From positions 224,001-288,000 of the forward strand of contig CAWDVR010000004.1 of NCBI GenBank assembly GCA_963805975.1: 64,000 bases of DNA, in the 5' to 3' direction. Both the position numbers and the translations under genes were made by a program. This DNA is from an uncultured Acidobacteriota bacterium. GTDB taxonomy: Bacteria; Acidobacteriota; Thermoanaerobaculia; Multivoradales; SZUA-115. The notes below the pieces were generated by a model, which did no database searches, was not told the origin of the DNA, and saw nothing but the letters and a program-made list of their open reading frames with translations. Below, piece by piece: positions 1 to 64,000 of the stretch (positions are counted from its first letter, which is position 1; every line of letters starts with the position of its first letter).

Positions 1-150
1 GGCCCAGGTGCCGTCGGAGGAGCCGTCGTCGACCACGATCACCTCGACCTCTTCGCCGGCGAGCGCGGCGAGCACCCGCTCCACCACGCGCGCCAGGGCC
101 TGCGCCTCGTCGTGCGCCGGCATCACCACGGAGATCAGGGCGGAGCTCAC
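1..150 (-). CDS. Glycosyltransferase family 2 protein, N-terminal part (truncated by window edge)
   Basis: Hand translation from GTG at 150 gives MSSALISVVMPAHDEAQALARVVERV...EVIVVDDGSSDGTWA, with the GT2 ISVVxP and VVDDGS motifs. GTGA overlap with the stop of the upstream gene. Confidence 0.9.
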   Translation of the reverse strand, partial: MSSALISVVMPAHDEAQALARVVERVLAALAGEEVEVIVVDDGSSDGTWA

Positions 151-1925
151 GACCCCGCCCCCAGCCTTCCCGATGGGGCCGGCCGAAAGACGTCCCACGG
201 GCCGATCGTCGTCAGGTGCTCGTACGAGCGGGCGAGGGTCACGATCATCCGGCGCGAGAGCGGCGTGTTGTACTTGTCCCGTCCGGCGTAGAAGATCAGC
301 GCCGGTGGCTTCCTGCCGAGCTCGGCCTGCACCCGCGCGGCATCCTGCTCGTCGAGCACGCCGAGCGCGAAGTTGAAGAAGCGGAACGGGTTCTCACGCC
401 CGGAGAGGAAGTAGAGCTCGGACGAGCTCGGCAGGGCGAAGAAGGTCTCGCCAGGCCCCACCTCGCGCTCGATCAGCGCCAGGGCGGCGGTGTAGGTGGC
501 GAGGTCCGGGGCGTCGATCCGCAGGCCGCAGCGGGGGATCGCCGACGCCGTCGCGACCATCGGAACCCGCACCCCGGCGAGGAGCTTCTCCCAGCCGCGA
601 TTGGCGGTCTGCCCGGCGTGGAAGAAGAGGGCGATGCCGGCCGCTGCCGCGACCACCGCCTGCACCGCGCGCCGCGGTCTCGGGCCGGCCTCCGCCGCCA
701 GCCACAGGGCGCCCAATGCCGTCACGCCGATCGTGAAATAGAGGTAGGTCGGGTTCTGGAAGTGGACCGAGACCACGGCATAGAACACCGCGAGCCAGGG
801 CAGGGGAGCGGGCGTGCCACCGCGCCGCAACCGCCAGAGGAGAGCCACGCCCAGCGCCGCGGCGGAGAACGGCAGCAGCATCCAGAACAGGCCGTTGACG
901 AACGCGGCCGGGCTGGCCGGTTCGAGCATCACCCCCCAGCCGCCGGTGACCAGCGTGGTGAGGAAGTTCTGGCCGTGGATGAAGGGCAGCGCGGTCAGGG
1001 CCGCGGCCGTCACCACCACGTCGTGGTACCAGGAGGCGAAGGAGCCCATGGCCGCGTGGTAGGCGAGGAGCGGTGCCACCGCCGCGAGCGCGCCGAGCGA
1101 GAGTCCCCCCAGACGACGCAGAGCCGGACCGTCCGCCATCCGCGTCCGGAGGAAGGTCCAGCCCAGCAACAGCAGAGGCCAGAGTCCGAACAGCAGGAAG
1201 CCGGAAGCGTCCGTCTTCTTCCCCAGGTAGGTGGCGAGGCCGGCTGCCGCGATCGCCAGCGTGCCGCGCGCCACCCACGGCCTCCGGCCGCTCTCGTCGC
1301 CCTCCCCGTGCTCGGCCAGCAGATAGGCCGTGAGCCCGATCGCCACCAGCACGCCGGTGAGCTGGCGGAAGCAGAACGTCAGGCCGACGACGAAGCCGAG
1401 CGCGGGGTCGCGCCAGCGCGACTCGCGCGGCAGGCGGGTGAGGGCCGCGACCAGCACGAAGAAGAGGAGCTGCGAGTACCAGTGGGCGGTGGGGTCGAGG
1501 TAGAGGAGCACGCCGAGAGCGGGCACCGCACAGGCCGCGATCGCCGCCGTCACGGCGCCGGAGCGCCGGAAGAGCCAGAAGGCGATCGCCGCCTGCGCCA
1601 GAGCGGCCACCATCAGCGGGTAGCGGAGCGAGACCATGCGGCGGCCGAAGGCGGCCATGGTCGCGGCATGGAGGAAGTTCACGTAGCCCATGTGGATGTC
1701 CTGCACGTCGCGGTTCAGCACCGCGCCGTCGAGCACCCGCTCGGCCACGTGAGCGTAGTTGCCCTCGTCCGCCGGCCACCAGAACCGGTCGTAGAAAACG
1801 GCCACCACCAGGAGGTTGAACACGGCGGCGAGGGCGGCGGCGATGGCGAGCGAGCGCCGCGCCGGCGGGCCGCCCACCACGGCTGGGGACGGGGAGGCAG
1901 CGGTCGGCGGCGCGTCCATGGCCAC
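147..1925 (-). CDS. Polytopic membrane protein, GT-C (ArnT/PMT-like) glycosyltransferase candidate
   Basis: 592 aa with many TM segments, a DE motif (WPADEGNY) in the first loop and a soluble C-terminal domain. Coupled to the GT2 gene. Confidence 0.65.
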   Translation of the reverse strand: MAMDAPPTAASPSPAVVGGPPARRSLAIAAALAAVFNLLVVAVFYDRFWWPADEGNYAHVAERVLDGAVLNRDVQDIHMGYVNFLHAATMAAFGRRMVSLRYPLMVAALAQAAIAFWLFRRSGAVTAAIAACAVPALGVLLYLDPTAHWYSQLLFFVLVAALTRLPRESRWRDPALGFVVGLTFCFRQLTGVLVAIGLTAYLLAEHGEGDESGRRPWVARGTLAIAAAGLATYLGKKTDASGFLLFGLWPLLLLGWTFLRTRMADGPALRRLGGLSLGALAAVAPLLAYHAAMGSFASWYHDVVVTAAALTALPFIHGQNFLTTLVTGGWGVMLEPASPAAFVNGLFWMLLPFSAAALGVALLWRLRRGGTPAPLPWLAVFYAVVSVHFQNPTYLYFTIGVTALGALWLAAEAGPRPRRAVQAVVAAAAGIALFFHAGQTANRGWEKLLAGVRVPMVATASAIPRCGLRIDAPDLATYTAALALIEREVGPGETFFALPSSSELYFLSGRENPFRFFNFALGVLDEQDAARVQAELGRKPPALIFYAGRDKYNTPLSRRMIVTLARSYEHLTTIGPWDVFRPAPSGRLGAGS

Positions 1926-2008
1926 GGGTATCGCGGGGAGAAAGCGAGGCGCGGCAGTATAGGCGAAGGGAGAAGAGGGCCCCGGAGCCGGGTGCTACCA
2001 TCCCGCCA

Positions 2009-4043
2009 ATGCCGTCCAGCCGTGAGGGAGCGGCGCCGCCCGCGGCGGGCTCGGGAGCCTCCGCCTGGGTCGCGCGGTGCACGAACCTGGGCCTCGGCCT
2101 CGGGCTGGCGCTGGGGCTCGTCGGCCAGACGGTGCTGCACCTCCACGACGGCAAGATCGGCCTCGCCTTCCTGCCGGCGACCGTGGCCTTGACGGCCATG
2201 ACCTTCGGCCTCGGCGGCACCTTGCTCGCGCTGCCGACGGCGCCCATCCGAAGCTCTCGCTGGGCGCGCTGGCTCGCCGCCGGCGGCCTCGCCGGGTTCA
2301 CCTTCTTCCACCTGGTCTCGGTCTGGGTCCGGGTCTGGACGGGGGTCTTTGCCACCGTGGCACCGATCCAGATGCTGCTCGCGAGCCCGGAGCAGTTTCT
2401 GCGAGCCGGCCTCGCCGGGCAGGGCCGGCGGATCGCCCTGCTGCTCGCGGTGACCGCCGCCCTGGGGGTGCTCCTCGCCCGACTGCTGTCGCGCCCGGCT
2501 CCTGCCGGCGGCTGGAGAAGGTCTTTGCTCACCGGGCTCGGGCTGGCCGCGACCCTCGCCTGGGTGGCGTTCTCGCCGGCGCTCTCCGGCCCCGTGCGCA
2601 TCCTGCAAGGGTCGACGCCGGAGATGCGCTGGCTCTCGACCCTGGTGGCACAGCGTTCGGCCCTCGAGCAGGGCGTGGAGCTCGTGCCGGTGCCGGCCGG
2701 GGAGCCGCTGTCGGCGGCGCGCGAGTGGCAGGCGGAAGCGGCAGAGAGCGGCGGGCCGCGGCCGAACGTGCTGCTGCTGATGCTCGAGTCGGTGTCCGCG
2801 AACCATCTGCACTACGCCGGCTATCCGCGGCCAGTGAGCCCTCATCTCGACCGTCTGGCCGCCGAGGGCTGGAACTTCTCCCGCACCTGGACCATGGCCA
2901 CCCAGTCCAACTACGCGCAGACCTCCATCCTCTCCTCGCTGCTGCCGATGCGCCGCCGCCAGCTCGAGACCTACGTGCGGCTCGACTATCCCCGCTTCCT
3001 GTTCCACGACCTCTTCCATGCCTACGGCTACGAGACGGCGACGATCTCCTCCCAGAACGAGGAGTGGCAGGGCATGCGCCGTTTCGAGACCACGGCGACC
3101 CCGACGCACTTCTTCCACTCCCTGGACCACCCGGGCCCGCACCTCGGCCGCGGCGCCGAGCGCAAGCTCCCCGACCATCTGACCGTGGAGCACCTGCTCT
3201 CCTGGCTCGACGGCAGAGACCGACCCTGGGCGGCGTACGTCAACTTCCAGCGCACCCATTTCCCGTACGAGCCGGCGCCCGGCTTCCGGGGCCCTTTTCA
3301 ACCCTCCGAGCCGGAGGCCTCGACCTTCAGCTTCCTCAACTACCCGCCGTCGGAGATTCCCGCGGCCATCAACCGCTACGACAACGCCCTGCTCTACGTG
3401 GACGCCCAGGTGGGCCGCGTCGTCGAGTACCTGGAGCGCACGGGCCAGGCCGAGCGCACGCTCCTCGCCGTGGTCGCCGATCACGGCGAGCACTTCGGTG
3501 AAGGCGGCCAGGTGGGCCACGGCACCACCCTCGACGAGATCGCGGTACGGGTGCCGCTGCTCCTCTACTGGCCCAAAACATTGGCGCCGCGCCGCATCGA
3601 GACCCCGGTCTCGACCCTCGACCTGCTGCCGACGCTCGCCGACCTCGCGGGCGCCCGGCCCCACCCCGCCTTCCAGGGGCGGAGCTTCCGCGATCCCGCG
3701 GCCTACGCCGCGGCCCGCCCGGCTCTGTTCGCCACCCTGCAGAGCCTGGGAAGCAACTACGCCGTGGTCTGCTGGCCGTGGAAGCTGACCGCCAACTGGA
3801 GCGCCTCCGAGGTGGAGATCCTGCGCCTGGAGGGAGACTTCGAGGAGCGGCAGCTCACCTCGGCCGCGACCGAGGTGGCCGGCGAGAAGCTGCTCGCACT
3901 GGTGGCGAGCCAGCGCCGTGCGCAGCTCGACTATTACCTGGGAGACGACCTGCGGCGCGACCGGGAGTTCGCCCCGCGCCCGCTCGTCCTGCCCGGCCGA
4001 CCTGCCGGAGTACGAGCCGTCCGGGGCGGCTCCTCCACCCTAG
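2009..4043 (+). CDS. Membrane-anchored sulfatase-like / LTA-synthase-like alkaline-phosphatase-superfamily transferase, with apparent frameshift near 3985
   Basis: N-terminal TMs, then PNVLLLMLES, THFPY, YDNALLYVD and VADHGE. The ORF track reads through to 6082 antisense to the VWA gene. A +1 shift near 3985 gives ...SCPADLPEYEPSGAAPPP* ending at TAG 4041-4043, which overlaps the convergent gene's stop. Confidence 0.75.
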
Positions 4044-5893
4044 CGCGAGGCGGCCGCCACCGGCTTCACCGGCACCTCGGCGAGCAGGAAGGAAGCGACG
4101 TTGGCGAGCTCGTCGCGCAGGCCCACGGCCACCGAGTGGTCGCCTTGGCGCATCAGCATCTTGACCTCGTAGACGTAGAGCTTCCCCCGCGCCTCCTCGA
4201 GACGCGCGGTCGGGATGGCGATCGGGATCGCCGTGGAGCGCACCGGCGCCAGCTTCCCCTGACGGTCGCGAGCTCCCACTTGCAGGCTCAGGCGGCCGAC
4301 GTGGTTTCCTCCCTGGGCGATCAGCGTCAGCTTGCCCAGCGGGATGCGTACCCGGATCGGCACCGAGAAGAGGGTGCCGTCGAGCGACAGCGGCTCGCCC
4401 ACCTCGATCGCCAGGGCGAGGGGGTTCTCCTCGACGCCGAAGAGCAGAGAGCCCAGGGTCAGGTCGGCCAGCTCCTGTTCTCCGGACTTGACCGAGAGGC
4501 TGCGGCGGTAGCGCACCTCGACCCCGCGCCGCTTCACTTTGACCTCGATGCGCCGGGACCCGTCGCCACCGCGGGCGGCGGCGTCGGTCACCCGGTAGCC
4601 CAGGGAGTAGAAGCTGTCGAGGTCGCTCGCCACGGCGCCGAGCGCGGAGCCCAGGTCGCCGGCGTTGAGCACCGCCTGGCCGCCGGTCTCGTCCGCCATC
4701 ACGTGCAGCGAGTCCTGGAAGTTGGCGCGCTGCACCAGATCCACCGACTGGAAGGTGAGGAGGCGGCTCTCGACCTCGGCGAGCGCGGAGGCGGGCGGCC
4801 GTGGTCCGGTGGCCTCGAGGGTGAAGAAGGTGACCTTGTTGGCGTTGGCGCGCTCGGTGAGGCGCCGGAAGAGCTCGTCCGCGGCAAAGCTCGCGGCCTC
4901 GAGCTGGAGGGCCTGCACGTTGAGCGCCTCCGGGCCGAGGAGGGTCGCGTCGTGCACCGCTCCGGCCATGCCCGAGGTCGCGGCACCTCCGCCGCAGATC
5001 TGGTAGAGCAACTCGAAGGCTTCCTGCCCCGGCACCAGTGGCAGGCCGTCGGAGAGGTAGAGGACGTTCTTCTTGCCCGGCAGGCCGGCGAGCGAATCGG
5101 TGAAGGAGCCGAGAGCGTCCAGCGTGCGGCGCACGTCCTCGTAGATCGAGCGCGCATAGTTTCTCGCCAGGTCGCCGAGCTGGGGCTCGCAGGAGCGGTT
5201 GCCGAGGCCCTGCTGCCCGCCGGGCGCGCCGGCCTCGCCTTCCTCCGACTCTCCGACCGTGCCCCCGACGATCTGCGTGGTCTGCTTGCCGCGCGTCAGC
5301 TCCTGGACCGACACCAGCTCCTCGAGCATGCGCCGCTGCCGGACCTCGGGGCCGGCGTCGACGAGCGGCATCTCCCGCAGCTTGCCGAGGACGGCCTGCA
5401 CCTGCTTGAACGAGGTGGTCGGCGCCAGCTCGACCGCGACGGTGTGGTTATAGCTCGCGAGCATCACCCGGTCGCCGCGGTCCATGCGCTCGCGCAGGAA
5501 CTTCTCGAGGTCGTCGAGGGCGCGGTTGCGGTGGAAGGCCGAGAGATTGTGGTTGTCGACGAAGACGACCAGGAACGAGGAGAGGGCCTCGGGCTCCGCC
5601 GGCCCGCCGGAGGCGGCTTCGACGCCCAGGGCCTCTTCCGTCACCCGCCGGCCGCCGTCCACGGCGTAGAAGTTGGTGAGCGGCACGGGCTTGCCATTCT
5701 CCAGGAGCTCGAAATCCTCGGCCGCGAGCCCGGTCACCGGCTGGCCGGAGCGGCTGCGGACGAAGACGTCGAGATTGGCGATCTCGACCTCCACCGTGTC
5801 CGTGAACGGGGCCGGGAGGGGCTCGTTCTCCGCCGCCGAAGCGAGAGATGTGGCCAGCGCGAGGCCGGCGATCGAGAGACGAAGGGCCTGCAT
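4040..5893 (-). CDS. Secreted VWA-domain protein (acidobacterial VWFA-related family)
   Basis: Signal peptide MQALRLSIAGLALATSLASA, GGAGG RBS, and motifs PVTGLAAEDFELLENGKP, LPGKKNVLYLSDG, MADETGGQA, YSLGY and VRYRR. Confidence 0.85.
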   Translation of the reverse strand: MQALRLSIAGLALATSLASAAENEPLPAPFTDTVEVEIANLDVFVRSRSGQPVTGLAAEDFELLENGKPVPLTNFYAVDGGRRVTEEALGVEAASGGPAEPEALSSFLVVFVDNHNLSAFHRNRALDDLEKFLRERMDRGDRVMLASYNHTVAVELAPTTSFKQVQAVLGKLREMPLVDAGPEVRQRRMLEELVSVQELTRGKQTTQIVGGTVGESEEGEAGAPGGQQGLGNRSCEPQLGDLARNYARSIYEDVRRTLDALGSFTDSLAGLPGKKNVLYLSDGLPLVPGQEAFELLYQICGGGAATSGMAGAVHDATLLGPEALNVQALQLEAASFAADELFRRLTERANANKVTFFTLEATGPRPPASALAEVESRLLTFQSVDLVQRANFQDSLHVMADETGGQAVLNAGDLGSALGAVASDLDSFYSLGYRVTDAAARGGDGSRRIEVKVKRRGVEVRYRRSLSVKSGEQELADLTLGSLLFGVEENPLALAIEVGEPLSLDGTLFSVPIRVRIPLGKLTLIAQGGNHVGRLSLQVGARDRQGKLAPVRSTAIPIAIPTARLEEARGKLYVYEVKMLMRQGDHSVAVGLRDELANVASFLLAEVPVKPVAAASR

Positions 5894-5947
5894 GGGAACC
5901 TCCCAAACGCGAAGCAAAGTCGGAATTCTGAACGAAACGCGCAATCC

Positions 5948-5963
5948 AGCAAGGCGTGTGCCG
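5948..5963 (-). promoter_or_regulatory. Putative sigma-54 (-24/-12) promoter of the VWA gene
   Basis: Minus strand reads CGGCAC-ACGCC-TTGCT, matching TGGCAC-N5-TTGCW with correct GG/GC spacing, about 55 nt upstream of the ATG. Confidence 0.55.
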
Positions 5964-6073
5964 CGTGGCGGAAGCGCCCACCACGGCGCAAGAACGGGCC
6001 GGAGCGGCGGTGCGGAGAGACGGGTTTGTACCCAGTGGGAGACGAGAATGTGTCGACCAGGTCGCCGATCGGC

Positions 6074-6102
6074 TTGACTTAGTCCATGCCTTAGTCTAGC
6101 CT
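6074..6102 (+). promoter_or_regulatory. Sigma-70 promoter with overlapping operator repeats for TA operon 1
   Basis: TTGACT-N17-TAGCCT. The spacer is TAGTC-N7-TAGTC, and the palindrome GACTTAGTC overlaps the -35 box. Confidence 0.6.
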
Positions 6103-6111
6103 CGTCGAACC

Positions 6112-6342
6112 ATGACTCGGGTCAACGTCCACGAAGCCAAGACCCATCTCTCCCGCCTGCTGCAAAGGGTGGAGTCCGGTGAGGAGATCGTCATCTCCCG
6201 CGCTGGCCGACCCGTCGCCCGCCTGGTGCCGGAGCGGAAGGCCGCCGAGCGCAGGCTCGGGTTGGACCGCGGCCTCTTCGATGTGCCGGAGGACTTCGAT
6301 GCCCCGCTCCCGGCCGAGGTGCTCGAGGCCTTCTACCGTTGA
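6112..6342 (+). CDS. vapB: Phd/YefM-family antitoxin
   Basis: MTRVNVHEAKTHLSRLLQRVESGEEIVISRAGRPVARLVP is a typical Phd N-terminus. Overlaps the toxin start. Confidence 0.9.
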   Translation: MTRVNVHEAKTHLSRLLQRVESGEEIVISRAGRPVARLVPERKAAERRLGLDRGLFDVPEDFDAPLPAEVLEAFYR

Positions 6343-6737
6343 AGATCCTGCTCGACACCCACTGCTGGCTGTGGATGACGAGCGCTCCGGAGAAGCTCGC
6401 CCCCGCGGCCAGGGCGCTGGTGGAGGACCCCGAGAACGAGCTCTTCCTGTCCGCGGCGAGTAGCTGGGAGATCGCGATCAAGTACGCGTTGGGAAAGCTC
6501 CCGCTACCGGTTCCCCCGGCGAGCTATGTGCCGACCCGGATGGCCGCGACCGGCGTCTCGGGTCTGGCCGTCGAGCATCACCACGCGCTCGAGGTCTCCG
6601 GCCTGCCGATGCACCACGCGGACCCCTTCGATCGCCTGCTGGTGGCGCAGGCGCGGGTCGAGGGCCTGTCCCTCTTGACGGCCGACCCACAGCTCGCCGC
6701 CTACGAGGTGGAGCTGGTCCCGGCCCGCGACGGCTGA
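6339..6737 (+). CDS. vapC: PIN-domain toxin (VapC family)
   Basis: Motifs LLDTH, SAASSWEIAIK, HADPFDRLLVAQA and LLTAD. Confidence 0.92.
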   Translation: MKILLDTHCWLWMTSAPEKLAPAARALVEDPENELFLSAASSWEIAIKYALGKLPLPVPPASYVPTRMAATGVSGLAVEHHHALEVSGLPMHHADPFDRLLVAQARVEGLSLLTADPQLAAYEVELVPARDG

Positions 6738-6744
6738 TCGCCGC

Positions 6745-8178
6745 TCAGCTCCTCCGCAACCGCGCCGCCGTCTCGCGGATCAGGTCCCAGGCGGCTGCCA
6801 CGTGGCGCTCGGCGGTCTTGATGTTGCCCACCACCACCCGCAGCACGTAGCGGCCGCCGAGCTTCGAATGCGAGAGGAAGATCGGGCCGGCGGCGTTCAC
6901 ACTTTCGAGCACGCGCTCGTTGAAGGCGTCGTCGGCCTCGGGCCCGTCGCCGGTCACCGCCCGGAAGGCGACGATGCCGAGCGGCACCGGCGCCGCGAGC
7001 TCGAAGCCCGGCTCGGTTTCCACCCAGCCGGCCAGGAGCTGCGCCAGGCGCAGGTGCTCGCGGATGCGCTCCTGCAGGCCCTCGACGCCGAAGGCGCGGA
7101 TCACCATCCACAGCTTGAGCGACCGAAAGCGCTTGCCGAGCTGGAGGCCGTAGTCCATCAGGTTGGTGACCCCCTCCTCACCGGTGCGCAGGTACTCGGG
7201 CACCACCGAGAAGGCGCTCTTCAGCTCCTCCGGATCGCGCAGGTAGAGGAGTGAGCAGTGGACGGGCACGAAGAGCCATTTGTGGGGGTTGACGACGATC
7301 GAGTCGGCCTCCTCGAGGCCGGCGAGCCGGTGGCGCACCTCGGGCAGGATGGCGGCGCCGCCGCCGTAGGCCGCGTCCACGTGGTACCAGAGGCCGTGGC
7401 GCCGGGCCACGGCCGCGAGCGCCGCCAGGTCGTCGAGGCTGCCGGTCGAGGTCGAGCCGGCGGTCGCCACCAGCGCGATGGGCCGCGCGCCGGCGGCGAG
7501 GTCTTGCTCGACGGCGCGGGTCACGGCCTCGGGATCGAGCCGGAAGTCGGGTCCGGCGGGGAGGCGGCGGAGCTGGTCGAGGCCCAGGCCCAGGGCGATC
7601 ATCGCCTTGTCGATCGAGGAGTGGGTCTGGTCCGAGGTGTAGACCGTGAGGCGCGGCAGCTCCGCGCGCCCGGCGAGGCCCTTCAGCCGGAGATCGGGGA
7701 GCGCCCGCTCGCGCGCCACGGCCAGGGCCAGGAAGATGCCGATCGAGGCCGTGTCCTGGACGAAGCCGCGAAAGACCGGCGGCAGGTCGAGCATCTGGCG
7801 CACCCAGTCGCAGACCCGCTCCTCGAGCTCGGTGGCGGCCGGCGAGGTGCGCCAGAGCATGGCGTTGACGTTCAGGCCCGCGGCGAGAGCCTCGCCCAGG
7901 ATGCCCGGGCCCGAGCCGCTGATCGCGATGTAGGCCATGAAGCCCGGGTGATTCCAGTGCGTGACGTTGGGCTCGATGATGCGCTTGTAGTCGGCGAGCA
8001 CGTCGGCGAGCGGCTCGGGGGCCGGCGGTGGCCCCTCCGGCAGCGCCGCGGCGACCTCGCCGGGCACGACCCGCGGCAGGACCGGGTATCCCTCGACCTG
8101 TTCCAGGTAGTCGGCCACCAGGTCTGCGACCTGGTGCATGGCTGCGCGGAACTCCTTCGGAGGCAGGTCGCCGGTCAT
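6745..8178 (-). CDS. PLP-dependent group II decarboxylase (aromatic-L-amino-acid decarboxylase-like)
   Basis: Motifs THWNHPGFMAY, SPAATELE, HSSIDKA, HVDAAYGG and NPHKW (PLP lysine). Start re-assigned to MTGDLPP. Confidence 0.9.
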   Translation of the reverse strand: MTGDLPPKEFRAAMHQVADLVADYLEQVEGYPVLPRVVPGEVAAALPEGPPPAPEPLADVLADYKRIIEPNVTHWNHPGFMAYIAISGSGPGILGEALAAGLNVNAMLWRTSPAATELEERVCDWVRQMLDLPPVFRGFVQDTASIGIFLALAVARERALPDLRLKGLAGRAELPRLTVYTSDQTHSSIDKAMIALGLGLDQLRRLPAGPDFRLDPEAVTRAVEQDLAAGARPIALVATAGSTSTGSLDDLAALAAVARRHGLWYHVDAAYGGGAAILPEVRHRLAGLEEADSIVVNPHKWLFVPVHCSLLYLRDPEELKSAFSVVPEYLRTGEEGVTNLMDYGLQLGKRFRSLKLWMVIRAFGVEGLQERIREHLRLAQLLAGWVETEPGFELAAPVPLGIVAFRAVTGDGPEADDAFNERVLESVNAAGPIFLSHSKLGGRYVLRVVVGNIKTAERHVAAAWDLIRETAARLRRS

Positions 8179-8209
8179 CGCTCGTCTCCCAGTTGCAACA
8201 GAACGGGCC

Positions 8210-8242
8210 AAAAAAGAAAACGCCGCCTCCGGGGAGGCGGCG
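8210..8242 (-). terminator. Rho-independent terminator of the dsbA-like gene
   Basis: Inverted repeat CGCCGCCTCC/GGAGGCGGCG followed on the minus strand by TTTTCTTTTTT. Confidence 0.85.
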
Positions 8243-8269
8243 CGGGTTCTACCTGGGCTTCGGGGACGA

Positions 8270-9385
8270 TCAGCCGCCCTTGCGGGCCAGCTCGTCGTCG
8301 ATGATCGGGGCGATCTGCTCGAAGGGCACGGCGCCCGAGATGAAGCGGCCGTTGACGAAGAGCGCCGGCGTGCCGGAGACGCCCGCGGCCGAGCCGGCGG
8401 CCATGTCGTCGGCCACCTGCTTGGCGTGCTTGCCGGAGTCCAGGCACTGGTTGAACTGCTCGGCGTTGACGCCCAGGCCCGCAGCCTTGGTCTTGAGCTG
8501 GTCGACGCCCAGCTCCTGCTGGTTGGCGAACATCGCGTCGTGGAGCTCCCAGAACTTGCCCTGATCATGAGCGCAGAGCGAGGCCTCGGCGGCCTTCTGC
8601 GCCTTGGCGTGCATGGGGAGCGGGTACTGGCGGAAGGCGATCCGCACCTTGTCGCCATACTTCTCGCGCACCTGCGCGAGCGTCGGGTTGACGCGGCTGC
8701 AGAACGGGCACTCGAAGTCGGAGAACTCGACGATGGTCACCGGCGCGTTGGCCGGGCCCTTGCTCGGCGCGTTGCCCACCTCGACGCTGGCGCGCTGCAC
8801 CTCGAGGAGGATCTTGACCTTGTGGCTCTGGCGCAGGGAGGAGAGGAACTCGCCGCGGGTCTGGTCGGTCCGCTGCTGCTGGAGGTAGGTCTTGATCTGC
8901 TCGGAGAGCTGCTCCAGGGTGCGGCCACCCACCCGGGCCTTGTTCTCTTCGTAGAACTTGCTGACGTCGTCCGGGGTCACCGGCTGGATCTTGCTCTCGA
9001 CCTCGGCCTTGACCAGGTCTTCCTTCGAGAGGCCCCGCTTGGCGGCCTCGGCCTCGATCAGCTTGTCGTCGATCAGGTCGTTGAGCGCCCCTTCGAGGAT
9101 CTTGTGGCGGGAGTCCTCGAGCTGCTTGAGCATCGCCTGCTTCTGCTGCTCGAGCTGCTTGAACTGCGGCTCGGCCGCCTTCTCGAGCTCGGCCAGAGCG
9201 ACCGGCTTGCCGTCGATCTCCGCCACCGGGCCGGTGGACTTCGGGGCTTCTGCCGCCTTCGCGGCGTCGGCGCTGCCACCCTGAGCCGAGCAGGCCGGCA
9301 AGATGCCGCCCAGACCGACCAGGGCCAGAATGGCACTCAAGGCCAGGCTGCGCGACAGGACATTGCGGTTTGCGTTGGGATTCAT
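8270..9385 (-). CDS. DsbA-family thioredoxin protein with N-terminal helical (SurA-N-like) domain, probable lipoprotein
   Basis: Motifs EFSDFECPFC and GVSGTP. Hydrophobic N-terminus ending in LPAC. Confidence 0.88.
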   Translation of the reverse strand: MNPNANRNVLSRSLALSAILALVGLGGILPACSAQGGSADAAKAAEAPKSTGPVAEIDGKPVALAELEKAAEPQFKQLEQQKQAMLKQLEDSRHKILEGALNDLIDDKLIEAEAAKRGLSKEDLVKAEVESKIQPVTPDDVSKFYEENKARVGGRTLEQLSEQIKTYLQQQRTDQTRGEFLSSLRQSHKVKILLEVQRASVEVGNAPSKGPANAPVTIVEFSDFECPFCSRVNPTLAQVREKYGDKVRIAFRQYPLPMHAKAQKAAEASLCAHDQGKFWELHDAMFANQQELGVDQLKTKAAGLGVNAEQFNQCLDSGKHAKQVADDMAAGSAAGVSGTPALFVNGRFISGAVPFEQIAPIIDDELARKGG

Positions 9386-9486
9386 GGGTCCTCGACTCCT
9401 TCAGAACTAGGGTTTTATGCACACGCCGAATGGGTGATCCTAGGCGTCGTGCCGCCGGTGAGCAAGCCGCGTGCCCGCCCAGGGCT

Positions 9487-10344
9487 TCAGATCGCTTCGA
9501 TCTCGGGTCCCGCCAGGTGCCGCGCTACCAGGCCCTCGAGGATGCGCTCCGGGCTGATCGACCGCATTCGGAGCGACGGCGCCCGGAGCAGCGCATCGGC
9601 CAGCGCCAGCACGCGCCGCCGTTGCGGCGCCGGGATCTTCTCCGCTCGCACCGCGGTGAGGATCGCCGCCGCCGCCGCCGACCACGGCCGGCCGCTGCGC
9701 GGCTCTTCCCAACCGCCAACGCCTTCCTTCAAGGTGTCCGCCGCAGCCAAAAGGTAGACCGCGGCGTTGGATTCGGCGAAGCGACCCAGGCAGTCGGCGA
9801 AGGCACTGGCTGCGTTTTCCACCGCCTGCGGGTCGAGCGCCTCCGTGGGGCCCAAGTAGAGGGACAGCGACCGGCTGCGCAACGTGGCCAGGAGGTCGAG
9901 CCGCGACGGCGCCAGGAGCAGGAAGTGGCGGGGCGCCGTGTCGTGGGGCTCCTCCAGGTTCTTGAGCAGGCTGTTGGCGGCCTCGGCGGTCAGCGTCTCG
10001 GCGTTCCCGACCACGAAGACCTGGCCCCGCGCCTCGAACGGCGACACCTGCGCCGCGCGCAGGAAGCCGCGCGCCGCTTCGACCGAGGTCGAGGTCCGGA
10101 GGTCGCGCAGCAGGACCTGGAAGTCCGGGTGGAAGCGCTCTCCCTCGTCGCTCTCCGGCCACACGATACGCCGGCAATGCCGGCAGCGGCCGCAAGGGCG
10201 CTCCTCCGGATCCGCCTCGCACAGCAGGGTGCGGGCCAGCTCGAGAGCGGTCGCGCGGCGCTCCTCCTCGGTGCCACCGTGGAGGATCACGCCGGGGTAG
10301 AGCTCGCCGCCGCGCGCCAGGCGCAGCGCGCCTTCCCGGTTCAT
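9487..10344 (-). CDS. holB: DNA polymerase III subunit delta'
   Basis: Zn module C...PCGRCRHC, plus HPDF, AANSLLKNLEEP and LLATLRSR. Follows tmk in the conserved order. Confidence 0.85.
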   Translation of the reverse strand: MNREGALRLARGGELYPGVILHGGTEEERRATALELARTLLCEADPEERPCGRCRHCRRIVWPESDEGERFHPDFQVLLRDLRTSTSVEAARGFLRAAQVSPFEARGQVFVVGNAETLTAEAANSLLKNLEEPHDTAPRHFLLLAPSRLDLLATLRSRSLSLYLGPTEALDPQAVENAASAFADCLGRFAESNAAVYLLAAADTLKEGVGGWEEPRSGRPWSAAAAAILTAVRAEKIPAPQRRRVLALADALLRAPSLRMRSISPERILEGLVARHLAGPEIEAI

Positions 10345-11009
10345 GCTCCGGCTCCTGAAGGAGAGACCAGGAGCGGTTCGAGTGCCTTCCGCACCTGCTC
10401 CTCCGTCGCCTCCTTCTCGCCCCCCGAATCGATCACCCGGAAGCGCTCCGGCTCGGCCGCGGCGAGCGCCAGGAAGCCCTCGCGTACCCGGCGGTAGAAG
10501 GCCAGGTCCTCGGCGTCGAGGCGGTCGACGCTCCCCGCCTGCTGGCGGCGGGGCGAGTGGCCGCGCCGCCTAGCGCTGTCCGCCGGCAGGTCGAAGAGCA
10601 GTGTCAGGTCCGGCCGCCGGCCGCCGGTCGCTTCGCGGTCCACCGCCTCGATCGAGGCGAGCGGCACGCCGCGGCCGTGGCCCTGGTAGGCCACGGTCGA
10701 GTCCGTGAAGCGGTCGCAGAGCACGAGCTTGCCGGCGGCGAGCGCGGGGTCGATCACCTCCACCAGGTGCTGGCGCCGGCTGGCGAAGACCAGCAGCAGC
10801 TCGACAGTGCCGTCCGCGGCGCGGAAGCGGGCATCCAGGAACAGGCGCCGCAGCTCGTCGCCGAGCACCGTACCGCCCGGCTCGTGCGTGGTCACGGCCT
10901 CGAGCCCGGCCTCGGCGAGCCAGCGTGCCGCGCGCTTCAAATGAGTGGATTTGCCGCTGCCATCCAGCCCCTCGAAGGTGATGAAGCGGGGGCGGGCGGC
11001 CTGGCTCAT
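10341..11009 (-). CDS. tmk: Thymidylate kinase
   Basis: Motifs FITFEGLDGSGKST, EPGGT and CDRFTDSTVAYQG. Confidence 0.96.
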   Translation of the reverse strand: MSQAARPRFITFEGLDGSGKSTHLKRAARWLAEAGLEAVTTHEPGGTVLGDELRRLFLDARFRAADGTVELLLVFASRRQHLVEVIDPALAAGKLVLCDRFTDSTVAYQGHGRGVPLASIEAVDREATGGRRPDLTLLFDLPADSARRRGHSPRRQQAGSVDRLDAEDLAFYRRVREGFLALAAAEPERFRVIDSGGEKEATEEQVRKALEPLLVSPSGAGA

Positions 11010-11084
11010 GCGAAGAAGAGCGTAGCACGCGGCTCGAGGCAGCCGAGAGTCGCAAGTAGGCTAGGTGCCTGCTACTCTTCGAGC

Positions 11085-11273
11085 GTGAAGGTGGGCGAGA
11101 TTCTGCGGTTGCTCCAAGGCGATGGCTGGTATCTGGTCGCTACGCGAGGAAGCCATCGGCAGTTCAAGCACGCGAGTAAGCCAGGTCGGGTGACCGTTCC
11201 CGGCAAGCCCAGCGACGACCTGGCACCCGGTACATTGAATAGCATCTACAAGCAAGCTGGTCTCAAGAGGTGA
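11085..11273 (+). CDS. hicA: HicA-family toxin
   Basis: From GTG 11085: MKVGEILRLLQGDGWYLVATRGSHRQFKHASKPGRVTVP...PGTLNSIYKQAGL, with the GSH catalytic motif. Confidence 0.92.
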   Translation: MKVGEILRLLQGDGWYLVATRGSHRQFKHASKPGRVTVPGKPSDDLAPGTLNSIYKQAGLKR

Positions 11274-11278
11274 TCTCC

Positions 11279-11491
11279 ATGCGCTACGCCATCGTCATCG
11301 AGAAGGCAGAGGGTAACTACTCGGCCTATGCTCCCGATCTTCCCGGTTGCGTCGCCACGGGCTCGACGATCGCAGAGGTCGAAGCCGAGATGCGGGAAGC
11401 CATCGTGTTTCACGTCGAGGGCCTGCGGGAGGACGGCCTGCCCGTGCCCTCTCCCATGAGCCGTGTCGAGTACGTCGAAGTCGCAGCCTAG
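11279..11491 (+). CDS. hicB: HicB-family antitoxin (short, no C-terminal DNA-binding domain)
   Basis: MRYAIVIEKAEGNYSAYAPDLPGCVATGSTIAEVEAEMREAI. Confidence 0.92.
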   Translation: MRYAIVIEKAEGNYSAYAPDLPGCVATGSTIAEVEAEMREAIVFHVEGLREDGLPVPSPMSRVEYVEVAA

Positions 11492-11567
11492 GCGTGGAAA
11501 TCAATTCGGACGCCGGTACCGGGTGCTCGGCAGTGCCGCGCCGGTCGAACCATACGAGGATGCCCGT

Positions 11568-12188
11568 ATGAGCAGCCATGAGGTCTCGGACGTCGTGATC
11601 GACCTCTCGCACTACAACGAGGTCACGAGCTTTTCGGAGGCCAAGGCCGGGGGGATCGTCGGCGTCATCCACAAGGCGACCCAGGGCACGAGCGGGGTCG
11701 ATCCCACCTACGCGAGCCGCCGCCCGCAGGCGCTGGCGGCCGGCCTCTGGTGGGGTGCGTACCACTTCGGCACCGGCGACGACGTCGTGGCGCAGGCGCA
11801 GCACTTCCTCTCCACGGTGAACCCCGGCCCGCAGGATCTGCTGGCGCTGGATTTCGAGGGCGATGGCAACGACACGATGACGCTCGAGCAAGCCGAGCAG
11901 TTCGTGAGCGCCGTCTACCAGCAGACGGGCCGCTATCCCGGCCTCTACTCAGGCTCGCTCGCCGGCAACGACCTCGCCAACAACCCCAGCACGGTCCTCG
12001 CTAACTGCTGGTTCTGGCGCGCCGAGTACGGCGTGTCGTCCCCCGTCGTGCCGTCCACTTGGCCCACCTGGACGATGTGGCAGTACACGAGCGGCGGCAC
12101 GGCACCGGGGATCGGCGGGGCCTGCGATCGAGATCAGTTCAACGGCAGCCTCGACGCCCTGGCCCTGCTCTGGGGCACTGCCGGCTGA
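11568..12188 (+). CDS. Glycoside hydrolase family 25 muramidase (lysozyme)
   Basis: Motifs IDLSHY, HKATQG, GAYHF, LDFE (DxE), WQYT and CDRD. No obvious signal peptide. Confidence 0.9.
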   Translation: MSSHEVSDVVIDLSHYNEVTSFSEAKAGGIVGVIHKATQGTSGVDPTYASRRPQALAAGLWWGAYHFGTGDDVVAQAQHFLSTVNPGPQDLLALDFEGDGNDTMTLEQAEQFVSAVYQQTGRYPGLYSGSLAGNDLANNPSTVLANCWFWRAEYGVSSPVVPSTWPTWTMWQYTSGGTAPGIGGACDRDQFNGSLDALALLWGTAG

Positions 12189-12194
12189 CGAGCC

Positions 12195-13760
12195 TTACCG
12201 CAACAGCCGCGGCAGTGCTTCTCGCACTTCCTCCGTCGTCATCCCGAGCTTCCCCGCAGCCGCCACCAGTGCCTCGAGGTCCACCGGGTAGAGGCCGGCG
12301 CGAGCCGGGTCGGCGAGGCCGGCAATGTTGCGCGGCTCGATCGCCTGGCTGATCCAGCGCGAGAAAGCCTCGACGTCCGGCTCAGGTGCCTCGAGCTGGC
12401 GGACGGCCTCCGCGAGCACGCCCGAAACCAGCGCATCGCGGCAGCCGAAGAAGCCTTCCCAGGCCCAGTCCCTGGCCTCGGGCGCGAGGCGGCGGGATGC
12501 CTCGGTGAAGCTCACGAAGGCGAAGTAGAGCATCGCGTACGCCTCGAAGAGCTGGAAGTCCGCCATCGTCCGGTAGGCGCCGGAGACCAGGCGGTCCACA
12601 GCGTCCGCCTCTTCGGCGAGGAGAGCTTCGTAGCGCGCCAGCCCCGCGGCCGAGGGCAGGCCGGACGCGAAGAGGCTTCCCACCCGCTCGATGCCCGCCA
12701 AGCTCCAGGCGATGCCGGTCGAGAACAGCGGGTCGGTGAAGGCGAAGGCGCTGGGCAGCAGCAGCCAGCGCTCGCCGGCAGCCCGCGACAGCCGGTGCTG
12801 GAGGCGGGGCACGGCGCGCACGGGGAAGAGCGGCTCGGAAGGCGCGAACTGGCGGCCGATCGACGGGTAGCGCGCGAGGAGCCGCTCCCAGAGCGCCGCG
12901 GGGTCGGCCAGGCCCTGCTCCAGGAGCTGGCGCGCCTCCGGTTTCCGGCGGTCGAGCATGAAACCGGCGCTCACCACGCCGTGGTCGAAGCCCAGCACGT
13001 ACATCCAACCCAGGTCGAGCAAGTGGTGGAGAGCCGCCTTGTCGTCCGGGTAGGGGCCGGGCGGAAGGGCCACGCCTTCGCGCTCCGCCACGGCGGCGAA
13101 GTCCAAGGCGCCGGAGAAGTGGCTGTAGACCAGACCGGCGTCCACCGTGATGCGCTCTGGTGCCGGTGCGATGGGGAGGGCCCGGGCGAGGAAGCCGCCG
13201 GCGCCCGAGGCGTCGATCACGAAGCCGGCCGCGACCTCGAGCCGCCGGCCCTGCCGCTCACCGCCGAGGCTCACCCCCGTCGCGCCGATCTCCACTCGGT
13301 CGAGCGCCGTCTCGTCGAGGTAGACGGCCCCTGCCTCGACCGCCCGGTCGAGGAGGAAGTGGTCCACGTCGGCGCGCAACCAGTGCGTATCGGAGATGCC
13401 GTCGTGCGGGCTCGCCGCCACCAGCAGACGCTCGTTCGCGGCTTCGTGAAACGAGCGGCCGGGCCGATGCCCGAAGAAGCTGAAGCCACGCTTCAAGCCG
13501 CGGCGCACCTGCGGCAGGCGCTCCATCCAGCGCCCGTAGGCCGAGAGGGCGTGAAGGTCTTCCAGGCCGTAGCGCGCGGCGAGCGCGTCGAGCGCGATGG
13601 CGGCGAGCGGCGTCGAGGACTCGCCGATCGCGAAGCGCGGGTGCCTGCCGCGTTCGAGGAGCGCCACGCGATAGCCCTGCGCGAGCAGCACGCGCGCCGC
13701 GATCGAGCCGGCGAAGCCGGAGCCGACGATCGCCACGTCGCAGGCGAGGCTCTCGCTCAT
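12195..13760 (-). CDS. Flavin-dependent halogenase-like oxidoreductase
   Basis: FAD motif GSGFAG, IGES, LKRGF (catalytic-Lys position), GWMYVL (WxWxIP variant) and FTDPLFSTG (FxxPxxSxG). ATGA overlap with the rSAM gene. Confidence 0.82.
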   Translation of the reverse strand: MSESLACDVAIVGSGFAGSIAARVLLAQGYRVALLERGRHPRFAIGESSTPLAAIALDALAARYGLEDLHALSAYGRWMERLPQVRRGLKRGFSFFGHRPGRSFHEAANERLLVAASPHDGISDTHWLRADVDHFLLDRAVEAGAVYLDETALDRVEIGATGVSLGGERQGRRLEVAAGFVIDASGAGGFLARALPIAPAPERITVDAGLVYSHFSGALDFAAVAEREGVALPPGPYPDDKAALHHLLDLGWMYVLGFDHGVVSAGFMLDRRKPEARQLLEQGLADPAALWERLLARYPSIGRQFAPSEPLFPVRAVPRLQHRLSRAAGERWLLLPSAFAFTDPLFSTGIAWSLAGIERVGSLFASGLPSAAGLARYEALLAEEADAVDRLVSGAYRTMADFQLFEAYAMLYFAFVSFTEASRRLAPEARDWAWEGFFGCRDALVSGVLAEAVRQLEAPEPDVEAFSRWISQAIEPRNIAGLADPARAGLYPVDLEALVAAAGKLGMTTEEVREALPRLLR

Positions 13761-14716
13761 GGCCTGGAGCCCCCACCGCAGGCGATGCAGGCCACGCGAG
13801 CCTCTGCCGTGCCCGAGAGGTTGAGGCGCGCGAGCCGTGCCCGGCGCGCGCCGGCGCACTCCGGGCAGCACGCGAAGCGCTCGAGGTCCCAGAGGTCCGC
13901 GCTCACCACGCCACCGTGGAGGGCGAGGCAGGCGTCGAGCGCGTCCTCCAGGTCCGCGAGCGACGGCGGCGTGAAGTGACCCTGGCGCTCCAGCTCTTCC
14001 AGCGCCCCGTTGCCGCCTCGTACGGGGATCAGCGAAACGCTCGCCGCGCCCTGCTCGAAGGCGTGCTCGGCCGAGCGCACGGCCCAGGCCACGGACTCGG
14101 CCGCAGGCACGAAGGGCGTGCCCACGAGCACGAAGGCGCGAAGCCCCAGGCCCGCGTTGCGCAGAAGTGCCGCGGCGCGGTCGAAGTCCTCGATCGTCAT
14201 CGCCTTGCCCAGCTGCGGAAGGGCCTGCGGATGGATCGTTTCGAGCCCGATCGCCACTTCGAGCCGGCCGTCGAGCCGCTCCCCGAAGGCGAGCGCCCGC
14301 CGGCCAACGAGCCGCGCGTGGCTCTCGACGACCGTGCGGAGAAACGGCCGGGCGAGCGCCGCCAGCGCGGCGTCGTCTTCCGGCGGCACGGCCCGCGGCT
14401 CAAAGAAGTTGCTCGCGTTGTAGAGCTTGAGGAGAGTGCCGCCGGGGTCCGGGGCCCCGAGCTCCGCGAGCCCGGCCTCGACCTGGGCCGGCAGGGCGCC
14501 CGCCGGCGTGGGGCCGTCCAGAGTGTGCTGCCAGAGGTCGCAGAACACGCAGGTGAACGGGCACTCGGCGCCCGCCAGGAAGAGCGTCGCGGCGGGCACC
14601 ACACCGTGGTCCGCCGTGCGCTCCTCTTCGAGCAGCGCGCCGAGCGGCCGGAAGGGATCGACGAAAGGCTTCGCCGGGCGCAGGGCGCGGACGTCGGGTT
14701 CGGCCGTCGCCGGCAT
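13757..14716 (-). CDS. Radical SAM protein, RaSEA/Elp3-like (TIGR01210-like)
   Basis: CPFTCVFC, KLYNASNFF, LEVAIGLET, GHFTPPSL, and C-terminal CPEC and CIAC. TGATG overlap with the upstream gene. Confidence 0.85.
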   Translation of the reverse strand: MPATAEPDVRALRPAKPFVDPFRPLGALLEEERTADHGVVPAATLFLAGAECPFTCVFCDLWQHTLDGPTPAGALPAQVEAGLAELGAPDPGGTLLKLYNASNFFEPRAVPPEDDAALAALARPFLRTVVESHARLVGRRALAFGERLDGRLEVAIGLETIHPQALPQLGKAMTIEDFDRAAALLRNAGLGLRAFVLVGTPFVPAAESVAWAVRSAEHAFEQGAASVSLIPVRGGNGALEELERQGHFTPPSLADLEDALDACLALHGGVVSADLWDLERFACCPECAGARRARLARLNLSGTAEARVACIACGGGSRP

Positions 14717-16056
14717 CAGGCGGCCGGGCGGTAGAGATCCAGGAAGTGGCGGCGGTACGCCTCGGCGTCCTGCCCCAGCCGCCCCATGAAGACCGCGCCC
14801 GGCAGCGCGCCGTGCTGGAAGCGCCGCTTGGGGAAGACGGGCATGTCGAGCCCGGTCCAATGCCGGAGACCGCGGCGGACGATCTCGCCCTTCAAGGCGT
14901 AGAGGCGCTCATGGTCTCCTGCCGCCAGCTCGGCGAAGGGGATGGCCTCGGCCACCGCGATCACCGCCGGTCGCGTGTAGGGGGAGAAGCCCAGGAAGCC
15001 GTGGCGGGCGAGCGGCGCCGAGGTGCGCACCGTGCCGCGCGAGAGGCCGCCGCTGTAGGTCAGCGAGTGCTTGATCGCCTCCACCCCCCAGCCCTCCTGG
15101 TAGAGCATGCGGTTGTTCACCACGCTCCGGATGGTCAGCTCCGGGTTCTCCTCGATCGGGTAGTCCTTCAGGTTCTCGTCTCCTCCGTCGCCGTCGGCCA
15201 GGTGGCGCCAGGCCGGGTAGCGGCGCCGGATGCCGCCGAGGAGCGCCAGCGCCACGGCCGCGCACTCGACGTCGAGCGGCTTGTAGTCCTCGATCACCTC
15301 GACCGCCGCCAGCGGGTCGACCTCGCCGGCGCCGGCCTCGATCACCTCGCCCAGCATCTCGAGGTCGAGCCGCGAGAGGAACTCCCGCGCCTGGGCCAGG
15401 TCCTCGCCGCCGCCGTCCACGGCGAGCGTGAAGGCCTTGAGCCGCACCGGGCTCTGCCCCAGGTCGAGGAGGGTGCGATAGACGGCGAGGAGCACGGCAC
15501 CGCTGTCGATGCCGCCCGAGAACAGCACGCCGATCGGCTCCTCGGGGCCCACGGCCGAGAGCCAGGCGCGGGTCTCTTCGAGGAGCGCCCCCACGTAGCG
15601 GCGCCCGATCTCGTCGAGGTCCGGCGCCAGCACTCCGCGCGGCGGGTCGAAGAAGCGGCGGTAGGTGGGGTTGGGGTCCGGGCAGCCCACCAGGCGCAGG
15701 TTCGTCACGTGGTGGGCCGGCGCCATGCGCGTGTAGCTGGGGTGGAACTGGCCGCCGTGCCCCTCGGCCTCGAGGCAGCGGCGGATCTCGTCGATGCGCT
15801 CGGCCACCACCAGCATGGGCCCCGCGGCTTCCTTGGCCAGGAAGTAGCGCAGCGGCCGGTCCAGGCTCCGCGCCAGGGCCACGCGCTCGCCGTCGCGGGC
15901 CATCAGGGCGAACGACCCCTGGATGCCGAGCACCGCGGCCGGGTCGTCGTCCAGCAGGCGCCGGCGCGCTTCGTCCACGGAGAGGTTGAGGATCTGCTGG
16001 CGGCCGGGGTCGACGAGGTCGATGACGCGGGCGATGGGGCGGTGTGGAGTCAGCAT
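14716..16056 (-). CDS. Asparagine-synthetase-like ATP pyrophosphatase / amide ligase lacking the N-terminal catalytic Cys
   Basis: PP-loop LFSGGIDS, plus DGDGGDENL, YALKGEIVR and PKRRFQHG. Truncated Ntn-like N-terminus (GSFALM...ALARSL..PLRY). Confidence 0.82.
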   Translation of the reverse strand: MLTPHRPIARVIDLVDPGRQQILNLSVDEARRRLLDDDPAAVLGIQGSFALMARDGERVALARSLDRPLRYFLAKEAAGPMLVVAERIDEIRRCLEAEGHGGQFHPSYTRMAPAHHVTNLRLVGCPDPNPTYRRFFDPPRGVLAPDLDEIGRRYVGALLEETRAWLSAVGPEEPIGVLFSGGIDSGAVLLAVYRTLLDLGQSPVRLKAFTLAVDGGGEDLAQAREFLSRLDLEMLGEVIEAGAGEVDPLAAVEVIEDYKPLDVECAAVALALLGGIRRRYPAWRHLADGDGGDENLKDYPIEENPELTIRSVVNNRMLYQEGWGVEAIKHSLTYSGGLSRGTVRTSAPLARHGFLGFSPYTRPAVIAVAEAIPFAELAAGDHERLYALKGEIVRRGLRHWTGLDMPVFPKRRFQHGALPGAVFMGRLGQDAEAYRRHFLDLYRPAA

Positions 16057-16093
16057 GGTGGAATTCTAGCCTCAGAGAGGACGCACTCCGGCC

Positions 16094-16129
16094 CCCTCTC
16101 CCACTTGCGGGAGAGGGCTGGGGTGAGGG
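16094..16129. repeat. REP-like short palindromic element
   Basis: CCCTCTCCC-ACTTGC-GGGAGAGGG followed by CTGGGGTGAGGG, an intergenic repeat form common in GC-rich bacteria. Confidence 0.6.
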
Positions 16130-16231
16130 TGTCGTGTGCGAAGGCGCTGTGGGCACGGGTTGGTTATAGGATGCGCCGAGCTTTTTGCCGGAGAAGTCGT
16201 GATCGCGTTCCGGAGACGGGGTGTGGGAGCC

Positions 16232-17374
16232 ATGCCGAGAGTCTTCGTAGCCAAGGAAACGCGTCCGGGCGAGACCCGGGTCGCCGCCACGCCCGAAACC
16301 GTCAAGAAGATGGTGAAGGCCGGGCTCACCGTCGCCGTCGAGAGCGGCGCGGGTCGGGCCGCCGGTTTTTCCGACAAGCTCTACGCCGATGCCGGCGCCG
16401 AGGTCGGGCCGGGCGGTGCCGCGGCCCTGGAGGCGGCGGACCTGGTGCTCCGGGTCACCGCGCCGGAGGACTCCGAGATCTCGCAGCTGCGCTCCGGAGG
16501 CATCCTCGCCGCGCTCCTCGACCCCTACCGCAACGTCGAGCTCGTTTCGAAGCTCGCCGCGCGGGGCGTCTCCGCCTTCGCCCTCGAGCTCGTGCCGCGC
16601 GTCACCCGCGCGCAGGACATCGACGTGCTCTCCTCCCAGGCCTCGATCTCCGGCTACAAGGCCGTGGTGCTCGCCGCCGCGCGCCTCGGCAAGTACTTCC
16701 CGCTGCTGATGACCGCCGCCGGCACCATCCAGCCGGCGCGGGTGGTGGTGCTGGGCGCGGGCGTCGCCGGCCTCCAGGCGCTCGCCACCGCCAAGCGCCT
16801 GGGCGCCGTGGTCGAGGTGTCGGACATCCGCGCCGCGGTCAAGGAGCAGGTCGAGTCCCTGGGCGGCAAGTTCATCGAGCTGCCGGAGATGCCTTCCGGC
16901 GAAGGCCAGGGCGGCTACGCCAAGGAGATGACGCCGGAGTTTCTCGAAAAACAGCGCGCGCTCTTGACGCAGCGGATCGCGCTCGCCGACGTGGTGATCA
17001 CCACCGCGCAGGTGCCGGGCAAGAAGGCGCCGACCCTTCTGACGCGGGCCATGGTCGAGGTGATGAAGCCGGGCTCGGTGGTGGTGGACATCGCCGCGGC
17101 GCAGGGCGGCAACTGCGAGCTGACCCGCGTGGACGAGGAAGTGGACCACAACGGCGTCCTCATCCTGGGGCCGGGGAACCTCCCCGCCACCCTGGCGCAC
17201 GACGCGAGCCTGGTCTACTCGCGGAACCTCCTCGCCCTGTTGACGCTGCTCTTGAAGGACGGCCAGCTCGCGGTGCGCGAGGACGACGAGGTGGTGCGGG
17301 GCACGCTCCTCACCCACGGTGGCCAGATCGTCAACAAAGCGGTGGCCGACCTGGCCGCCACCGCCAAGTCTTGA
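16232..17374 (+). CDS. pntA: NAD(P) transhydrogenase alpha subunit, soluble domain I (PntAA)
   Basis: Motifs KETRPGETRVAATPETV, DVLSSQA, GAGVAGLQA and GGYAKE. Confidence 0.95.
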   Translation: MPRVFVAKETRPGETRVAATPETVKKMVKAGLTVAVESGAGRAAGFSDKLYADAGAEVGPGGAAALEAADLVLRVTAPEDSEISQLRSGGILAALLDPYRNVELVSKLAARGVSAFALELVPRVTRAQDIDVLSSQASISGYKAVVLAAARLGKYFPLLMTAAGTIQPARVVVLGAGVAGLQALATAKRLGAVVEVSDIRAAVKEQVESLGGKFIELPEMPSGEGQGGYAKEMTPEFLEKQRALLTQRIALADVVITTAQVPGKKAPTLLTRAMVEVMKPGSVVVDIAAAQGGNCELTRVDEEVDHNGVLILGPGNLPATLAHDASLVYSRNLLALLTLLLKDGQLAVREDDEVVRGTLLTHGGQIVNKAVADLAATAKS

Positions 17375-17387
17375 GCGAGGGACGGGC

Positions 17388-17681
17388 ATGAGCGAAGGGT
17401 GGATCGTCGGTCTCTGGGTCCTGCTGCTCGCCACCTTCATCGGCATGGAGGTGATCCGCAACGTGTCGCGGCTCCTGCACACGCCGCTCATGTCGCTCAC
17501 CAACGCCATCTCCGCCATCGCCATCGTGGGCTCGATCCTGATCGCCGGTGAGGAGCAGTCCACCTTCTCGACCGTGATCGGCGCGATCGCCGTGGCGGCG
17601 TCGATGACCAACATCGTCTCCGGCTTCCTGATCACCGACCGCATGCTCAAGATGTTCAAGAAGCGGGAGCCCGGCAAGTGA
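17388..17681 (+). CDS. pntAB: NAD(P) transhydrogenase alpha subunit, membrane part (PntAB)
   Basis: Motifs LHTPLMSLTNAIS and GFLITDRML. Confidence 0.93.
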   Translation: MSEGWIVGLWVLLLATFIGMEVIRNVSRLLHTPLMSLTNAISAIAIVGSILIAGEEQSTFSTVIGAIAVAASMTNIVSGFLITDRMLKMFKKREPGK

Positions 17682-19075
17682 ACGTCGAGATCGTCACCCA
17701 GCTCGCCTACATACTGGCGGCGGGGCTCTTCGTCCTGTCGCTCAAGTGGCTCTCGCGCCCCACCACCGCGCGCCGCGGCGTCATGGCCGGCGTGCTGGGC
17801 ATGACGGCCGCGGTGGCCGGCACGCTGCTCCACCCGGAGATCGTCAGCTACAAGTGGATCCTGCTCGCCATGGTGGCGGGCACGCTGATCGGCATCCCCC
17901 TCTCCTGGGTGCCGCTCACCGCCGTGCCGCAGCGGACGGCCCTGTCGCACGCCTTCGGCGGCCTCGCCGCGGGCCTCGTGGGCACCGCCAAGTTCTACCT
18001 CTGGCACGACGACGGCTCGCTCACCGCCTTCCGCACCTCGGTGATCGTGATCGAGGTGATCCTGGGCTACCTCACCTTCACCGGCAGCCTGATGGCGGCC
18101 GGCAAGCTCCAGGAGGTGCTGCCGACGCGGCCCATCACCTACCGCGGGCAGAACGTCGTCAACCTGCTACTGCTGGCGGTGGCGGTGGTGGCCGGCGTGG
18201 TGCTCGCCGTGGACCCGAGCCACTCCTACCTCTTCCCGGTGATCATCGTCCTCTCGCTCTCCTTCGGTGTCTTCCTGATCCTGCCGATCGGCGGCGCGGA
18301 CATGCCCACCGTGATCTCGCTCCTCAACTCCTACGCCGGTCTCGCAGCCGTGGCCATGGGCTTCGTTTTGGACAACAAGCTCCTGATCACCGCCGGCGCG
18401 CTCGACGGCGCCTCGGGCCTGATCCTGTCGATCATCATGTGCAAGGCCATGAACCGCTCGTTCACCAACGTGCTGTTCGGCGCTTTCGGCTCGGTGCAGA
18501 CGGCGGTAGCCGCGGCGAGCCAGAAGGCCGTCAAGTCCGCCACCGCCGAGGACGCGGCCCAGCTCCTGGAGAACGCCAACCGGGTGGTGATCGTGCCCGG
18601 CTACGGCATGGCCGTGGCGCAGGCCCAGCACCGCGTGCGCGACCTCTACGATCAGCTCGCCAAGCGCGGGGTGGACGTGCGCTTCGCCATCCATCCGGTG
18701 GCCGGCCGCATGCCCGGCCACATGAACGTGCTCCTGGCCGAGGCCAACATCCCCTACGACCGGCTGGTGGAGATGGACGACATCAACCCGGACTTCCCGG
18801 AGGTGGACGTCGCCCTGGTGGTGGGTGCCAACGACGTGGTGAACCCGGCTGCCAAGAACACGCCCGGCAGCCCGATCTACGGCATGCCGATCCTCGACGT
18901 CTACAAGGCCCGGACCGTGCTCGCCAACAAGCGCTCGATGAACCCCGGCTTCGCCGGCATCGACAACGAGCTCTACACCCTGGACCAGACCCTGATGGTC
19001 TTCGGCGACGCCAAGTCCGTGATCGGCGACATCGTCAAGGTGCTGTCGGGCGAGGGCGGGGGGATGGGGCACTAG
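17678..19075 (+). CDS. pntB: NAD(P) transhydrogenase beta subunit
   Basis: Motifs IGGADMPTVISLLNSY, VPGYGMAVAQAQH and HPVAGRMPGHMNVLLAEA. Confidence 0.96.
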   Translation: MNVEIVTQLAYILAAGLFVLSLKWLSRPTTARRGVMAGVLGMTAAVAGTLLHPEIVSYKWILLAMVAGTLIGIPLSWVPLTAVPQRTALSHAFGGLAAGLVGTAKFYLWHDDGSLTAFRTSVIVIEVILGYLTFTGSLMAAGKLQEVLPTRPITYRGQNVVNLLLLAVAVVAGVVLAVDPSHSYLFPVIIVLSLSFGVFLILPIGGADMPTVISLLNSYAGLAAVAMGFVLDNKLLITAGALDGASGLILSIIMCKAMNRSFTNVLFGAFGSVQTAVAAASQKAVKSATAEDAAQLLENANRVVIVPGYGMAVAQAQHRVRDLYDQLAKRGVDVRFAIHPVAGRMPGHMNVLLAEANIPYDRLVEMDDINPDFPEVDVALVVGANDVVNPAAKNTPGSPIYGMPILDVYKARTVLANKRSMNPGFAGIDNELYTLDQTLMVFGDAKSVIGDIVKVLSGEGGGMGH

Positions 19076-19099
19076 GAACCCGGCCGCGGTTTCGTTCTT

Positions 19100-19497
19100 C
19101 TGCGGGCCGATAGCGAAAGACCTGCAAGCCGTGGCGCGCGTCGTCCGCCACGAAGAAAAGCGTTCTCTCGGACACGGTGAGGAATCTGGGCTCGGAAGAG
19201 CGGAGGCCCGGGGAGAGGTCGTTCACCAGGCGCGTGCCGGCCGGAGTGCCGTCGGTCTCCCACAGCCCCAGGCCCTGGTGGGCATCGTTCCCTCGGTCAC
19301 GCGCCGCGCCCCACCGCCGTCAGAGCTGATGCCCAGCAGCTCCGTGCCACCCATCTCCTGCATTCTCAGGTACAGTCAGTGCGCCAGAGCGCTGCTTCCC
19401 CCGGTCGGTGGCCACCACGGCTGCCAAAAGCCGAGCCCGGCGTGAAGGCCGAACGGGCACACGCCGCCGTGGCTGACGGGGCCCAGATCCGACATCA
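19100..19497 (-). pseudogene. Decayed fragment of an ELWxxDGT-repeat surface protein gene
   Basis: Minus strand encodes NDAHQGLGLWETDGTPAGTRLVNDLSPGLRSSEPRFLTVSERTLFFVADDARHG, and upstream ALWRTDCT* followed by a stop. No start codon or signal peptide. Confidence 0.65.
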
Positions 19498-20742
19498 CTA
19501 CCGCGCGGTGATCGTTTCGGCAGACTCGAAGCCCACCGTCCGCCAATCCCCCAAGGGCAGCACCTCGCAGCTCTCCCCTGTTCCTCGCGCCGCCTCTCCG
19601 GCGCGCACGCGCACCAGGCCCGAGCCGCGGCCGTAGGCGCCGAGGTCGTGGGAGCCCACGGGGGGGCAGGGGAGGGCGAGGACGCGGCCCTCTTCGAAGG
19701 CGATCTCGGCGGGGAGGAAGCGGTCGCGAGCCGTGGCCGCGGGTAAGGGGCCGGCGAGCTCGGCGGCGACCGCGCCCTGCCAGAGGCCGTCGGCCAGGCC
19801 CAGGAGGCGCCGCAGGGCCGGGCGGACGAAGAGCCAGAAGCCGACCATGGCGCCGGCCGGGTTGCCGGGCAGGCCGAAGACCAGGCCGCGGGCGTGGCGG
19901 GCAGCGACCAGGGGCTTGCCCGGCTGGACGGCCACGGCGTCGAAGATCGTCTCGCAGCCGAAGCCGGCGAGAACGCCCTCCACCAGGTCCAGCTCGCCGG
20001 CCGAAACGCCGCCGGTGGTGAGCAGCACGTCGTAGCCGAGCCCCTTCTCGATCGCGCCTGCCAGCGACTCGATCTCATCGCGCGCGATGCCGAGCGGCTC
20101 GAAGGCCAGGCCCAGGGCGGCGCCGGCCGCGAGCAGGAAGTCCGTATGCGAGTCACGGAGCTGGCCGGGGCGGGGCTCGGCATCGGGCGCCACCACCTCG
20201 TCGCCGGTGACGAGGATCGCCACCCGCGGCGCGCGGTGCACCTCCACCTCGGGCGTGCCGTGAGTGGCGAGAAGCGCCAGGGCCCCCGGGGTGAGCAACG
20301 CGCCCGCGGCCAGCAGGGGGCCGCCGGCACGCTGCACCTCGCCGCGCCGCCGGATGTGCGCGCCGGCCTCGAAGGCGCGCGCGAAAACCACGACCCGGGC
20401 TCCGCGGTCCGACGCCTCGACCGGGATCACCCGATCCGCGCCGCGCGGCACCGGGGCGCCGGTCATGATGCGGGCAGCGCTGCCGGGGGGGAGCTCGAAG
20501 CCGGGAGGGTCACCCGCGACCACCGTGCCGGCCACCGGCAGCACGGCACCGGCGGCGAGATCCCCGCAGACGGCGTAGCCGTCCATGGCCGAGACGTCTG
20601 CGGCCGGCACGTCGACCGTCGCTGCCACGGAGCGCGCCAGCACGCGCCCGGCGCTCGCGCGCCGCGGCAGGCGCTCGGCCGGCAAGGGAGCCAGATGCGG
20701 CAGCAAACGCTGCCAGGCGGCTTCGGGTGGGATCACTGGCAT
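19498..20742 (-). CDS. moeA: Molybdopterin molybdenumtransferase
   Basis: Motifs SAMDGYA, RIMTGAPVP, TGDE, TTGGVS, QPGKP and LPGNP. Confidence 0.95.
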   Translation of the reverse strand: MPVIPPEAAWQRLLPHLAPLPAERLPRRASAGRVLARSVAATVDVPAADVSAMDGYAVCGDLAAGAVLPVAGTVVAGDPPGFELPPGSAARIMTGAPVPRGADRVIPVEASDRGARVVVFARAFEAGAHIRRRGEVQRAGGPLLAAGALLTPGALALLATHGTPEVEVHRAPRVAILVTGDEVVAPDAEPRPGQLRDSHTDFLLAAGAALGLAFEPLGIARDEIESLAGAIEKGLGYDVLLTTGGVSAGELDLVEGVLAGFGCETIFDAVAVQPGKPLVAARHARGLVFGLPGNPAGAMVGFWLFVRPALRRLLGLADGLWQGAVAAELAGPLPAATARDRFLPAEIAFEEGRVLALPCPPVGSHDLGAYGRGSGLVRVRAGEAARGTGESCEVLPLGDWRTVGFESAETITAR

Positions 20743-20839
20743 CCGGAAGCGGATGCTATACTCACGCGTCTCCACCGCCGTCCGGCACGACGCTCCATTT
20801 CGCCATGCTTTCGTTGTCTTTTCTCATCTCTTCGCCGTC

Positions 20840-21634
20840 GTGACCAAAGCCTTCGAGTACCGCGGAGACCTCGCCCACACCACGCTGCCGGAGATGCTCT
20901 TCACGATCTACCGGTTCCAGGTGCCGGGGATCCTGGAGGCCCGACGGGAGGGCCTGGTCAAGCGCGTCTACGTGCGCGACGGTGCCGTGCTGCACGCCAC
21001 CTCTTCCGACATCGACGACAGCCTCGGCGGTTTCTTGAAGCGCACCGGGCGGCTGCCCGGGGACCAGTACGACTCGCTGATGCGCCAGCGCGCCGAGACC
21101 AAGCGCCGCTTCGGCGCGCTGGTGGTCGAGCACGGCCTGCTGGGGCCTGACGAGGTCTACAGCTCGATCCGCGAGCAGGTCGAAGCCATCGTCTGGAGCC
21201 TCTTTTACTGGCAGGAGGGCGAGGTCGCCTTTCGCATCGGAGAGTTCGCGGCCATCGAGCAGGTGCGCATCCAGGTGCCGGTACGGCAGGTGATCCTGGC
21301 CGGCATCAAGCGCGCCCCCAACCCCAAGATCCTGGTCGCCCGGCTGGGCAAGAAGGAGACCGTCTTCGAGCCCAACTTCCAGAGCGAGGAGCTGATCGAG
21401 ACCGGCCTCGACAAGGTGGATTTCACGCTTCTCAAGCTGGTGGACGGCAAGCGGACGCTTTTCGAGGTCTGCACCCAGGGCCCACTGCCGCCGGCCGACA
21501 ACGCCAAGCTGATGTACGCTTTCCAGGTGCTGCAGTTGATCCGCCGGACGGAGCCGAGCGGCCCCCCGAAGACCGACACCGGCGCGATCAAGATCCGTTT
21601 GAAGACCGAGTGGGACGGCGGCGGCCAGGCTTGA
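20840..21634 (+). CDS. DUF4388/PatA-N-like domain protein with C-terminal wHTH-like region
   Basis: YRGDLAHTTLPEMLFTI...G.LEA...KRVYVRDGAVLHATS...LFYWQEGEVAF. GTG start inferred. Confidence 0.75.
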   Translation: MTKAFEYRGDLAHTTLPEMLFTIYRFQVPGILEARREGLVKRVYVRDGAVLHATSSDIDDSLGGFLKRTGRLPGDQYDSLMRQRAETKRRFGALVVEHGLLGPDEVYSSIREQVEAIVWSLFYWQEGEVAFRIGEFAAIEQVRIQVPVRQVILAGIKRAPNPKILVARLGKKETVFEPNFQSEELIETGLDKVDFTLLKLVDGKRTLFEVCTQGPLPPADNAKLMYAFQVLQLIRRTEPSGPPKTDTGAIKIRLKTEWDGGGQA

Positions 21635-21691
21635 CGGGCTTCGCCCGGCGAGCCCCGTGCCGAGCCGATCCAGAATGGAGCTTCCCCTTCG

Positions 21692-22093
21692 ATGCCCATC
21701 TATGAGTACCAATGCGACCGCTGCGGACACCGGAGCGAGGAGCTGCAGCGCCTCGCAGACCCGCCGGTAGCTCTCTGCCCGAACTGTGGCGGGCCGTATC
21801 GCAAGCTGATCTCCGCCCCCTCCTTCCAGTTCAAGGGCAGCGGCTGGTACGTCACGGACTACGCCCGCAACCAGGGCGGCAAGGACCAAGGCAAGTCCGA
21901 TACGGGCAAGAGCGAAGAGAGCTCGGCGAAGAGCGAGGGCGGGGCCAAGGACAGCGCCTCCAAGGATAGTGGCTCCAAGGACGGCGGCTCCAAGGAAGGG
22001 GCAGGCGACGGCGCGGCAGGGAAGACCGCGAGCGAGCCCTCGGGCGGCGACAAGGCGCCGGCCGCGAAGAGCGCGGCCAAGACCGGCGAGTAG
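21692..22093 (+). CDS. FmdB-family zinc-ribbon regulatory protein with low-complexity tail
   Basis: [13 protein letters not shown]...CPNCGG...[11 protein letters not shown]. Confidence 0.9.
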
Positions 22094-22121
22094 TTGCACG
22101 CAGCTTGTCGCTGCGAACTAC

Positions 22122-22149
22122 TTCACAAAAATTCGCCACTCGGTATGGT
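22122..22149 (+). promoter_or_regulatory. Putative sigma-70 promoter of the protease gene
   Basis: TTCACA-N16-TATGGT in an AT-rich patch upstream of ATG 22178. Confidence 0.4.
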
Positions 22150-22177
22150 AGGGTCGCCCGACGCTGGCGGTGCTGCC

Positions 22178-24487
22178 ATGACACGCCCCACCCTTCCTCC
22201 GCTCGTCCCGGCGCTGCTCCTCGGCGCGCTGCTCGTCGTCGGGCTCGTGGGGCGCCCGGCGGCGGGCACCACCTACGCCATGGTCTCGGACGCCGAGCTG
22301 GTAACGCAGGCCGCGGTGATCGCCGAGGTGGAGGTGCTGGGCTCGGCCGCCGCCGCGGACGCCGCCATTCCCTCGACCGACTACCAGGTCGCCGTGCTCC
22401 GGGTGCTCAAGGGGGCCACCGCCGGCCCGAATGCCACGGTGCGGGTGCCGGGCGGGGTGTCGGCGGAGGGCGTGGGCTACCGGGTGTGGGGTGCCCCGGC
22501 TTTCGCTCCCGGCGAGCGGGCCCTCCTCTTCCTGCTGCCGGCCGCGGACGGCGCCTACCGCATCCTCCATCTCCTGCTCGGCGCCTTCCACGAGGTCGAG
22601 CTCGGTGGGCGCAAGCTGGCGCTGCGCGATCTCTCGGGAGCTACCGAGGCGAGCTTCGACCGGGAAGGCCGGCTGCTCCTCGAGGAACGCCCCACCGACC
22701 TGCCGCGCGATTTCGAGGCCTTCTCGCGCTGGATCTCGACCGGTGCAGGAGACCGCGTCGGCTACTTCGTCCACGACAAGAGCGGGGCGCTCGACGACGC
22801 GATCGCTTCCTACACTTTTCTCACCGACCCCAACGACGGCGGGCGCATCCGCTGGTTCGGCTTCGAGCAGGGCGACACCATCGGCTGGCAGGCGGACAGC
22901 CGCGGACAGCCGGGCTTGGCGGGCGGCGGCTTCTCCGAGCTCCAGCGGGCGATCGCGGCCTGGAACAACGACCCTTCGTCGATCGTCCGCTACGGCTGGA
23001 GCGGCACCACCAGCTCGCTCGCCACTCGCTGCGCACCGCCTTTCGGGCTGGGCAAGCTGGTGTTCGAGGACCCGGTCAACGAGATCGGCGGCGCCTACGG
23101 CTGCAGTGGCGGCATCCTCGCCCAGGGCGGCCCCTGCTACCAGCTCAGCTTCGCTTCCTATCGCGGGACCAACTACCACCCGGCGGTGGACGCGCACATC
23201 GTCACCAACGACGGCCTCACCTGCTTCTTCGACCAGAGCGCGAGCCCAGGGAAGGCCGCGGAGGAGCTCTTCGCCCACGAGCTGGGCCACACGCTGGGCT
23301 TCGGGCACTCCGCGACCCGGCAGGCGCTGATGCACGCCTTCATCCACGACGACGGGCGCGGGGCGCAGCTCCACGCCGACGACCGCGCCGGCCTGGCCGA
23401 GGTCTACGGCAACGGCACCACGCCTCCTCCTCCGCCCCCGCCCACCCCTGCCGCTCCCAGCCAGCTCGTGGCGGCGGCGCTCTCCACCACCCAGATCCGT
23501 CTCACCTGGCGCGACAACGCCGGCAACGAGTCCGGCTACCGCGTGGAGCGACGGGGCTACGCCGGCTTCTCCGAGATCGCCTCGCTGCCGGCGGGTGCCA
23601 CGAGCTTCACGGTTTCGGGCCTCTCTCCGGCCACGCCCTACGAGTTCCGGGTGCGGGCGGTGAACGCCCAGGGCTTCTCGGCCTTCTCGAACGTCGGCGC
23701 CGCCGTCACGCGTGGCGTCCTCGGCCCCTGCGTGGCCAACGCCACCACGCTCTGCCTGCTCTCCGGGGCGGTGCGCGTCGAGGTCGACTGGAAGAACCAG
23801 CACGGCGGCGGCGCCCTGGGCACCGGCCGCGCGGTGCCGATGGGCAACAAGAGCGGCTCGTTCTGGTTCTTCAGCCCGGACAACATCGAGCTCCTGGTCA
23901 AGGGGCTCGACGGCGGGCCGCTCAACGGCTACTACTGGTTCTTCTACGGCGCGCTCTCGGACGTCGAGTACTGGGTGCGCGTTACCCAGACGGCGACCGG
24001 CGAGGTGGCCGTGTACCACAACCCTCCGGGCCAGATCTGTGGCGAAGGCGACGTGGGGGCCCTGGCCAAGGCGGACGATGGCGCGGTCTTCGCTCTTCCC
24101 GACGAGGCGTCCGCCGCGTTCGCAGACCTGCCGGCCGGAGCCCCAGGTCCTTGCGCGGCGGGCCCCGAGGCGCTCTGCCTGCTGGGAGGCCGTTTCGAGG
24201 TCCGGGTCAACTGGCGCGACCACAGGAACGGCGGCGCGGGGACCGGCAAGCGGGTCACCGTGTCCGACCGCAGCGGCTACTTCTGGTTCTTCAACGCCGA
24301 CAACCTGGAGCTCGTGGTCAAGGCCCTGGACGGCCGCGGCCAGAACGGGCACTTCTGGTTCTTCTACGGCGCGCTCTCGGACGTCGAGTACACCCTTCGG
24401 GTGCGCGACACGGTGACCGGCGCCACCCGCCTCTACAACAACCAGGCCGGCGAGATCTGCGGCGAGGGCGACGTCGAAGCCTTCTGA
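22178..24487 (+). CDS. Secreted metzincin (matrixin/M10-like) protease with FN3 domain and two tandem C-terminal repeat domains
   Basis: Signal peptide, HELGHTLGFGH and ALM Met-turn, Pro-rich linker, FN3 (PSQL...LTWRDN...YRVER...YEFRVRA) and two repeats of about 110 aa. Confidence 0.85.
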   Translation: MTRPTLPPLVPALLLGALLVVGLVGRPAAGTTYAMVSDAELVTQAAVIAEVEVLGSAAAADAAIPSTDYQVAVLRVLKGATAGPNATVRVPGGVSAEGVGYRVWGAPAFAPGERALLFLLPAADGAYRILHLLLGAFHEVELGGRKLALRDLSGATEASFDREGRLLLEERPTDLPRDFEAFSRWISTGAGDRVGYFVHDKSGALDDAIASYTFLTDPNDGGRIRWFGFEQGDTIGWQADSRGQPGLAGGGFSELQRAIAAWNNDPSSIVRYGWSGTTSSLATRCAPPFGLGKLVFEDPVNEIGGAYGCSGGILAQGGPCYQLSFASYRGTNYHPAVDAHIVTNDGLTCFFDQSASPGKAAEELFAHELGHTLGFGHSATRQALMHAFIHDDGRGAQLHADDRAGLAEVYGNGTTPPPPPPPTPAAPSQLVAAALSTTQIRLTWRDNAGNESGYRVERRGYAGFSEIASLPAGATSFTVSGLSPATPYEFRVRAVNAQGFSAFSNVGAAVTRGVLGPCVANATTLCLLSGAVRVEVDWKNQHGGGALGTGRAVPMGNKSGSFWFFSPDNIELLVKGLDGGPLNGYYWFFYGALSDVEYWVRVTQTATGEVAVYHNPPGQICGEGDVGALAKADDGAVFALPDEASAAFADLPAGAPGPCAAGPEALCLLGGRFEVRVNWRDHRNGGAGTGKRVTVSDRSGYFWFFNADNLELVVKALDGRGQNGHFWFFYGALSDVEYTLRVRDTVTGATRLYNNQAGEICGEGDVEAF

Positions 24488-25788
24488 GTCTCGGGGTCGC
24501 CCTTCCTCGCCCAGCGGTCGAGCGCCACGCCCGAGCCCAGGAGCGCCACCGGCCACAGGTGGAAGGCGAGCCGTGCCAGGTTCGAGCGCACGAAGAAGTC
24601 GGCGGAGCCGGCCGAGGGATGCGGGGTCGAGAAGTAGATGTAGAGATAGAAGAGGAGCTGGAGCGAGGCCAGGAGCGCCGCCGGCCGCGCCGGCCGGCAG
24701 AAGAGCAAGGCCGGCAACAGCAGCACCAGGAACGCCGCCCCGTGCCACTCCGGGGAGGCGAGGCTCTCGAGCGCGGCACGGAGGATGGTGCCCGCAAAAC
24801 GCAGCGACAGCGCTCGCTCCCCCTGCCCGCCGAGAAGGCCGTGGTGCCAGCCATAGGCCAGCCAGGCACCGACCACCAGCGCCGGCGGCAGGGCGACGGC
24901 CGGGAGCGCCCGCCACCAGCCACGGCCGCGGTGCAGGAGGTACACCGCGATGAGGAAAGCGGCGAGCGGCACACCTTCGATCTTGACCGCGGCGGCGAGC
25001 GCCGCGAGCCAGCCGACCGCAAGGTCCGAGGCCCGGTCCGGTCGCCGCAGCAGCAGCGGCCAGGCGGCTACCGGCACCAGCGCGATCACCCAGTCCGGGC
25101 TGCCGCCCATGGTGTAGCCGATGCCGAACATCGCCGCCCCGAGCCCGAGGAGCGCCACCGTCGCCTGCGCGGCCGGCCGCGAGACCTGCGCGGCGCGGAG
25201 CGCCTCGCGCGCGGCGGCGAGCAGGGCGAAGAAGAAGATCGCCGTCCACAGCATCATCGCCGGCTCCCGGAAGCCGCCGGCGAAGGCGGCGGTGGCCGCG
25301 AACAGGCTGGGGAATAGGTTCGGGTACTCCGGGTGGCGCTGCCAGTTCCAGGGCTGGACCAGGAACTCGAAGTCGAAGCCGCGAGCCAGGAAGAACCGCT
25401 CGCCCTTGATCCCCCAGTGGAAGATGAAGTCCGAGTAGACCATCCACATCTGGACGGCGCAGAAGGTCAGGATGGCGAGCGTGAGGAGCGCCGAAGCGTC
25501 GCCCCAGCCGGGCGCGATCCGCCCCGCGGCCGGCGCCAGCTTCCCACGACCCAGGAGATGGGCGAAGAGGGCGAGAAGCCCGAGCGCGCCGGCGAGCGTC
25601 GCCGCACGCCACGGAATGCCCAACGCATAGAGGGCGATCTGGGCGAGATAGAAGCCCACCAGCCCGGCGGCTCCCCAGAGTATCCCCCTGTAAAGCGGAT
25701 CCTCGCCCTCCGTGGCAAGCCGGCCGCGCAAACGGCTGCCGGCGAAGACGCAGGCCGCGGCGAGGGCGAGCGTGGCGGCGAGGCTCAG
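24433..25788 (-). CDS. Polytopic membrane protein (GT-C-like), probable CTG start
   Basis: About 12 TM segments with motifs DFIFHWGIKG, HPEYP and VKIEG. The hydrophobic frame begins at CTG 25788, overlapping the upstream TGA, with GGAGG 4 nt before it. Confidence 0.65.
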   Translation of the reverse strand: MSLAATLALAAACVFAGSRLRGRLATEGEDPLYRGILWGAAGLVGFYLAQIALYALGIPWRAATLAGALGLLALFAHLLGRGKLAPAAGRIAPGWGDASALLTLAILTFCAVQMWMVYSDFIFHWGIKGERFFLARGFDFEFLVQPWNWQRHPEYPNLFPSLFAATAAFAGGFREPAMMLWTAIFFFALLAAAREALRAAQVSRPAAQATVALLGLGAAMFGIGYTMGGSPDWVIALVPVAAWPLLLRRPDRASDLAVGWLAALAAAVKIEGVPLAAFLIAVYLLHRGRGWWRALPAVALPPALVVGAWLAYGWHHGLLGGQGERALSLRFAGTILRAALESLASPEWHGAAFLVLLLPALLFCRPARPAALLASLQLLFYLYIYFSTPHPSAGSADFFVRSNLARLAFHLWPVALLGSGVALDRWARKGDPETQKASTSPSPQISPAWLL

Positions 25789-26240
25789 CGTGCCTCCCCG
25801 GAGCGCACGGTGCGGTAGAGCCGGCCGGGACCCTGCTCGAGGAGGAGCACGCGGTCCGGCTGCTCGAGCTTGCGGCGGAAGGTGATCCAGTAGTCGGCCG
25901 CGCGCGACTCGGGAGCGCCTTCGGGGATGAGCAGGCTCCCGGGCAGCCAGTACCCCGCCCGGAGCCAGCGGAAGAAGGCCTCGCCGGGAGGCGTCGCCTC
26001 GGTGGCGAAACCCACGCGGCTGCCCGGAGGGATCTGCTCGGCCGCCCGTTCGAGAAAGGCCTGAAGTCGCCGCGCCTGCGGTGTCGAATGCCGCCAGACG
26101 ACGGCCGGCAGCGGCTGGCCGGGATGGAGCACTTCGAGGTAGAGGGTGTGGTACAGCTCCTTGGCGAAGCCGAAGGCGAGCCACGCACCGGCGGCGGCGA
26201 AGACCAGAAAGGCGAGTCGCTGGCGGGCGGTGCGGGACAT
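25785..26240 (-). CDS. Hypothetical membrane-anchored protein
   Basis: MSRTARQRLAFLVFAAAGAWLAFG..., 151 aa, coupled to the downstream membrane gene. Confidence 0.65.
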   Translation of the reverse strand: MSRTARQRLAFLVFAAAGAWLAFGFAKELYHTLYLEVLHPGQPLPAVVWRHSTPQARRLQAFLERAAEQIPPGSRVGFATEATPPGEAFFRWLRAGYWLPGSLLIPEGAPESRAADYWITFRRKLEQPDRVLLLEQGPGRLYRTVRSGEAR

Positions 26241-26378
26241 TTGGGGAGGGATACTGCCACCTTTTCCGATCGCGGAGCGCGTTCGACGCCGGGGCTCCGC
26301 AGCTACGTCCACGCCGCTCGGGACGGCCGCCGAGAGCCGTGCCGGCTCTCCGGGGCCTGCGATACTCTGCCGGGCATC

Positions 26379-28229
26379 GTGCTGCCTTTTCCGAGACACG
26401 TCCCGTACCGCTCCCGGCTCCCCTTTCTCCTCCTCGCTCTCGCGGTCCTCCTCACGGCCTGCGGTCGCCCTGCGACCGAGCGCTTGGCGTACGAGGACTT
26501 TCTGACCAACGGCCGGCTGGCGTCGGGCCGCGGCCCGGTCGAGCCGGCCGAGGGCGTGTGCGCCTTCGAGAACCGCTGGGGAGTGCGGCTCGAGGGTGAC
26601 GAGCTCACGGCCACGTTCACCCTCGGCCGTGCGGCGCGGCTGATGGTCGCCGGCTGCGCGGGGCGCTTCGCAGCCTCGCCGCCGGCCCAGCCGGGCAGGG
26701 ACCGGATCGAGGTGACGCTCGAGGCTGCCGATGGATCGCAGCGCCGCCTGCAGCTCGAGCTTCCTGCCGGCTCCGGCTCTGTCCAACGCGAGATGGCCCT
26801 CGACCTGCCTCCCGGCGAGACGCGGCTGTCGCTCGCCCCGAGCCTCGGGAGCGGCCGGCAGGTCTTTCTCCGCGACCTCGCGGTGCGCCATGAGCTGGCG
26901 CTCGGAGAGAGGGCGCAGGAAGGCAGGCCCCGCGAGGGCGAGCCGCGGCAGGTGCTGCTGATCTCGCTCGACACGCTGCGCGAGGACGGCCTCTCGCACC
27001 TGGGCGGCCCCTGGCCCACGCCGGCGCTCGACCGCTTCGCGGCGCGGGCGCAGACCTTCCGGCCGCACTATGCCGCCGCGAGCTGGACCAAGCCCTCGCA
27101 CGCGAGCCTGCTCTCCGGCCAGTCGGTAGGCGTGCACGGCGCGAGCGACGTCCAACGTCCGCTGCCCGCGGGGCTGCCGCTCGTCTCCGAGCGCTTTCGG
27201 GAGGCGGGCTTCGCCACCGCCGGCCTGGTCTCCGACTGCCTGTGGCTCAACCCGCCGTTCGGCTTCGCGCGCGGCTACGACACCTACCAGCCGGTGCACT
27301 GGAGCCTGCCGCAGCAGAGGCGCCGGGCCTTCAACTGGATGGCCGAGCATCGCGATCGGCCGTTCTTCTATTTCCTCCACAGTTTCGAGGCGCACTCGGA
27401 CTTCCATGCCCTGCCCTACGAGGGGCCGGGCGTCACCCGCCGCACCGTCGAGCAGCGCTTCGGGGTTCCCGGCTATGGCTGCCGCGAGGAGCAGTGCGCC
27501 TCGGGCCTGCTCTCCGAGCTGAGCGCCGGGCGCATCCGGCCGCTGGCCAACGAGGAGGCGATCCTGCGCTTCCTCTACGGCGAGGGCGTGCGGCACCTGG
27601 ACAGCGAGCTGGGCGCGCTGTTCTCCGACCTGGAAGAGCTCGGGCTCTTCGACCGCCTGCTGATCGTCCTCACCTCGGACCACGGCGAGCAGTTTTTCGA
27701 GCATGGCGAGCTGCTGCACGGTCAGGCCTGGAACCAGGTGATGCGGGTGCCCCTCCTCGTCAAGTGGCCGGCAGGCCGGCGGGCCGGCGAGGTGGAGACC
27801 GCGCCCACCTCGGCGCTCGACGTGGCCCCGACCCTGCTCGCCGCCGCGGGCCTCGCGGCAGGAGGGCTGCCGGGCCGCGACCTCGGCCGGCCGCTGCACG
27901 GTGAGCCGGTCTTCGCCTGGGACCCCGGAGCCACGGTGGTGGCGGGCGACCTCAAGGCGATCTTCCGGCTTCCCGACGGCCAGCCGCGTCTCTTCGACCT
28001 CGCCGCCGACCCGGGCGAGCGCCACGACCTCGCCGCCGCGCGGCCCGAGGTCGTGGCCCGGCTCGAGCGCCTGCTCGCGGCCCGCGAAGCCGCGGACCGG
28101 GCGATCGTCGCCCGCCTGGGCACGCGGCAGGACGCGGCGTCGCCGGAGACGCTCAGCGAGGAGGACGTCGCCCGCCTGCGCGCCCTGGGCTATCTGGGCG
28201 GCCCGGCCGCCGCCGGGGGCCCGGAGTAG
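26379..28229 (+). CDS. Sulfatase-like hydrolase/transferase, probable lipoprotein
   Basis: Lipobox LTAC, plus LLISLDTLR, SWTKPSHASLLSG, TSDHGE, LFDLAADPGE and LRALGY. Start approximate. Confidence 0.82.
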   Translation: MLPFPRHVPYRSRLPFLLLALAVLLTACGRPATERLAYEDFLTNGRLASGRGPVEPAEGVCAFENRWGVRLEGDELTATFTLGRAARLMVAGCAGRFAASPPAQPGRDRIEVTLEAADGSQRRLQLELPAGSGSVQREMALDLPPGETRLSLAPSLGSGRQVFLRDLAVRHELALGERAQEGRPREGEPRQVLLISLDTLREDGLSHLGGPWPTPALDRFAARAQTFRPHYAAASWTKPSHASLLSGQSVGVHGASDVQRPLPAGLPLVSERFREAGFATAGLVSDCLWLNPPFGFARGYDTYQPVHWSLPQQRRRAFNWMAEHRDRPFFYFLHSFEAHSDFHALPYEGPGVTRRTVEQRFGVPGYGCREEQCASGLLSELSAGRIRPLANEEAILRFLYGEGVRHLDSELGALFSDLEELGLFDRLLIVLTSDHGEQFFEHGELLHGQAWNQVMRVPLLVKWPAGRRAGEVETAPTSALDVAPTLLAAAGLAAGGLPGRDLGRPLHGEPVFAWDPGATVVAGDLKAIFRLPDGQPRLFDLAADPGERHDLAAARPEVVARLERLLAAREAADRAIVARLGTRQDAASPETLSEEDVARLRALGYLGGPAAAGGPE

Positions 28230-28291
28230 GCCGGCGGCCCATATACTCCTCGGGCCGTAGACCCTACATTCGGAGGCGATCTCCAAAGACC

Positions 28292-29953
28292 ATGCTCGCT
28301 ACCTGGCTGTTGATGATCGGACTCGCCGCTGCCACGGAGGCGGCGACACTTCCCGCGGCTCCCACGGCCGAGCATCCGACCCCTGCGCCCGCCGTCGTCT
28401 GGCAGACGGCGGCGCTCTACGGCGCGGACGTGCGCTCGCTCGCCATCGATCCCAAGAACCCTGACCTGGTCTTCGCCGGCACCTCGGCCGGCCAGGTCTA
28501 CGTGTCGAGCAACGGCGGCGCCTCCTGGCGGGACCTGGCGCCCGTCCAGCCTTTCCTCGGTTGGGTGGTCTCGGCCCTGCGCTTCGATCCCAACCGGCCG
28601 GACCGGCTGTGGGCGGGCTTGTGGGGACCCTGGGGCGGTGGCATGGTGGCCTACTCCGAGGACGGTGGTGCCCACTGGACGTACCGCACCGAGGTGCCCG
28701 GCGGCCAGGTCTACTCGCTGGCGCTGGTGCCGGGACGGGAGGGGCAGATCTTCGCCGGCACCCGCCGCGGCGTGTACGTGAGCTCCGACTTCGGCGCTCA
28801 CTGGACGCACGCGACCGCCGCTCTCCCCGAGGTCGAAAAGGTCACGAGCCTCCTGGTCGACGACCTGCGGCCGGGCCGCGTCTACGCCGGCTCCTGGCAG
28901 TGCGCCTACCTGTCCGAGGACGGTGGGCGGACGTGGCGGGGCCTCTTCACCGGCATGCTGCACGACAGCGAGGTGTTCAGCCTGACCCCGGTTCCCGGAC
29001 GGCCCGAGGAGCTGTGGGCCTCCACCTGCGGCTGGGTGTACAAGAGCGGCGACCGCGGCGAGACCTGGACCCGGCAGCGCGAGGGCCTCTCGACGCGGCG
29101 GGTGCCGAGCTTCGCCGCCCTGGCCGACGGCCGGCTGCTGGCCGGTACCGTGGCGGGGCTCTACGCGACCGCGGACAGCGGCGCCACCTGGCAGCAGGTG
29201 ACAGGCTCCGACCTCGCGGTGCTGGCGATCGCCGTCCACCCGGCGCGGCCCGGGCGGGTGATCCTGGGCACCGAGGGCTCCGGCGTCTGGCTGTCGAACA
29301 ACGGCGGCGCCACCTTCGCGCGCGCCGAGCGCTCGATGACCAACGTACGGGTGGGAGCGCTGATCTCGACCGGCCGCGAGGTGCTGGCCGCGGTCAACCA
29401 CGCCGGGCCGGCCTCGGGCATCTACAGCTCGATCGACGGCGGCCTGAGCTTCCAGCTCCAGCGCGCCGGCCTGCCCACGGCGCTCGAGCTCGCGACCGGC
29501 GGCGGCAAGGTCTTCGCCGCCACCGAGCGCGGGCTCTTCGAGCGCGACCTCGACTTCTCCTGGCGCCATCTGGCGGAGCTCGGTGAGACGCGCGTCGACG
29601 GCGTCTGGGTGGCGGAAGGGAAGGTGCGGGCCCAGGCCGGCAGCCGCCTCTTCGAGCGCCCCATGGCGGGGCCGGGCGGCGAGCGCTTCGTCGAGGTGCG
29701 CATCGCCGGGGCCGAGGCCGGCCGGGTCGCGGTCGACCTCGAGGCCGCCCGCTCCCTCCCCACCGGCGATGAGCGCTTCCCCTGGCTCGCCCTCTCCCCC
29801 GAGGCCGCCCGGCTCTTCGATCGGCAGAGCCGGACCGCGAGGCCCTTGCGGCTGCCGGTCCCCGCCCAGGACGTCACCGCGGCGCTGATCTTCGAGGGCA
29901 AGCTCCTCCTGGGCACGGCGGGCTACGGCGTCCTCGGCACCCGCTTCGACTGA
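28292..29953 (+). CDS. Secreted BNR/Asp-box beta-propeller protein (VPS10/Ycf48-like)
   Basis: Signal peptide and repeated SxDGGxTW motifs (SSNGGASW, SEDGGAHW, SEDGGRTW, SGDRGETW). Confidence 0.82.
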   Translation: MLATWLLMIGLAAATEAATLPAAPTAEHPTPAPAVVWQTAALYGADVRSLAIDPKNPDLVFAGTSAGQVYVSSNGGASWRDLAPVQPFLGWVVSALRFDPNRPDRLWAGLWGPWGGGMVAYSEDGGAHWTYRTEVPGGQVYSLALVPGREGQIFAGTRRGVYVSSDFGAHWTHATAALPEVEKVTSLLVDDLRPGRVYAGSWQCAYLSEDGGRTWRGLFTGMLHDSEVFSLTPVPGRPEELWASTCGWVYKSGDRGETWTRQREGLSTRRVPSFAALADGRLLAGTVAGLYATADSGATWQQVTGSDLAVLAIAVHPARPGRVILGTEGSGVWLSNNGGATFARAERSMTNVRVGALISTGREVLAAVNHAGPASGIYSSIDGGLSFQLQRAGLPTALELATGGGKVFAATERGLFERDLDFSWRHLAELGETRVDGVWVAEGKVRAQAGSRLFERPMAGPGGERFVEVRIAGAEAGRVAVDLEAARSLPTGDERFPWLALSPEAARLFDRQSRTARPLRLPVPAQDVTAALIFEGKLLLGTAGYGVLGTRFD

Positions 29954-29992
29954 TCTCCCCGCCCCGACGCGGGCGGGCAGCGAATGTGCAGC

Positions 29993-30017
29993 GAAACACT
30001 CCTGCGCCGCCGACGTA
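29993..30017 (+). promoter_or_regulatory. Putative ECF-sigma promoter upstream of the ECF gene
   Basis: GAAAC-N16-CGTA fits the generic ECF (AAC...CGT) architecture. Confidence 0.45.
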
Positions 30018-30047
30018 GGAATGTCTTACCAGCATTCGCCCACGGCC

Positions 30048-30656
30048 ATGCCCGCACTCACCTCCCACCGTCCACTGACCGCGCTCCTACACCAGTGGAC
30101 CGGGGGTGACTCGCAAGCCGTCGACCGCGTGCTGCCGCTGGTCTACGAGGAGCTCCACCGCATTGCGGCCCGCGAGTTCCGCCGCGAGCGGTCCCAGCAC
30201 ACGTTGCAGGCCACCGCCATCGTGCACGAGGCCTACATGCGGCTGCGCAACGTGCACGGCGTCACCTGGGACAGCCGCCAGCAGTTCTTCGGTTTCGCCG
30301 CGCACCTCATCCGCCGCATCCTGGTCGAGCACGCGCGGACCCGCGGGCGGGTCAAGCGCGGCTCCGGCTACCAGCGGGTCACTCTCGCCGAGGCGCAGGC
30401 CCTGGCGGCGAGCCGCCCGCCGGACCTCCTGGCGCTGGACGACGCCCTCACCGCCCTGACCGAGCTCGACGAGCGCAAGGCGACGGTCGTCGAGCTGCGC
30501 TTCTTCGGCGGGCTGACCACCGAGGAGACGGCGGCGGTGCTCGGCGTCTCCTCCGAGACGGTGGGTCGCGAGTGGCGGCGCGCCAAGGCCTGGCTCTTCC
30601 AGCAGCTCGCCGCGCCCGTGGAGGCGGCCCCGGCGGAGGTCGCCCATGGAGCCTGA
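30048..30656 (+). CDS. ECF sigma factor, kinase-associated TIGR02999/ECF43 type
   Basis: Motifs LVYEELHRIA, HTLQATAIVHEAY, LDDAL, VVELRFFGGL and REWRRAKAWL. Alternative start at 30021. Confidence 0.9.
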   Translation: MPALTSHRPLTALLHQWTGGDSQAVDRVLPLVYEELHRIAAREFRRERSQHTLQATAIVHEAYMRLRNVHGVTWDSRQQFFGFAAHLIRRILVEHARTRGRVKRGSGYQRVTLAEAQALAASRPPDLLALDDALTALTELDERKATVVELRFFGGLTTEETAAVLGVSSETVGREWRRAKAWLFQQLAAPVEAAPAEVAHGA

Positions 30657-33471
30657 GCGCTGGGGGGAGGTCGACGCCCTCTTCGCCGCCGCCCTCGAGC
30701 GCCCGCCCCAGGACCGACCCGCCTTCCTCGACGCCGCCTGCGGCCAGGGTGAGCTGCGGCGCTCGGTCGATCGCCTGCTGGCGGCCGACGACCGGGCAGG
30801 CAGCTTCCTCGAGCGCCCGCCAGCCGCCGATCTCGCTCGGGTCGAGGCCGGGGAGGAACCCGCTGCCGGCGGCGTCTTCGGCCCCTACCGGCTCGAAGAG
30901 GTGATCAGCCGGGGCGGCATGGGAACCGTCTACCAGGCGATCCGCGACGACGGCCAGTTCGAGCGCCGCGTCGCCCTGAAGCTCCTGCACGGCGGCTGGC
31001 GCCATCCCGAGATCCGGCAGCGGTTCCTCTCCGAGCGCCAGATCCTGGCCCGCCTGGAGCACGCCAACATCGCCCGCCTCTACGACGGCGGCGAGTCGGA
31101 GAGCGGCGTGCCCTACCTGGTGATGGAGCTGGTCGAAGGCCTGCCCATCGACGAGTACTGCGACCGCCACCGGCTGACCATCGAAGAGCGCCTGCGCCTC
31201 TTCCGGCGGCTCTCCGACGCCGTCTCGCACGCTCATCAGAACCTGCTCGTGCACCGGGACATCAAGCCCGCCAACGTGCTGGTCGGCGCCGACGGCCAAC
31301 CCAAGCTGCTCGACTTCGGGATCGCCAAGCAGCTCGAGGGTGGCGTCCTCGCGCCGCGCAACCAGACCCGGCCCAGCCTGCGGCCCATGACTCCCGGCTA
31401 CGCGAGCCCCGAGCAGGTGCGAGGGGACGCCATCACCACCGCGAGCGACGTCTATTCGTTGGGCGTGCTGCTCTACGAGCTGCTCTGCGGGCGGAGCCCC
31501 TACCGCTTGGAGACCGAGCTGCCGCACGAGCTCGAGACCGCCATCCTCACCCAGGAGCCGGAGAGGCCCAGCCAGGCCCTGGCGCGCCCGGGCGCCGGGA
31601 GCGCCGGCCAACCGCCGGCGGACGAGATCGCCGCCGCCCGGCGCGGCAGCCGGCGGGAGCTGGCGCGCCGCCTGGCCGGTGACCTCGACACCATCGTGGG
31701 CAAGGCGCTGCGCAAGGACCCGGCACGCCGCTACAGCTCGGTGGCGGAGCTCGATGCCGACCTCGAGCGCCATCTCAAGGCGTTGCCGGTGGCGGCCAGG
31801 CCCGACACCCTCCGCTATCGCAGCGCCAAGTTCGTGCGCCGGCACCGGCTCGGAGTGGGGGTCGCGGCGTTGACCGCGGTCCTCATCGCCGGCTTGGTGG
31901 TGAGCCTCTTCCGCCAGCGCGGCACCGCTCTGCGCGAGCGGGACCGCGCCGAGCTGGCGCTCAACTTCCTGATCGACACCTTCCGCGAGGCCAACCCCTA
32001 CGACGCGGGGGCCAAGGAGCTCACCGCCGTCGACGTGCTCGACCGCGGCACCGACCGCATCCGCCGCGGCCTGGCCGGCGAGCCCGAGGTGCAGGCCTCG
32101 CTGCTCGACGCCCTGGGCCAGGTCAACAACGACCTGCGGCGCATCGAGGTCGCGGAGCCGCTCCTCGAAGAGGCGCTGGCGCTGCGCCGCTGGGTCCACG
32201 GCGACCGCTCGATCGAGGCCGCCGACACCGGCGAGCACCTGGCCGAGGTGCGGGTCGCCCAGGGGCGGTTCCAGGACGCCGCCGATCTTTACCAGGAAGC
32301 GGTGGCGATCAAGCGCCAGCGCCTGGGGCCGCGCCACCTGGAGATCGCCAAGACCTTGAACGACATGGGCGTCGCGGTCGGCCAGACCGGCAAGCCGGAC
32401 CACATCGCGGCGGCCGAGGCGCTGCACATCGAGGCCCTGGACATTGCGCTCGCCACCGAGGGCCCCGACAGCCACGAAGCGGCAGACGCCCTGCACGCGC
32501 TCGCCCTCCTCGCCCGCGAGCGCGACGCGCTCGACGAGGCCGAGGTCCACGCCCGCAAGTCGCTCGCCATCCTGATGCGGAGCCTGGGCGAGGAGAACCC
32601 GGACACCACGCTGGTCGAAGGCACGCTGGGGCTGGTGCTCCTCTCCCAGACCAAGCTCCGCGAAGCCGAGCAGGTGTTCCGCCGCCTGGTGGTGACGCGG
32701 GGCAACCAGCTCGGCGAAGACCACCCGGACCTGGCGGAGAACTTCAACAACCTGGGCTCGGCCCTGCTCTTACAGGGCCGCGGCGCGGAGGCCGAGACCT
32801 ACGTGCGCCGCGCGCTGGCGCGCTACCAGCAGCAGTACGGGGAAAAGCACTTCACCGCAGCCCTGGTGCTGGGCAACGTGGCGAGCGCGCTCCTCCAGCA
32901 GGGCAGGCTCGAGGAGGCGCTGCCGGTCGCCGAGGAGACGCTCACGCTCCGCCGCGCGACTCTGGGCGACAAGAGCCTGCGCGTGGCGCAGACCCTGTTG
33001 ATGCTCTCCGAGCTCCAACGCGGCCTCGGCCGCGCCGACCTGGCGCTCGGCCACGTCGAGGGGGCGCGGGACCTCTACCTGGGCGCGCTCTCCGCCGAGC
33101 ACCCGTCGGCGGCCGGCGCCTGGACGGAGCTCGGACGCGTGCTGCTGGCGCGGGGCGACGCCGCCCAGGCCCTGCCGCACTTCGAGCGCGCCGTTCGAAT
33201 CCGCCGCGACCGCCAGCCGCCGGCCCATGCCGACCGGGCGAAGGCCGAGGCCGCCCTCGGTGCCTGCTATCTCGCTCTCGGCCGCCCGGACGAGGCCGGG
33301 CCGCTCCTTACCGGAGCGCGCTCGGTGCTGGCCGCCGAGCTCGCTCCCGAGAGCCGGGCCCTGACCGAGGTGGACGCCTGGCTCGCGGAGCTCGGTCGCC
33401 TGCAGGGTCAGCCCGTGCAGGCAAGAAAGAGCCGGGCGCGAGAAGAGGCCGGGACCACCAGACCGGGCTGA
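30646..33471 (+). CDS. Membrane Ser/Thr protein kinase with extracytoplasmic TPR repeats
   Basis: Motifs GGMGTVY, VALK, HRDIKPAN, DFG and YASPEQ, then one TM and kinesin-light-chain-like TPRs. Confidence 0.93.
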   Translation: MEPERWGEVDALFAAALERPPQDRPAFLDAACGQGELRRSVDRLLAADDRAGSFLERPPAADLARVEAGEEPAAGGVFGPYRLEEVISRGGMGTVYQAIRDDGQFERRVALKLLHGGWRHPEIRQRFLSERQILARLEHANIARLYDGGESESGVPYLVMELVEGLPIDEYCDRHRLTIEERLRLFRRLSDAVSHAHQNLLVHRDIKPANVLVGADGQPKLLDFGIAKQLEGGVLAPRNQTRPSLRPMTPGYASPEQVRGDAITTASDVYSLGVLLYELLCGRSPYRLETELPHELETAILTQEPERPSQALARPGAGSAGQPPADEIAAARRGSRRELARRLAGDLDTIVGKALRKDPARRYSSVAELDADLERHLKALPVAARPDTLRYRSAKFVRRHRLGVGVAALTAVLIAGLVVSLFRQRGTALRERDRAELALNFLIDTFREANPYDAGAKELTAVDVLDRGTDRIRRGLAGEPEVQASLLDALGQVNNDLRRIEVAEPLLEEALALRRWVHGDRSIEAADTGEHLAEVRVAQGRFQDAADLYQEAVAIKRQRLGPRHLEIAKTLNDMGVAVGQTGKPDHIAAAEALHIEALDIALATEGPDSHEAADALHALALLARERDALDEAEVHARKSLAILMRSLGEENPDTTLVEGTLGLVLLSQTKLREAEQVFRRLVVTRGNQLGEDHPDLAENFNNLGSALLLQGRGAEAETYVRRALARYQQQYGEKHFTAALVLGNVASALLQQGRLEEALPVAEETLTLRRATLGDKSLRVAQTLLMLSELQRGLGRADLALGHVEGARDLYLGALSAEHPSAAGAWTELGRVLLARGDAAQALPHFERAVRIRRDRQPPAHADRAKAEAALGACYLALGRPDEAGPLLTGARSVLAAELAPESRALTEVDAWLAELGRLQGQPVQARKSRAREEAGTTRPG

Positions 33472-33508
33472 CGGTGGGCCGGCGCTCTTCTCGGCGAAGC
33501 AGCTTGCG

Positions 33509-34408
33509 CTACTCCTCTTTGCCCAGGAAGAACACGTCCACGGCTCTCGTCTCGCCGCCCGCGAGAACCACCCTGGCGTAGTAGCGCAGAGCGTTTCCGA
33601 AGCGATCGACTCGCCGGGTCTCGCGGTAGCTGAGACCGATCTCGAGCACGCCCGACTGCGCCAGCGTGCGCAGCTCCTCGGGCTGCGACCGGCCGTCGTG
33701 GTTGGCATCGCCCCAGAGCCTCAACTGGCCGAAGATGGCGTCGGCTTCCGAGATCACGCCGTCCTCATTTCCGCCGCCCACGACCAGGTCGAACTCGGCG
33801 AGAGCGATGAAGCCGTTGGGGTCGTTGGTGGGTCGCTGGTCGGTGTAGTTGCCGAACAGCTCGGTGCCGTCGTTCACCAGGCCGTCCTCGTTGCGGTCGA
33901 GCACCAGGAAGGACATGTTGGCGCGCGGATCGGTCCAGGAGAGCGTGTCCTCTTCACCATCGGCATCGATGTCGAATCGGACGCCGCGGGTGAGGTCGGT
34001 GAAGACGTCCACTTGCTTCGATCCCAGGGGAATGAGGATCGGACAGTTGTCGATCGGCGGCCGCTCGGGACCGATCATGTCGCACTGCACGGTGCACCGC
34101 GCGCTGCAGTAGGTGTTGAACGTGGGGTTGCACGGGAAGTCCACGCAGGACGACGGGTCGGCGATCTGGCTGACCGTGAAGTTGGAGAAGGTCGGGTTCG
34201 CGAGCACACCGTCGCAGCCCAGCGGCGTCCAGAAGAAGCAGTCCTCGTAGACCTTGTTGTAGCAGCGGTTGTAGGCCAGGCCGAGCCCGAGCGAGCCGCT
34301 GAAGTAAGGCCCGGCCGAAAGGATGGTGGTTCGGGTAGGTCCGGGATAAGCGTGCGCAGAGGTGCCCGCGGTCAGACAGACGGCCAGCAGCAACAAGACT
34401 CTCTTCAT
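33509..34408 (-). CDS. Secreted protein: Cys-rich N-terminal domain plus FrpC-type self-processing-module-like Ca2+-binding domain
   Basis: Signal peptide MKRVLLLLAVCLTAGTSAHA and GGAGG RBS. Eight Cys in 101 aa, then CPILI...FDIDADG...LDRNEDG...ELFG...GFIALAEFD...LRLWGDANHDGRSQPEELRTL. Confidence 0.75.
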   Translation of the reverse strand: MKRVLLLLAVCLTAGTSAHAYPGPTRTTILSAGPYFSGSLGLGLAYNRCYNKVYEDCFFWTPLGCDGVLANPTFSNFTVSQIADPSSCVDFPCNPTFNTYCSARCTVQCDMIGPERPPIDNCPILIPLGSKQVDVFTDLTRGVRFDIDADGEEDTLSWTDPRANMSFLVLDRNEDGLVNDGTELFGNYTDQRPTNDPNGFIALAEFDLVVGGGNEDGVISEADAIFGQLRLWGDANHDGRSQPEELRTLAQSGVLEIGLSYRETRRVDRFGNALRYYARVVLAGGETRAVDVFFLGKEE

Positions 34409-34412
34409 GAAA

Positions 34413-34520
34413 CCTCCCGTAGGAGGCCGCCTTCGGAAGTGAGGGCGGCCGGGTTCGGCGCATTCGCGATCACGAGCCTTCGGGACTCGCTCTATCTTGC
34501 GATGCGCCGTTCCGGCCGCC
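34413..34520. other. Structured intergenic element (long hairpin plus RBS-sequestering hairpin)
   Basis: GGCGGCCGG/CCGGCCGCC and CGGCGCA/TGCGCCG stems form a hairpin of about 77 nt (34444-34520). CCTCC-TACG-GGAGG pairs the SD of the 34408 gene. Confidence 0.55.
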
Positions 34521-34526
34521 GCTACG

Positions 34527-34955
34527 TCACTCGATCTCTCGCGGGTTGGCCCGGGCCTCGATCTCGAAGGGGAAGCACTGCCGCCCCGCGCGGTGAAACC
34601 AGGGAGTGGTGTCCGAGCCTCGTGACTCGCGCTCGAAGGTCGCGCAGAGCTCGTAACGCCGCTCGCCCAGGGCGCGGTACTCGTAGGTTTGCCCGGTCCC
34701 GGGGTCGCGTACCTCCACCCGCATCCACTCTTTCCCGGCCAGCTCCTCCAGCGAGGCCGGGAGACGGCCCTCCCGCTCGACGAAGATGGCGACCGCGGAT
34801 TCGATCTCGCGCAGGTGCGCGATCCGCCGGTCGTCCATGCGCCGGGCCCGCTCCTCGGAGGGTGGGCCCAGCACCAGCAGCCCACCGGCCACGGCCGCGA
34901 CCACCGCCAGCACGGCGAGACCCGCGAGGATCGTCCCTCCGCCGGGCCGCCTCAC
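34527..34955 (-). CDS. Membrane-anchored protein with pilin-like pattern (partner of the DUF5671-like protein)
   Basis: N-terminal TM, then GPP..R..R.D..R...L, LPASLEEL, DPGTGQTYEY and YELCATF. GTGA overlap with the upstream gene. Confidence 0.7.
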   Translation of the reverse strand: MRRPGGGTILAGLAVLAVVAAVAGGLLVLGPPSEERARRMDDRRIAHLREIESAVAIFVEREGRLPASLEELAGKEWMRVEVRDPGTGQTYEYRALGERRYELCATFERESRGSDTTPWFHRAGRQCFPFEIEARANPREIE

Positions 34956-35605
34956 GGCCGGATCTCCTTTTCTTCTTCGTCGCGCCGCAGGTCCCACAGG
35001 TAGTAGCCGAAGATCGAGCCGGCGATGGCTCCGACCGTCGCCGCCTTGAGCACGAAGCGGGTGGTGAGCTCACCGCCGAGGAAGCGGTAGACCAGCGAGG
35101 TGACGTCGCCGATCAGCACGCAGGCGGCGAGAAAGAGCGTCACGTAGGTGAGCCACTTGCGGATCTTCGAGGCTCGCTTGCTCGGGTCCAGGCGCAGGCG
35201 CCGGCTGACCCGCGAGGAGACGTACAGGAACACGGGGAACGCCACCACCAGCGTGGACACGGCCCAGCGGATGGCTTCCCGGGAACGTCCCGTCACCCAC
35301 TCGGCCTCCGCCGGGTCCGGGAACGCCCGGTCGACGAGCTGGAACACCAGCGCGCCGAGGTGGAAGGCGCTGGCGTAGAGGGTGCTGAAGAGCACGAGAT
35401 AGAGGAAGGCCTCGAAGGCGGACAGGTACGGCGCCGGCCGGGGCACCGGGACCGGGAACTCGACCTCCGCGAAGCCCGCCAGCGCTCCCCTCACCTGGTC
35501 GGCCGGCCAGCCCGCGGCGAGCAGCACGGCCTCGATCTCGGCCCGCGGCAGACCCCTCGACAGGCTGTCGCGGACGAATTGCTGCAGCTCGTCACTGGCG
35601 GCCAT
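34952..35605 (-). CDS. DUF5671-like membrane protein
   Basis: N-terminal LSRG...I...LLAAGW, then FLYLVLFSTLY, IRKWLTYVTLF and GELTTRFVLK. Confidence 0.75.
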   Translation of the reverse strand: MAASDELQQFVRDSLSRGLPRAEIEAVLLAAGWPADQVRGALAGFAEVEFPVPVPRPAPYLSAFEAFLYLVLFSTLYASAFHLGALVFQLVDRAFPDPAEAEWVTGRSREAIRWAVSTLVVAFPVFLYVSSRVSRRLRLDPSKRASKIRKWLTYVTLFLAACVLIGDVTSLVYRFLGGELTTRFVLKAATVGAIAGSIFGYYLWDLRRDEEEKEIRP

Positions 35606-35623
35606 GTGTTCCTCTCCGTGTGC

Positions 35624-36784
35624 TCAGATTTCGGCCCCTCTCTCGGGCCGTCTTTCGATCGCCACGAGAATAGACCGCGCGACGTAGGTCCGGCCCCAGC
35701 TGCGCCCGGTCACTTCTTCCAGCACACCGGCCGTCTCCAGGGTTCTGATGACTTGCCGGGCCGTGGGGTCGGACACGCCCAGAAACCGTCTAGCCTGCGC
35801 TGCCGAGGTATAGGGATTCTCGAACAGCGCGTCGACCAGGGCGAGCGCTCGTGCAGAGCGCTTTAGGTCGCGGCGCCACCGGTCTCGCAGGTCGAGAAGC
35901 ATCTGCGCCTGCGCCAGCGCCTCCCGAGCCGTCCAGCGAACGCCCTCCAGGAAGAACCGCAGCCAGCCCGGCCAGTCACCATCGGTGCGGATGCGGAGCA
36001 GCAGTTCGTAGTAGTCGCTGCGCCGGGCTTCCAGGTAGTCGGAGAGATAGAGCAGCGGATGGGTGAGCCGGCCGCGCTCGATCAGGAAGAGAGGGATCAA
36101 GAGCCGCCCCACTCGCCCGTTCCCGTCGAGGAAAGGATGAATAGCCTCGAAATGCTCGTGGATCAGGGCGCACTGCACGAGATCCGGAAGCTCACCACGA
36201 AGGTGGAGGAAGCGTTCCCAGTGATCCAAGGCCTCCAGCATCTCGCGGGGTGGTGGCGGCACGTAGACCGCCGTAGCAGCGGTGCTGCCGGCCGGCCCGA
36301 TCCAGTTCTGCGATCGACGAAACTCACCGGCCGCCGCTTGCCCACCTCGCACTCCGCTCATGAGCACCGCGTGCAGCTCGCGTACGAGCCGGAGGGACAG
36401 CGGCAGTTCCGCGAGCAGGCGGATGCCGGACTCCAGAGCGGCGACATAGTTGCGGACTTCGCGGACGTCAGCAGCGTCTGCAGCACGGCCCGCCTCGAGC
36501 TCGTCGAGCAGGACATCGGAAAGGTCCGCGCGGGTACCCTCGATGCGCGAGGACCAAACGGCCTCACGACGGATATAAGTGCCGATCAAAAGGCCAGGAT
36601 TTGGCAGCTGTCGGCCCAGCCCGGAGAGCTCTCCGAGCGCCGCGTCGGCCCGTGACAGATCCCAGACCAGTCCGGAGTCGTAAACCAGCCGCGGGGGCAA
36701 TGGCTTCGGAACAAAGGCCGGGCAGCCATCGGCAGCCCAGATGATCCGGCCCGCTTCCGAGGCGTTGAAGTCTGCGGGATTCAT
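35624..36784 (-). CDS. Fic-family protein with N-terminal helical region and C-terminal wHTH
   Basis: Motifs EAVWSSRIEGT and the canonical HPFLDGNGRVGR. Confidence 0.93.
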   Translation of the reverse strand: MNPADFNASEAGRIIWAADGCPAFVPKPLPPRLVYDSGLVWDLSRADAALGELSGLGRQLPNPGLLIGTYIRREAVWSSRIEGTRADLSDVLLDELEAGRAADAADVREVRNYVAALESGIRLLAELPLSLRLVRELHAVLMSGVRGGQAAAGEFRRSQNWIGPAGSTAATAVYVPPPPREMLEALDHWERFLHLRGELPDLVQCALIHEHFEAIHPFLDGNGRVGRLLIPLFLIERGRLTHPLLYLSDYLEARRSDYYELLLRIRTDGDWPGWLRFFLEGVRWTAREALAQAQMLLDLRDRWRRDLKRSARALALVDALFENPYTSAAQARRFLGVSDPTARQVIRTLETAGVLEEVTGRSWGRTYVARSILVAIERRPERGAEI

Positions 36785-36899
36785 GGCTCTGGGGTGGCAG
36801 GTGTTTCAGATTCTAGCCCCGAGCCAGAGATCCTTCCAAAGAAAAGTGGCAAAAACCTTGAAAGCGTCCGGGGCTTTGCAAGATCACTTCGGAAGTGCC

Positions 36900-37577
36900 C
36901 TACCACACCACCTTCGTGCCGTCCCAGGAGAAGAAGGTCCCGCTGTCCTTGACCGTCAGCCGGTCGAGCAGCCGCAGGATGCCGGCGACGCTGTCCTCGA
37001 CCGGCAGCGGGGCGCCGGCGCCGCCCATGCGGGTCTGCACCCAGCCGGGGTTCACGGCCACGCAGGTGAAGCCCTTGCCCGCCAGCTCGAGGGCCATGGT
37101 GCGGGTGAGCATGTTGAGGGCCGCCTTGGAGGCGCGGTAGGCGTAGTAGCCGCCGGAGGCGTTGTCGCCGATCGAGGCGAGCTGGCTCGAAAGGTTGACG
37201 ACCTGACGGCGCTTCGCTGCCCGCAGGTTGGGCAGCAGCGCCTGGGTCACGCGCAGAGCGCCGATACTGTTGATCGAGAAGGCCTCGAGCAGACTCTCGC
37301 AGTCGAGCTCGGAGAGGGCCCGGGTCTCGGGTGCCACGCCGGCGTTGTTGATCAGGACGTCTACGGCCGAGCCGGCGAGCCGCTCGGCGAAGGCGCGGAC
37401 GCTCGCCGCCGAGGCCACGTCCAGAACCTCGGCGGAAATGCCGAGCGCGCGGAGCTGGGCAGCCTGCTCGAGCCGGCGCGTGGTGGCGATCACGGACTCG
37501 CCGCGCTCGAGGAGCTGGCGCGCCAGCTCGAGGCCGATCCCGCGGTTGGCGCCCGTGATGACGTAGGTGGAGCTCAT
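36900..37577 (-). CDS. Short-chain dehydrogenase/reductase (CsgA/C-factor-like)
   Basis: Motifs TGANRGIG, NNAG, YRASK and PGWVQTRMGG. Confidence 0.92.
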   Translation of the reverse strand: MSSTYVITGANRGIGLELARQLLERGESVIATTRRLEQAAQLRALGISAEVLDVASAASVRAFAERLAGSAVDVLINNAGVAPETRALSELDCESLLEAFSINSIGALRVTQALLPNLRAAKRRQVVNLSSQLASIGDNASGGYYAYRASKAALNMLTRTMALELAGKGFTCVAVNPGWVQTRMGGAGAPLPVEDSVAGILRLLDRLTVKDSGTFFSWDGTKVVW

Positions 37578-37641
37578 GCCAGACCACCCTCCCTGAAAAT
37601 TCGCGTGACAGTCCCTAGTCTATCCGGCATGCACGGAAAGA

Positions 37642-37666
37642 CGGCCGGGACAAGCCCGGCCGCTAC
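37642..37666 (-). repeat. GTAG-family REP-like palindrome
   Basis: Minus strand reads GTAG-CGGCCGGG-CTTGT-CCCGGCCG. Confidence 0.6.
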
Positions 37667-37779
37667 GTCCGGAGATCACGGATGGTATAAACGGCGCGCC
37701 GCGAGGCCGGCCGTGGGCGGCCGACCCGGCGCGCACGCACGCCACCACAGAGGAGACCAGCTTGCAGGCACGCGGAGAC

Positions 37780-39162
37780 ATGGCCAAGAAACCGTCCCGG
37801 GCGCTCGCCCGGATCATCGTCATGCTGCTGCTGGCGCTCGCCGCGGTCGCCGGCCTGGCGCTGGTGCGGGTGGGCTCGTCGCCCGCGATCGGCATCGAGC
37901 CGGGGGCTCCCGGCATCGGGCGCAAGACGCCGGTGGTGGTGAAGGTCGCGGCTTCCGGCCGTGGCCTGACCGAGGTGAAGGTCGAGCTGACGCAGGGTGA
38001 GCACACCCAGGTGGTGGCCGAGAAGAGGTACCGGGCGCGCCCGTTCTGGGCCTTCTGGGGGGCGCGCACGACGAGCGACGAGATTGCCGTCGAGGTGGGC
38101 AAGGACTCGATGCCGGAGCTCACCGGCGGCGAAGCGGTGATCCGCGTCACCGCCGGCCGGGCCGGAACCTGGCTCCGCCACCCGGCCCCGGCCGTGGCCG
38201 AGACCACGCTGCCCGTGCGCCTGACGCCGCCGACCCTCTCCGTGCTCTCGATCCAGAACAACGTGATGCAGGGTGGCAGCGAGGTGGTGATCTACCGCGT
38301 CGGCAAGACCGCCACCCGCGATGGCGTGTCCGCCGGAGAGTGGTGGTTCCCGGGCTTCCCGCTGCCGGGCGGCGGTCCCGAGGACCGCTTCAGCCTCTAC
38401 GCCGCTCCCTTCGACCTCTCCGACCCGGCGCGCATCCAGCTCGTCGCCGAGGACGAGGTGGGCAACGTGGCCAGGGCCTCGTTCGTGGACCGCTTCACGG
38501 CCCGGCCGCCGACCAGCGCCAAGATCGAGCTCTCGGACGCCTTCCTCGCCAAGGCGGTGCCGGAGATCCTCTCCCAGAGCCCGGAGGTCAAGGACCAGGG
38601 GGAGCTCCTCCCGAGCTATCTCACCATCAACCGCGACCTGCGGCGCATCAACAACGCCCGGCTGGGAGAGCTGGCGCGTGCCTCGAAACCCGAGTTCCTG
38701 TGGTCGAAGTCGTTCCGCCAGCTCGGCAACACGCAGGTGATGGCCTCCTTCGCCGATCACCGGAGCTACCTCCACAACGGCCAGGTGGTCGATCACCAGT
38801 ACCACCTGGGCTTCGACCTCGCCTCGTTCAAGCACGCGCCGGTGACGGCGGCGAACCGCGGCGTGGTGGTGCTCGCCGGCTACCTGGGGATCTACGGCAA
38901 CACCGTGGTGCTCGACCACGGCTTCGGCCTCGCGACCCTCTACTCGCACCTGTCGTCGATCGACGTGTCCGAGGGTCAGACGGTGGAGGAGGGCCAGAAG
39001 CTCGGGGCGACCGGCGAGACCGGCCTCGCCGCCGGCGACCACCTGCACTTCTCCGTGGTGCTCCACGGCCTGGCGGTGACCCCCGTCGAGTGGTGGGACG
39101 GGCGCTGGATCCGCGACCATCTGCAGGCCAAGCTCGGCGCCGCGCTGCCGTTTTCCGGATAG
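37780..39162 (+). CDS. M23-family peptidoglycan metallo-endopeptidase (Csd3-like), membrane anchored
   Basis: Motifs HLGFD, YGNTVVLDHG, LYSHL and HLHF, with an N-terminal TM. Confidence 0.9.
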   Translation: MAKKPSRALARIIVMLLLALAAVAGLALVRVGSSPAIGIEPGAPGIGRKTPVVVKVAASGRGLTEVKVELTQGEHTQVVAEKRYRARPFWAFWGARTTSDEIAVEVGKDSMPELTGGEAVIRVTAGRAGTWLRHPAPAVAETTLPVRLTPPTLSVLSIQNNVMQGGSEVVIYRVGKTATRDGVSAGEWWFPGFPLPGGGPEDRFSLYAAPFDLSDPARIQLVAEDEVGNVARASFVDRFTARPPTSAKIELSDAFLAKAVPEILSQSPEVKDQGELLPSYLTINRDLRRINNARLGELARASKPEFLWSKSFRQLGNTQVMASFADHRSYLHNGQVVDHQYHLGFDLASFKHAPVTAANRGVVVLAGYLGIYGNTVVLDHGFGLATLYSHLSSIDVSEGQTVEEGQKLGATGETGLAAGDHLHFSVVLHGLAVTPVEWWDGRWIRDHLQAKLGAALPFSG

Positions 39163-39168
39163 ACACGG

Positions 39169-41562
39169 ATGCCGACCTGGGCCCTGGCCCTTGTACTGGC
39201 CGGTCTCGCGGGGCTGATGCAGGGCCTCCTGCTGCTCGCCGCCAAGGGCCTGGGCCTGCGGTTGTCCAAGGCCGCCCTCGCCGGGGGGCTGCTCCTCCCC
39301 TTTCTGCTCCTCGCGCCGTGGATCGGTCAGGAGCCGATCCTGGCGCCGCTCGGCGCTCTGCCCGCGCCGGGCGGGCCGGCCCTCCCCGGACCGGAGCGGC
39401 ACTCGATCCTGAACGACTCGGTGTTCCAGTTCATCCCCTGGGAGCTCGAGGTCCGGCACGCCTACAAGGCCGGCCGGCTGCCGCTGTGGTCCGATCTCCT
39501 GGACGGCGGCAGCTCTCCCTGGGTCAATCCGCAGGTCGGGGCCCTGTCGCCGATCGCCATGCTGACCCGGGTGCTGCCGATCCAGTACTTTCTGCTCGCG
39601 GCGCTGCTCTTGAAGATCCTGGTCTCCTTCGAGGGCTCCTGGCTCCTTGCAAGGCGGGTCGGCGCAAGCCGCGCGGCGGCGCTCCTCGCCGGAGGCGCCT
39701 TCGCCCTGGGGGGGAGCATCCTCGCCTGGGGCCTCTTCCCTCACACCCAGACCGTTGCCTGGGCGCCGTGGGTGGCGGTGGGGGCGATCGGCGTCGTGCG
39801 CCGGCCGCGACCGCTCGCTCTCGTCACCACCGCGCTCCTCACCGCGGCGATGCTCCTCTCCGGCCACCCGGAGACGGCCGTCAACGGCGGCCTGTTCGCG
39901 GCCGGCTGTGCGCTCCTCCTGCGGCGGAGGCGGCGCACGCTGTGGCGGCCGCTCGGTCACGCGGCCCTCGCTGCCGGGCTCGGCTTCGCGCTCGCCGCGC
40001 CCCAGCTCGTGCCCTTCGCGAGCGCCGTGCCCAGCTCGCAGCGGTCGCGCGACATGGCGGCCCACACCGAGAGCGGCCCGGCCGGCACCATCTGGAGCTG
40101 GGCCGAGCCGGGCTCCTGGTTCTTCGAGAGCCGGGGCCGCTTCCTGTTGGCGCCGCTCGACCGCCACGCCTTCGGCCGGCCCTACGGCGGCTCGTTCGCG
40201 GGCGCTCTCTCCTGGCCGGACTCGCTCACCGCCTACGCCGGGGTGGTGGCCCTGGGGGGAGCGCTCGCCGCGCTCTCCGCCGCGTTCCTGGCCAGGGGAA
40301 GGAGGCGGCGCACGGCGGCCGTCTTCCTGCTCCTGGGCGGGGCCTTCCTGCTGCTCGCGGCCCACCCCTTGCCGCTCCTCGACCTGCTCTTCCTCCTGCC
40401 GCCGCTTCGCCTTCCGGCCTACTCCCGCCTGCTGCTCCTCGTGCCATTGGCGCTCGCCGTCGCAGGGGCCCTGGGGCTCGATATGCTGCTCCGCCGGGGC
40501 ACCGAGGGCCTTGCCGGCCGCCGCTGGGCCGCGTGGCTCGGCCTGGCCCTCGCGACCGGCCTCGGCCTCGCGCTCTCCCACGGCCCGATGTCGCTCCTTC
40601 TGTGGGCCGGTCTCTGGCTGGCGGTCGCGCTCGGGCGAGGAAGACCGGGAAGGCTCCGGGCTGGGGCCTACGCGGCGTTGGGTGTGGTGCTGCTCGCCGA
40701 CCTCCTCCCCTGGGGCCGCGACCAGCTACCGCGCGGCCTCTCCGCCATGTTCTACCCACGGACCGCCGTGGTCGAGGCGATCGCTCGCGAGACGGAGAGT
40801 GGCGGGCCCTGGCGGGTGGTGGGCCAGGACATGCTGGCCTACCCCGGCCTGCTCTCCGTCTACGGGCTCGCCGATCCACGCCCGCACAACCCGCTGGCGC
40901 CGGCGGCGCAGCTCGCCGTGCTCGGGCCCGCCTTCGACTTCGCGCCCGATCTGGTGCGCTACTTCGCGCCCTTCCACCGGCCGGACCAGCCGCTCCTCGA
41001 CTTCTTGAACGTGCGGGTGGTGGTCTCGAACCGCTTCCTGCCGGAGCCCACGTCGTTCGAGCGCATCGACCCTGGCGTCGACGAGCTCTACCAGCTCTGG
41101 CGCAACCCGCGCGCCCTGCCACGCTGGTTCCTGACCTCGGGAGTGGACGTAGCGCCGGCTGCCGAGGCCCCGGCGCGGCTGGCGGCGCTCTCGGACCCGC
41201 GCCGCGTGCTGGTGGCGGCCGAGGACGTGGGGAGCTGGCGACCGGCGCAAGGAGGGCAAGGGCCGGTCGAAGCCCTCGTCGCCACGCCCGGTCACCTGCG
41301 ACTCGCGCTGCCACCCGACCCAGGTGAACGTCTGCTTGCCACTTCGCTACCGGGACCGACGGGTTGGAGTGCCCAGGCCGGAAGCGTTCCGCTCCGCACT
41401 CTGGCGGTAAACGTCGCCTACCTGGGTGTCGTGGTGCCGGCCGGCACCACCGAGGTCGAGCTGCGCTTCGTGCCGCGGGGGTTCGTCCCCGGCGCCGTGC
41501 TGGCCATGCTGGGGCTCGTGGGGGTCGCGATCGCCGCCTTCAGGGCGGCTAGAAAGCCGTAG
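39169..41562 (+). CDS. YfhO-family (GT-C-like) membrane protein
   Basis: GRLPLW...GG.P...NPQ, LSGHPE, many TMs, and the C-terminal PGW.A...N.A..GV.VPAG...V.L.F.P pattern. Confidence 0.8.
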   Translation: MPTWALALVLAGLAGLMQGLLLLAAKGLGLRLSKAALAGGLLLPFLLLAPWIGQEPILAPLGALPAPGGPALPGPERHSILNDSVFQFIPWELEVRHAYKAGRLPLWSDLLDGGSSPWVNPQVGALSPIAMLTRVLPIQYFLLAALLLKILVSFEGSWLLARRVGASRAAALLAGGAFALGGSILAWGLFPHTQTVAWAPWVAVGAIGVVRRPRPLALVTTALLTAAMLLSGHPETAVNGGLFAAGCALLLRRRRRTLWRPLGHAALAAGLGFALAAPQLVPFASAVPSSQRSRDMAAHTESGPAGTIWSWAEPGSWFFESRGRFLLAPLDRHAFGRPYGGSFAGALSWPDSLTAYAGVVALGGALAALSAAFLARGRRRRTAAVFLLLGGAFLLLAAHPLPLLDLLFLLPPLRLPAYSRLLLLVPLALAVAGALGLDMLLRRGTEGLAGRRWAAWLGLALATGLGLALSHGPMSLLLWAGLWLAVALGRGRPGRLRAGAYAALGVVLLADLLPWGRDQLPRGLSAMFYPRTAVVEAIARETESGGPWRVVGQDMLAYPGLLSVYGLADPRPHNPLAPAAQLAVLGPAFDFAPDLVRYFAPFHRPDQPLLDFLNVRVVVSNRFLPEPTSFERIDPGVDELYQLWRNPRALPRWFLTSGVDVAPAAEAPARLAALSDPRRVLVAAEDVGSWRPAQGGQGPVEALVATPGHLRLALPPDPGERLLATSLPGPTGWSAQAGSVPLRTLAVNVAYLGVVVPAGTTEVELRFVPRGFVPGAVLAMLGLVGVAIAAFRAARKP

Positions 41563-41598
41563 CGCGCGGCCGAGCCGGGTCCGGCACTTCGGTTCGCC

Positions 41599-42102
41599 TC
41601 ACTGGCGACTCTTGCGCCTCCACACGTCCCACGTGAACGGCCCCGCTTCCTCATCAGGGATCGGGTGGCCCGCGATCTTGAGCGCCAGCTTGATCTGGCC
41701 GTGATGGTAGCCCTCGTGCCACAGCATGAGCTGGAGCATCAGGATCGGGTGGTCGTAGTTGAGGTCCAGGTCCCGGCCTTCGAGCACCCTCCCCTTCACC
41801 GCGTCCCGCACCGCCTGGGCGCTCTCGGTCAGCATCTGCGCAATGCGATCACGGTCGCGCTCGGCCAGCCACTCGTCCTCTGGTACGCCCCTGGCGAACT
41901 CAGGAGCCTCCTCGAAGACGGAGACGAGCCGCTCGTGGTGAATGTGCGTGAACTGCTGCGCGACGGACGGGCTGCTCTCCGTCGCCCTGGCTTCCAGCCC
42001 GCCCTCGGAGAGAGCGCGCAGCAGACCGAGCATGATGGCGTTGTTCCGGTCCCAGGAATCGAGCAGCGCCTCGAGCAGAGGCTGCTCTCTTGCATCCGAC
42101 AT
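41599..42102 (-). CDS. DinB/YfiT-family metalloprotein
   Basis: His triad THIHH...WHEGYHHGQI. Confidence 0.85.
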   Translation of the reverse strand: MSDAREQPLLEALLDSWDRNNAIMLGLLRALSEGGLEARATESSPSVAQQFTHIHHERLVSVFEEAPEFARGVPEDEWLAERDRDRIAQMLTESAQAVRDAVKGRVLEGRDLDLNYDHPILMLQLMLWHEGYHHGQIKLALKIAGHPIPDEEAGPFTWDVWRRKSRQ

Positions 42103-42142
42103 GTCTACCTCCGGTGTCGTGCAGCAGAGGAGGAGCTTGGTT

Positions 42143-43473
42143 CTACTCGCGCACCAACCCCAACGCGACCTTGAGCCGGAACCACACGTTCCGCATCTTC
42201 CAGAAGAGGCTCTTCTCCATGCCGGCCACGTGGCGGTGGAGGCCGGTGACGATCCACTTGTGGTACGCGATCTCGCGGTCGAGCGAGGCGAGCTTCTCGT
42301 CCTGCCAATCGATCCGCTTCCGGGCCGACCACAGGAGCGCGGACTCGAGGCTCCCGGCGTAGAGCAGCCGGGCCGGCCCGCGCGGGCCTCGAGCGCGCAC
42401 CAGCACGGTCACCGCCGAGCGCGAGCGCCTAGCCGGCACCGGGCAGCGAAGCTCCCAGCCCACGGTCTGCCGCGGTTCGATCTTGTAGGCCTCGGCCACG
42501 TCCTGCCGCAACCCGAAAGCGCGGCAGGAACCGGCGCTCCGGCCGTCGATCTCGACCGAGATCTCGTCGATGCCGGCACCCCAGTACGGATCGGCCGCCC
42601 AGCCGCGGACGAAGAGCCGGTCCGGCGCTTCGAGCTCGAAGCCTTCGATGTACCCCTCCAGGTCGCCCGTGAAGGCGAGGCCCGAGAAATCCACACCCGG
42701 CTCGCGCGCCACGAGGTAGAGATCCTGGTGGTTGGCGAGGGCGCGCGGGATGCGGTGGCAGGAGAGCCCGGGGTCGATCGCCCCGAGCCGCCGGCGCACG
42801 AAGGCCTCGCTCACCCAGGTCGAGCCGTACTCCTCCTTGGCCAGGGAATCGCTCTCCGAGACGGCGTGGAAGAGAAGGCCGTTCTCGGGCAGGGTCTCGC
42901 CGTCGAGCAGGCTCTCGTCGTGGGTCGAGAAGACGAGCAGGCCGCCGGGAGCGAGCACGCCGACCAGTGTTTCGAGCCAGGCGCCGAAGGTGGGCTCTGG
43001 CAGGTGGGTGAAGAGCGAGGTGACGAAGATAGCGTCGAAGCGGTCCTCGCAGCGGAAGTCCTCCGCCCGCGCCGTCGAGACCAGGCCCTGGACGCCGAGC
43101 TCGCGGCGTTGGAACTCCACCGCTTCGGGCAGGATCTCGGCGATCGCGATGCGCTCGGCAGGGAGCGCATGGGCCAGGTGCCGGGTGACCCGCCCGTAGC
43201 CGCTCGCGAAGTCGAGCAGGCGGCCGATGCCCGACCACGAGCCGAACCGCCAGGAGACGATCTGCGAGAGAGCGTGGAAGATCCGGAGACCGCTCGTGAA
43301 GTAGGCGACCAGGGCTTGGTCGCGATCGCCTTCGTGCACGGCAACCAGGAAGGCCAGCATCTCGTCGCGCTCGTCGATCGAGCGGCAGATCCCGGCGCCC
43401 GCATCCGGCTCTGCCGCGAGCACGGCATCGAGCAGCGGGTGGGGCTCACTGTCGTCGAAGGCGAGGGAAGTCA

Positions 43474-43474
<1 letters not shown>
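42143..43474 (-). CDS. Class I SAM-dependent methyltransferase with C-terminal beta domain and coiled-coil tail
   Basis: Motifs LDFASGYGR, FDAIFVTSLFTHL and LAPGG, tail S.FWK.R. GTG overlaps the pilR stop. Confidence 0.82.
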
Positions 43475-44880
<1,406 letters not shown>

Positions 44881-44885
44881 GGGGC

Positions 44886-46544
44886 TCACGGCGCGGCCTC
44901 CGCCAGGGCGGCGGCGACGGGCATGGCGAGCAGCGTGACGGTGATCGTGGTCCCGGAGCCGGGCGAGCTGTCGACCGACATCTCGCCGCCGTGCTCCTCG
45001 ACGATGCGGTAGACGATGGCCATGCCGATGCCGGTGCCGGAGTCGAAGAAGGACTGGAAGGGATGGAAGAGGTTGGCGCGCTCCTCCTCGGACATGCCGC
45101 GGCCGGTGTCGGCGAAGCGCATGCGGTAGCGGTCGTCGTCGAGCCGGCCGGAGATCGCGAGGCTCCCCCCCGAAGGCATGGCCTTGAGCGCGTTGCGCGC
45201 CAGGTTCCAGAAGATCTGGCTGATCTGGTCCGGGTCGCCGACCAGGGCGGCGCTCGGCGGGTCGACGTCGAGCGAGACGGTGTGGCCGGGCGAGACCTCG
45301 GGGCTGTTGGCGAGGAGCGCCACGTTCTCGGAGAGCAGCGAGGCGATGTCGAAGGTCACGCTCGAACGATCGCGGGGCCGGGCGAAGCGTAGGAAACCCT
45401 TGATCGTGCGGTCCAGGCGCTGGCTCTCCTTGAGCAGGATGTCGAGCAGCTTCTTCTCGCTCGCGGTGCGGCCGGCGGAGTGCGCCAGCATCTGCACCGA
45501 GCCGGAGATCGCCGCCAGGGGATTGCCGATCTCGTGCGCCAGGCCAGCCGCGAGCTCGCCCACCGCCGCCATGCGGTCCTTGATCCGCACCTCTTCCTCG
45601 AGCTTCCGCCAGCGGGTGAGATCCTGGAAGATCACGATGTAGCCGCGGTGCGAGCCGTCGCTGTCGGTCAGGCGCGAGATGTTGAAGCCGAGCTCGATGG
45701 GCTGGCCGTCCCTCAGCACCCGCAGCTCGGACCGCATGCGCCCGGCTTTGCCGGAGGCGCCCGTGAACTCCTGCCACTGCACGGGGGTGAAGAGCGCCGA
45801 CTCGAAGATCGCCCGGCCGACGAGCTCCTCCTCGCCCAGGCCCAGGATGCGCCGGCCGGTGCGGTTCAAAGTGGTGATGCGCCCCGCGAGGTCCGTGGTG
45901 AAGAGGCCGCTGGGGATCGACTCGATGACGTCCCGGTGCACGATCTGGAGGTCCGCCAGGTCCTCGCGCTGGCTCTCGAGCGCACCCTCGGCCTTGAGCG
46001 CCCGGCTGGTCAGCCGCGAGGTGAGGAGCGCCACGGCGTAGAACCCCAGCAGGTTGACGAACAGGCTGTAGGCGAGGCGAGGCGACAGGCCCTCCACCAC
46101 GCCGCCGGTCGGGCTCCGCACCCAACCGAAGGCCAGCCCGAGCTGCAGCGTGGCGTAGCAGAGGGCGGCGGCCGAGGCCACGGCGATCCCCGCCCGCTGC
46201 CCGAGGAGCGTCGAGGCGGCGATGATGATCACCAGGTAGAAGGGCGAGAACGGGCTGCCGGCACCGAACTGGTAGAGCAGCGCCGTGACCAGCGCCAGGT
46301 CGCCGACGAACTGGATGTAGGCCTGGACCTGGGGCGCCCGCGCCAGCCAGGACAGCAGCGCGATGTAGACCAGGGTGGCGACGCAGGTGGCGCCGAAGAG
46401 CTGGCCGAAAAAACCCGGCGCCGGCCCCGAGAGGCTGGTCTCCGCCCCGGACAGCCGCCCCAGGTAGTAGGGCAGCGCCATGCTGGTGATGACCACCAGC
46501 CGCAAGCCGATGTACCAGCGGAGCTGTCGTTCGAGGGTGGACAT
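44886..46544 (-). CDS. pilS: Sensor histidine kinase with TM, PAS and HisKA/HATPase domains (PilS-like)
   Basis: Motifs AHEIGNPL, NLARNA, DTGRG and GTGIG, with a 6-TM N-terminus. Confidence 0.85.
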   Translation of the reverse strand: MSTLERQLRWYIGLRLVVITSMALPYYLGRLSGAETSLSGPAPGFFGQLFGATCVATLVYIALLSWLARAPQVQAYIQFVGDLALVTALLYQFGAGSPFSPFYLVIIIAASTLLGQRAGIAVASAAALCYATLQLGLAFGWVRSPTGGVVEGLSPRLAYSLFVNLLGFYAVALLTSRLTSRALKAEGALESQREDLADLQIVHRDVIESIPSGLFTTDLAGRITTLNRTGRRILGLGEEELVGRAIFESALFTPVQWQEFTGASGKAGRMRSELRVLRDGQPIELGFNISRLTDSDGSHRGYIVIFQDLTRWRKLEEEVRIKDRMAAVGELAAGLAHEIGNPLAAISGSVQMLAHSAGRTASEKKLLDILLKESQRLDRTIKGFLRFARPRDRSSVTFDIASLLSENVALLANSPEVSPGHTVSLDVDPPSAALVGDPDQISQIFWNLARNALKAMPSGGSLAISGRLDDDRYRMRFADTGRGMSEEERANLFHPFQSFFDSGTGIGMAIVYRIVEEHGGEMSVDSSPGSGTTITVTLLAMPVAAALAEAAP

Positions 46545-46557
46545 CGTCTGTCAGAGA

Positions 46558-46591
46558 GCGGCAGGCCGGGCGCCACCGGCCGGCCTGCCGC
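46558..46591. other. 12-bp GC hairpin between pilC and pilS
   Basis: GCGGCAGGCCGG-N10-CCGGCCTGCCGC with no U-tract. Confidence 0.5.
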
Positions 46592-46601
46592 CGCGAGAAC
46601 C

Positions 46602-47807
<1,206 letters not shown>

Positions 47808-47809
47808 GG

Positions 47810-48922
47810 CTAGCTCCTCACTTCCGCTCGCATCATCATCGGCGTCGCCGCTTCGGCTCCGCGGGCGATCATCTCTTGCAGCTCCTCGGGGTACGACGAG
47901 CGCGCGAGCCCGACCTGCAGGGTGATCATGCGCTTGAAGTACAACGCGGCGAGAGACTGGTTGAAGGTCATCATGCCGTGCTTGGCCTGGCCGGTCTGCA
48001 TCATGCCGTAGATCTGGTGCACCTTGTCCTCGCGAATCAAGTTGCGGATCGCCGCGTTGGGCACCAGGACCTCCATCGCCAGCACGCGACCGCGGCCGGT
48101 CGCCCGCGGCAGGAGCGACTGGCAGACGATGCCCTCGAGCACGAAGGAGAGCTGGACCCGGATCTGCCCCTGCTGGTGGGCGGGAAAGATGTCCACGATG
48201 CGGTTGATGGTCTGGGCGGCGGAGTTAGTGTGCAGGGTGGCGAAGGTCAGATGGCCGGTCTCCGCGATGCGCAGCGCCGCCTCCACGGTCTCGAAGTCGC
48301 GCATCTCGCCGATCAGCACCACGTCCGGGTCCTCGCGCAGCGCCGAGCGCAGGGCGTTCGAGAAACTGTGGGTGTCGGCGTGCAGCTCACGCTGGTTGAC
48401 CATGCACTTCTTGTGGCCGTGCAGGTACTCGATTGGATCCTCGATGGTGACGATGTGCTCGTGGCGCTCGCGGTTGACCTTGTCGATCATCGCCGCGAGC
48501 GTCGTCGACTTGCCGGAGCCCGTGGGGCCGGTGACCAGCACCAGGCCGCGCGGCTTCTCGCACAGCGTCTCGATCACCCCCGGCAGGCCGAGCTCGCGGA
48601 AGCCCCGGATCTCGAACGGGATGCGGCGGAAGGCGCCGGCGATGGCGCCGCGCTGATGGTAAATGTTGGCGCGGAAGCGGGCCAGGTTCTTGATGCCGAA
48701 GGAGAAGTCGATCTCCAGGTTCTCCTCCAGCCGGTGCTTCTGCTGGTCGGTCAGGATCGAGTAAGCGAGCTGTTTGGTCTCGGACGGGTTCAAGGCCGGC
48801 TGGTTCAAGGCCTTCAACTGGCCGTCGATACGGACCTGGGGCGGAGCGTTGGTGGTGATGTGGAGGTCAGACCCCCCCTGATCCACCATCTCCTTCAGCA
48901 TTTGGCTGAGCGACAGCGCCAT
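47810..48922 (-). CDS. pilT: Type IV pilus retraction ATPase
   Basis: Motifs GPTGSGKST, TIEDPIE, LREDPD, GHLTFATLH, AIRNLIRE and GMMT. Confidence 0.95.
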   Translation of the reverse strand: MALSLSQMLKEMVDQGGSDLHITTNAPPQVRIDGQLKALNQPALNPSETKQLAYSILTDQQKHRLEENLEIDFSFGIKNLARFRANIYHQRGAIAGAFRRIPFEIRGFRELGLPGVIETLCEKPRGLVLVTGPTGSGKSTTLAAMIDKVNRERHEHIVTIEDPIEYLHGHKKCMVNQRELHADTHSFSNALRSALREDPDVVLIGEMRDFETVEAALRIAETGHLTFATLHTNSAAQTINRIVDIFPAHQQGQIRVQLSFVLEGIVCQSLLPRATGRGRVLAMEVLVPNAAIRNLIREDKVHQIYGMMQTGQAKHGMMTFNQSLAALYFKRMITLQVGLARSSYPEELQEMIARGAEAATPMMMRAEVRS

Positions 48923-49083
48923 GCGAGCCTGCTTTCCTGGGACGGCTTATGCGTTTCGACGGATGAGTCTACACGATGGCCCTGGGGGCTGCCAGGGGCC
49001 CCGGTTTTTGGGGGTTCTGGAGCCTCCGGCCGGGGTGGGAGCGCGGCTCGATGCCGTCGTCGGGGCCGGTCCGCGACCGCGGA

Positions 49084-49266
49084 TCAGGCCACCGGCTCGG
49101 GCTCGCCGGGCACTTCTGCTGTGGGGACAGCCTCTCCGGTGTCGGCTGCCGGCTCGGCGCCCTGTTGCCGGCGCTCCAACCGTTTCGCCGACTTCTGTCG
49201 CTGCTTTTCCCGGCGTTCGGATTCCCGCTGGCGCTTCGCAAACGTCTGGTTGGTTCTCTTGGCCAT
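49084..49266 (-). CDS. Small basic hypothetical protein
   Basis: MAKRTNQTFAKRQRESERREKQRQK... with GGAGG RBS, a Lys/Arg-rich helix and an acidic tail. Confidence 0.65.
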   Translation of the reverse strand: MAKRTNQTFAKRQRESERREKQRQKSAKRLERRQQGAEPAADTGEAVPTAEVPGEPEPVA

Positions 49267-49330
49267 CACGCCCTCCTGCTGTCGTAGGACGGCGCTCCAG
49301 GGCAGCCACTAGGACGACAACGGCCTCATT

Positions 49331-49663
49331 TTAGCCATTCTTGCCCGAGCGTGGCGATCGGGGGTCCGGAGAGCTCATCAACACGAACGCCGGGATCCCG
49401 AATCCCAGCCCGCCCACCAGGCTCAGCCCGACGAAGGTTTTCCAGCCCCAGCGGCCGCTCGGCCGCGAGGAGAAGAAGACCGCGAGCAAGCCCGTCACGA
49501 GGAAGGCCTCGACGACGAAGGCGAGCGTCACCGGGTGGCGCAGGGCGGCGATCAGCTCCGGCCAGCGAAACAGGGCGTAGTAGATGAAGACGCCGTTGGG
49601 GCCGAGCAGGCCGAAGAGCGCCACGAGGCCGAGCCAGGCTCGTTGAGTCGATGAAAGAGTCAT
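49331..49663 (-). CDS. Small 3-TM membrane protein
   Basis: 110 aa, hydrophobic, with AGGAGG RBS. Confidence 0.7.
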   Translation of the reverse strand: MTLSSTQRAWLGLVALFGLLGPNGVFIYYALFRWPELIAALRHPVTLAFVVEAFLVTGLLAVFFSSRPSGRWGWKTFVGLSLVGGLGFGIPAFVLMSSPDPRSPRSGKNG

Positions 49664-49742
49664 CTGGGCCTCCTGTCTCCGGATGTGCTCCGGCAGCTCC
49701 TACGTCCAAGGCCAGTGGGGCCTGATGCTATCGTCCCTGGCC

Positions 49743-51596
49743 GTGAGCGACGCAGCCTCCTCGCAGGACGAAGAAGTCCTCGGCAAAGCCTACGACGGCC
49801 GCCTGATGCGGCGCCTCTTGGCCTACGTGCGGCCCTATCGGGGGCAGACCGCGCTCGCCGTGGCGCTGATCGGGCTGTCGTCCCTGCTGCGGCTGGTGGG
49901 GCCGCTCGCCACCGCGGTGGCCCTCGACCTCTTCATCCAGCCGCCCGCGGATGGCGACTCTCTGTCCGGGGTCAGCGCCTGGATCGCCGAGCGTTTCTCG
50001 CCGCTGCCCGCGCCCGAGGAGGGGCTTCTCTGGGCGGCCGGTGTTTTCCTGGTGTCGCTCGTTGCCACCTTCTTCGTGCTCTTCGCCCAGAGCACGGTGA
50101 TGCAGAACATGGGGCAGCGCATCATGTACGACCTGCGGCGCGAGATCTTCGGCCGCTTCCAGGCGCTGCCCGTCCGCTACTTCGACAGGAACCCCATCGG
50201 CCGCCTGGTGACGCGGGTGACGAGCGACGTCGACTCGTTGAACGAGCTCTTCACCTCCGGGCTGGTGTCGATCTTCGGCGATCTGATGCTCCTGGCCGGC
50301 ATCGTGGTGGTGCTGTTCCTGATGAGCTGGCAGCTCGCCATCGCCACCTTCGCCATCCTGCCGCTGCTCTTCGCCCTCTCGTTCTGGTTCAAGATCAAGG
50401 CGCGCCACTGGTTCCGCGAGGTGCGGGTGCGCATCGCCAAGATCAACGCCTACCTGCAGGAGCACCTCACCGGCATGTCCGTGGTGCAGCTCTTCAACCG
50501 CGAGGCGCGGTCCGACGCCGAGTTCTCGCGGCTGGCCGAGGACCACCGCCAGGCCAACGTCCATTCGATCTTCTACTACGCCATCTACTACCCGACCGTC
50601 GAGCTGATCAACGCGCTGGGTCTGGCGCTCATCGTCTGGTACGGCGGCGGCAAGGTGCTCGCAGGCGTGCTCTCGCTGGGGGCGCTGGTGGCCTTTTTCC
50701 AGTATGCCCAGCGCTTCTACGAGCCGCTCGCCGACCTCTCGGAGAAGTACAACATCCTGCAGGCGGCGATGGCCTCCTCCGAGCGCATCTTCAAGGTGAT
50801 CGACACGCCCTCGGACTTGACGACGCCGGAGGTGGCCCACCGGCCGGAGGTCGTGCGCGGGTCGATCGACTTCGAAAACGTGAGCTTCGCCTACGTCCCC
50901 GGCGAGCCGGTGCTCGAGGAGCTCTCCTTCTCGATCGCCGCCGGCGAGACGGTGGCGGTGGTCGGGCACACCGGCGCCGGCAAGTCGACGCTCGCCAACC
51001 TACTGCTGCGCTTCTACGACGTCGACAGCGGCGCCGTGAAAGTGGACGGCGTCGACGTGCGCCAGTGGGAGCTCTCGCGGCTGCGCGAGTCGATCGGCAT
51101 GGTGCTGCAGGACGTCTTTCTCTTCGCCGGCACGGTGCGGGAGAACATCGGCCTGGGCGCCGAGTGGATCGACGAGGCGCGGCTCGAGTGGGCGGCGGCC
51201 GAGGTGCAGGCCCTGCCCTTCATCCGCCGCCTGCCGGGGGAGCTCGGTGCCGTGGTGCGCGAGCGGGGAGCGGGCCTCTCGGTGGGCCAGAAGCAGCTCA
51301 TCTCCTTCGCGCGGGCGCTCGCCTTCGACCCCAAGATCCTGATCCTGGACGAGGCCACGGCCTCGATCGACACCGAGACCGAGCAGCTCATCCAGCGCGC
51401 CCTCGACCGCCTGCTCGAGGGGCGCACCAGCCTGGTGATCGCCCACCGGCTGTCGACCATCCAGCGCGCCGATCGCATCCTGGTGATGCACCGGGGCCGC
51501 CTGCGCGAGCAGGGCACCCACCAGGAGCTCCTGGCGCTCCGCGGCATCTACCACCGCCTCTACCAGCTCCAGTTCCGCGAGCAGGCGGTGGCGTAG
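49743..51596 (+). CDS. ABC exporter, fused TMD plus NBD (MsbA/MdlB-like)
   Basis: Motifs GHTGAGKST, LSVGQKQ, LILDEAT and IAHRLSTI. Confidence 0.93.
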   Translation: MSDAASSQDEEVLGKAYDGRLMRRLLAYVRPYRGQTALAVALIGLSSLLRLVGPLATAVALDLFIQPPADGDSLSGVSAWIAERFSPLPAPEEGLLWAAGVFLVSLVATFFVLFAQSTVMQNMGQRIMYDLRREIFGRFQALPVRYFDRNPIGRLVTRVTSDVDSLNELFTSGLVSIFGDLMLLAGIVVVLFLMSWQLAIATFAILPLLFALSFWFKIKARHWFREVRVRIAKINAYLQEHLTGMSVVQLFNREARSDAEFSRLAEDHRQANVHSIFYYAIYYPTVELINALGLALIVWYGGGKVLAGVLSLGALVAFFQYAQRFYEPLADLSEKYNILQAAMASSERIFKVIDTPSDLTTPEVAHRPEVVRGSIDFENVSFAYVPGEPVLEELSFSIAAGETVAVVGHTGAGKSTLANLLLRFYDVDSGAVKVDGVDVRQWELSRLRESIGMVLQDVFLFAGTVRENIGLGAEWIDEARLEWAAAEVQALPFIRRLPGELGAVVRERGAGLSVGQKQLISFARALAFDPKILILDEATASIDTETEQLIQRALDRLLEGRTSLVIAHRLSTIQRADRILVMHRGRLREQGTHQELLALRGIYHRLYQLQFREQAVA

Positions 51597-51619
51597 CGTC
51601 TCACCGCCAGGAGGCTCGG

Positions 51620-52932
51620 TCAGGAATCAGCGGGTGATTCGGCCGGTGCCCGCCGCAGCGCATAGATCCCCAGCCCCACCACCAGCGCCACTGCCGCCGC
51701 GGCGAGGTTTCTCGGACCGGCGCTCGCCCCCAGGCCCACGGCCACGAGAGCAGCCGCGGTCGGGATCACGGGTCCGCCGGGCAGCCGCATGGCCCCGGGG
51801 GGCGTGCCGAGCTTGCGGCGGAGCACCGGCACGGCGAGCGCCGTCGCCAGGTACGCGCTGAGCCTCGCCAGCACCGAGAGGGCGGCCAGGCCGGTGAAAG
51901 AGCCGGAGAGCGCCAGCGGCAGGCCGACCGCGGTCTGCACCAGGATCGCCGCCGCCGGCGTGTGGAACCGGGGATGGATCGTGGCCAGCCACCGCGGCCC
52001 GAACCCGTCCCGCGCCAGGGCGAAGAGGTAGCGCGGCCCGGCGAGCACGGTGTTGCCGTTGGTGCCGAGGATCGCCACCACCGCGCCCACGGTGAGCAGC
52101 CAGCCGGCCCAGCGCCCGAGGAAGAGCCGCGAGGCGTCGGCGAGCGGCGTCGGCGACGAGCCGAGGGCCGGCAGCGTGCCGAGGGCCACCCACTGCACGG
52201 CGAGGTAGAGGGTGGTGACCAGCGCGATCTCGGTCAAGAGAGCGAACGGCAGGTCGCGCCGCGGCCGGCTGGCGCCGGGGTGTTCTCGAAGCCGGCGTAG
52301 GCGAAGAGCAGGAGGAACGCCGCCTCGGCCCAGCGCCCCGGCCTGGTGACCTCCTGCGCCACGGCCACGTCCCAGGAGGCGACGAAGATCCCGACGCCGA
52401 CGAAGACCGCGAGCGGCAGGAGCTTCCCCACCACCAGCACCATGGCGGTGGCGACGCCCGACCGGACCCCGACGACATTGATGGCGGTCAGCACCAGCAG
52501 AGGCAGTGCGATCGCCAGCGTGCGCCCGAGGCCGCTTCCGGCCGCCGGCACCAGGTAGGTGAGCGCCTGGGCGAAGCCGACCCCCAGCGAGGCCAGGGAG
52601 GCGACGCGGGCGAGCCAGGTCATCCACCCCACCTCGAAGCCCACGAGGTCACCGAAGGCGGTGCGCGCGTAGAGGTAGGCGCTCCCCGGCTCTTCGAAGT
52701 GGGTCGCGGCCTCGGCGAAGCAGAGCACGATCAAGAGCACCGCCGCTCCGGCCACGGCCACGGCGGCGAGGCTCGCCGGCCCCAGGAAGGCGGCGGTCGC
52801 CGCCGGCAGCAGGTAGACGCCGCTGCCCACCACGTCGTTGAGCGCCAGGCCCACGATCTGCCAGCGCGACACCACGCGCTCGAGCCGCGGTGTGCCTCGG
52901 TCGCTCCCCTGGGTCATGGCGCCTTGGGCCAT
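51620..52932 (-). pseudogene. APC-family amino acid permease, frameshifted near 52265
   Basis: The N-half (VVGSGVY...FAYAGFENTPAPAG) and C-half (PRRDLPFAL...HPRFHTP) are in different frames. The expected E-x-x-N-P segment is missing. Confidence 0.75.
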
Positions 52933-54641
52933 GGCCGTGGGTCATGGCTGGGGGGCTTCACCACCCCGGCCGCGCCGGCGCCCCGCGGCTCGGTGGCGGC
53001 CTCGGCCGTCCCGTCCGCCAGGCGCCGCACCGCGTTGACCCGGGCCGAGGACGGCTTGACGTTGATCCGGTGGCCGCGGCGCTCGAGCTCGGCGCGGGTC
53101 TCGGGCGAGAGCGCGTCCGCCTCGGCGCGCAGCTCGTCCGGCAGCCATTGGTGGTGGAGGCGGGGGCGGTGGATCGCCTCCTGGAGGCCGTCGCCGTCGG
53201 CGATCACGTGGAGCAGCACCTGCATGGTGTCGGTCGGGATCAGCGAGCCGCCGCGGCCCCCCAACGCGATCACCTCGCCATCCCGCCAGGCGAGCGTGGG
53301 GCTCATCGAGGAGAGCATGCGCCGTCCCGGCCGGATGGCATTGGCCTCGCCCTGCACCAAGCCGTAGGCATTCGGCTGGCCCGGCACGGCGGCGAAGTCG
53401 TCCATGTCGTTGCTCAGGAAATAGCCGGCCCCCGGCACGTAGAGGCGGCTGCCGAAGAGCTCGTTGAGCGTGGTAGTGAGGGCCGCCAGGTTCCCCTGGC
53501 CGTCCACCACGGAGACGTGCGTCGTGTTCATGCTTTCGGCCGGACCGGCCTCCGGGGCCCGGAGCGACTCGGAAGGGGTCGCCCGATGCGGGTCGATGCT
53601 CGCGGCGGCGCGCGCCAGGGCGTCCTCGGCCAGCAGGTCCGCCGGGGTGCGGTGGGTGGTCTCCGGGTCGCCCAGCTCATAGCGGTCGGCGTAGGCGCGG
53701 CGCCAGGTCTCGGCCAAGAGGTGGGCGCGGTCGGCCCCGAAGCGCGGCAGGCGCGCGAAGCCGAGGCGTTCGAGGAGCGCCAAGCTCTTCGCGAAGATCA
53801 CCCCGCCCGACGACGGCAGCGGCATGCCGGCCAGCTCCCAGCCGAGCGCCCGGTAGCGCAACGGCTCCCGCCACACCGCACGGTAGGCGGCGAGGTCGGC
53901 CGCGGTGAGGATGCCGCCGTGCCGGCGCGACACCGCCTCGACGGCCGCGGCGGGCGCGCCGGTGGTGACTCCTTCCGGCCCGCGCTCGGCATAGGCGGCG
54001 AGCGTTCGGGAGAGATCGCCGAGGACGATCCGGGCGCCGACCGGCAACGGCTCGCCACCGTGGAACCAGACCGCGGTGGTCTCTGGAAATCGGGACAGCT
54101 TCTCGCGCTCCGCCACCAGCCGGCCGTGCAGCCAGCGGCTCACCTGGAAGCCCTCCGCCGCGAGCCTCTGGGCCGGTTCCACTACTTGCTTCCAGGGCAG
54201 CCGGCCGAAGCGCCCGTGGAGAGCGAAGAGCCCCTGCGGCGTGCCTGGCACGCCGGCGGCGAGCGCGCCCACCGTCGAGGCCCCGGGGACCGGCCGGCCC
54301 TCTCCGTCGAGGAACATTCCCCGCGTGGCCGCCGCTGGCGCCACCTCGCGGAAATCGAGCGCCGCCAGCTCGCCGTTCATCCGCACCATCGCGAAACCGC
54401 CACCGCCCAGATTGCCGGCCTCTGGAAAAGTGACGGCCAGGGCGAGGGCGGTGGCCACCGCGGCGTCGACAGCGTTGCCGCCGGCGCGGAGCATCGAGAG
54501 GCCGGCCTCGGTGGCGTGGGCCTCCTCCGAGACCACGGCACCGTCCGTGCCGCGCAAGGCCGGCGGCGCGGCAGCCTGGGAAGCAGGCGCGGCGAGCGCG
54601 ACCGCCAGACCGAGAGCAAGGGCGAAGCGAGGCAGAGTCAT
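52914..54641 (-). CDS. ggt: Gamma-glutamyltransferase
   Basis: Signal peptide, GGNAVDAA, DFRE, the N|TTHVSVVD autoprocessing Thr and LSSMSP. Confidence 0.95.
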   Translation of the reverse strand: MTLPRFALALGLAVALAAPASQAAAPPALRGTDGAVVSEEAHATEAGLSMLRAGGNAVDAAVATALALAVTFPEAGNLGGGGFAMVRMNGELAALDFREVAPAAATRGMFLDGEGRPVPGASTVGALAAGVPGTPQGLFALHGRFGRLPWKQVVEPAQRLAAEGFQVSRWLHGRLVAEREKLSRFPETTAVWFHGGEPLPVGARIVLGDLSRTLAAYAERGPEGVTTGAPAAAVEAVSRRHGGILTAADLAAYRAVWREPLRYRALGWELAGMPLPSSGGVIFAKSLALLERLGFARLPRFGADRAHLLAETWRRAYADRYELGDPETTHRTPADLLAEDALARAAASIDPHRATPSESLRAPEAGPAESMNTTHVSVVDGQGNLAALTTTLNELFGSRLYVPGAGYFLSNDMDDFAAVPGQPNAYGLVQGEANAIRPGRRMLSSMSPTLAWRDGEVIALGGRGGSLIPTDTMQVLLHVIADGDGLQEAIHRPRLHHQWLPDELRAEADALSPETRAELERRGHRINVKPSSARVNAVRRLADGTAEAATEPRGAGAAGVVKPPSHDPRPWPKAP

Positions 54642-54695
54642 GGGGCCCTCCCGGCCGCGAAGTCTCTCACGCGCATGCCATACTGCCGGCCCATC

Positions 54696-56201
54696 ATGAT
54701 GTCGCTCGAGATCACGGCACCTGCGCGCCTGGCGATCTCCGACCGCGACGGCCACCATACCCATGCCGAGCTGAACGATGCTTCGGCGCGCGTTGCCGCC
54801 GGCCTGCTGGCCGGCCGCGCGGACCTGGACGAAGCGCGCGTGGCCTTCCTGGTCGAACCCGGCTTCGCCTGGGCCGCGGTCGAGCACGGGATCTGGCGCG
54901 CCGGCGGGATCGCGGTGCCGCTCGCTCTTTCACATCCACCGGCGGAGCTGGAGCACGTGCTCGCGGACTCCGGCGCCGAGGCCGTCGTGGTCTCGCCGGG
55001 CCTCGCCGAGCGTGTCGAGCCCTGTGTCGAAGCCCTGGGCCGGCAACGCACTCTCCGCCTGTTCACCACCGAGGATCTCCTCGCGGGAAAGACTTCGGCG
55101 AGCGCCGTGCTGCCGGAGGTCGCGGCCGACCGCCGCGCGCTGATCGTCTACACCTCGGGCACCACCGGCAAGCCCAAGGGAGCGGTGTGGACGCACCAGG
55201 GCCTCGCGGTGCAGATGGACACGCTGATCGCAGCCTGGGGCTGGACCCCGGAAGACCGCGCGCTCCACGTGCTGCCGCTCCACCACGTGCACGGCGTCAT
55301 CAACGTCCTCGGCTGTGCGCTCCGGGCCGGGGCGGCCTGCGAGATGCTGCCGCGCTTCGACGCGGCGGCCGTGTGGGAGCGCCTGGCCTCGGGTGAGATC
55401 ACCGTCTTCATGGCGGTGCCGACCCTCTACCACCGGCTCCTCGAGCATTGGGAGAACCAGCCCGAAGCCGCACGGGCGCGGCTCTCCGCGGCCGTTCGAC
55501 GGCTGCGGCTGATGGTCTCCGGCTCGGCCGCGCTCCCGGCGCAGACCTTCGAGCGCTGGCGCGAAGCCACAGGGCACGCCCTCCTCGAGCGCTACGGCAT
55601 GACCGAGATCGGTATGGCGCTCTCGAACCCGCTTGCGGGCGAGCGGATCGCGGGAACCGTGGGCCGGCCGCTGCCGGGCGTCGAGGTGAGGATCGTCGAC
55701 GAGGCCGGCTCTCCCTCGGGTGAGGGCGCACCCGGCGAGCTCGAAGTGCGCGGCCCCGGCCTCTTCCTCGAGTACTGGCGGCGGCCGGAGGAAACGGCCG
55801 GCTCGTTTCGGGACGACTGGTTTCGCACAGGAGATACGGCTGTAGTGGAAAGCGGTGTCTACCGCATCCTCGGCCGTTCGAGCGTCGACATCGTCAAGAC
55901 CGGCGGCTACAAAGTGTCCGCGCTCGAGATCGAGACCGTGCTCCGTGACCATCCGGCCATCGCCGACTGCGCCGTGATCGGCCTGCCGGACGCCGAGTGG
56001 GGCGAGCGCGTGGCCGCGGCCGTAGAGCTTCGGCCCGGCACGGTGCTCGACCTCGAGGCACTCCGCGCCTGGGGGCGAGAGAGGCTGGCCCCCTACAAGC
56101 TACCAAGCCGGCTGGTGGTGGTGAACGACCTGCCGCGGAACGCGATGGGCAAGGTGGTGAAGGGGGAGGTCAAGCAGGCTTTCGACCCGGGGATCGAGTG
56201 A
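54696..56201 (+). CDS. Acyl-CoA synthetase (MatB/ACSF3 malonyl-CoA synthetase-like)
   Basis: Motifs YTSGTTGKPKG, LPLHHVHG, ERYGMTE and PRNAMGK. Confidence 0.9.
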   Translation: MMSLEITAPARLAISDRDGHHTHAELNDASARVAAGLLAGRADLDEARVAFLVEPGFAWAAVEHGIWRAGGIAVPLALSHPPAELEHVLADSGAEAVVVSPGLAERVEPCVEALGRQRTLRLFTTEDLLAGKTSASAVLPEVAADRRALIVYTSGTTGKPKGAVWTHQGLAVQMDTLIAAWGWTPEDRALHVLPLHHVHGVINVLGCALRAGAACEMLPRFDAAAVWERLASGEITVFMAVPTLYHRLLEHWENQPEAARARLSAAVRRLRLMVSGSAALPAQTFERWREATGHALLERYGMTEIGMALSNPLAGERIAGTVGRPLPGVEVRIVDEAGSPSGEGAPGELEVRGPGLFLEYWRRPEETAGSFRDDWFRTGDTAVVESGVYRILGRSSVDIVKTGGYKVSALEIETVLRDHPAIADCAVIGLPDAEWGERVAAAVELRPGTVLDLEALRAWGRERLAPYKLPSRLVVVNDLPRNAMGKVVKGEVKQAFDPGIE

Positions 56202-56210
56202 GGGAAGCCC

Positions 56211-56597
56211 TTACCACACTGTTCGCACCGGATACTGCCGAATCGCCTCGTCCGGCGTGGCGATGACAAGGCCGTGGACGATGGCCTGGCAAATCAGCAG
56301 GCGGTCGAACGGGTCGCGATGCAGTTGGACCAGGCTCCTGGCTTGGAGGGTGGACTCCTCGTCGAGCGCCAGGCTCTCGATGGCGTGCTGGGTCCGTTTC
56401 CTGGGAAGGTAGCGCTCGGCGGGCTCCGGCAGAGCCAGCTTCCCGAGGGCCTGCTTCACGGCAATCTCCCAGGCCGAGGCCGCGCTCAGCAGAACCTCAT
56501 TCTCCGGGGTCGACAATGTCTCGCGCGCTGTGACAGACAGGCGAGGGTCGTCGAGAATGAGCCACAGGAAAGTACAGGTGTCGAGCAGGAGCCTCAC
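56211..56597 (-). CDS. vapC: PIN-domain toxin (VapC family)
   Basis: Motifs LLDTC, SAASAWEIAVK and HRDPFDRLLICQA. Confidence 0.92.
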   Translation of the reverse strand: MRLLLDTCTFLWLILDDPRLSVTARETLSTPENEVLLSAASAWEIAVKQALGKLALPEPAERYLPRKRTQHAIESLALDEESTLQARSLVQLHRDPFDRLLICQAIVHGLVIATPDEAIRQYPVRTVW

Positions 56598-56839
56598 GAG
56601 CCCTTACCTTCGAACAGGTCGAGGAGGTCATCGGGGAGCGGCTCGAAGAACTCCGGCCCCACGGTGAACTCGCCCTTGGCCAGGCCGATCGGCCGCTTCC
56701 CCTCGTGTCGCTTGGGCAGCGGTCGGATCTCCGCGATGGGAATGTTGCGCCGACAGAGCAAAATAGTCTCGCCCTTCTCGACCTTCTCCAGATAGCGCGA
56801 AAGATGGGTCTTGGCTTGGTGCACGTTGAGCCGTGTCAT
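56594..56839 (-). CDS. vapB: Phd/YefM-family antitoxin
   Basis: MTRLNVHQAKTHLSRYLEKVEKGETILL. Confidence 0.9.
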   Translation of the reverse strand: MTRLNVHQAKTHLSRYLEKVEKGETILLCRRNIPIAEIRPLPKRHEGKRPIGLAKGEFTVGPEFFEPLPDDLLDLFEGKGS

Positions 56840-56845
56840 GGGCTC

Positions 56846-56874
56846 ATTGTGGACTAGAAAGTGAACTAACTCAA
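56846..56874 (-). promoter_or_regulatory. Sigma-70 promoter/operator of TA operon 2 (leaderless)
   Basis: TTGAGT-N17-CACAAT, 6 nt before the ATG. The spacer is TAGTT-N7-TAGTC. Confidence 0.6.
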
Positions 56875-56884
56875 GCTGTTTGCG

Positions 56885-56964
56885 CAGGCCTATGCCGAGC
56901 GCGATGGGCAGGATGCCCTGGCCGAGGGCGAGAGAGGCCAGGGTGAGGAGGGCCCCCGGCTACG
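56885..56964 (-). repeat. Degenerate direct repeat of an OPT-gene 3' segment (partner copy at 60062-60140)
   Basis: About 80 bp with roughly a dozen differences by manual alignment. It encodes GALLTLASLALGQGILPIALGIGL versus GALLTLVSLALGLGLLPIAFGIGL. Confidence 0.85.
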
Positions 56965-57007
56965 TCTCGGACCGAAGAGGGGTTGGGCCCGCCTCTCTAC
57001 CACATTT

Positions 57008-59794
57008 TCAGGAAGTCTTACGCCGAGGCTGCGCACCCGGGGCTGCGCGCCGTTTCGGTCGCGGGACTACCGTCGGGAAGAGCGACGTGTACTTTTCGAA
57101 TAGCCCGAACAGGAAGGCGACGCGCTCGGCATCGGTCTTGGCTCCCTTGTAACCGTAGGCCGCGTCGACCGCCTTGTCGAGGCGCTGGTGCGCCTTGCCG
57201 AGTGCGACTGGCATGGTCAACGGGTCGTAAAGATTTGCCAGCGAGCTGCCTGGGAACTCCCCTCGAGCTGTCAAGACTCCCTGAGCGGTCTCCTCGATCG
57301 CCTCCCGCTGCTTTTCGGTCGGCGCCTCTGGCCAGGGGAAGTTGTTGTAGACGATGCCCGCGGAGTACTGATAATCGCTCTTCATGCGACCACAGACGGC
57401 CCTCATCCAGGCCATGTGCATTACGGAGGTGAGAATGCCGAAATGGTAGGGCCGAGCCGCTGGAACGATCAAACAGCTCCCGCTCGCGATGGCTGAGGGC
57501 GGCATGAACCCAATCGGCATGTACGGACGATTCTCCGACGAAACCTTGGGCAGGAGCAGATACTGAGAGGCCGGCTGTCGAATCTCCCCGAATAGGAAGG
57601 GTTTCACCGCCAGAGTCACCGTCTCCTTGCGCTCGCTGCGAGAGCGAAAAAACTTCACCTTGGCCGATCGGATGCGGATGAAGGCGGATCCCCGGAGAAG
57701 CTCCGGCGGCGCGTTCACCAGCCACAGGCACCACCTCTTGGTGGCGTTGATGAACTCCTCACCGCCGAAGTAGGGGCGAATCCACGACCTTAGCTGAGGC
57801 TCCTCCGCCAGTGCAGCAGCTCTTTCCTCGGAGCTCAGAATGAGAGAGCCCTTGTCGATTGGCATGCTGCCGTACCGCATCTCCGGGGTGCCTTCCGCAA
57901 TCGGGCGACTCCGCTTGGTCAACACAAGATCGGCGGCATCGACCAGATACGGGTTGATGTTTCTGGCTGCCAGAGCGTGCGAGTGGCCGTTGCCGTTCTC
58001 ATAGTCGAAGATTGTCCGTGGCCCAGTGTCCTTGTAGCCAAACCCAATGATCACGCAATGAACGGCGGCGCGGCCTTGGCCCTCGTTGCTCCAGCGGAAA
58101 GTGCGATGAGCGAAGCAGATATGAACCCCGAGCGACCAGAGGAGTGGCCATAGCAGACCAGGCTGCTCTCCCTGCGAGATCGAGTTGGTCGACACGAAAG
58201 CACAGCGTACCCCCGAGCCGACAATGGCTCGCGCCGCCTTCACATACCAGCCGGTGACGTAGTCCAGCACGCCCGCACCTTCAATCCCCGACAGTACCGC
58301 CTGGAGCTCGGCTTTCTGCTCGCGGCTCTGCTCCTTCTTGCCGACGAACGGCGGGTTGCCGAGGATGAAGCTCAAGCGTTCTCTGAGGACGATGCTCTCC
58401 CAATCCAACTGCAGGGCGTTGCCGTGGACGATGGTGGGGCTGGTGACGAGCGGGAGGCGTGCGAAGTAGAGGCCGAATTCCTCGCTGACCCGCTGGTTCA
58501 TCTGGTGGTCTGTCAACCAGAGCGCCACCTGGGCAATCTGCGCAGGGAACTCCTCGATTTCGATCCCGTAGAACTGGTCCACGTTCACCTGCACCAGCCG
58601 TAGGATGTCGAGGTATCGCTCCTTCGTCTTCGCCATCGCGCGGAGAACTTCGAGCTCGAGAAGGCGCAGCTCACGGTAAGCGACGACTAGGAAGTTCCCG
58701 CAACCGCAAGCGGGATCGAGAAAGGACAGTGACCGCAGCTTCTTTTGAAACTCGAAGAGTTTGTTTGGGTTTCTCTTGATGCGGTCGAGCTCGACGCGCA
58801 GATCATCGAGAAAGAGCGGCTCGATCACCTTGAGGATGTTCTCCTCCGAGGTGTAATGGGCACCTAGGTTGCGCCGGGCCTTCGGGTCCATGATCGACTG
58901 AAAGAGCGCGCCAAAGATCGCCGGGCTGATGCGTCCCCAATCGAGCCGGCAGGCGTCGAGCAAGCCGTTGCGCATCGCCGTGTCGAACGACGGGATGGTC
59001 AGCCGCTCCTCGAAGAGCCGGCCATTGACGTACGGGAAGGCTTGCAGGCGCTCGTCGAGAGTTCGATGGCGCTGCCCCTCACGCGTGTTCAAAATATCGA
59101 AGAGGTGAGCGAGCTTGGCGCCAAGATCGTGGCCGTCCGGTGCAGTGTCCGACTCGAGCCAGTCACGGAAGGACTGCGCCGGAAAGATTCCGGTATCGTC
59201 CGCGAACAGGCAAAAGAGCAACCGCACCAGAAGAAGCTCTAGCTCGTGCCCTTCGTAGCCGGTCGCCTTCAGCCGATCGTGAAGCGCGCCCATGCGTTCG
59301 GCGGCTTTGAGGTTGACCGGGTCCTGCGGCCGCACCGGGCGAGTCTCATAGCCCGCGATGAAACCGAACCGCTGAATGTTCTTGTGCAGCTCGGAAAGAG
59401 GAAACTCCCACTGCTGGTCATCGTCGAGGTCGTAGAGGCGAAAGCGCGCGAAGTCCGAGACCAACACATAGCGAGGCAGGTCGCGTTCGGCAATCCCTGG
59501 AAAATAGTCGACCGCTTGGCCGTAGGCGCTGTCGAGGTCTTTGCCGCGTGATTTGTGCTCGACGAGGAGCTGTCCCTTCCAGAACAAGTCGATATAGCCG
59601 GTGCTGGTCTTGCCGCCATCCCGGAGTCGTTTGACCGGCTCCTCGAAAGAGGCGAGCCGGCGCCGTGTCATCCCAAAGACGTCGAAAAAGGCATCCCAGA
59701 AGGACTTGGCCTCAGCGTCCTCAGAACTCTCTTCCCGAAACTCACGGGAAAAGCGCACCGCACGATCACGAATCTCATTCCAGGACAGCGGCAA
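57008..59794 (-). CDS. MmeI-family type IIL restriction-modification enzyme (fused endonuclease, m6A methyltransferase and TRD)
   Basis: LSWNEIR N-terminus, IDLFW...EHK nuclease motif, GAHYT, DPACGCGNF, GNPPF and YNNFPWP. TTG start with GGAGGAGG RBS. Visibly lower GC than the flanks. Confidence 0.92.
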   Translation of the reverse strand: MPLSWNEIRDRAVRFSREFREESSEDAEAKSFWDAFFDVFGMTRRRLASFEEPVKRLRDGGKTSTGYIDLFWKGQLLVEHKSRGKDLDSAYGQAVDYFPGIAERDLPRYVLVSDFARFRLYDLDDDQQWEFPLSELHKNIQRFGFIAGYETRPVRPQDPVNLKAAERMGALHDRLKATGYEGHELELLLVRLLFCLFADDTGIFPAQSFRDWLESDTAPDGHDLGAKLAHLFDILNTREGQRHRTLDERLQAFPYVNGRLFEERLTIPSFDTAMRNGLLDACRLDWGRISPAIFGALFQSIMDPKARRNLGAHYTSEENILKVIEPLFLDDLRVELDRIKRNPNKLFEFQKKLRSLSFLDPACGCGNFLVVAYRELRLLELEVLRAMAKTKERYLDILRLVQVNVDQFYGIEIEEFPAQIAQVALWLTDHQMNQRVSEEFGLYFARLPLVTSPTIVHGNALQLDWESIVLRERLSFILGNPPFVGKKEQSREQKAELQAVLSGIEGAGVLDYVTGWYVKAARAIVGSGVRCAFVSTNSISQGEQPGLLWPLLWSLGVHICFAHRTFRWSNEGQGRAAVHCVIIGFGYKDTGPRTIFDYENGNGHSHALAARNINPYLVDAADLVLTKRSRPIAEGTPEMRYGSMPIDKGSLILSSEERAAALAEEPQLRSWIRPYFGGEEFINATKRWCLWLVNAPPELLRGSAFIRIRSAKVKFFRSRSERKETVTLAVKPFLFGEIRQPASQYLLLPKVSSENRPYMPIGFMPPSAIASGSCLIVPAARPYHFGILTSVMHMAWMRAVCGRMKSDYQYSAGIVYNNFPWPEAPTEKQREAIEETAQGVLTARGEFPGSSLANLYDPLTMPVALGKAHQRLDKAVDAAYGYKGAKTDAERVAFLFGLFEKYTSLFPTVVPRPKRRAAPGAQPRRKTS

Positions 59795-59890
59795 AGGATC
59801 CCTCCTCCCAGACTGAAGAAGCACGCAACAACCTGGCGATTCTCTCCCGATTCCTAACCTTCGGCACGGCGCCCCGCTCTCCGGCCAAGC

Positions 59891-61496
59891 CTATCTGCCC
59901 CCCACCATCGACCCCAACGCCAGCCCCGCGCCCATCAGGCCCTCGCCGCCGATGGCGCCGGCGGCCAGGAGGCGGCCGGTTTCCGCGGCGCCCTGGCGCT
60001 CGGCCCAGGCGCGGAGGAGGCCACCGAGGAAGAGCGGCAGGGAGAGCTCGATCGGTGCGTAGAGCCCGATGCCGAACGCGATCGGCAGGAGCCCCAAGCC
60101 GAGGGCGAGAGAGACCAGGGTGAGGAGGGCCCCGGCTGCGCCGCCCCAGGCCAGGGGGCCCGTGATCTCTCCTCCCTGGACGATCGCCGAGAGGGCCACG
60201 GCCTGCGGCGCCGGCAAGCTCCACCGAGCCGATGCCGTAGGCCCGGCGCAGGGCCTCGAGCACCACCCCCACCACCAGCGCCGAGGACACCACGGAGAGC
60301 ACCTGCGCCTTGATCTGGTCCGCGGGTGCGGTGCCCACCAGGGAGCCGGCCTTCAGGTCCTGGAGGAAGTCGCCGGCCATGCCGGCGGCGATCGCCAGGA
60401 GCGCGGCGAAGACCACCGCCTGCTTCGGCGGCAGGCGCACGAAGAAGAGGACGATCAAGAGCACGGCGATGGCGAAGATCTCCATCGGGTCGATGTTGAG
60501 CTCGCCGGCGATGCGCGCCGCGATGGTGGCCACCATGAAGGCGGCGGCCACTGCCACGACCGTGAGCCAGAGCGGGAGATCGAGGGCGAGCGCCGCGACC
60601 GCCACGCAGGCCGCGAGCGCCAGCGCGAGGCCACCCATCTGCCGGCGCGAGCTGCCCGCCAGCCGGCGCAGCATGGGTGCAAAGGACGGCAGGCCTTTGA
60701 GCAGGAAGTAGGCGAGGCTCGCGCCGACGATGACGCCGATCCCGAACGGCTGCGTGGCGCCCGCGACGGCGCCGGGCTTGTCCGCGAAGCGGCCCGCGGC
60801 GAGGAGCGCCGGCACGGCCACGAGGTAGGAGACCACAGCGCCCGCGAACCACACTCCGGTGAACTTCGGGCCGATGAGGAAGCCGCCGGCGAGCGGCACC
60901 AGGCTGATCCCCGAGCCCAAGGAGAACGAGCGCGCGGCGGGCAGGCCCAGGGTCTCCAGGTTGACGACCGAGGGCACCAGCCGGAAGCCGTCCCGCGCCG
61001 TGGCGAAGAGCCCGGCGAGGCCCGCGGCGGCGAGCACGGTCTTGATCTTCCGCCCACCCTCGTCCCCGGCCTCGATCACTCGCGCAGTAGCGGTGCCGTC
61101 CGGGTAGGGAAGCGCCAGGCGCTCGATCATCTCCTCGCGGAGCGGCACCGTGAAGGCGACGCCCAGGAGCCCGCCCACGAGGGCGATCGCCACCACCTCG
61201 GCCACGCTCAGGGGCACGCCGGCGAGCCATGCCGCCGGCACCGTGAAGAGCACGCCGGCGGCGAGCAGGCCCCCGGTGGAGGCGGCCGTGGCGGCGACGT
61301 TGACCTCCTGCCGGCTCGGTGCCCGGCCGAGGCGGAGCAGACCCATGGCCGCCAGCGTGGCAGTGATGATCGGCCAGTAGACGCCGCCCGCCTTCAAACC
61401 GGCATAGGTCGAGTACGTGGCCACCACCGCGGACAGCGCCACGCCCACCGCGGCGGTACGGAGGGTGAAGGCGGAGGGTGTCTCGCCGCGAGCCAT
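59891..61496 (-). CDS. OPT-family oligopeptide transporter (shorter paralog) with 1-nt frameshift near 60216
   Basis: Motifs YAGLKAG, LPYPDGTA and QDLKAG. GAG CTT GCC should read GAG CTG CCG, restoring ELPAPQA and joining ORF 59891..60217. Confidence 0.8.
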
Positions 61497-61557
61497 CGGC
61501 GTGTCTGCCCGTTTCGCGGTTCGAGCTCGTCAGGCCGGGGAGCCGGCCCGCGGCTCC

Positions 61558-63531
<1,974 letters not shown>

Positions 63532-63678
63532 CCTGTCTCCTCCCGGTCTCCTCCGGACGGCCCTTGAAATTCGGATCTCGATTAGCGGGGTGAGGCTAGC
63601 ACAAGGCCCCGGCGCGATCGGCTCACGCGGCCGGGCGCCGTGCTAGCGTCCCGACCTCTCGCCGGAAGGAGATTTTCG

Positions 63679-64000
63679 ATGCCTCGCAGACGCGCTTCTC
63701 GGGCCGTGGCCTGCTCCGTGGTCTCGCTGCTCTCGATCCTCTTCGTGGGCCTGTTTGTGGGGGAGCTGACTGCGGCCGAGCCGGCGGCAGACCTCGTGCT
63801 GCTCGAAGGGCGCATCTACACCCTGGATGCCGCCCGGAGCTGGGCCGAGGCCCTGGCGGTCCGGGGTGGTCGCATCGTCTACGTCGGACCCGACGCGGGC
63901 GCGGCACGCTTCGTCGGTGCCGAGACGCGGGTGCTCCGCCTGGGCGGCAAGATGGTGCTGCCCGGCTTCCACGACTCGCACGTCCACCTGGTCTCGGGCG
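63679..64000 (+). CDS. Secreted amidohydrolase-3 (YtcJ-like), truncated by window edge
   Basis: Hand translation gives a signal peptide, then ADLVLLEGRIYT...AEALAVRGGRIVYVG...LGGKMVLPGFHDSHVH (HxH). Confidence 0.88.
   Translation, partial: MPRRRASRAVACSVVSLLSILFVGLFVGELTAAEPAADLVLLEGRIYTLDAARSWAEALAVRGGRIVYVGPDAGAARFVGAETRVLRLGGKMVLPGFHDSHVHLVSG

Follow-up and report, generated by a model that had tools for sequence, protein, structure and literature searches.

A conserved bacterial gene trio encoding a ligase, a radical SAM enzyme and a putative halogenase, with a genomic tie to CRTAC1/ASPIC-UnbV propeller genes

Three consecutive open reading frames, all on the minus strand (12195..16068 including an upstream box; Table 1), form one conserved, inherited unit in the window, by which we mean the whole 64,000-nucleotide stretch of Acidobacteriota DNA analysed. 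They encode a predicted amide ligase, a radical SAM (rSAM) enzyme and a halogenase-type flavoprotein, and no description of this trio was found in the literature searched. By analogy with known systems we propose, tentatively and as something possible rather than probable, that the trio would ligate an amino acid, radically cleave a C-N bond and halogenate an aromatic ring, yielding a small molecule for propeller and cytochrome systems of the envelope. Such a pathway would be short and cytoplasmic, with three enzymes: the ligase would couple a carboxylic acid to an amino acid's amine at the expense of ATP, the rSAM enzyme would cut the C-N bond of the joined amino acid so that the nitrogen stays behind, and the flavoprotein would add a halogen to an electron-rich aromatic ring. 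The product would probably be a small molecule serving CRTAC1/ASPIC-UnbV proteins of the cell envelope together with the cytochromes or membrane proteins that partner them. The analysis shows how the genes are arranged and inherited together, which folds and catalytic residues they keep, and that they are tied genomically to CRTAC1 genes; the substrates, the order of steps and the need of the propeller proteins for the product are guesses.

An earlier, sequence-only reading had joined the genes into one unit through TGATG and ATGA overlaps, and exactly this layout was recovered: the gene 1 stop and gene 2 start share TGATG (14718-14714, minus strand), ATGA links gene 2 to gene 3 (13760-13757, minus strand), and every protein motif that had been quoted was present in the translated frames. 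The accompanying claim of a -10 box stood in part. The TAGAAT hexamer has the spacing described, and the closest relative (L001) carries an identical hexamer at identical spacing; such a box precedes 260 of 4264 predicted genes of the source genome versus 71 among the 10822 ATGs of contig C1, and its role as a promoter box here is plausible. However, of 59 homologous loci only 5 carry TANNNT 5-8 nt ahead of the start codon, and the majority of the 59 show a Shine-Dalgarno-like site. A sigma-70 scan returned no -35/-10 pair at the trio; the box is not a family-wide feature. Upstream lies a divergent pnt operon, 160 bp away, and a convergent neighbour gene ends at 12188; as had been stated, neither an NRPS/PKS nor a gene for a carrier protein or precursor adjoins the trio in the window.

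Table 1. Positions of the trio genes and of selected motifs and residues in the window
Feature	Position	Strand	Description
Gene 1	14716..16056	-	446 aa; predicted ATP-dependent amide ligase, AsnB/beta-lactam synthetase fold
Gene 2	13757..14716	-	319 aa; radical SAM, Elp3/RaSEA/MnmL neighbourhood, C-terminal Cys pairs
Gene 3	12195..13760	-	521 aa; flavin-dependent halogenase-type protein, PltM/CtcP group
PP-loop SGGIDS (ligase 180-185)	15502..15519	-	S180, G181, G182, D184, S185 invariant
Cys125 in GCPDP motif (ligase)	15682..15684	-	Invariant, 49/49 operon-linked family members
Glu264 (ligase)	15265..15267	-	Column of Arg in human asparagine synthetase (ETYDITTVR)
CxxxCxxC (C52, C56, C59; rSAM)	14540..14563	-	Each Cys in 49/49 members
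Lys90 (LKRG; flavoprotein)	13491..13493	-	Aligned to catalytic Lys87 of PltM; 44/44 family members
TAGAAT	16063..16068	-	Candidate -10 box, leaderless transcript; 6 nt before gene 1 ATG

A survey of gene neighbourhoods upheld the conservation of the triad in other genomes. The ligase adjoined the rSAM gene in 39 of 43 genome loci, and the flavoprotein gene lay inside the fetched flank in 28 of the 43; two of the four ligase-less loci were inspected, and both genomes carry a ligase and a flavoprotein elsewhere. Among 251 Acidobacteriota, the ligase occurred in 22 genomes and the family-level rSAM in the identical 22, with the family-level flavoprotein in 19, all of them pair carriers, and all three proteins were found in the same 6 of 151 Planctomycetota genomes, unlinked cases included. 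Overall, the ligase was accompanied by the rSAM in 28/28 sampled genomes, the flavoprotein being present in 25 of these and, at family level, in no other genome counted. It was not found at family level in four pair-bearing genomes with fragmented assemblies (G115, G229, G011 and G254). The core is the ligase and rSAM pair, and the halogenation step is usual yet dispensable. Pairwise distances are correlated among the ligase, rSAM and flavoprotein (rho 0.66-0.78), which shared ancestry alone could yield. At least 8000 ligase clusters exist, and the trio is distributed patchily over several bacterial phyla.

The claim of a Cys-less AsnB-like ligase with an intact PP-loop was confirmed, and the loss proved larger than described. 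The protein starts MLTPHR, and an Ntn glutaminase domain with N-terminal Cys was looked for in it and was absent. Its model matched 1mc1 (Z 24.4, rmsd 3.2, 359 residues aligned) and 1ct9 (Z 23.4, rmsd 3.1, 349 aligned), with full-length fold matches to beta-lactam synthetase, CarA and AsnB (Z 21-24). The alignments begin only at residue 44 of beta-lactam synthetase and residue 42 of E. coli AsnB, so the loss of Cys1 exceeds a point change; the N-terminal Cys strand and NGEIYN segment, present in the genome's own AsnB genes, are missing. As modelled, the ligase is an AsnB/beta-lactam-synthetase fold without the glutaminase half-site. Cys1 is missing in beta-lactam synthetase and CarA too, but the trio ligase differs from these and AsnB in lacking about 40 further N-terminal residues, in its low identity (12-20%), in a conserved 45-residue insert (292-336, where model confidence is low), in the invariant Cys125 and in having no beta-lactam or Asn pathway genes around it. 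The Cys125 motif is missing from distant CPR/DPANN relatives (P0129, P0134, P0151, P0163, P0165, P0174, P0189, P0205 and P0218). Beta-lactam synthetase and CarA are marked by a Tyr-Glu dyad and by carboxyethyl-arginine or carbapenem pathway genes; pathway genes of these kinds did not recur among trio neighbours. A test for a lasso cyclase found no adjacent RRE, peptidase or precursor in the window and none recurring in the loci. By analogy with beta-lactam synthetase, a glutaminase-less AsnB fold may catalyse acyl-adenylate amide formation with an organic amine.

It is highly improbable that the ligase is simply an ammonia-dependent asparagine synthetase with incidental neighbours. Databases label many homologues 'asparagine synthase', PF00733 matched it as had been anticipated (32 bits), and its acidic motif D290, D293, E294 (DGxGGDE) is AsnB-like and, together with SGGxDS, conserved. 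Against this, TIGR01536 scored 23 bits versus a cut-off of 267, the rSAM is its constant companion, and the genome already holds other AsnB genes, with four other PF00733 genes at E<1e-32. Profile alignment to 9b6c/8sue/6gq3 assigned Glu264 to the column of what we take to be the aspartate-pocket Arg of asparagine synthetase; this column holds Glu in 40 and Gln in 9 of 49 ligases and Arg in none, which makes a plain asparagine synthetase unlikely.

The rSAM enzyme had been likened to archaeal RaSEA (TIGR01210), and the resemblance held while membership did not. RaSEA was the best family for 49/49 members scanned (best member E 1.6e-38), KLYNASNFF, LEVAIGLET and GHFTPPSL are all present, and the C-terminal Cys pairs are kept (C284 in 42/49, C287 in 46/49, C310 in 42/49, C313 in 39/49). 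However, the trio protein scored 56 bits (E 3.5e-15), a quarter of the curated cut-off of 212.15, and the ArcS domain PF17884 was absent from the genome (G000, 96% complete), with three archaeal controls scoring positive; on these two grounds membership of the ArcS-RaSEA system was ruled out. The second family, in 19/49 members, was MnmL/YtqA/YhcC (TIGR01212), and the best fold match of the model (pLDDT 95) was Elp3 (5l7l, E 3e-8, TM 0.52), whose group shares the CxxxCxxC core. The trio enzyme differs from both in its weak scores (best TIGR01212 E 6e-7), the lack of a KAT domain and the lack of a link to tRNA or mnm genes. Distant RaSEA-like bacterial enzymes occupy unrelated settings (L046, L065, L077); given these and the low score, the fold does not fix the chemistry.

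To our knowledge, a scheme in which an amino acid is ligated at the cost of ATP and its C-N bond is then cleaved by radical chemistry is so far known only from tRNA modification. According to the accessible part of PMC11298593, ArcS attaches Lys in archaeosine synthesis and RaSEA converts preQ0-Lys to G+; in the trio, the rSAM likewise has a partner potentially able to attach an amino acid. MnmL, as excerpted from 10.64898/2026.05.18.725915, stands in for MnmC1 in cmnm5-to-nm5 conversion, removing an amino-acid-derived carbon unit and leaving the nitrogen. Both enzymes strip an amino-acid adduct while nitrogen remains, and by analogy the trio rSAM may do likewise. Given that AsnB-type amidotransferases exist, making a simple amide with two enzymes and radical chemistry would seem expensive.

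A bacterial counterpart of euryarchaeal ArcS-RaSEA, modifying tRNA or a nucleoside, is nevertheless improbable. In its favour, tRNA is the target of each of the named enzymes closest to the rSAM (RaSEA, MnmL/YtqA and Elp3), the trio occurs in single copy, and ligase conservation is strong (65% mean column identity). Yet the partner is an ATP-dependent AsnB-fold ligase, unlike the TGT-like ArcS, the third gene is halogenase-type, and no tRNA-binding signs were found. The nucleoside option raised earlier is further weakened by the acidity of all three proteins (median net charge -11, -7 and -8), a profile search that found no RNA-binding domain in them, the patchy distribution, the absence of recurrent tRNA-modification genes among neighbours and the acceptance of free phenols by PltM-type pockets.

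Halogenase hallmarks attributed to the flavoprotein were likewise found, as GSGFAG, LKRG and FTDPLFSTG. Across 44 family members, the GxGxxG Gly positions are kept in 42-43 (one row is truncated) and FxxPxxSxG is conserved at F 38, P 42, S 44 and G 44. PF04820 matched as expected (44.6 bits). The best PDB matches were CtcP, the tetracycline 7-halogenase (E 6.5e-41), and PltM (E 1.3e-39; profile match E 2e-79), both phenolic halogenases acting on free substrates. Invariant E47, K90 and F93 align to E49, K87 and F90 of PltM, which line its phenol pocket, K87A being inactive (accessible text of PMC6424973). Unlike PltM and CtcP, the trio protein belongs to its own subfamily (on the family profile its members reach E<1e-135, against about 1e-75 to 1e-80 for other PltM-like genes) and has no polyketide cluster. 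It is PltM/CtcP-like, a putative halogenase with the catalytic Lys kept, and aromatic halogenation would follow by analogy with PltM.

One region, presumably the halogenase WxWxIP motif, is altered (first W in 44/44, second position W in 19 and Y in 25, L-x in place of IP), which leaves room for a hydroxylase or for other flavin chemistry. It would be surprising, though, if the flavoprotein were a hydroxylase or oxidoreductase in a trio that builds or salvages a non-halogenated redox cofactor. The four pair-bearing genomes mentioned above would fit this, as would SsuA-type importers, an amidase and AhpD-like genes accompanying the CRTAC1 cassette described below; against it, neither the catalytic Lys nor the residues of the phenol pocket vary (44/44) and the closest solved structures are all halogenases.

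We consider it distinctly doubtful that the trio is a maturase set whose targets, altered ahead of export, would be residues in CRTAC1 proteins or in a small peptide. QhpD/QhpG provide a maturase precedent for quinohaemoprotein amine dehydrogenase, and the flavoprotein weakly matches models of QhpG, GoxB and LodB (E 5e-13 to 4e-6, well short of the cut-off), although it is far nearer to the free-phenol halogenases. Elsewhere in the genome a Cys-less AsnB-like gene lies beside an apparent PqqD/B pair, presumably of lasso-peptide type. A short NQ-heptad peptide gene occurs near trio genes in L058 and L080, but in just 3 of 85 loci examined, one of them trio-less, and is absent from the source genome. 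The rSAM, at 319 aa, lacks any recognition or SPASM extension, and the window leaves no room for a precursor gene.

The strongest contextual clue for the trio, one absent from the earlier reading, is its tie to CRTAC1/ASPIC-UnbV (PF07593) propeller genes. At least four such genes were present in 22/22 pair-positive versus 78/229 other Acidobacteriota, in 13/13 versus 1/11 within the window's class and in 6/6 versus 54/145 in Planctomycetota. Of 86 loci, 15 had a CRTAC1-type gene within 5 kb, against an expectation of 1.5 from the source genome's density, and the linked loci occupy three or more distinct regions of the ligase tree. Partners were of a multihaem-TPR type (L004, L020, L036, L037, L041) or an RnfD-like type (L056-L079), L045 being also linked; loci with the RnfD-like cassette form a single clade, and such kin are not independent. 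In L060 and L078 the trio genes continue, overlapping or abutting, into a TPR-CRTAC1, CRTAC1 and RnfD-like cassette, which the source genome carries on another contig (57-64% identity). Because 71 of 86 loci, the window's own among them, are unlinked and 78 CRTAC1-rich Acidobacteriota have no trio, lifestyle or genome size may account for part of the tie.

CRTAC1/ASPIC-UnbV proteins form a large family, and many Acidobacteriota and Planctomycetota carry from 4 to more than 20 copies. The neighbour cassette combines PF07593 propellers with a PF03116 membrane protein, recalling the CRTAC1/ASPIC-UnbV and UnbU (RnfD-like) genes of enediyne core cassettes, which we take to be E4/E5 and which reportedly have a role in a diiodotetrayne intermediate; unlike those cassettes, the trio loci fetched contain no enediyne PKS. 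In other bacteria, CRTAC1 genes flank hydrazine-synthase-like genes (PMC12758564, accessible part).

It is possible, if somewhat unlikely, that the trio's product is a halogenated metabolite in its own right (a signal or a secondary metabolite), that the rSAM performs some reaction different from C-N cleavage, and that the CRTAC1 tie reflects shared lifestyle and one or two island insertions. PltM offers a precedent with its chlorophloroglucinol signal in Pseudomonas (PMC6424973, accessible part), most loci lie amid unrelated housekeeping genes, the ligase tree interleaves phyla, consistent with lateral transfer, and unlinked loci predominate. However, CRTAC1 nesting is seen in two phyla and inside one class, the linkage recurs with different partners, and no exporter or regulator recurred among trio neighbours. 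A specific form of our proposal, which we regard as unlikely, is that ligation and then radical C-N cleavage would yield an undescribed halogenated cofactor or mediator of the beta-propellers in a PQQ-like economy of makers and users; makers would be few (the trio in 22 of 100 CRTAC1-rich Acidobacteriota sampled) and users many.

The trio is compact (three genes, 3.9 kb), strictly co-inherited and abundant, with carriers in dominant soil and marine phyla, and its small size makes it directly testable by co-expression. If the proposed pathway is true, it would extend RaSEA/MnmL-type C-N cleavage outside tRNA, add a new subfamily of free-substrate halogenases and offer an initial clue to the requirements of bacterial CRTAC1/UnbV proteins.

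The three genes, a ligase, a radical SAM enzyme (rSAM) and a flavoprotein, form one co-inherited unit, and the open reading frames, gene overlaps and every motif quoted for them in the sequence-only reading were present in the sequence. The -10 box (TAGAAT) claimed upstream was likewise found (16068-16063) and is common to the closest relative, but a similar box occurred in just 5 of 59 homologous loci, so a conserved leaderless promoter was ruled out as a family trait. A sigma-70 scan detected no -35/-10 pair upstream of the trio, and the upstream intergenic region folded no better than shuffled sequences (z -0.75). The window belongs to a 5.36 Mb genome (G000, 96% complete); among named relatives, a Thermoanaerobaculia MAG comes closest to it (80-85% protein identity). 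Between tmk and the trio, and converging on the latter, lie a gene pair and a further gene (window 11034-12188), by label presumably HicA/HicB-like and a GH25-like muramidase; an NCBIfam scan did not confirm these labels. At loci L013 and L054 the trio directly adjoins tmk/holB-like genes. A lower-GC stretch of the window (57008-59758, GC 0.62-0.63), probably acquired, carries a 916-aa gene that we take to resemble a DNA methyltransferase.

Coordinates of the trio genes in the window and of NQ-heptad genes at other loci
Feature	Location	Strand	Description
Gene 1 (ligase)	16056-14716	minus	ORF
Gene 2 (rSAM)	14716-13757	minus	ORF
Gene 3 (flavoprotein)	13760-12195	minus	ORF
NQ-heptad gene	L058:6399-6740	minus	tandem heptads, Asn-Gln at fixed position
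NQ-heptad gene	L080:4016-4288	minus	tandem heptads, Asn-Gln at fixed position
NQ-heptad gene	L084:12335-12802	plus	tandem heptads, Asn-Gln at fixed position

A neighbourhood survey confirmed that the trio is conserved elsewhere. Among 43 genome loci found via the rSAM, the fetched flank held the ligase in 39 and the flavoprotein in 28; two of the genomes behind the four ligase-less loci were searched, and both carried ligase and flavoprotein elsewhere. In Acidobacteriota, the ligase was present in 22 of 251 genomes. The rSAM at family level (E<1e-40) marked exactly these 22, and the flavoprotein at family level (E<1e-150) occurred in 19 of them and in no other genome; without the unpublished genome G023 the counts are 21 and 18. 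A further 17 genomes had weak rSAM matches alone (E>=2e-23). All three genes occurred in the same 6 of 151 Planctomycetota genomes, partly unlinked in three, and one additional genome had a weak rSAM. G310 and G327, both planctomycete genomes on a single contig, carry all three. At 12 metagenome loci, tblastn matched the rSAM in 10 and the flavoprotein in 8, and at one more (L095) an rSAM-like gene starts at the contig end. A ligase tree of 35 rows combined the window's sequence with 12 divergent proteins and 22 of the 48 remaining members of the family; one supported clade in it mixes Acidobacteriota with Gemmatimonadota, a pattern consistent with lateral transfer. No relatives with trio-family patterns were found on viral contigs, and tblastn returned no ligase from plasmids and no rSAM from phages; the plasmid search gave two distant Streptomyces rSAMs (28-30%). 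In a decayed copy (L041:6127-7522) the ligase has lost an internal segment and the rSAM is truncated; the flank shows no flavoprotein, and the multihaem-TPR and CRTAC1 neighbours are those of the intact L004.

The ligase scored 32 bits to PF00733 (Pfam) and 23 bits to TIGR01536, whose cut-off is 267. Its predicted model (pLDDT 82) aligned to beta-lactam synthetase (Z 24.4, rmsd 3.2, 359 aligned residues) and E. coli AsnB (Z 23.4), which are ties, and to CarA (Z 21.1); a single-sequence PDB search gave no match at E<=1. The alignment begins at about residue 42-44 of beta-lactam synthetase and AsnB, and the protein lacks both the glutaminase strand and the NGEIYN segment. Conserved in the family are K410, R412, the DGDGGDE motif and the PP-loop. 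The stretch from 292 to 336 combines some of the strongest conservation with poor modelling and might be a ligand-ordered lid. In a profile alignment, Glu264 (Glu or Gln in 49/49 family members) occupies the column of the Arg in human ASNS ETYDITTVR, which presumably binds aspartate. The ligase falls outside AsnB, and the host genome carries four further genes that match PF00733 at E<1e-32; plain asparagine synthesis is scarcely credible. The enzyme would instead adenylate a carboxylate and then acylate an organic amine, probably from a basic amino acid because the pocket is acidic.

Cys125 is invariant in operon-linked ligases and absent from distant relatives. The distant full-length relatives (about 28-41% identity) comprise P0274-P0281 and nine aligned proteins in which the GCPDP cysteine is missing (P0129, P0134, P0151, P0163, P0165, P0174, P0189, P0205, P0218); by name, three distant ligases come from Ca. 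Berkelbacteria, Ca. Magasanikbacteria and Nanoarchaeota. A metagenome scan for divergent ligases of the CPR/Nanoarchaeota type recovered none, and one started from P0129 returned solely main-family loci. Elsewhere in the host genome (contig C4, 514249-517149) lies a cluster with a Cys-less AsnB-like gene, which by motif (PqqD-like, B2-like and Cys-less AsnB-like genes) we take to be lasso-peptide-type.

The rSAM had been read as resembling archaeal RaSEA. TIGR01210 was indeed its best family and was matched by 49/49 members (TIGR01212, MnmL/YtqA, by 19/49), but the score of 56 bits falls below the cut-off of 212. Its predicted model (pLDDT 95) matched Elp3 best, and a single-sequence PDB search gave no match at E<=1. 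According to excerpts of the respective papers, RaSEA converts preQ0-Lys to archaeosine and can associate with ArcS in a complex (PMC11298593), and MnmL, a member of the Elongator-like megacluster (10.1101/2023.12.21.572861), substitutes for MnmC1 by stripping the glycine-derived unit of cmnm5s2U (10.64898/2026.05.18.725915). As these two nearest characterised families each remove an amino-acid adduct while its nitrogen stays behind, we propose, by analogy, that the trio rSAM would abstract a hydrogen next to nitrogen and break the C-N bond. In logic the trio would work most like ArcS-RaSEA, but it falls outside that system on the TIGR01210 cut-off and on the ArcS partner, no ArcS domain being found in G000 (96% complete). 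With tRNA-acting relatives on one side and these differences on the other, tRNA modification by the trio is improbable. More distant RaSEA-like bacterial rSAMs adjoin an ATP-grasp gene (L046:7735-8928) or an amidinotransferase-fold gene (L077:1028-2386), and another (L065:8905-10020) shares a cluster on a Streptomyces plasmid with genes for a P450, SHMT, a glycosyltransferase and a carbamoyltransferase.

The best solved relatives of the flavoprotein were PltM and CtcP. Its invariant E47, K90 and F93 align to three residues lining the phloroglucinol pocket of PltM, E49, K87 and F90; the K87A variant of PltM is inactive (excerpts of PMC6424973). In sequence it passes the tests for a PltM-type halogenase except for one motif, of WxWxIP type, which is altered in the family; it would halogenate a phenol- or aniline-type ring. 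A cofactor route with no halogenation accords with the altered motif and with the failure to find a family-level flavoprotein in genomes G115, G229, G011 and G254; set against the conserved pocket, it has a low probability.

Beyond lineage-specific synteny, the recurrent neighbours were CRTAC1/ASPIC-UnbV propellers (PF07593), TPR-multihaem proteins of c554 type and a cassette that joins TPR-CRTAC1, CRTAC1 and RnfD-like genes to SsuA-type importer and TonB receptor-like genes, also accompanied by AhpD-like proteins and an amino-acid permease. A CRTAC1-type gene lay within 5 kb of the trio in 15 of 86 loci, which are non-independent, versus 1.5 expected from the density in G000 (10 genes; about 4.5 at triple density), and this linkage turned up in three or more parts of the ligase tree. 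At least four PF07593 genes, a threshold picked post hoc from the Acidobacteriota counts, with kinship inflating significance, were carried by 22/22 pair-positive (ligase plus rSAM) Acidobacteriota versus 78/229 others, by 13/13 versus 1/11 inside the window's class, and by 6/6 trio-carrying Planctomycetota versus 54/145. A close RnfD-like orthologue (E<1e-50) was present in 14 of 251 genomes, nine of them with the trio (seven within 6 kb), although the six represented in the ligase tree all fall in one clade. The trio is thus tied to CRTAC1 genes at the genomic level. No CRTAC1-type gene lay within 5 kb in 71 of 86 loci or at the window trio, and 78 CRTAC1-rich Acidobacteriota genomes lacked the trio; between this and the linkage, a stand-alone metabolite is a possible but somewhat unlikely product.

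In the host genome the cassette is on contig C1 (687155-698866; 57-64% identity), and it was also seen at L059, L060, L064, L078, L079, L084, L085 and L099-L106. Variable members are YtkA-like, NapH-like ferredoxin, SsuA-type ABC importer, metal-binding domain, AhpD-like and amino-acid permease genes, plus a formamidase-like gene in two genomes, both without the trio. The importer adjoins the cassette both in genomes that have the trio (G095, G139, G168, G196, G204) and in genomes that lack it (G132, G178), and no strict make-or-import pattern emerged. Beside one cassette, two adjacent short ORFs that look like the halves of an AhpD-like protein (L102:18267-18827) are possibly a case of selenocysteine read-through.

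NQ-heptad genes (table; roughly 75-95 aa when counted from the probable start) lie inside the CRTAC1/RnfD-like/SsuA-importer island; the one product scanned had no Pfam or NCBIfam match. By analogy their products may be anion-binding coiled coils, or else a precursor peptide. A trio acting as protein maturase is unlikely, and as a universal precursor the peptide was ruled out (three loci, none in G000). One genome has, some 1.6-3.5 kb upstream of its trio, a short Cys-containing peptide gene together with a gene of the MbnB/TglH/ChrH family and a partner (L053:4281-6194); no other locus showed this set.

No description of the trio was found in the mostly open-access literature searched, nor any work combining radical SAM, asparagine synthetase, halogenase and Acidobacteria, or joining UnbV, UnbU and enediyne. 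By title and excerpt, papers on RaSEA and archaeosine in bacteria had nothing on the trio, and excerpts of PMC3174227, PMC7694415 and PMC10760148 added nothing.

CRTAC1 proteins take part in enediyne core formation; no enediyne PKS was seen in loci with the cassette. In other bacteria, according to excerpts of PMC12758564, CRTAC1 genes sit between hydrazine-synthase homologues, and our guess that the trio product is used by envelope CRTAC1 complexes is in keeping with both. Ligation, radical C-N cleavage and halogenation, yielding a product that serves these complexes, is a plausible but tentative reading. That the trio may be a route to a new kind of cofactor for CRTAC1 proteins is, for now, a rather doubtful prospect.

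Follow-up and report, generated by a model that had tools for sequence, protein, structure and literature searches.

A predicted secreted protein of an Acidobacteriota bacterium carries a domain with the FrpC self-processing-module fold and Cys-Pro in place of Asp-Pro

The window, by which is meant the whole stretch of 64,000 nucleotides that was analysed, carries on its reverse strand (33509-34408) an open reading frame for a 299-residue protein that translates without a stop, has a ribosome-binding motif (GGGAGG) just 5' of it and a GC3 of 0.88, and occurs as a single copy in the source genome. A promoter and terminator scan found none. The N-terminus has the features of a signal peptide (MKR, a hydrophobic core and AHA|Y), and inspection by eye and hydropathy are consistent with the 20-residue peptide proposed in an earlier note on this DNA, whose coordinates for a 101-residue passenger with eight Cys and for the Cys codon that follows it were confirmed. 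The parts of the gene, including those assigned by comparison with FrpC's self-processing module (SPM), are:

34349..34408, - strand: predicted Sec signal peptide, residues 1-20 (sequence and hydropathy, by eye)
34046..34348, - strand: passenger domain, residues 21-121, with 8 Cys (kept in five orthologues)
34043..34045, - strand: Cys122, at the place of FrpC Asp414; a predicted nucleophile that Cys parity leaves without a partner (structure match, Cys counts)
34040..34042, - strand: Pro123, equivalent to FrpC Pro415 (model residue 103 pairs with residue 1 of the 6SJW chain)
33512..34042, - strand: SPM-fold domain, residues 123-299 (177 residues; sequence, and model against FrpC)
33536..33538, - strand: Asp291, equivalent to FrpC D579, candidate partner of Cys122 (127 of 130 representatives with Ser, Thr or Cys before the Pro)

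The Cys residues lie at positions 11 (in the signal peptide), 49, 57, 65, 88, 93, 101, 105, 109 and 122. The passenger contains the motif DCFFWTPxGCDGV and a Pro-rich linker whose last residue is Asn121, and it had no Pfam match and no atlas match; of its five orthologues, the two whose loci were examined have different neighbours. The closest named relative of the whole protein, from the Thermoanaerobaculia, shares 65% identity, and a search of NCBIfam returned no family. Around the gene, an ECF sigma factor and a Ser/Thr kinase-TPR gene form a pair (30021-33471, + strand) that converges on it, and a DUF5671 membrane protein and a 156-residue membrane-anchored open reading frame lie upstream on the same strand (34527-35605, - strand). 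Both pairs were dropped as parts of a system, the DUF5671 pair not being found beside two of the orthologues.

The homology of the C-terminal domain to the SPM is far beyond chance. A phmmer search of PDB sequences returned two sequences at E ≤ 10, both of them the FrpC SPM (E 1.8e-18 and 2.8e-18), and an AlphaFold model (119-row alignment; 171 residues with pLDDT ≥90 over the module, the passenger mostly <50), compared by VIA-align, matched the SPM fold of 6SJW with a Z of 19.9 and an rmsd of 2.2 Å over 156 aligned residues, the next chain having a Z of 3.0. The likeness to the FrpC/ApxIVA module that the earlier note had drawn is thus borne out in both sequence and structure. Pfam 38.1 assigns the domain to PF26745 (SPM), so that membership had already been assigned automatically; a Pfam set without PF26745 gave a weak EF-hand match as its sole result.

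In the model, Pro123 pairs with Pro415, so Cys122 takes the place of Asp414, and the same register offset at the far end of the domain sets Asp291 on Asp579. The Asp-Pro scissile dipeptide is therefore absent from the start of the module, where Cys122-Pro123 stands in register with D414-P415. Three EF-hand-like Ca2+ loops are kept (D171-E183, D207-D223 and D234-E245), as is the W451/W519 pair of FrpC (W158 and W232), and the cleavage-port and fifth-Ca2+ residues taken as the mark of membership (W451, L475, G477, D478, G491 and D579) are found as W158, L184, G186, G199 and D291, with D478 replaced by Asn187. The FrpC numbering, Ca2+ loops, Trp pair and port residues are those of Kuban et al. 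2020 (PMC7078468). The motif FDIDADG, which the earlier note had taken for the first DLDGDG loop of FrpC, aligns instead with FDHNRDG inside the T430-G450 loop, described as dispensable in FrpC (PMC7078468); the equivalents of the fourth Ca2+ site (D419/D421/D423/G424 and D456) are P127/G129/K131/Q132 and M165. Judged by these substitutions, the protein and its clade have lost the fourth Ca2+ site, although Asp or Asn at position P+4 of that site is kept by 546 of the 579 family members with Ser, Thr or Cys before the Pro (S/T/C forms).

With the modules of FrpC and FrpA from Neisseria meningitidis and of ApxIVA from Actinobacillus (PDB 6SJW and 6SJX; PF26745), the domain therefore shares the fold, the Pro at the module start, the three EF-hand-like loops, the Trp pair, the port residues and the last-strand Asp. 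It differs in having Cys before the Pro where FrpC has Asp, so that no aspartic anhydride is possible, in the loss of the fourth Ca2+ site and in Asn187 where FrpC has D478, a position at which the FrpC mutant D478N is only moderately slowed (PMC7078468). Further, the module is C-terminal in a 299-residue protein with a predicted N-terminal signal peptide and no RTX Pfam match, which is not an RTX/T1SS protein, whereas in FrpC it is internal to an RTX/T1SS protein of more than 1000 residues, and here no FrpD-like partner is encoded by an adjoining gene. The protein stands outside the Asp-Pro clip-and-link class and probably works like it by other chemistry.

A profile search for the SPM returned 27,385 representatives (50% identity) at E ≤ 0.001 and 7,900 at E ≤ 1e-30. 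The best 75 genome loci all carry Acidobacteriota-type names; matches were present in 34 of 151 genomes of the class, with up to eight matches each, and in 42 of 401 genomes of the phylum at E ≤ 1e-20. Pooling proteins and loci gave 645 distinct SPM domains. Among the 619 that occur singly in their protein, the residue before the Pro is Ser (434), Thr (88), Cys (57), Asp (30) or Glu (5) in 614, giving 579 S/T/C forms, 35 Asp/Glu forms and five exceptions, three of which look truncated or frameshifted and two of which are without the Pro; Asn, Ala and Gly do not occur before the Pro in any of the 619. In proteins with several copies, only six of 26 domains keep one of the five residues, the others having P, A, K, Q, L, G or R or no Pro. 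The 120 close matches listed include 11 without the first strand, and the remaining 109 divide into Ser (53), Cys (41) and Thr (15). The pooled sample leans towards the queries, and evenly drawn genomes of the class and phylum were hence also tabulated; their 112 domains have Ser (68), Thr (17), Asp (10), Cys (8) or Glu (5) in 108 cases, with one mis-called Glu and three others. For this tabulation 76 further regions were retrieved, short fragment matches were passed over and 10 partial domains were left out. With a Ser-type RTX protein as query, and so in a sample biased to Ser, the counts were Ser (96), Asp (5), Cys (3), Pro (2) and Ala (1) with three uncalled; the RTX-side proteins that show the S/T/C class bear names from Snodgrassella, Azoarcus, Tatumella and Pseudomonas.

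Judged by these counts, Cys122 is not an isolated change. It belongs to a class in which Ser-Pro is the usual junction and Cys-Pro one variant; this class prevails among secreted Acidobacteriota proteins, whose passengers vary, and is found in RTX proteins as well. The tabulation of the residue before the Pro suggested in the earlier note therefore returns a position confined almost wholly to S/T/C and Asp/Glu, which supports the N-to-S chemistry that the note had proposed while removing the singularity of its Asp-to-Cys change. The module is used outside RTX/T1SS proteins, as had been suggested, but since the S/T/C class is common within them too, the change of chemistry is not tied to leaving RTX proteins. 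Asp-Pro and Glu-Pro modules, mostly without the last-strand Asp, also occur in Sec-type proteins of close relatives within the same taxonomic class (L088, L089, L090, L091, L184, L185, L103, L204, L205, L199 and L203), and the Glu-Pro forms suggest a glutaric-anhydride variant. SPM relatives also occur on 19 IMG/VR contigs (L107-L125), where the junctions are of S, T and D type.

The passengers bear out the idea of a variable-passenger secreted family, but the effector role suggested in the earlier note found no support in the results. A crude signal peptide was called in about 240 of 333 SPM proteins, with passengers of 5-748 residues, and 286 passengers fell into 74 single-linkage clusters (one of 150 members and 58 singletons), 269 of the 286 having at least four Cys. 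The shortest passenger (P0020) leaves about five residues between signal peptide and Ser-Pro. A HExGHxxG zinc-protease motif is present in 108 of 466 proteins with a C-terminal module, and Pfam names few passengers (subtilase, FG-GAP, glycoside-hydrolase-like and M12; six of 70 proteins with any match in one set). One C-terminal module common to many unrelated secreted passengers, with several paralogues per genome, is also the arrangement of the T9SS CTD, PEP-CTERM and sortase signals; the SPM-fold proteins resemble these but have neither a membrane anchor nor, as far as their gene neighbourhoods show, an enzyme dedicated to processing; processing would be autocatalytic.

Genes next to SPM genes were surveyed at the 75 loci. 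A secreted gene of about 260 residues lies upstream in 23 of the 75 and was considered as an FrpD-like partner, but was rejected because it goes with a single type of passenger (18 of 21 in a zinc-protease cluster), resembles the N-terminal domain of a metalloprotease in the window and has no match in the source genome at E<0.03. The metalloprotease (22181-24487, + strand) is secreted and consists of an N-terminal domain without a Pfam family, a matrixin (M10) zinc protease and Fn3; the likeness of its N-terminal domain to the gene of about 260 residues upstream of Blastocatellia zinc-protease-SPM genes (hhalign 69%, E 4e-5) suggests a pro- or inhibitor domain that is fused in one case and split in the other. 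Four families of genes of about 250-340 residues without a Pfam match lie directly 5' of SPM genes (L044:2363-3133, L034:3614-4381, L053:2056-2844 and L076:1772-2782), of which family A tracks the HExGH passengers (18 of 21) and families B-D precede diverse Cys-rich passengers. DsbA-like and thioredoxin-like genes adjoin SPM genes in six and five loci, respectively (e.g., L020:2761-3765 and L016:3814-4335), fitting disulfide-rich passengers. Across the 75 loci, no modifying enzyme turned up repeatedly as a neighbour.

Several controls bear on the residue before the Pro. A FastTree tree of 197 representatives was computed from the other columns only; on it, Cys needs 12 changes, at least six of them forced by well-supported branches, and appears to have arisen repeatedly; the clustering of Ser and Thr is not above shuffles. 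After dereplication at 70%, the column holds Cys in 20 of 243 sequences, Ala in one and Asn in none; in nine other Ser/Thr-rich columns Ala occurs 2-30 times, and Cys is among the nine commonest letters in one of the nine (2/243). Ser codons of both families are used (TCN 54, AGY 30). With crude estimates of signal-peptide ends, the number of other mature Cys is even in all 33 Cys forms and in 11 of 11 after dereplication, compared with 54 of 65 Ser forms and 19 of 30 Thr forms (dereplicated), so that the Cys before the Pro would be a free thiol; in the evenly drawn set, with equally crude calls, two were even and one odd. Degenerate copies (n = 23) keep the Ca2+ residues (91-100%) and lose the equivalents of G186 (57%), N187 (30%) and G199 (43%), which line the FrpC cleavage port; the fold can thus do without the residue before the Pro, whereas the port lining is lost together with it. 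Sorting of copies by loss of the last strand was dropped because the HMM missed this strand in Asp forms, and single- and multi-copy proteins were compared instead. Large proteins with two or three tandem SPM-fold copies lacking the nucleophile (P0345, P0347, P0348, P0350, P0354, P0384 and P0443) probably represent a structural use of the fold as a Ca2+-binding repeat.

A candidate acid/base partner for the nucleophile is Asp291, present in 127 of 130 S/T/C forms, in 10 of 33 Asp/Glu forms as aligned (14 of 33 with six rows re-registered by eye) and in 19 of 25 degenerate copies. The S/T/C forms as a whole share no His base: H237 occurs in 95% of the acidobacterial set, but RTX forms do not have it among their commonest letters. 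When position 291 was compared with the residue before the Pro over independent pairs, covariation did not reach significance (seven pairs, two or three changing the same way and none the opposite way; p 0.25). Unpaired Cys inside Asp/Glu-type modules were considered as compensatory and rejected, their positions being scattered. Pro at position -1 occurs in 34 of 210 C-terminal Ser/Thr forms, where it is not depleted, in one of 23 Cys forms, and in none of 50 RTX Ser forms or 29 Asp/Glu forms.

Since the site is held to residues with side-chain nucleophiles, a free thiol has been gained repeatedly and the restriction is relaxed in tandem copies, the position is read as still reactive. On balance, it seems somewhat probable from the residue statistics and the model that the SPM-fold domain self-processes through its S/T/C side chain on Ca2+ folding. 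Ser, Thr and Cys are the set used for N-to-O/S shifts by inteins, Hedgehog proteins, GAIN domains and Ntn hydrolases; such residues usually act by attacking the carbonyl that precedes them, and intein shifts are hindered when Pro stands at -1. As in inteins, Hedgehog Hint, GAIN, SEA and Ntn hydrolases, the three residues are interchangeable here at one junction position. The same holds for the FIIND of NLRP1 and CARD8, whose autoproteolysis also gives a new NH2-Ser-Pro end and is deficient in Ser-to-Ala mutants (PMC7483925). Because these residues form no anhydride, usually attack the preceding carbonyl and have this Ser-Pro precedent, an N-to-S shift at Asn121|Cys122 is the favoured cut, to which the larger share of the self-processing reading is given, though only tentatively. 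The protein would be exported and its C-terminal domain would fold on binding Ca2+; once folded, the domain would sever the polypeptide at the junction where the domain begins, the thiol of Cys122 taking the nucleophilic role that Asp has in FrpC. After the shift, the disulfide-rich passenger of 11 kDa would end in a C-terminal thioester, from which water would release it or which would be captured by an amine or a thiol, whether of the envelope or of a bound target. Compared with the known N-to-O/S shift domains, the SPM fold appears unrelated and has no family-wide catalytic His, and Ca2+ folding would be the trigger; none of Hint, GAIN, SEA, ZU5 or Ntn is among the 36 structural matches listed (Z ≥ 2), an absence that is not decisive.

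In favour of self-cutting, Cys122 sits, in the model, at the proven nucleophile position of FrpC. There, folding on Ca2+ puts a twist into the Asp-Pro amide, which the side chain of the Asp then attacks, and D414A abolishes cleavage (PMC7846742). Against it stand, as far as the alignments indicate, the frequency of Pro at -1 in Ser/Thr forms, given that Asp, Gly or Pro at -1 nearly stops cleavage of FrpC (PMC7846742), the want of a His base common to all S/T/C forms and the apparent loss of the fourth Ca2+ site in this clade. By analogy, the shift in particular is opposed by the strained bond of FrpC being X-Pro and not the bond preceding X (PMC7078468).

The alternative that survives best, though we think it unlikely, is a non-cleaving Ca2+-folded tail, in which the S/T/C side chain would hydrogen-bond Asp291 and cap the first strand, the domain serving as a folding, stabilising or binding tag and Asp-Pro cleavage being special to some lineages. 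The distribution of Asp291 (127/130 with S/T/C against 14/33 with Asp/Glu) is what a donor-acceptor pair would give, Asp291 persists in most degenerate copies, Ser/Thr forms tolerate Pro and Gly at -1, and the tandem copies are themselves non-reactive uses of the fold. Yet Ala and Asn, the usual substitutes for a structural or capping Ser, are absent from the single-copy domains, an unpaired Cys has been gained many times in disulfide-rich secreted proteins, and the link with position 291, which the independent pairs do not bring to significance, would suit a catalytic dyad just as well.

Less likely again, and counted as the smaller part of the self-processing reading, is a cut at the bond used by FrpC, Cys122|Pro123. 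The twisted amide would be attacked in one of two ways: the thiol would act on its own carbonyl, forming a beta-thiolactone, or Asp291 would attack and the thiol would then capture the resulting mixed anhydride, so that passenger and module end up joined by a thioester. The four-membered ring of the thiolactone would be strained, and we know of no protein precedent for it. The cut is consistent with the retention of Pro123, of the residues of the port and of N187 and D291 as fifth-Ca2+ ligands, with Asp291 being needed in S/T/C forms and variable in Asp/Glu forms (D579N is harmless in FrpC) and with the activity mostly kept by FrpC D478N (PMC7078468), and it would explain the tolerance of Pro at -1; FrpC D414A, however, is dead despite D579 (PMC7846742), and the covariation was not significant.

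Modification by another enzyme, with the folded domain presenting the residue as acceptor, appears improbable: S/T/C is also the acceptor set of O/S-glycosylation and acylation enzymes, but no modifying enzyme recurs beside the 75 loci, close relatives have Asp or Glu at the same position and the class spans both Sec and T1SS proteins. That Cys122 is simply a disulfide Cys of the passenger is very improbable, for although it abuts Cys-rich segments (a median of five Cys within the 40 residues upstream), the parity counts (33/33 and 11/11) oppose it and Cys-Pro occurs also in Cys-poor RTX proteins (three sites; background Cys 0.24%).

Published accounts describe the SPM as exclusive to RTX proteins and as an Asp-Pro device (PMC7078468), an account repeated in a review of RTX proteins (PMC3034196); Lim et al. 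2025 report the Asp-Pro bond as retained in the homologues they tested (PMC12538545), and an SPM-like region has been noted in Filifactor FtxA, the residue not being named (PMC7692872). SPMs with Ser-Pro, Thr-Pro or Cys-Pro, or SPMs in Acidobacteriota, are not described in the full-text literature searched, though subscription papers or the Pfam family text could mention them.

The SPM family is thus very large and, in the samples examined, has mostly Ser, Thr or Cys before the Pro in both Sec-type and RTX proteins, the Sec-type carriers being abundant, mostly uncultured soil-type bacteria. If the S/T/C modules do not cut, many proteins labelled 'SPM domain' are not self-processing. A broader and slightly more tentative reading than the shift itself is that the fold may host a second, probably larger self-processing class, in which a Ca2+-triggered Ser/Thr/Cys module would make a C-terminal ester or thioester of its passenger (zinc proteases, hydrolases, disulfide-rich mini-proteins or RTX N-termini) and ligate it to the envelope or a target, an enzyme-free sorting system in thousands of proteins of Acidobacteriota and Proteobacteria of which the Asp anhydride of FrpC would be one offshoot. 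If the S/T/C modules do cut, a fold unrelated to those of inteins and Hedgehog proteins would be carrying out chemistry like theirs; the modules would be a candidate route by which Acidobacteriota release or anchor secreted cargo, and protein thioesters for ligation might be obtained from them with Ca2+ as the switch.
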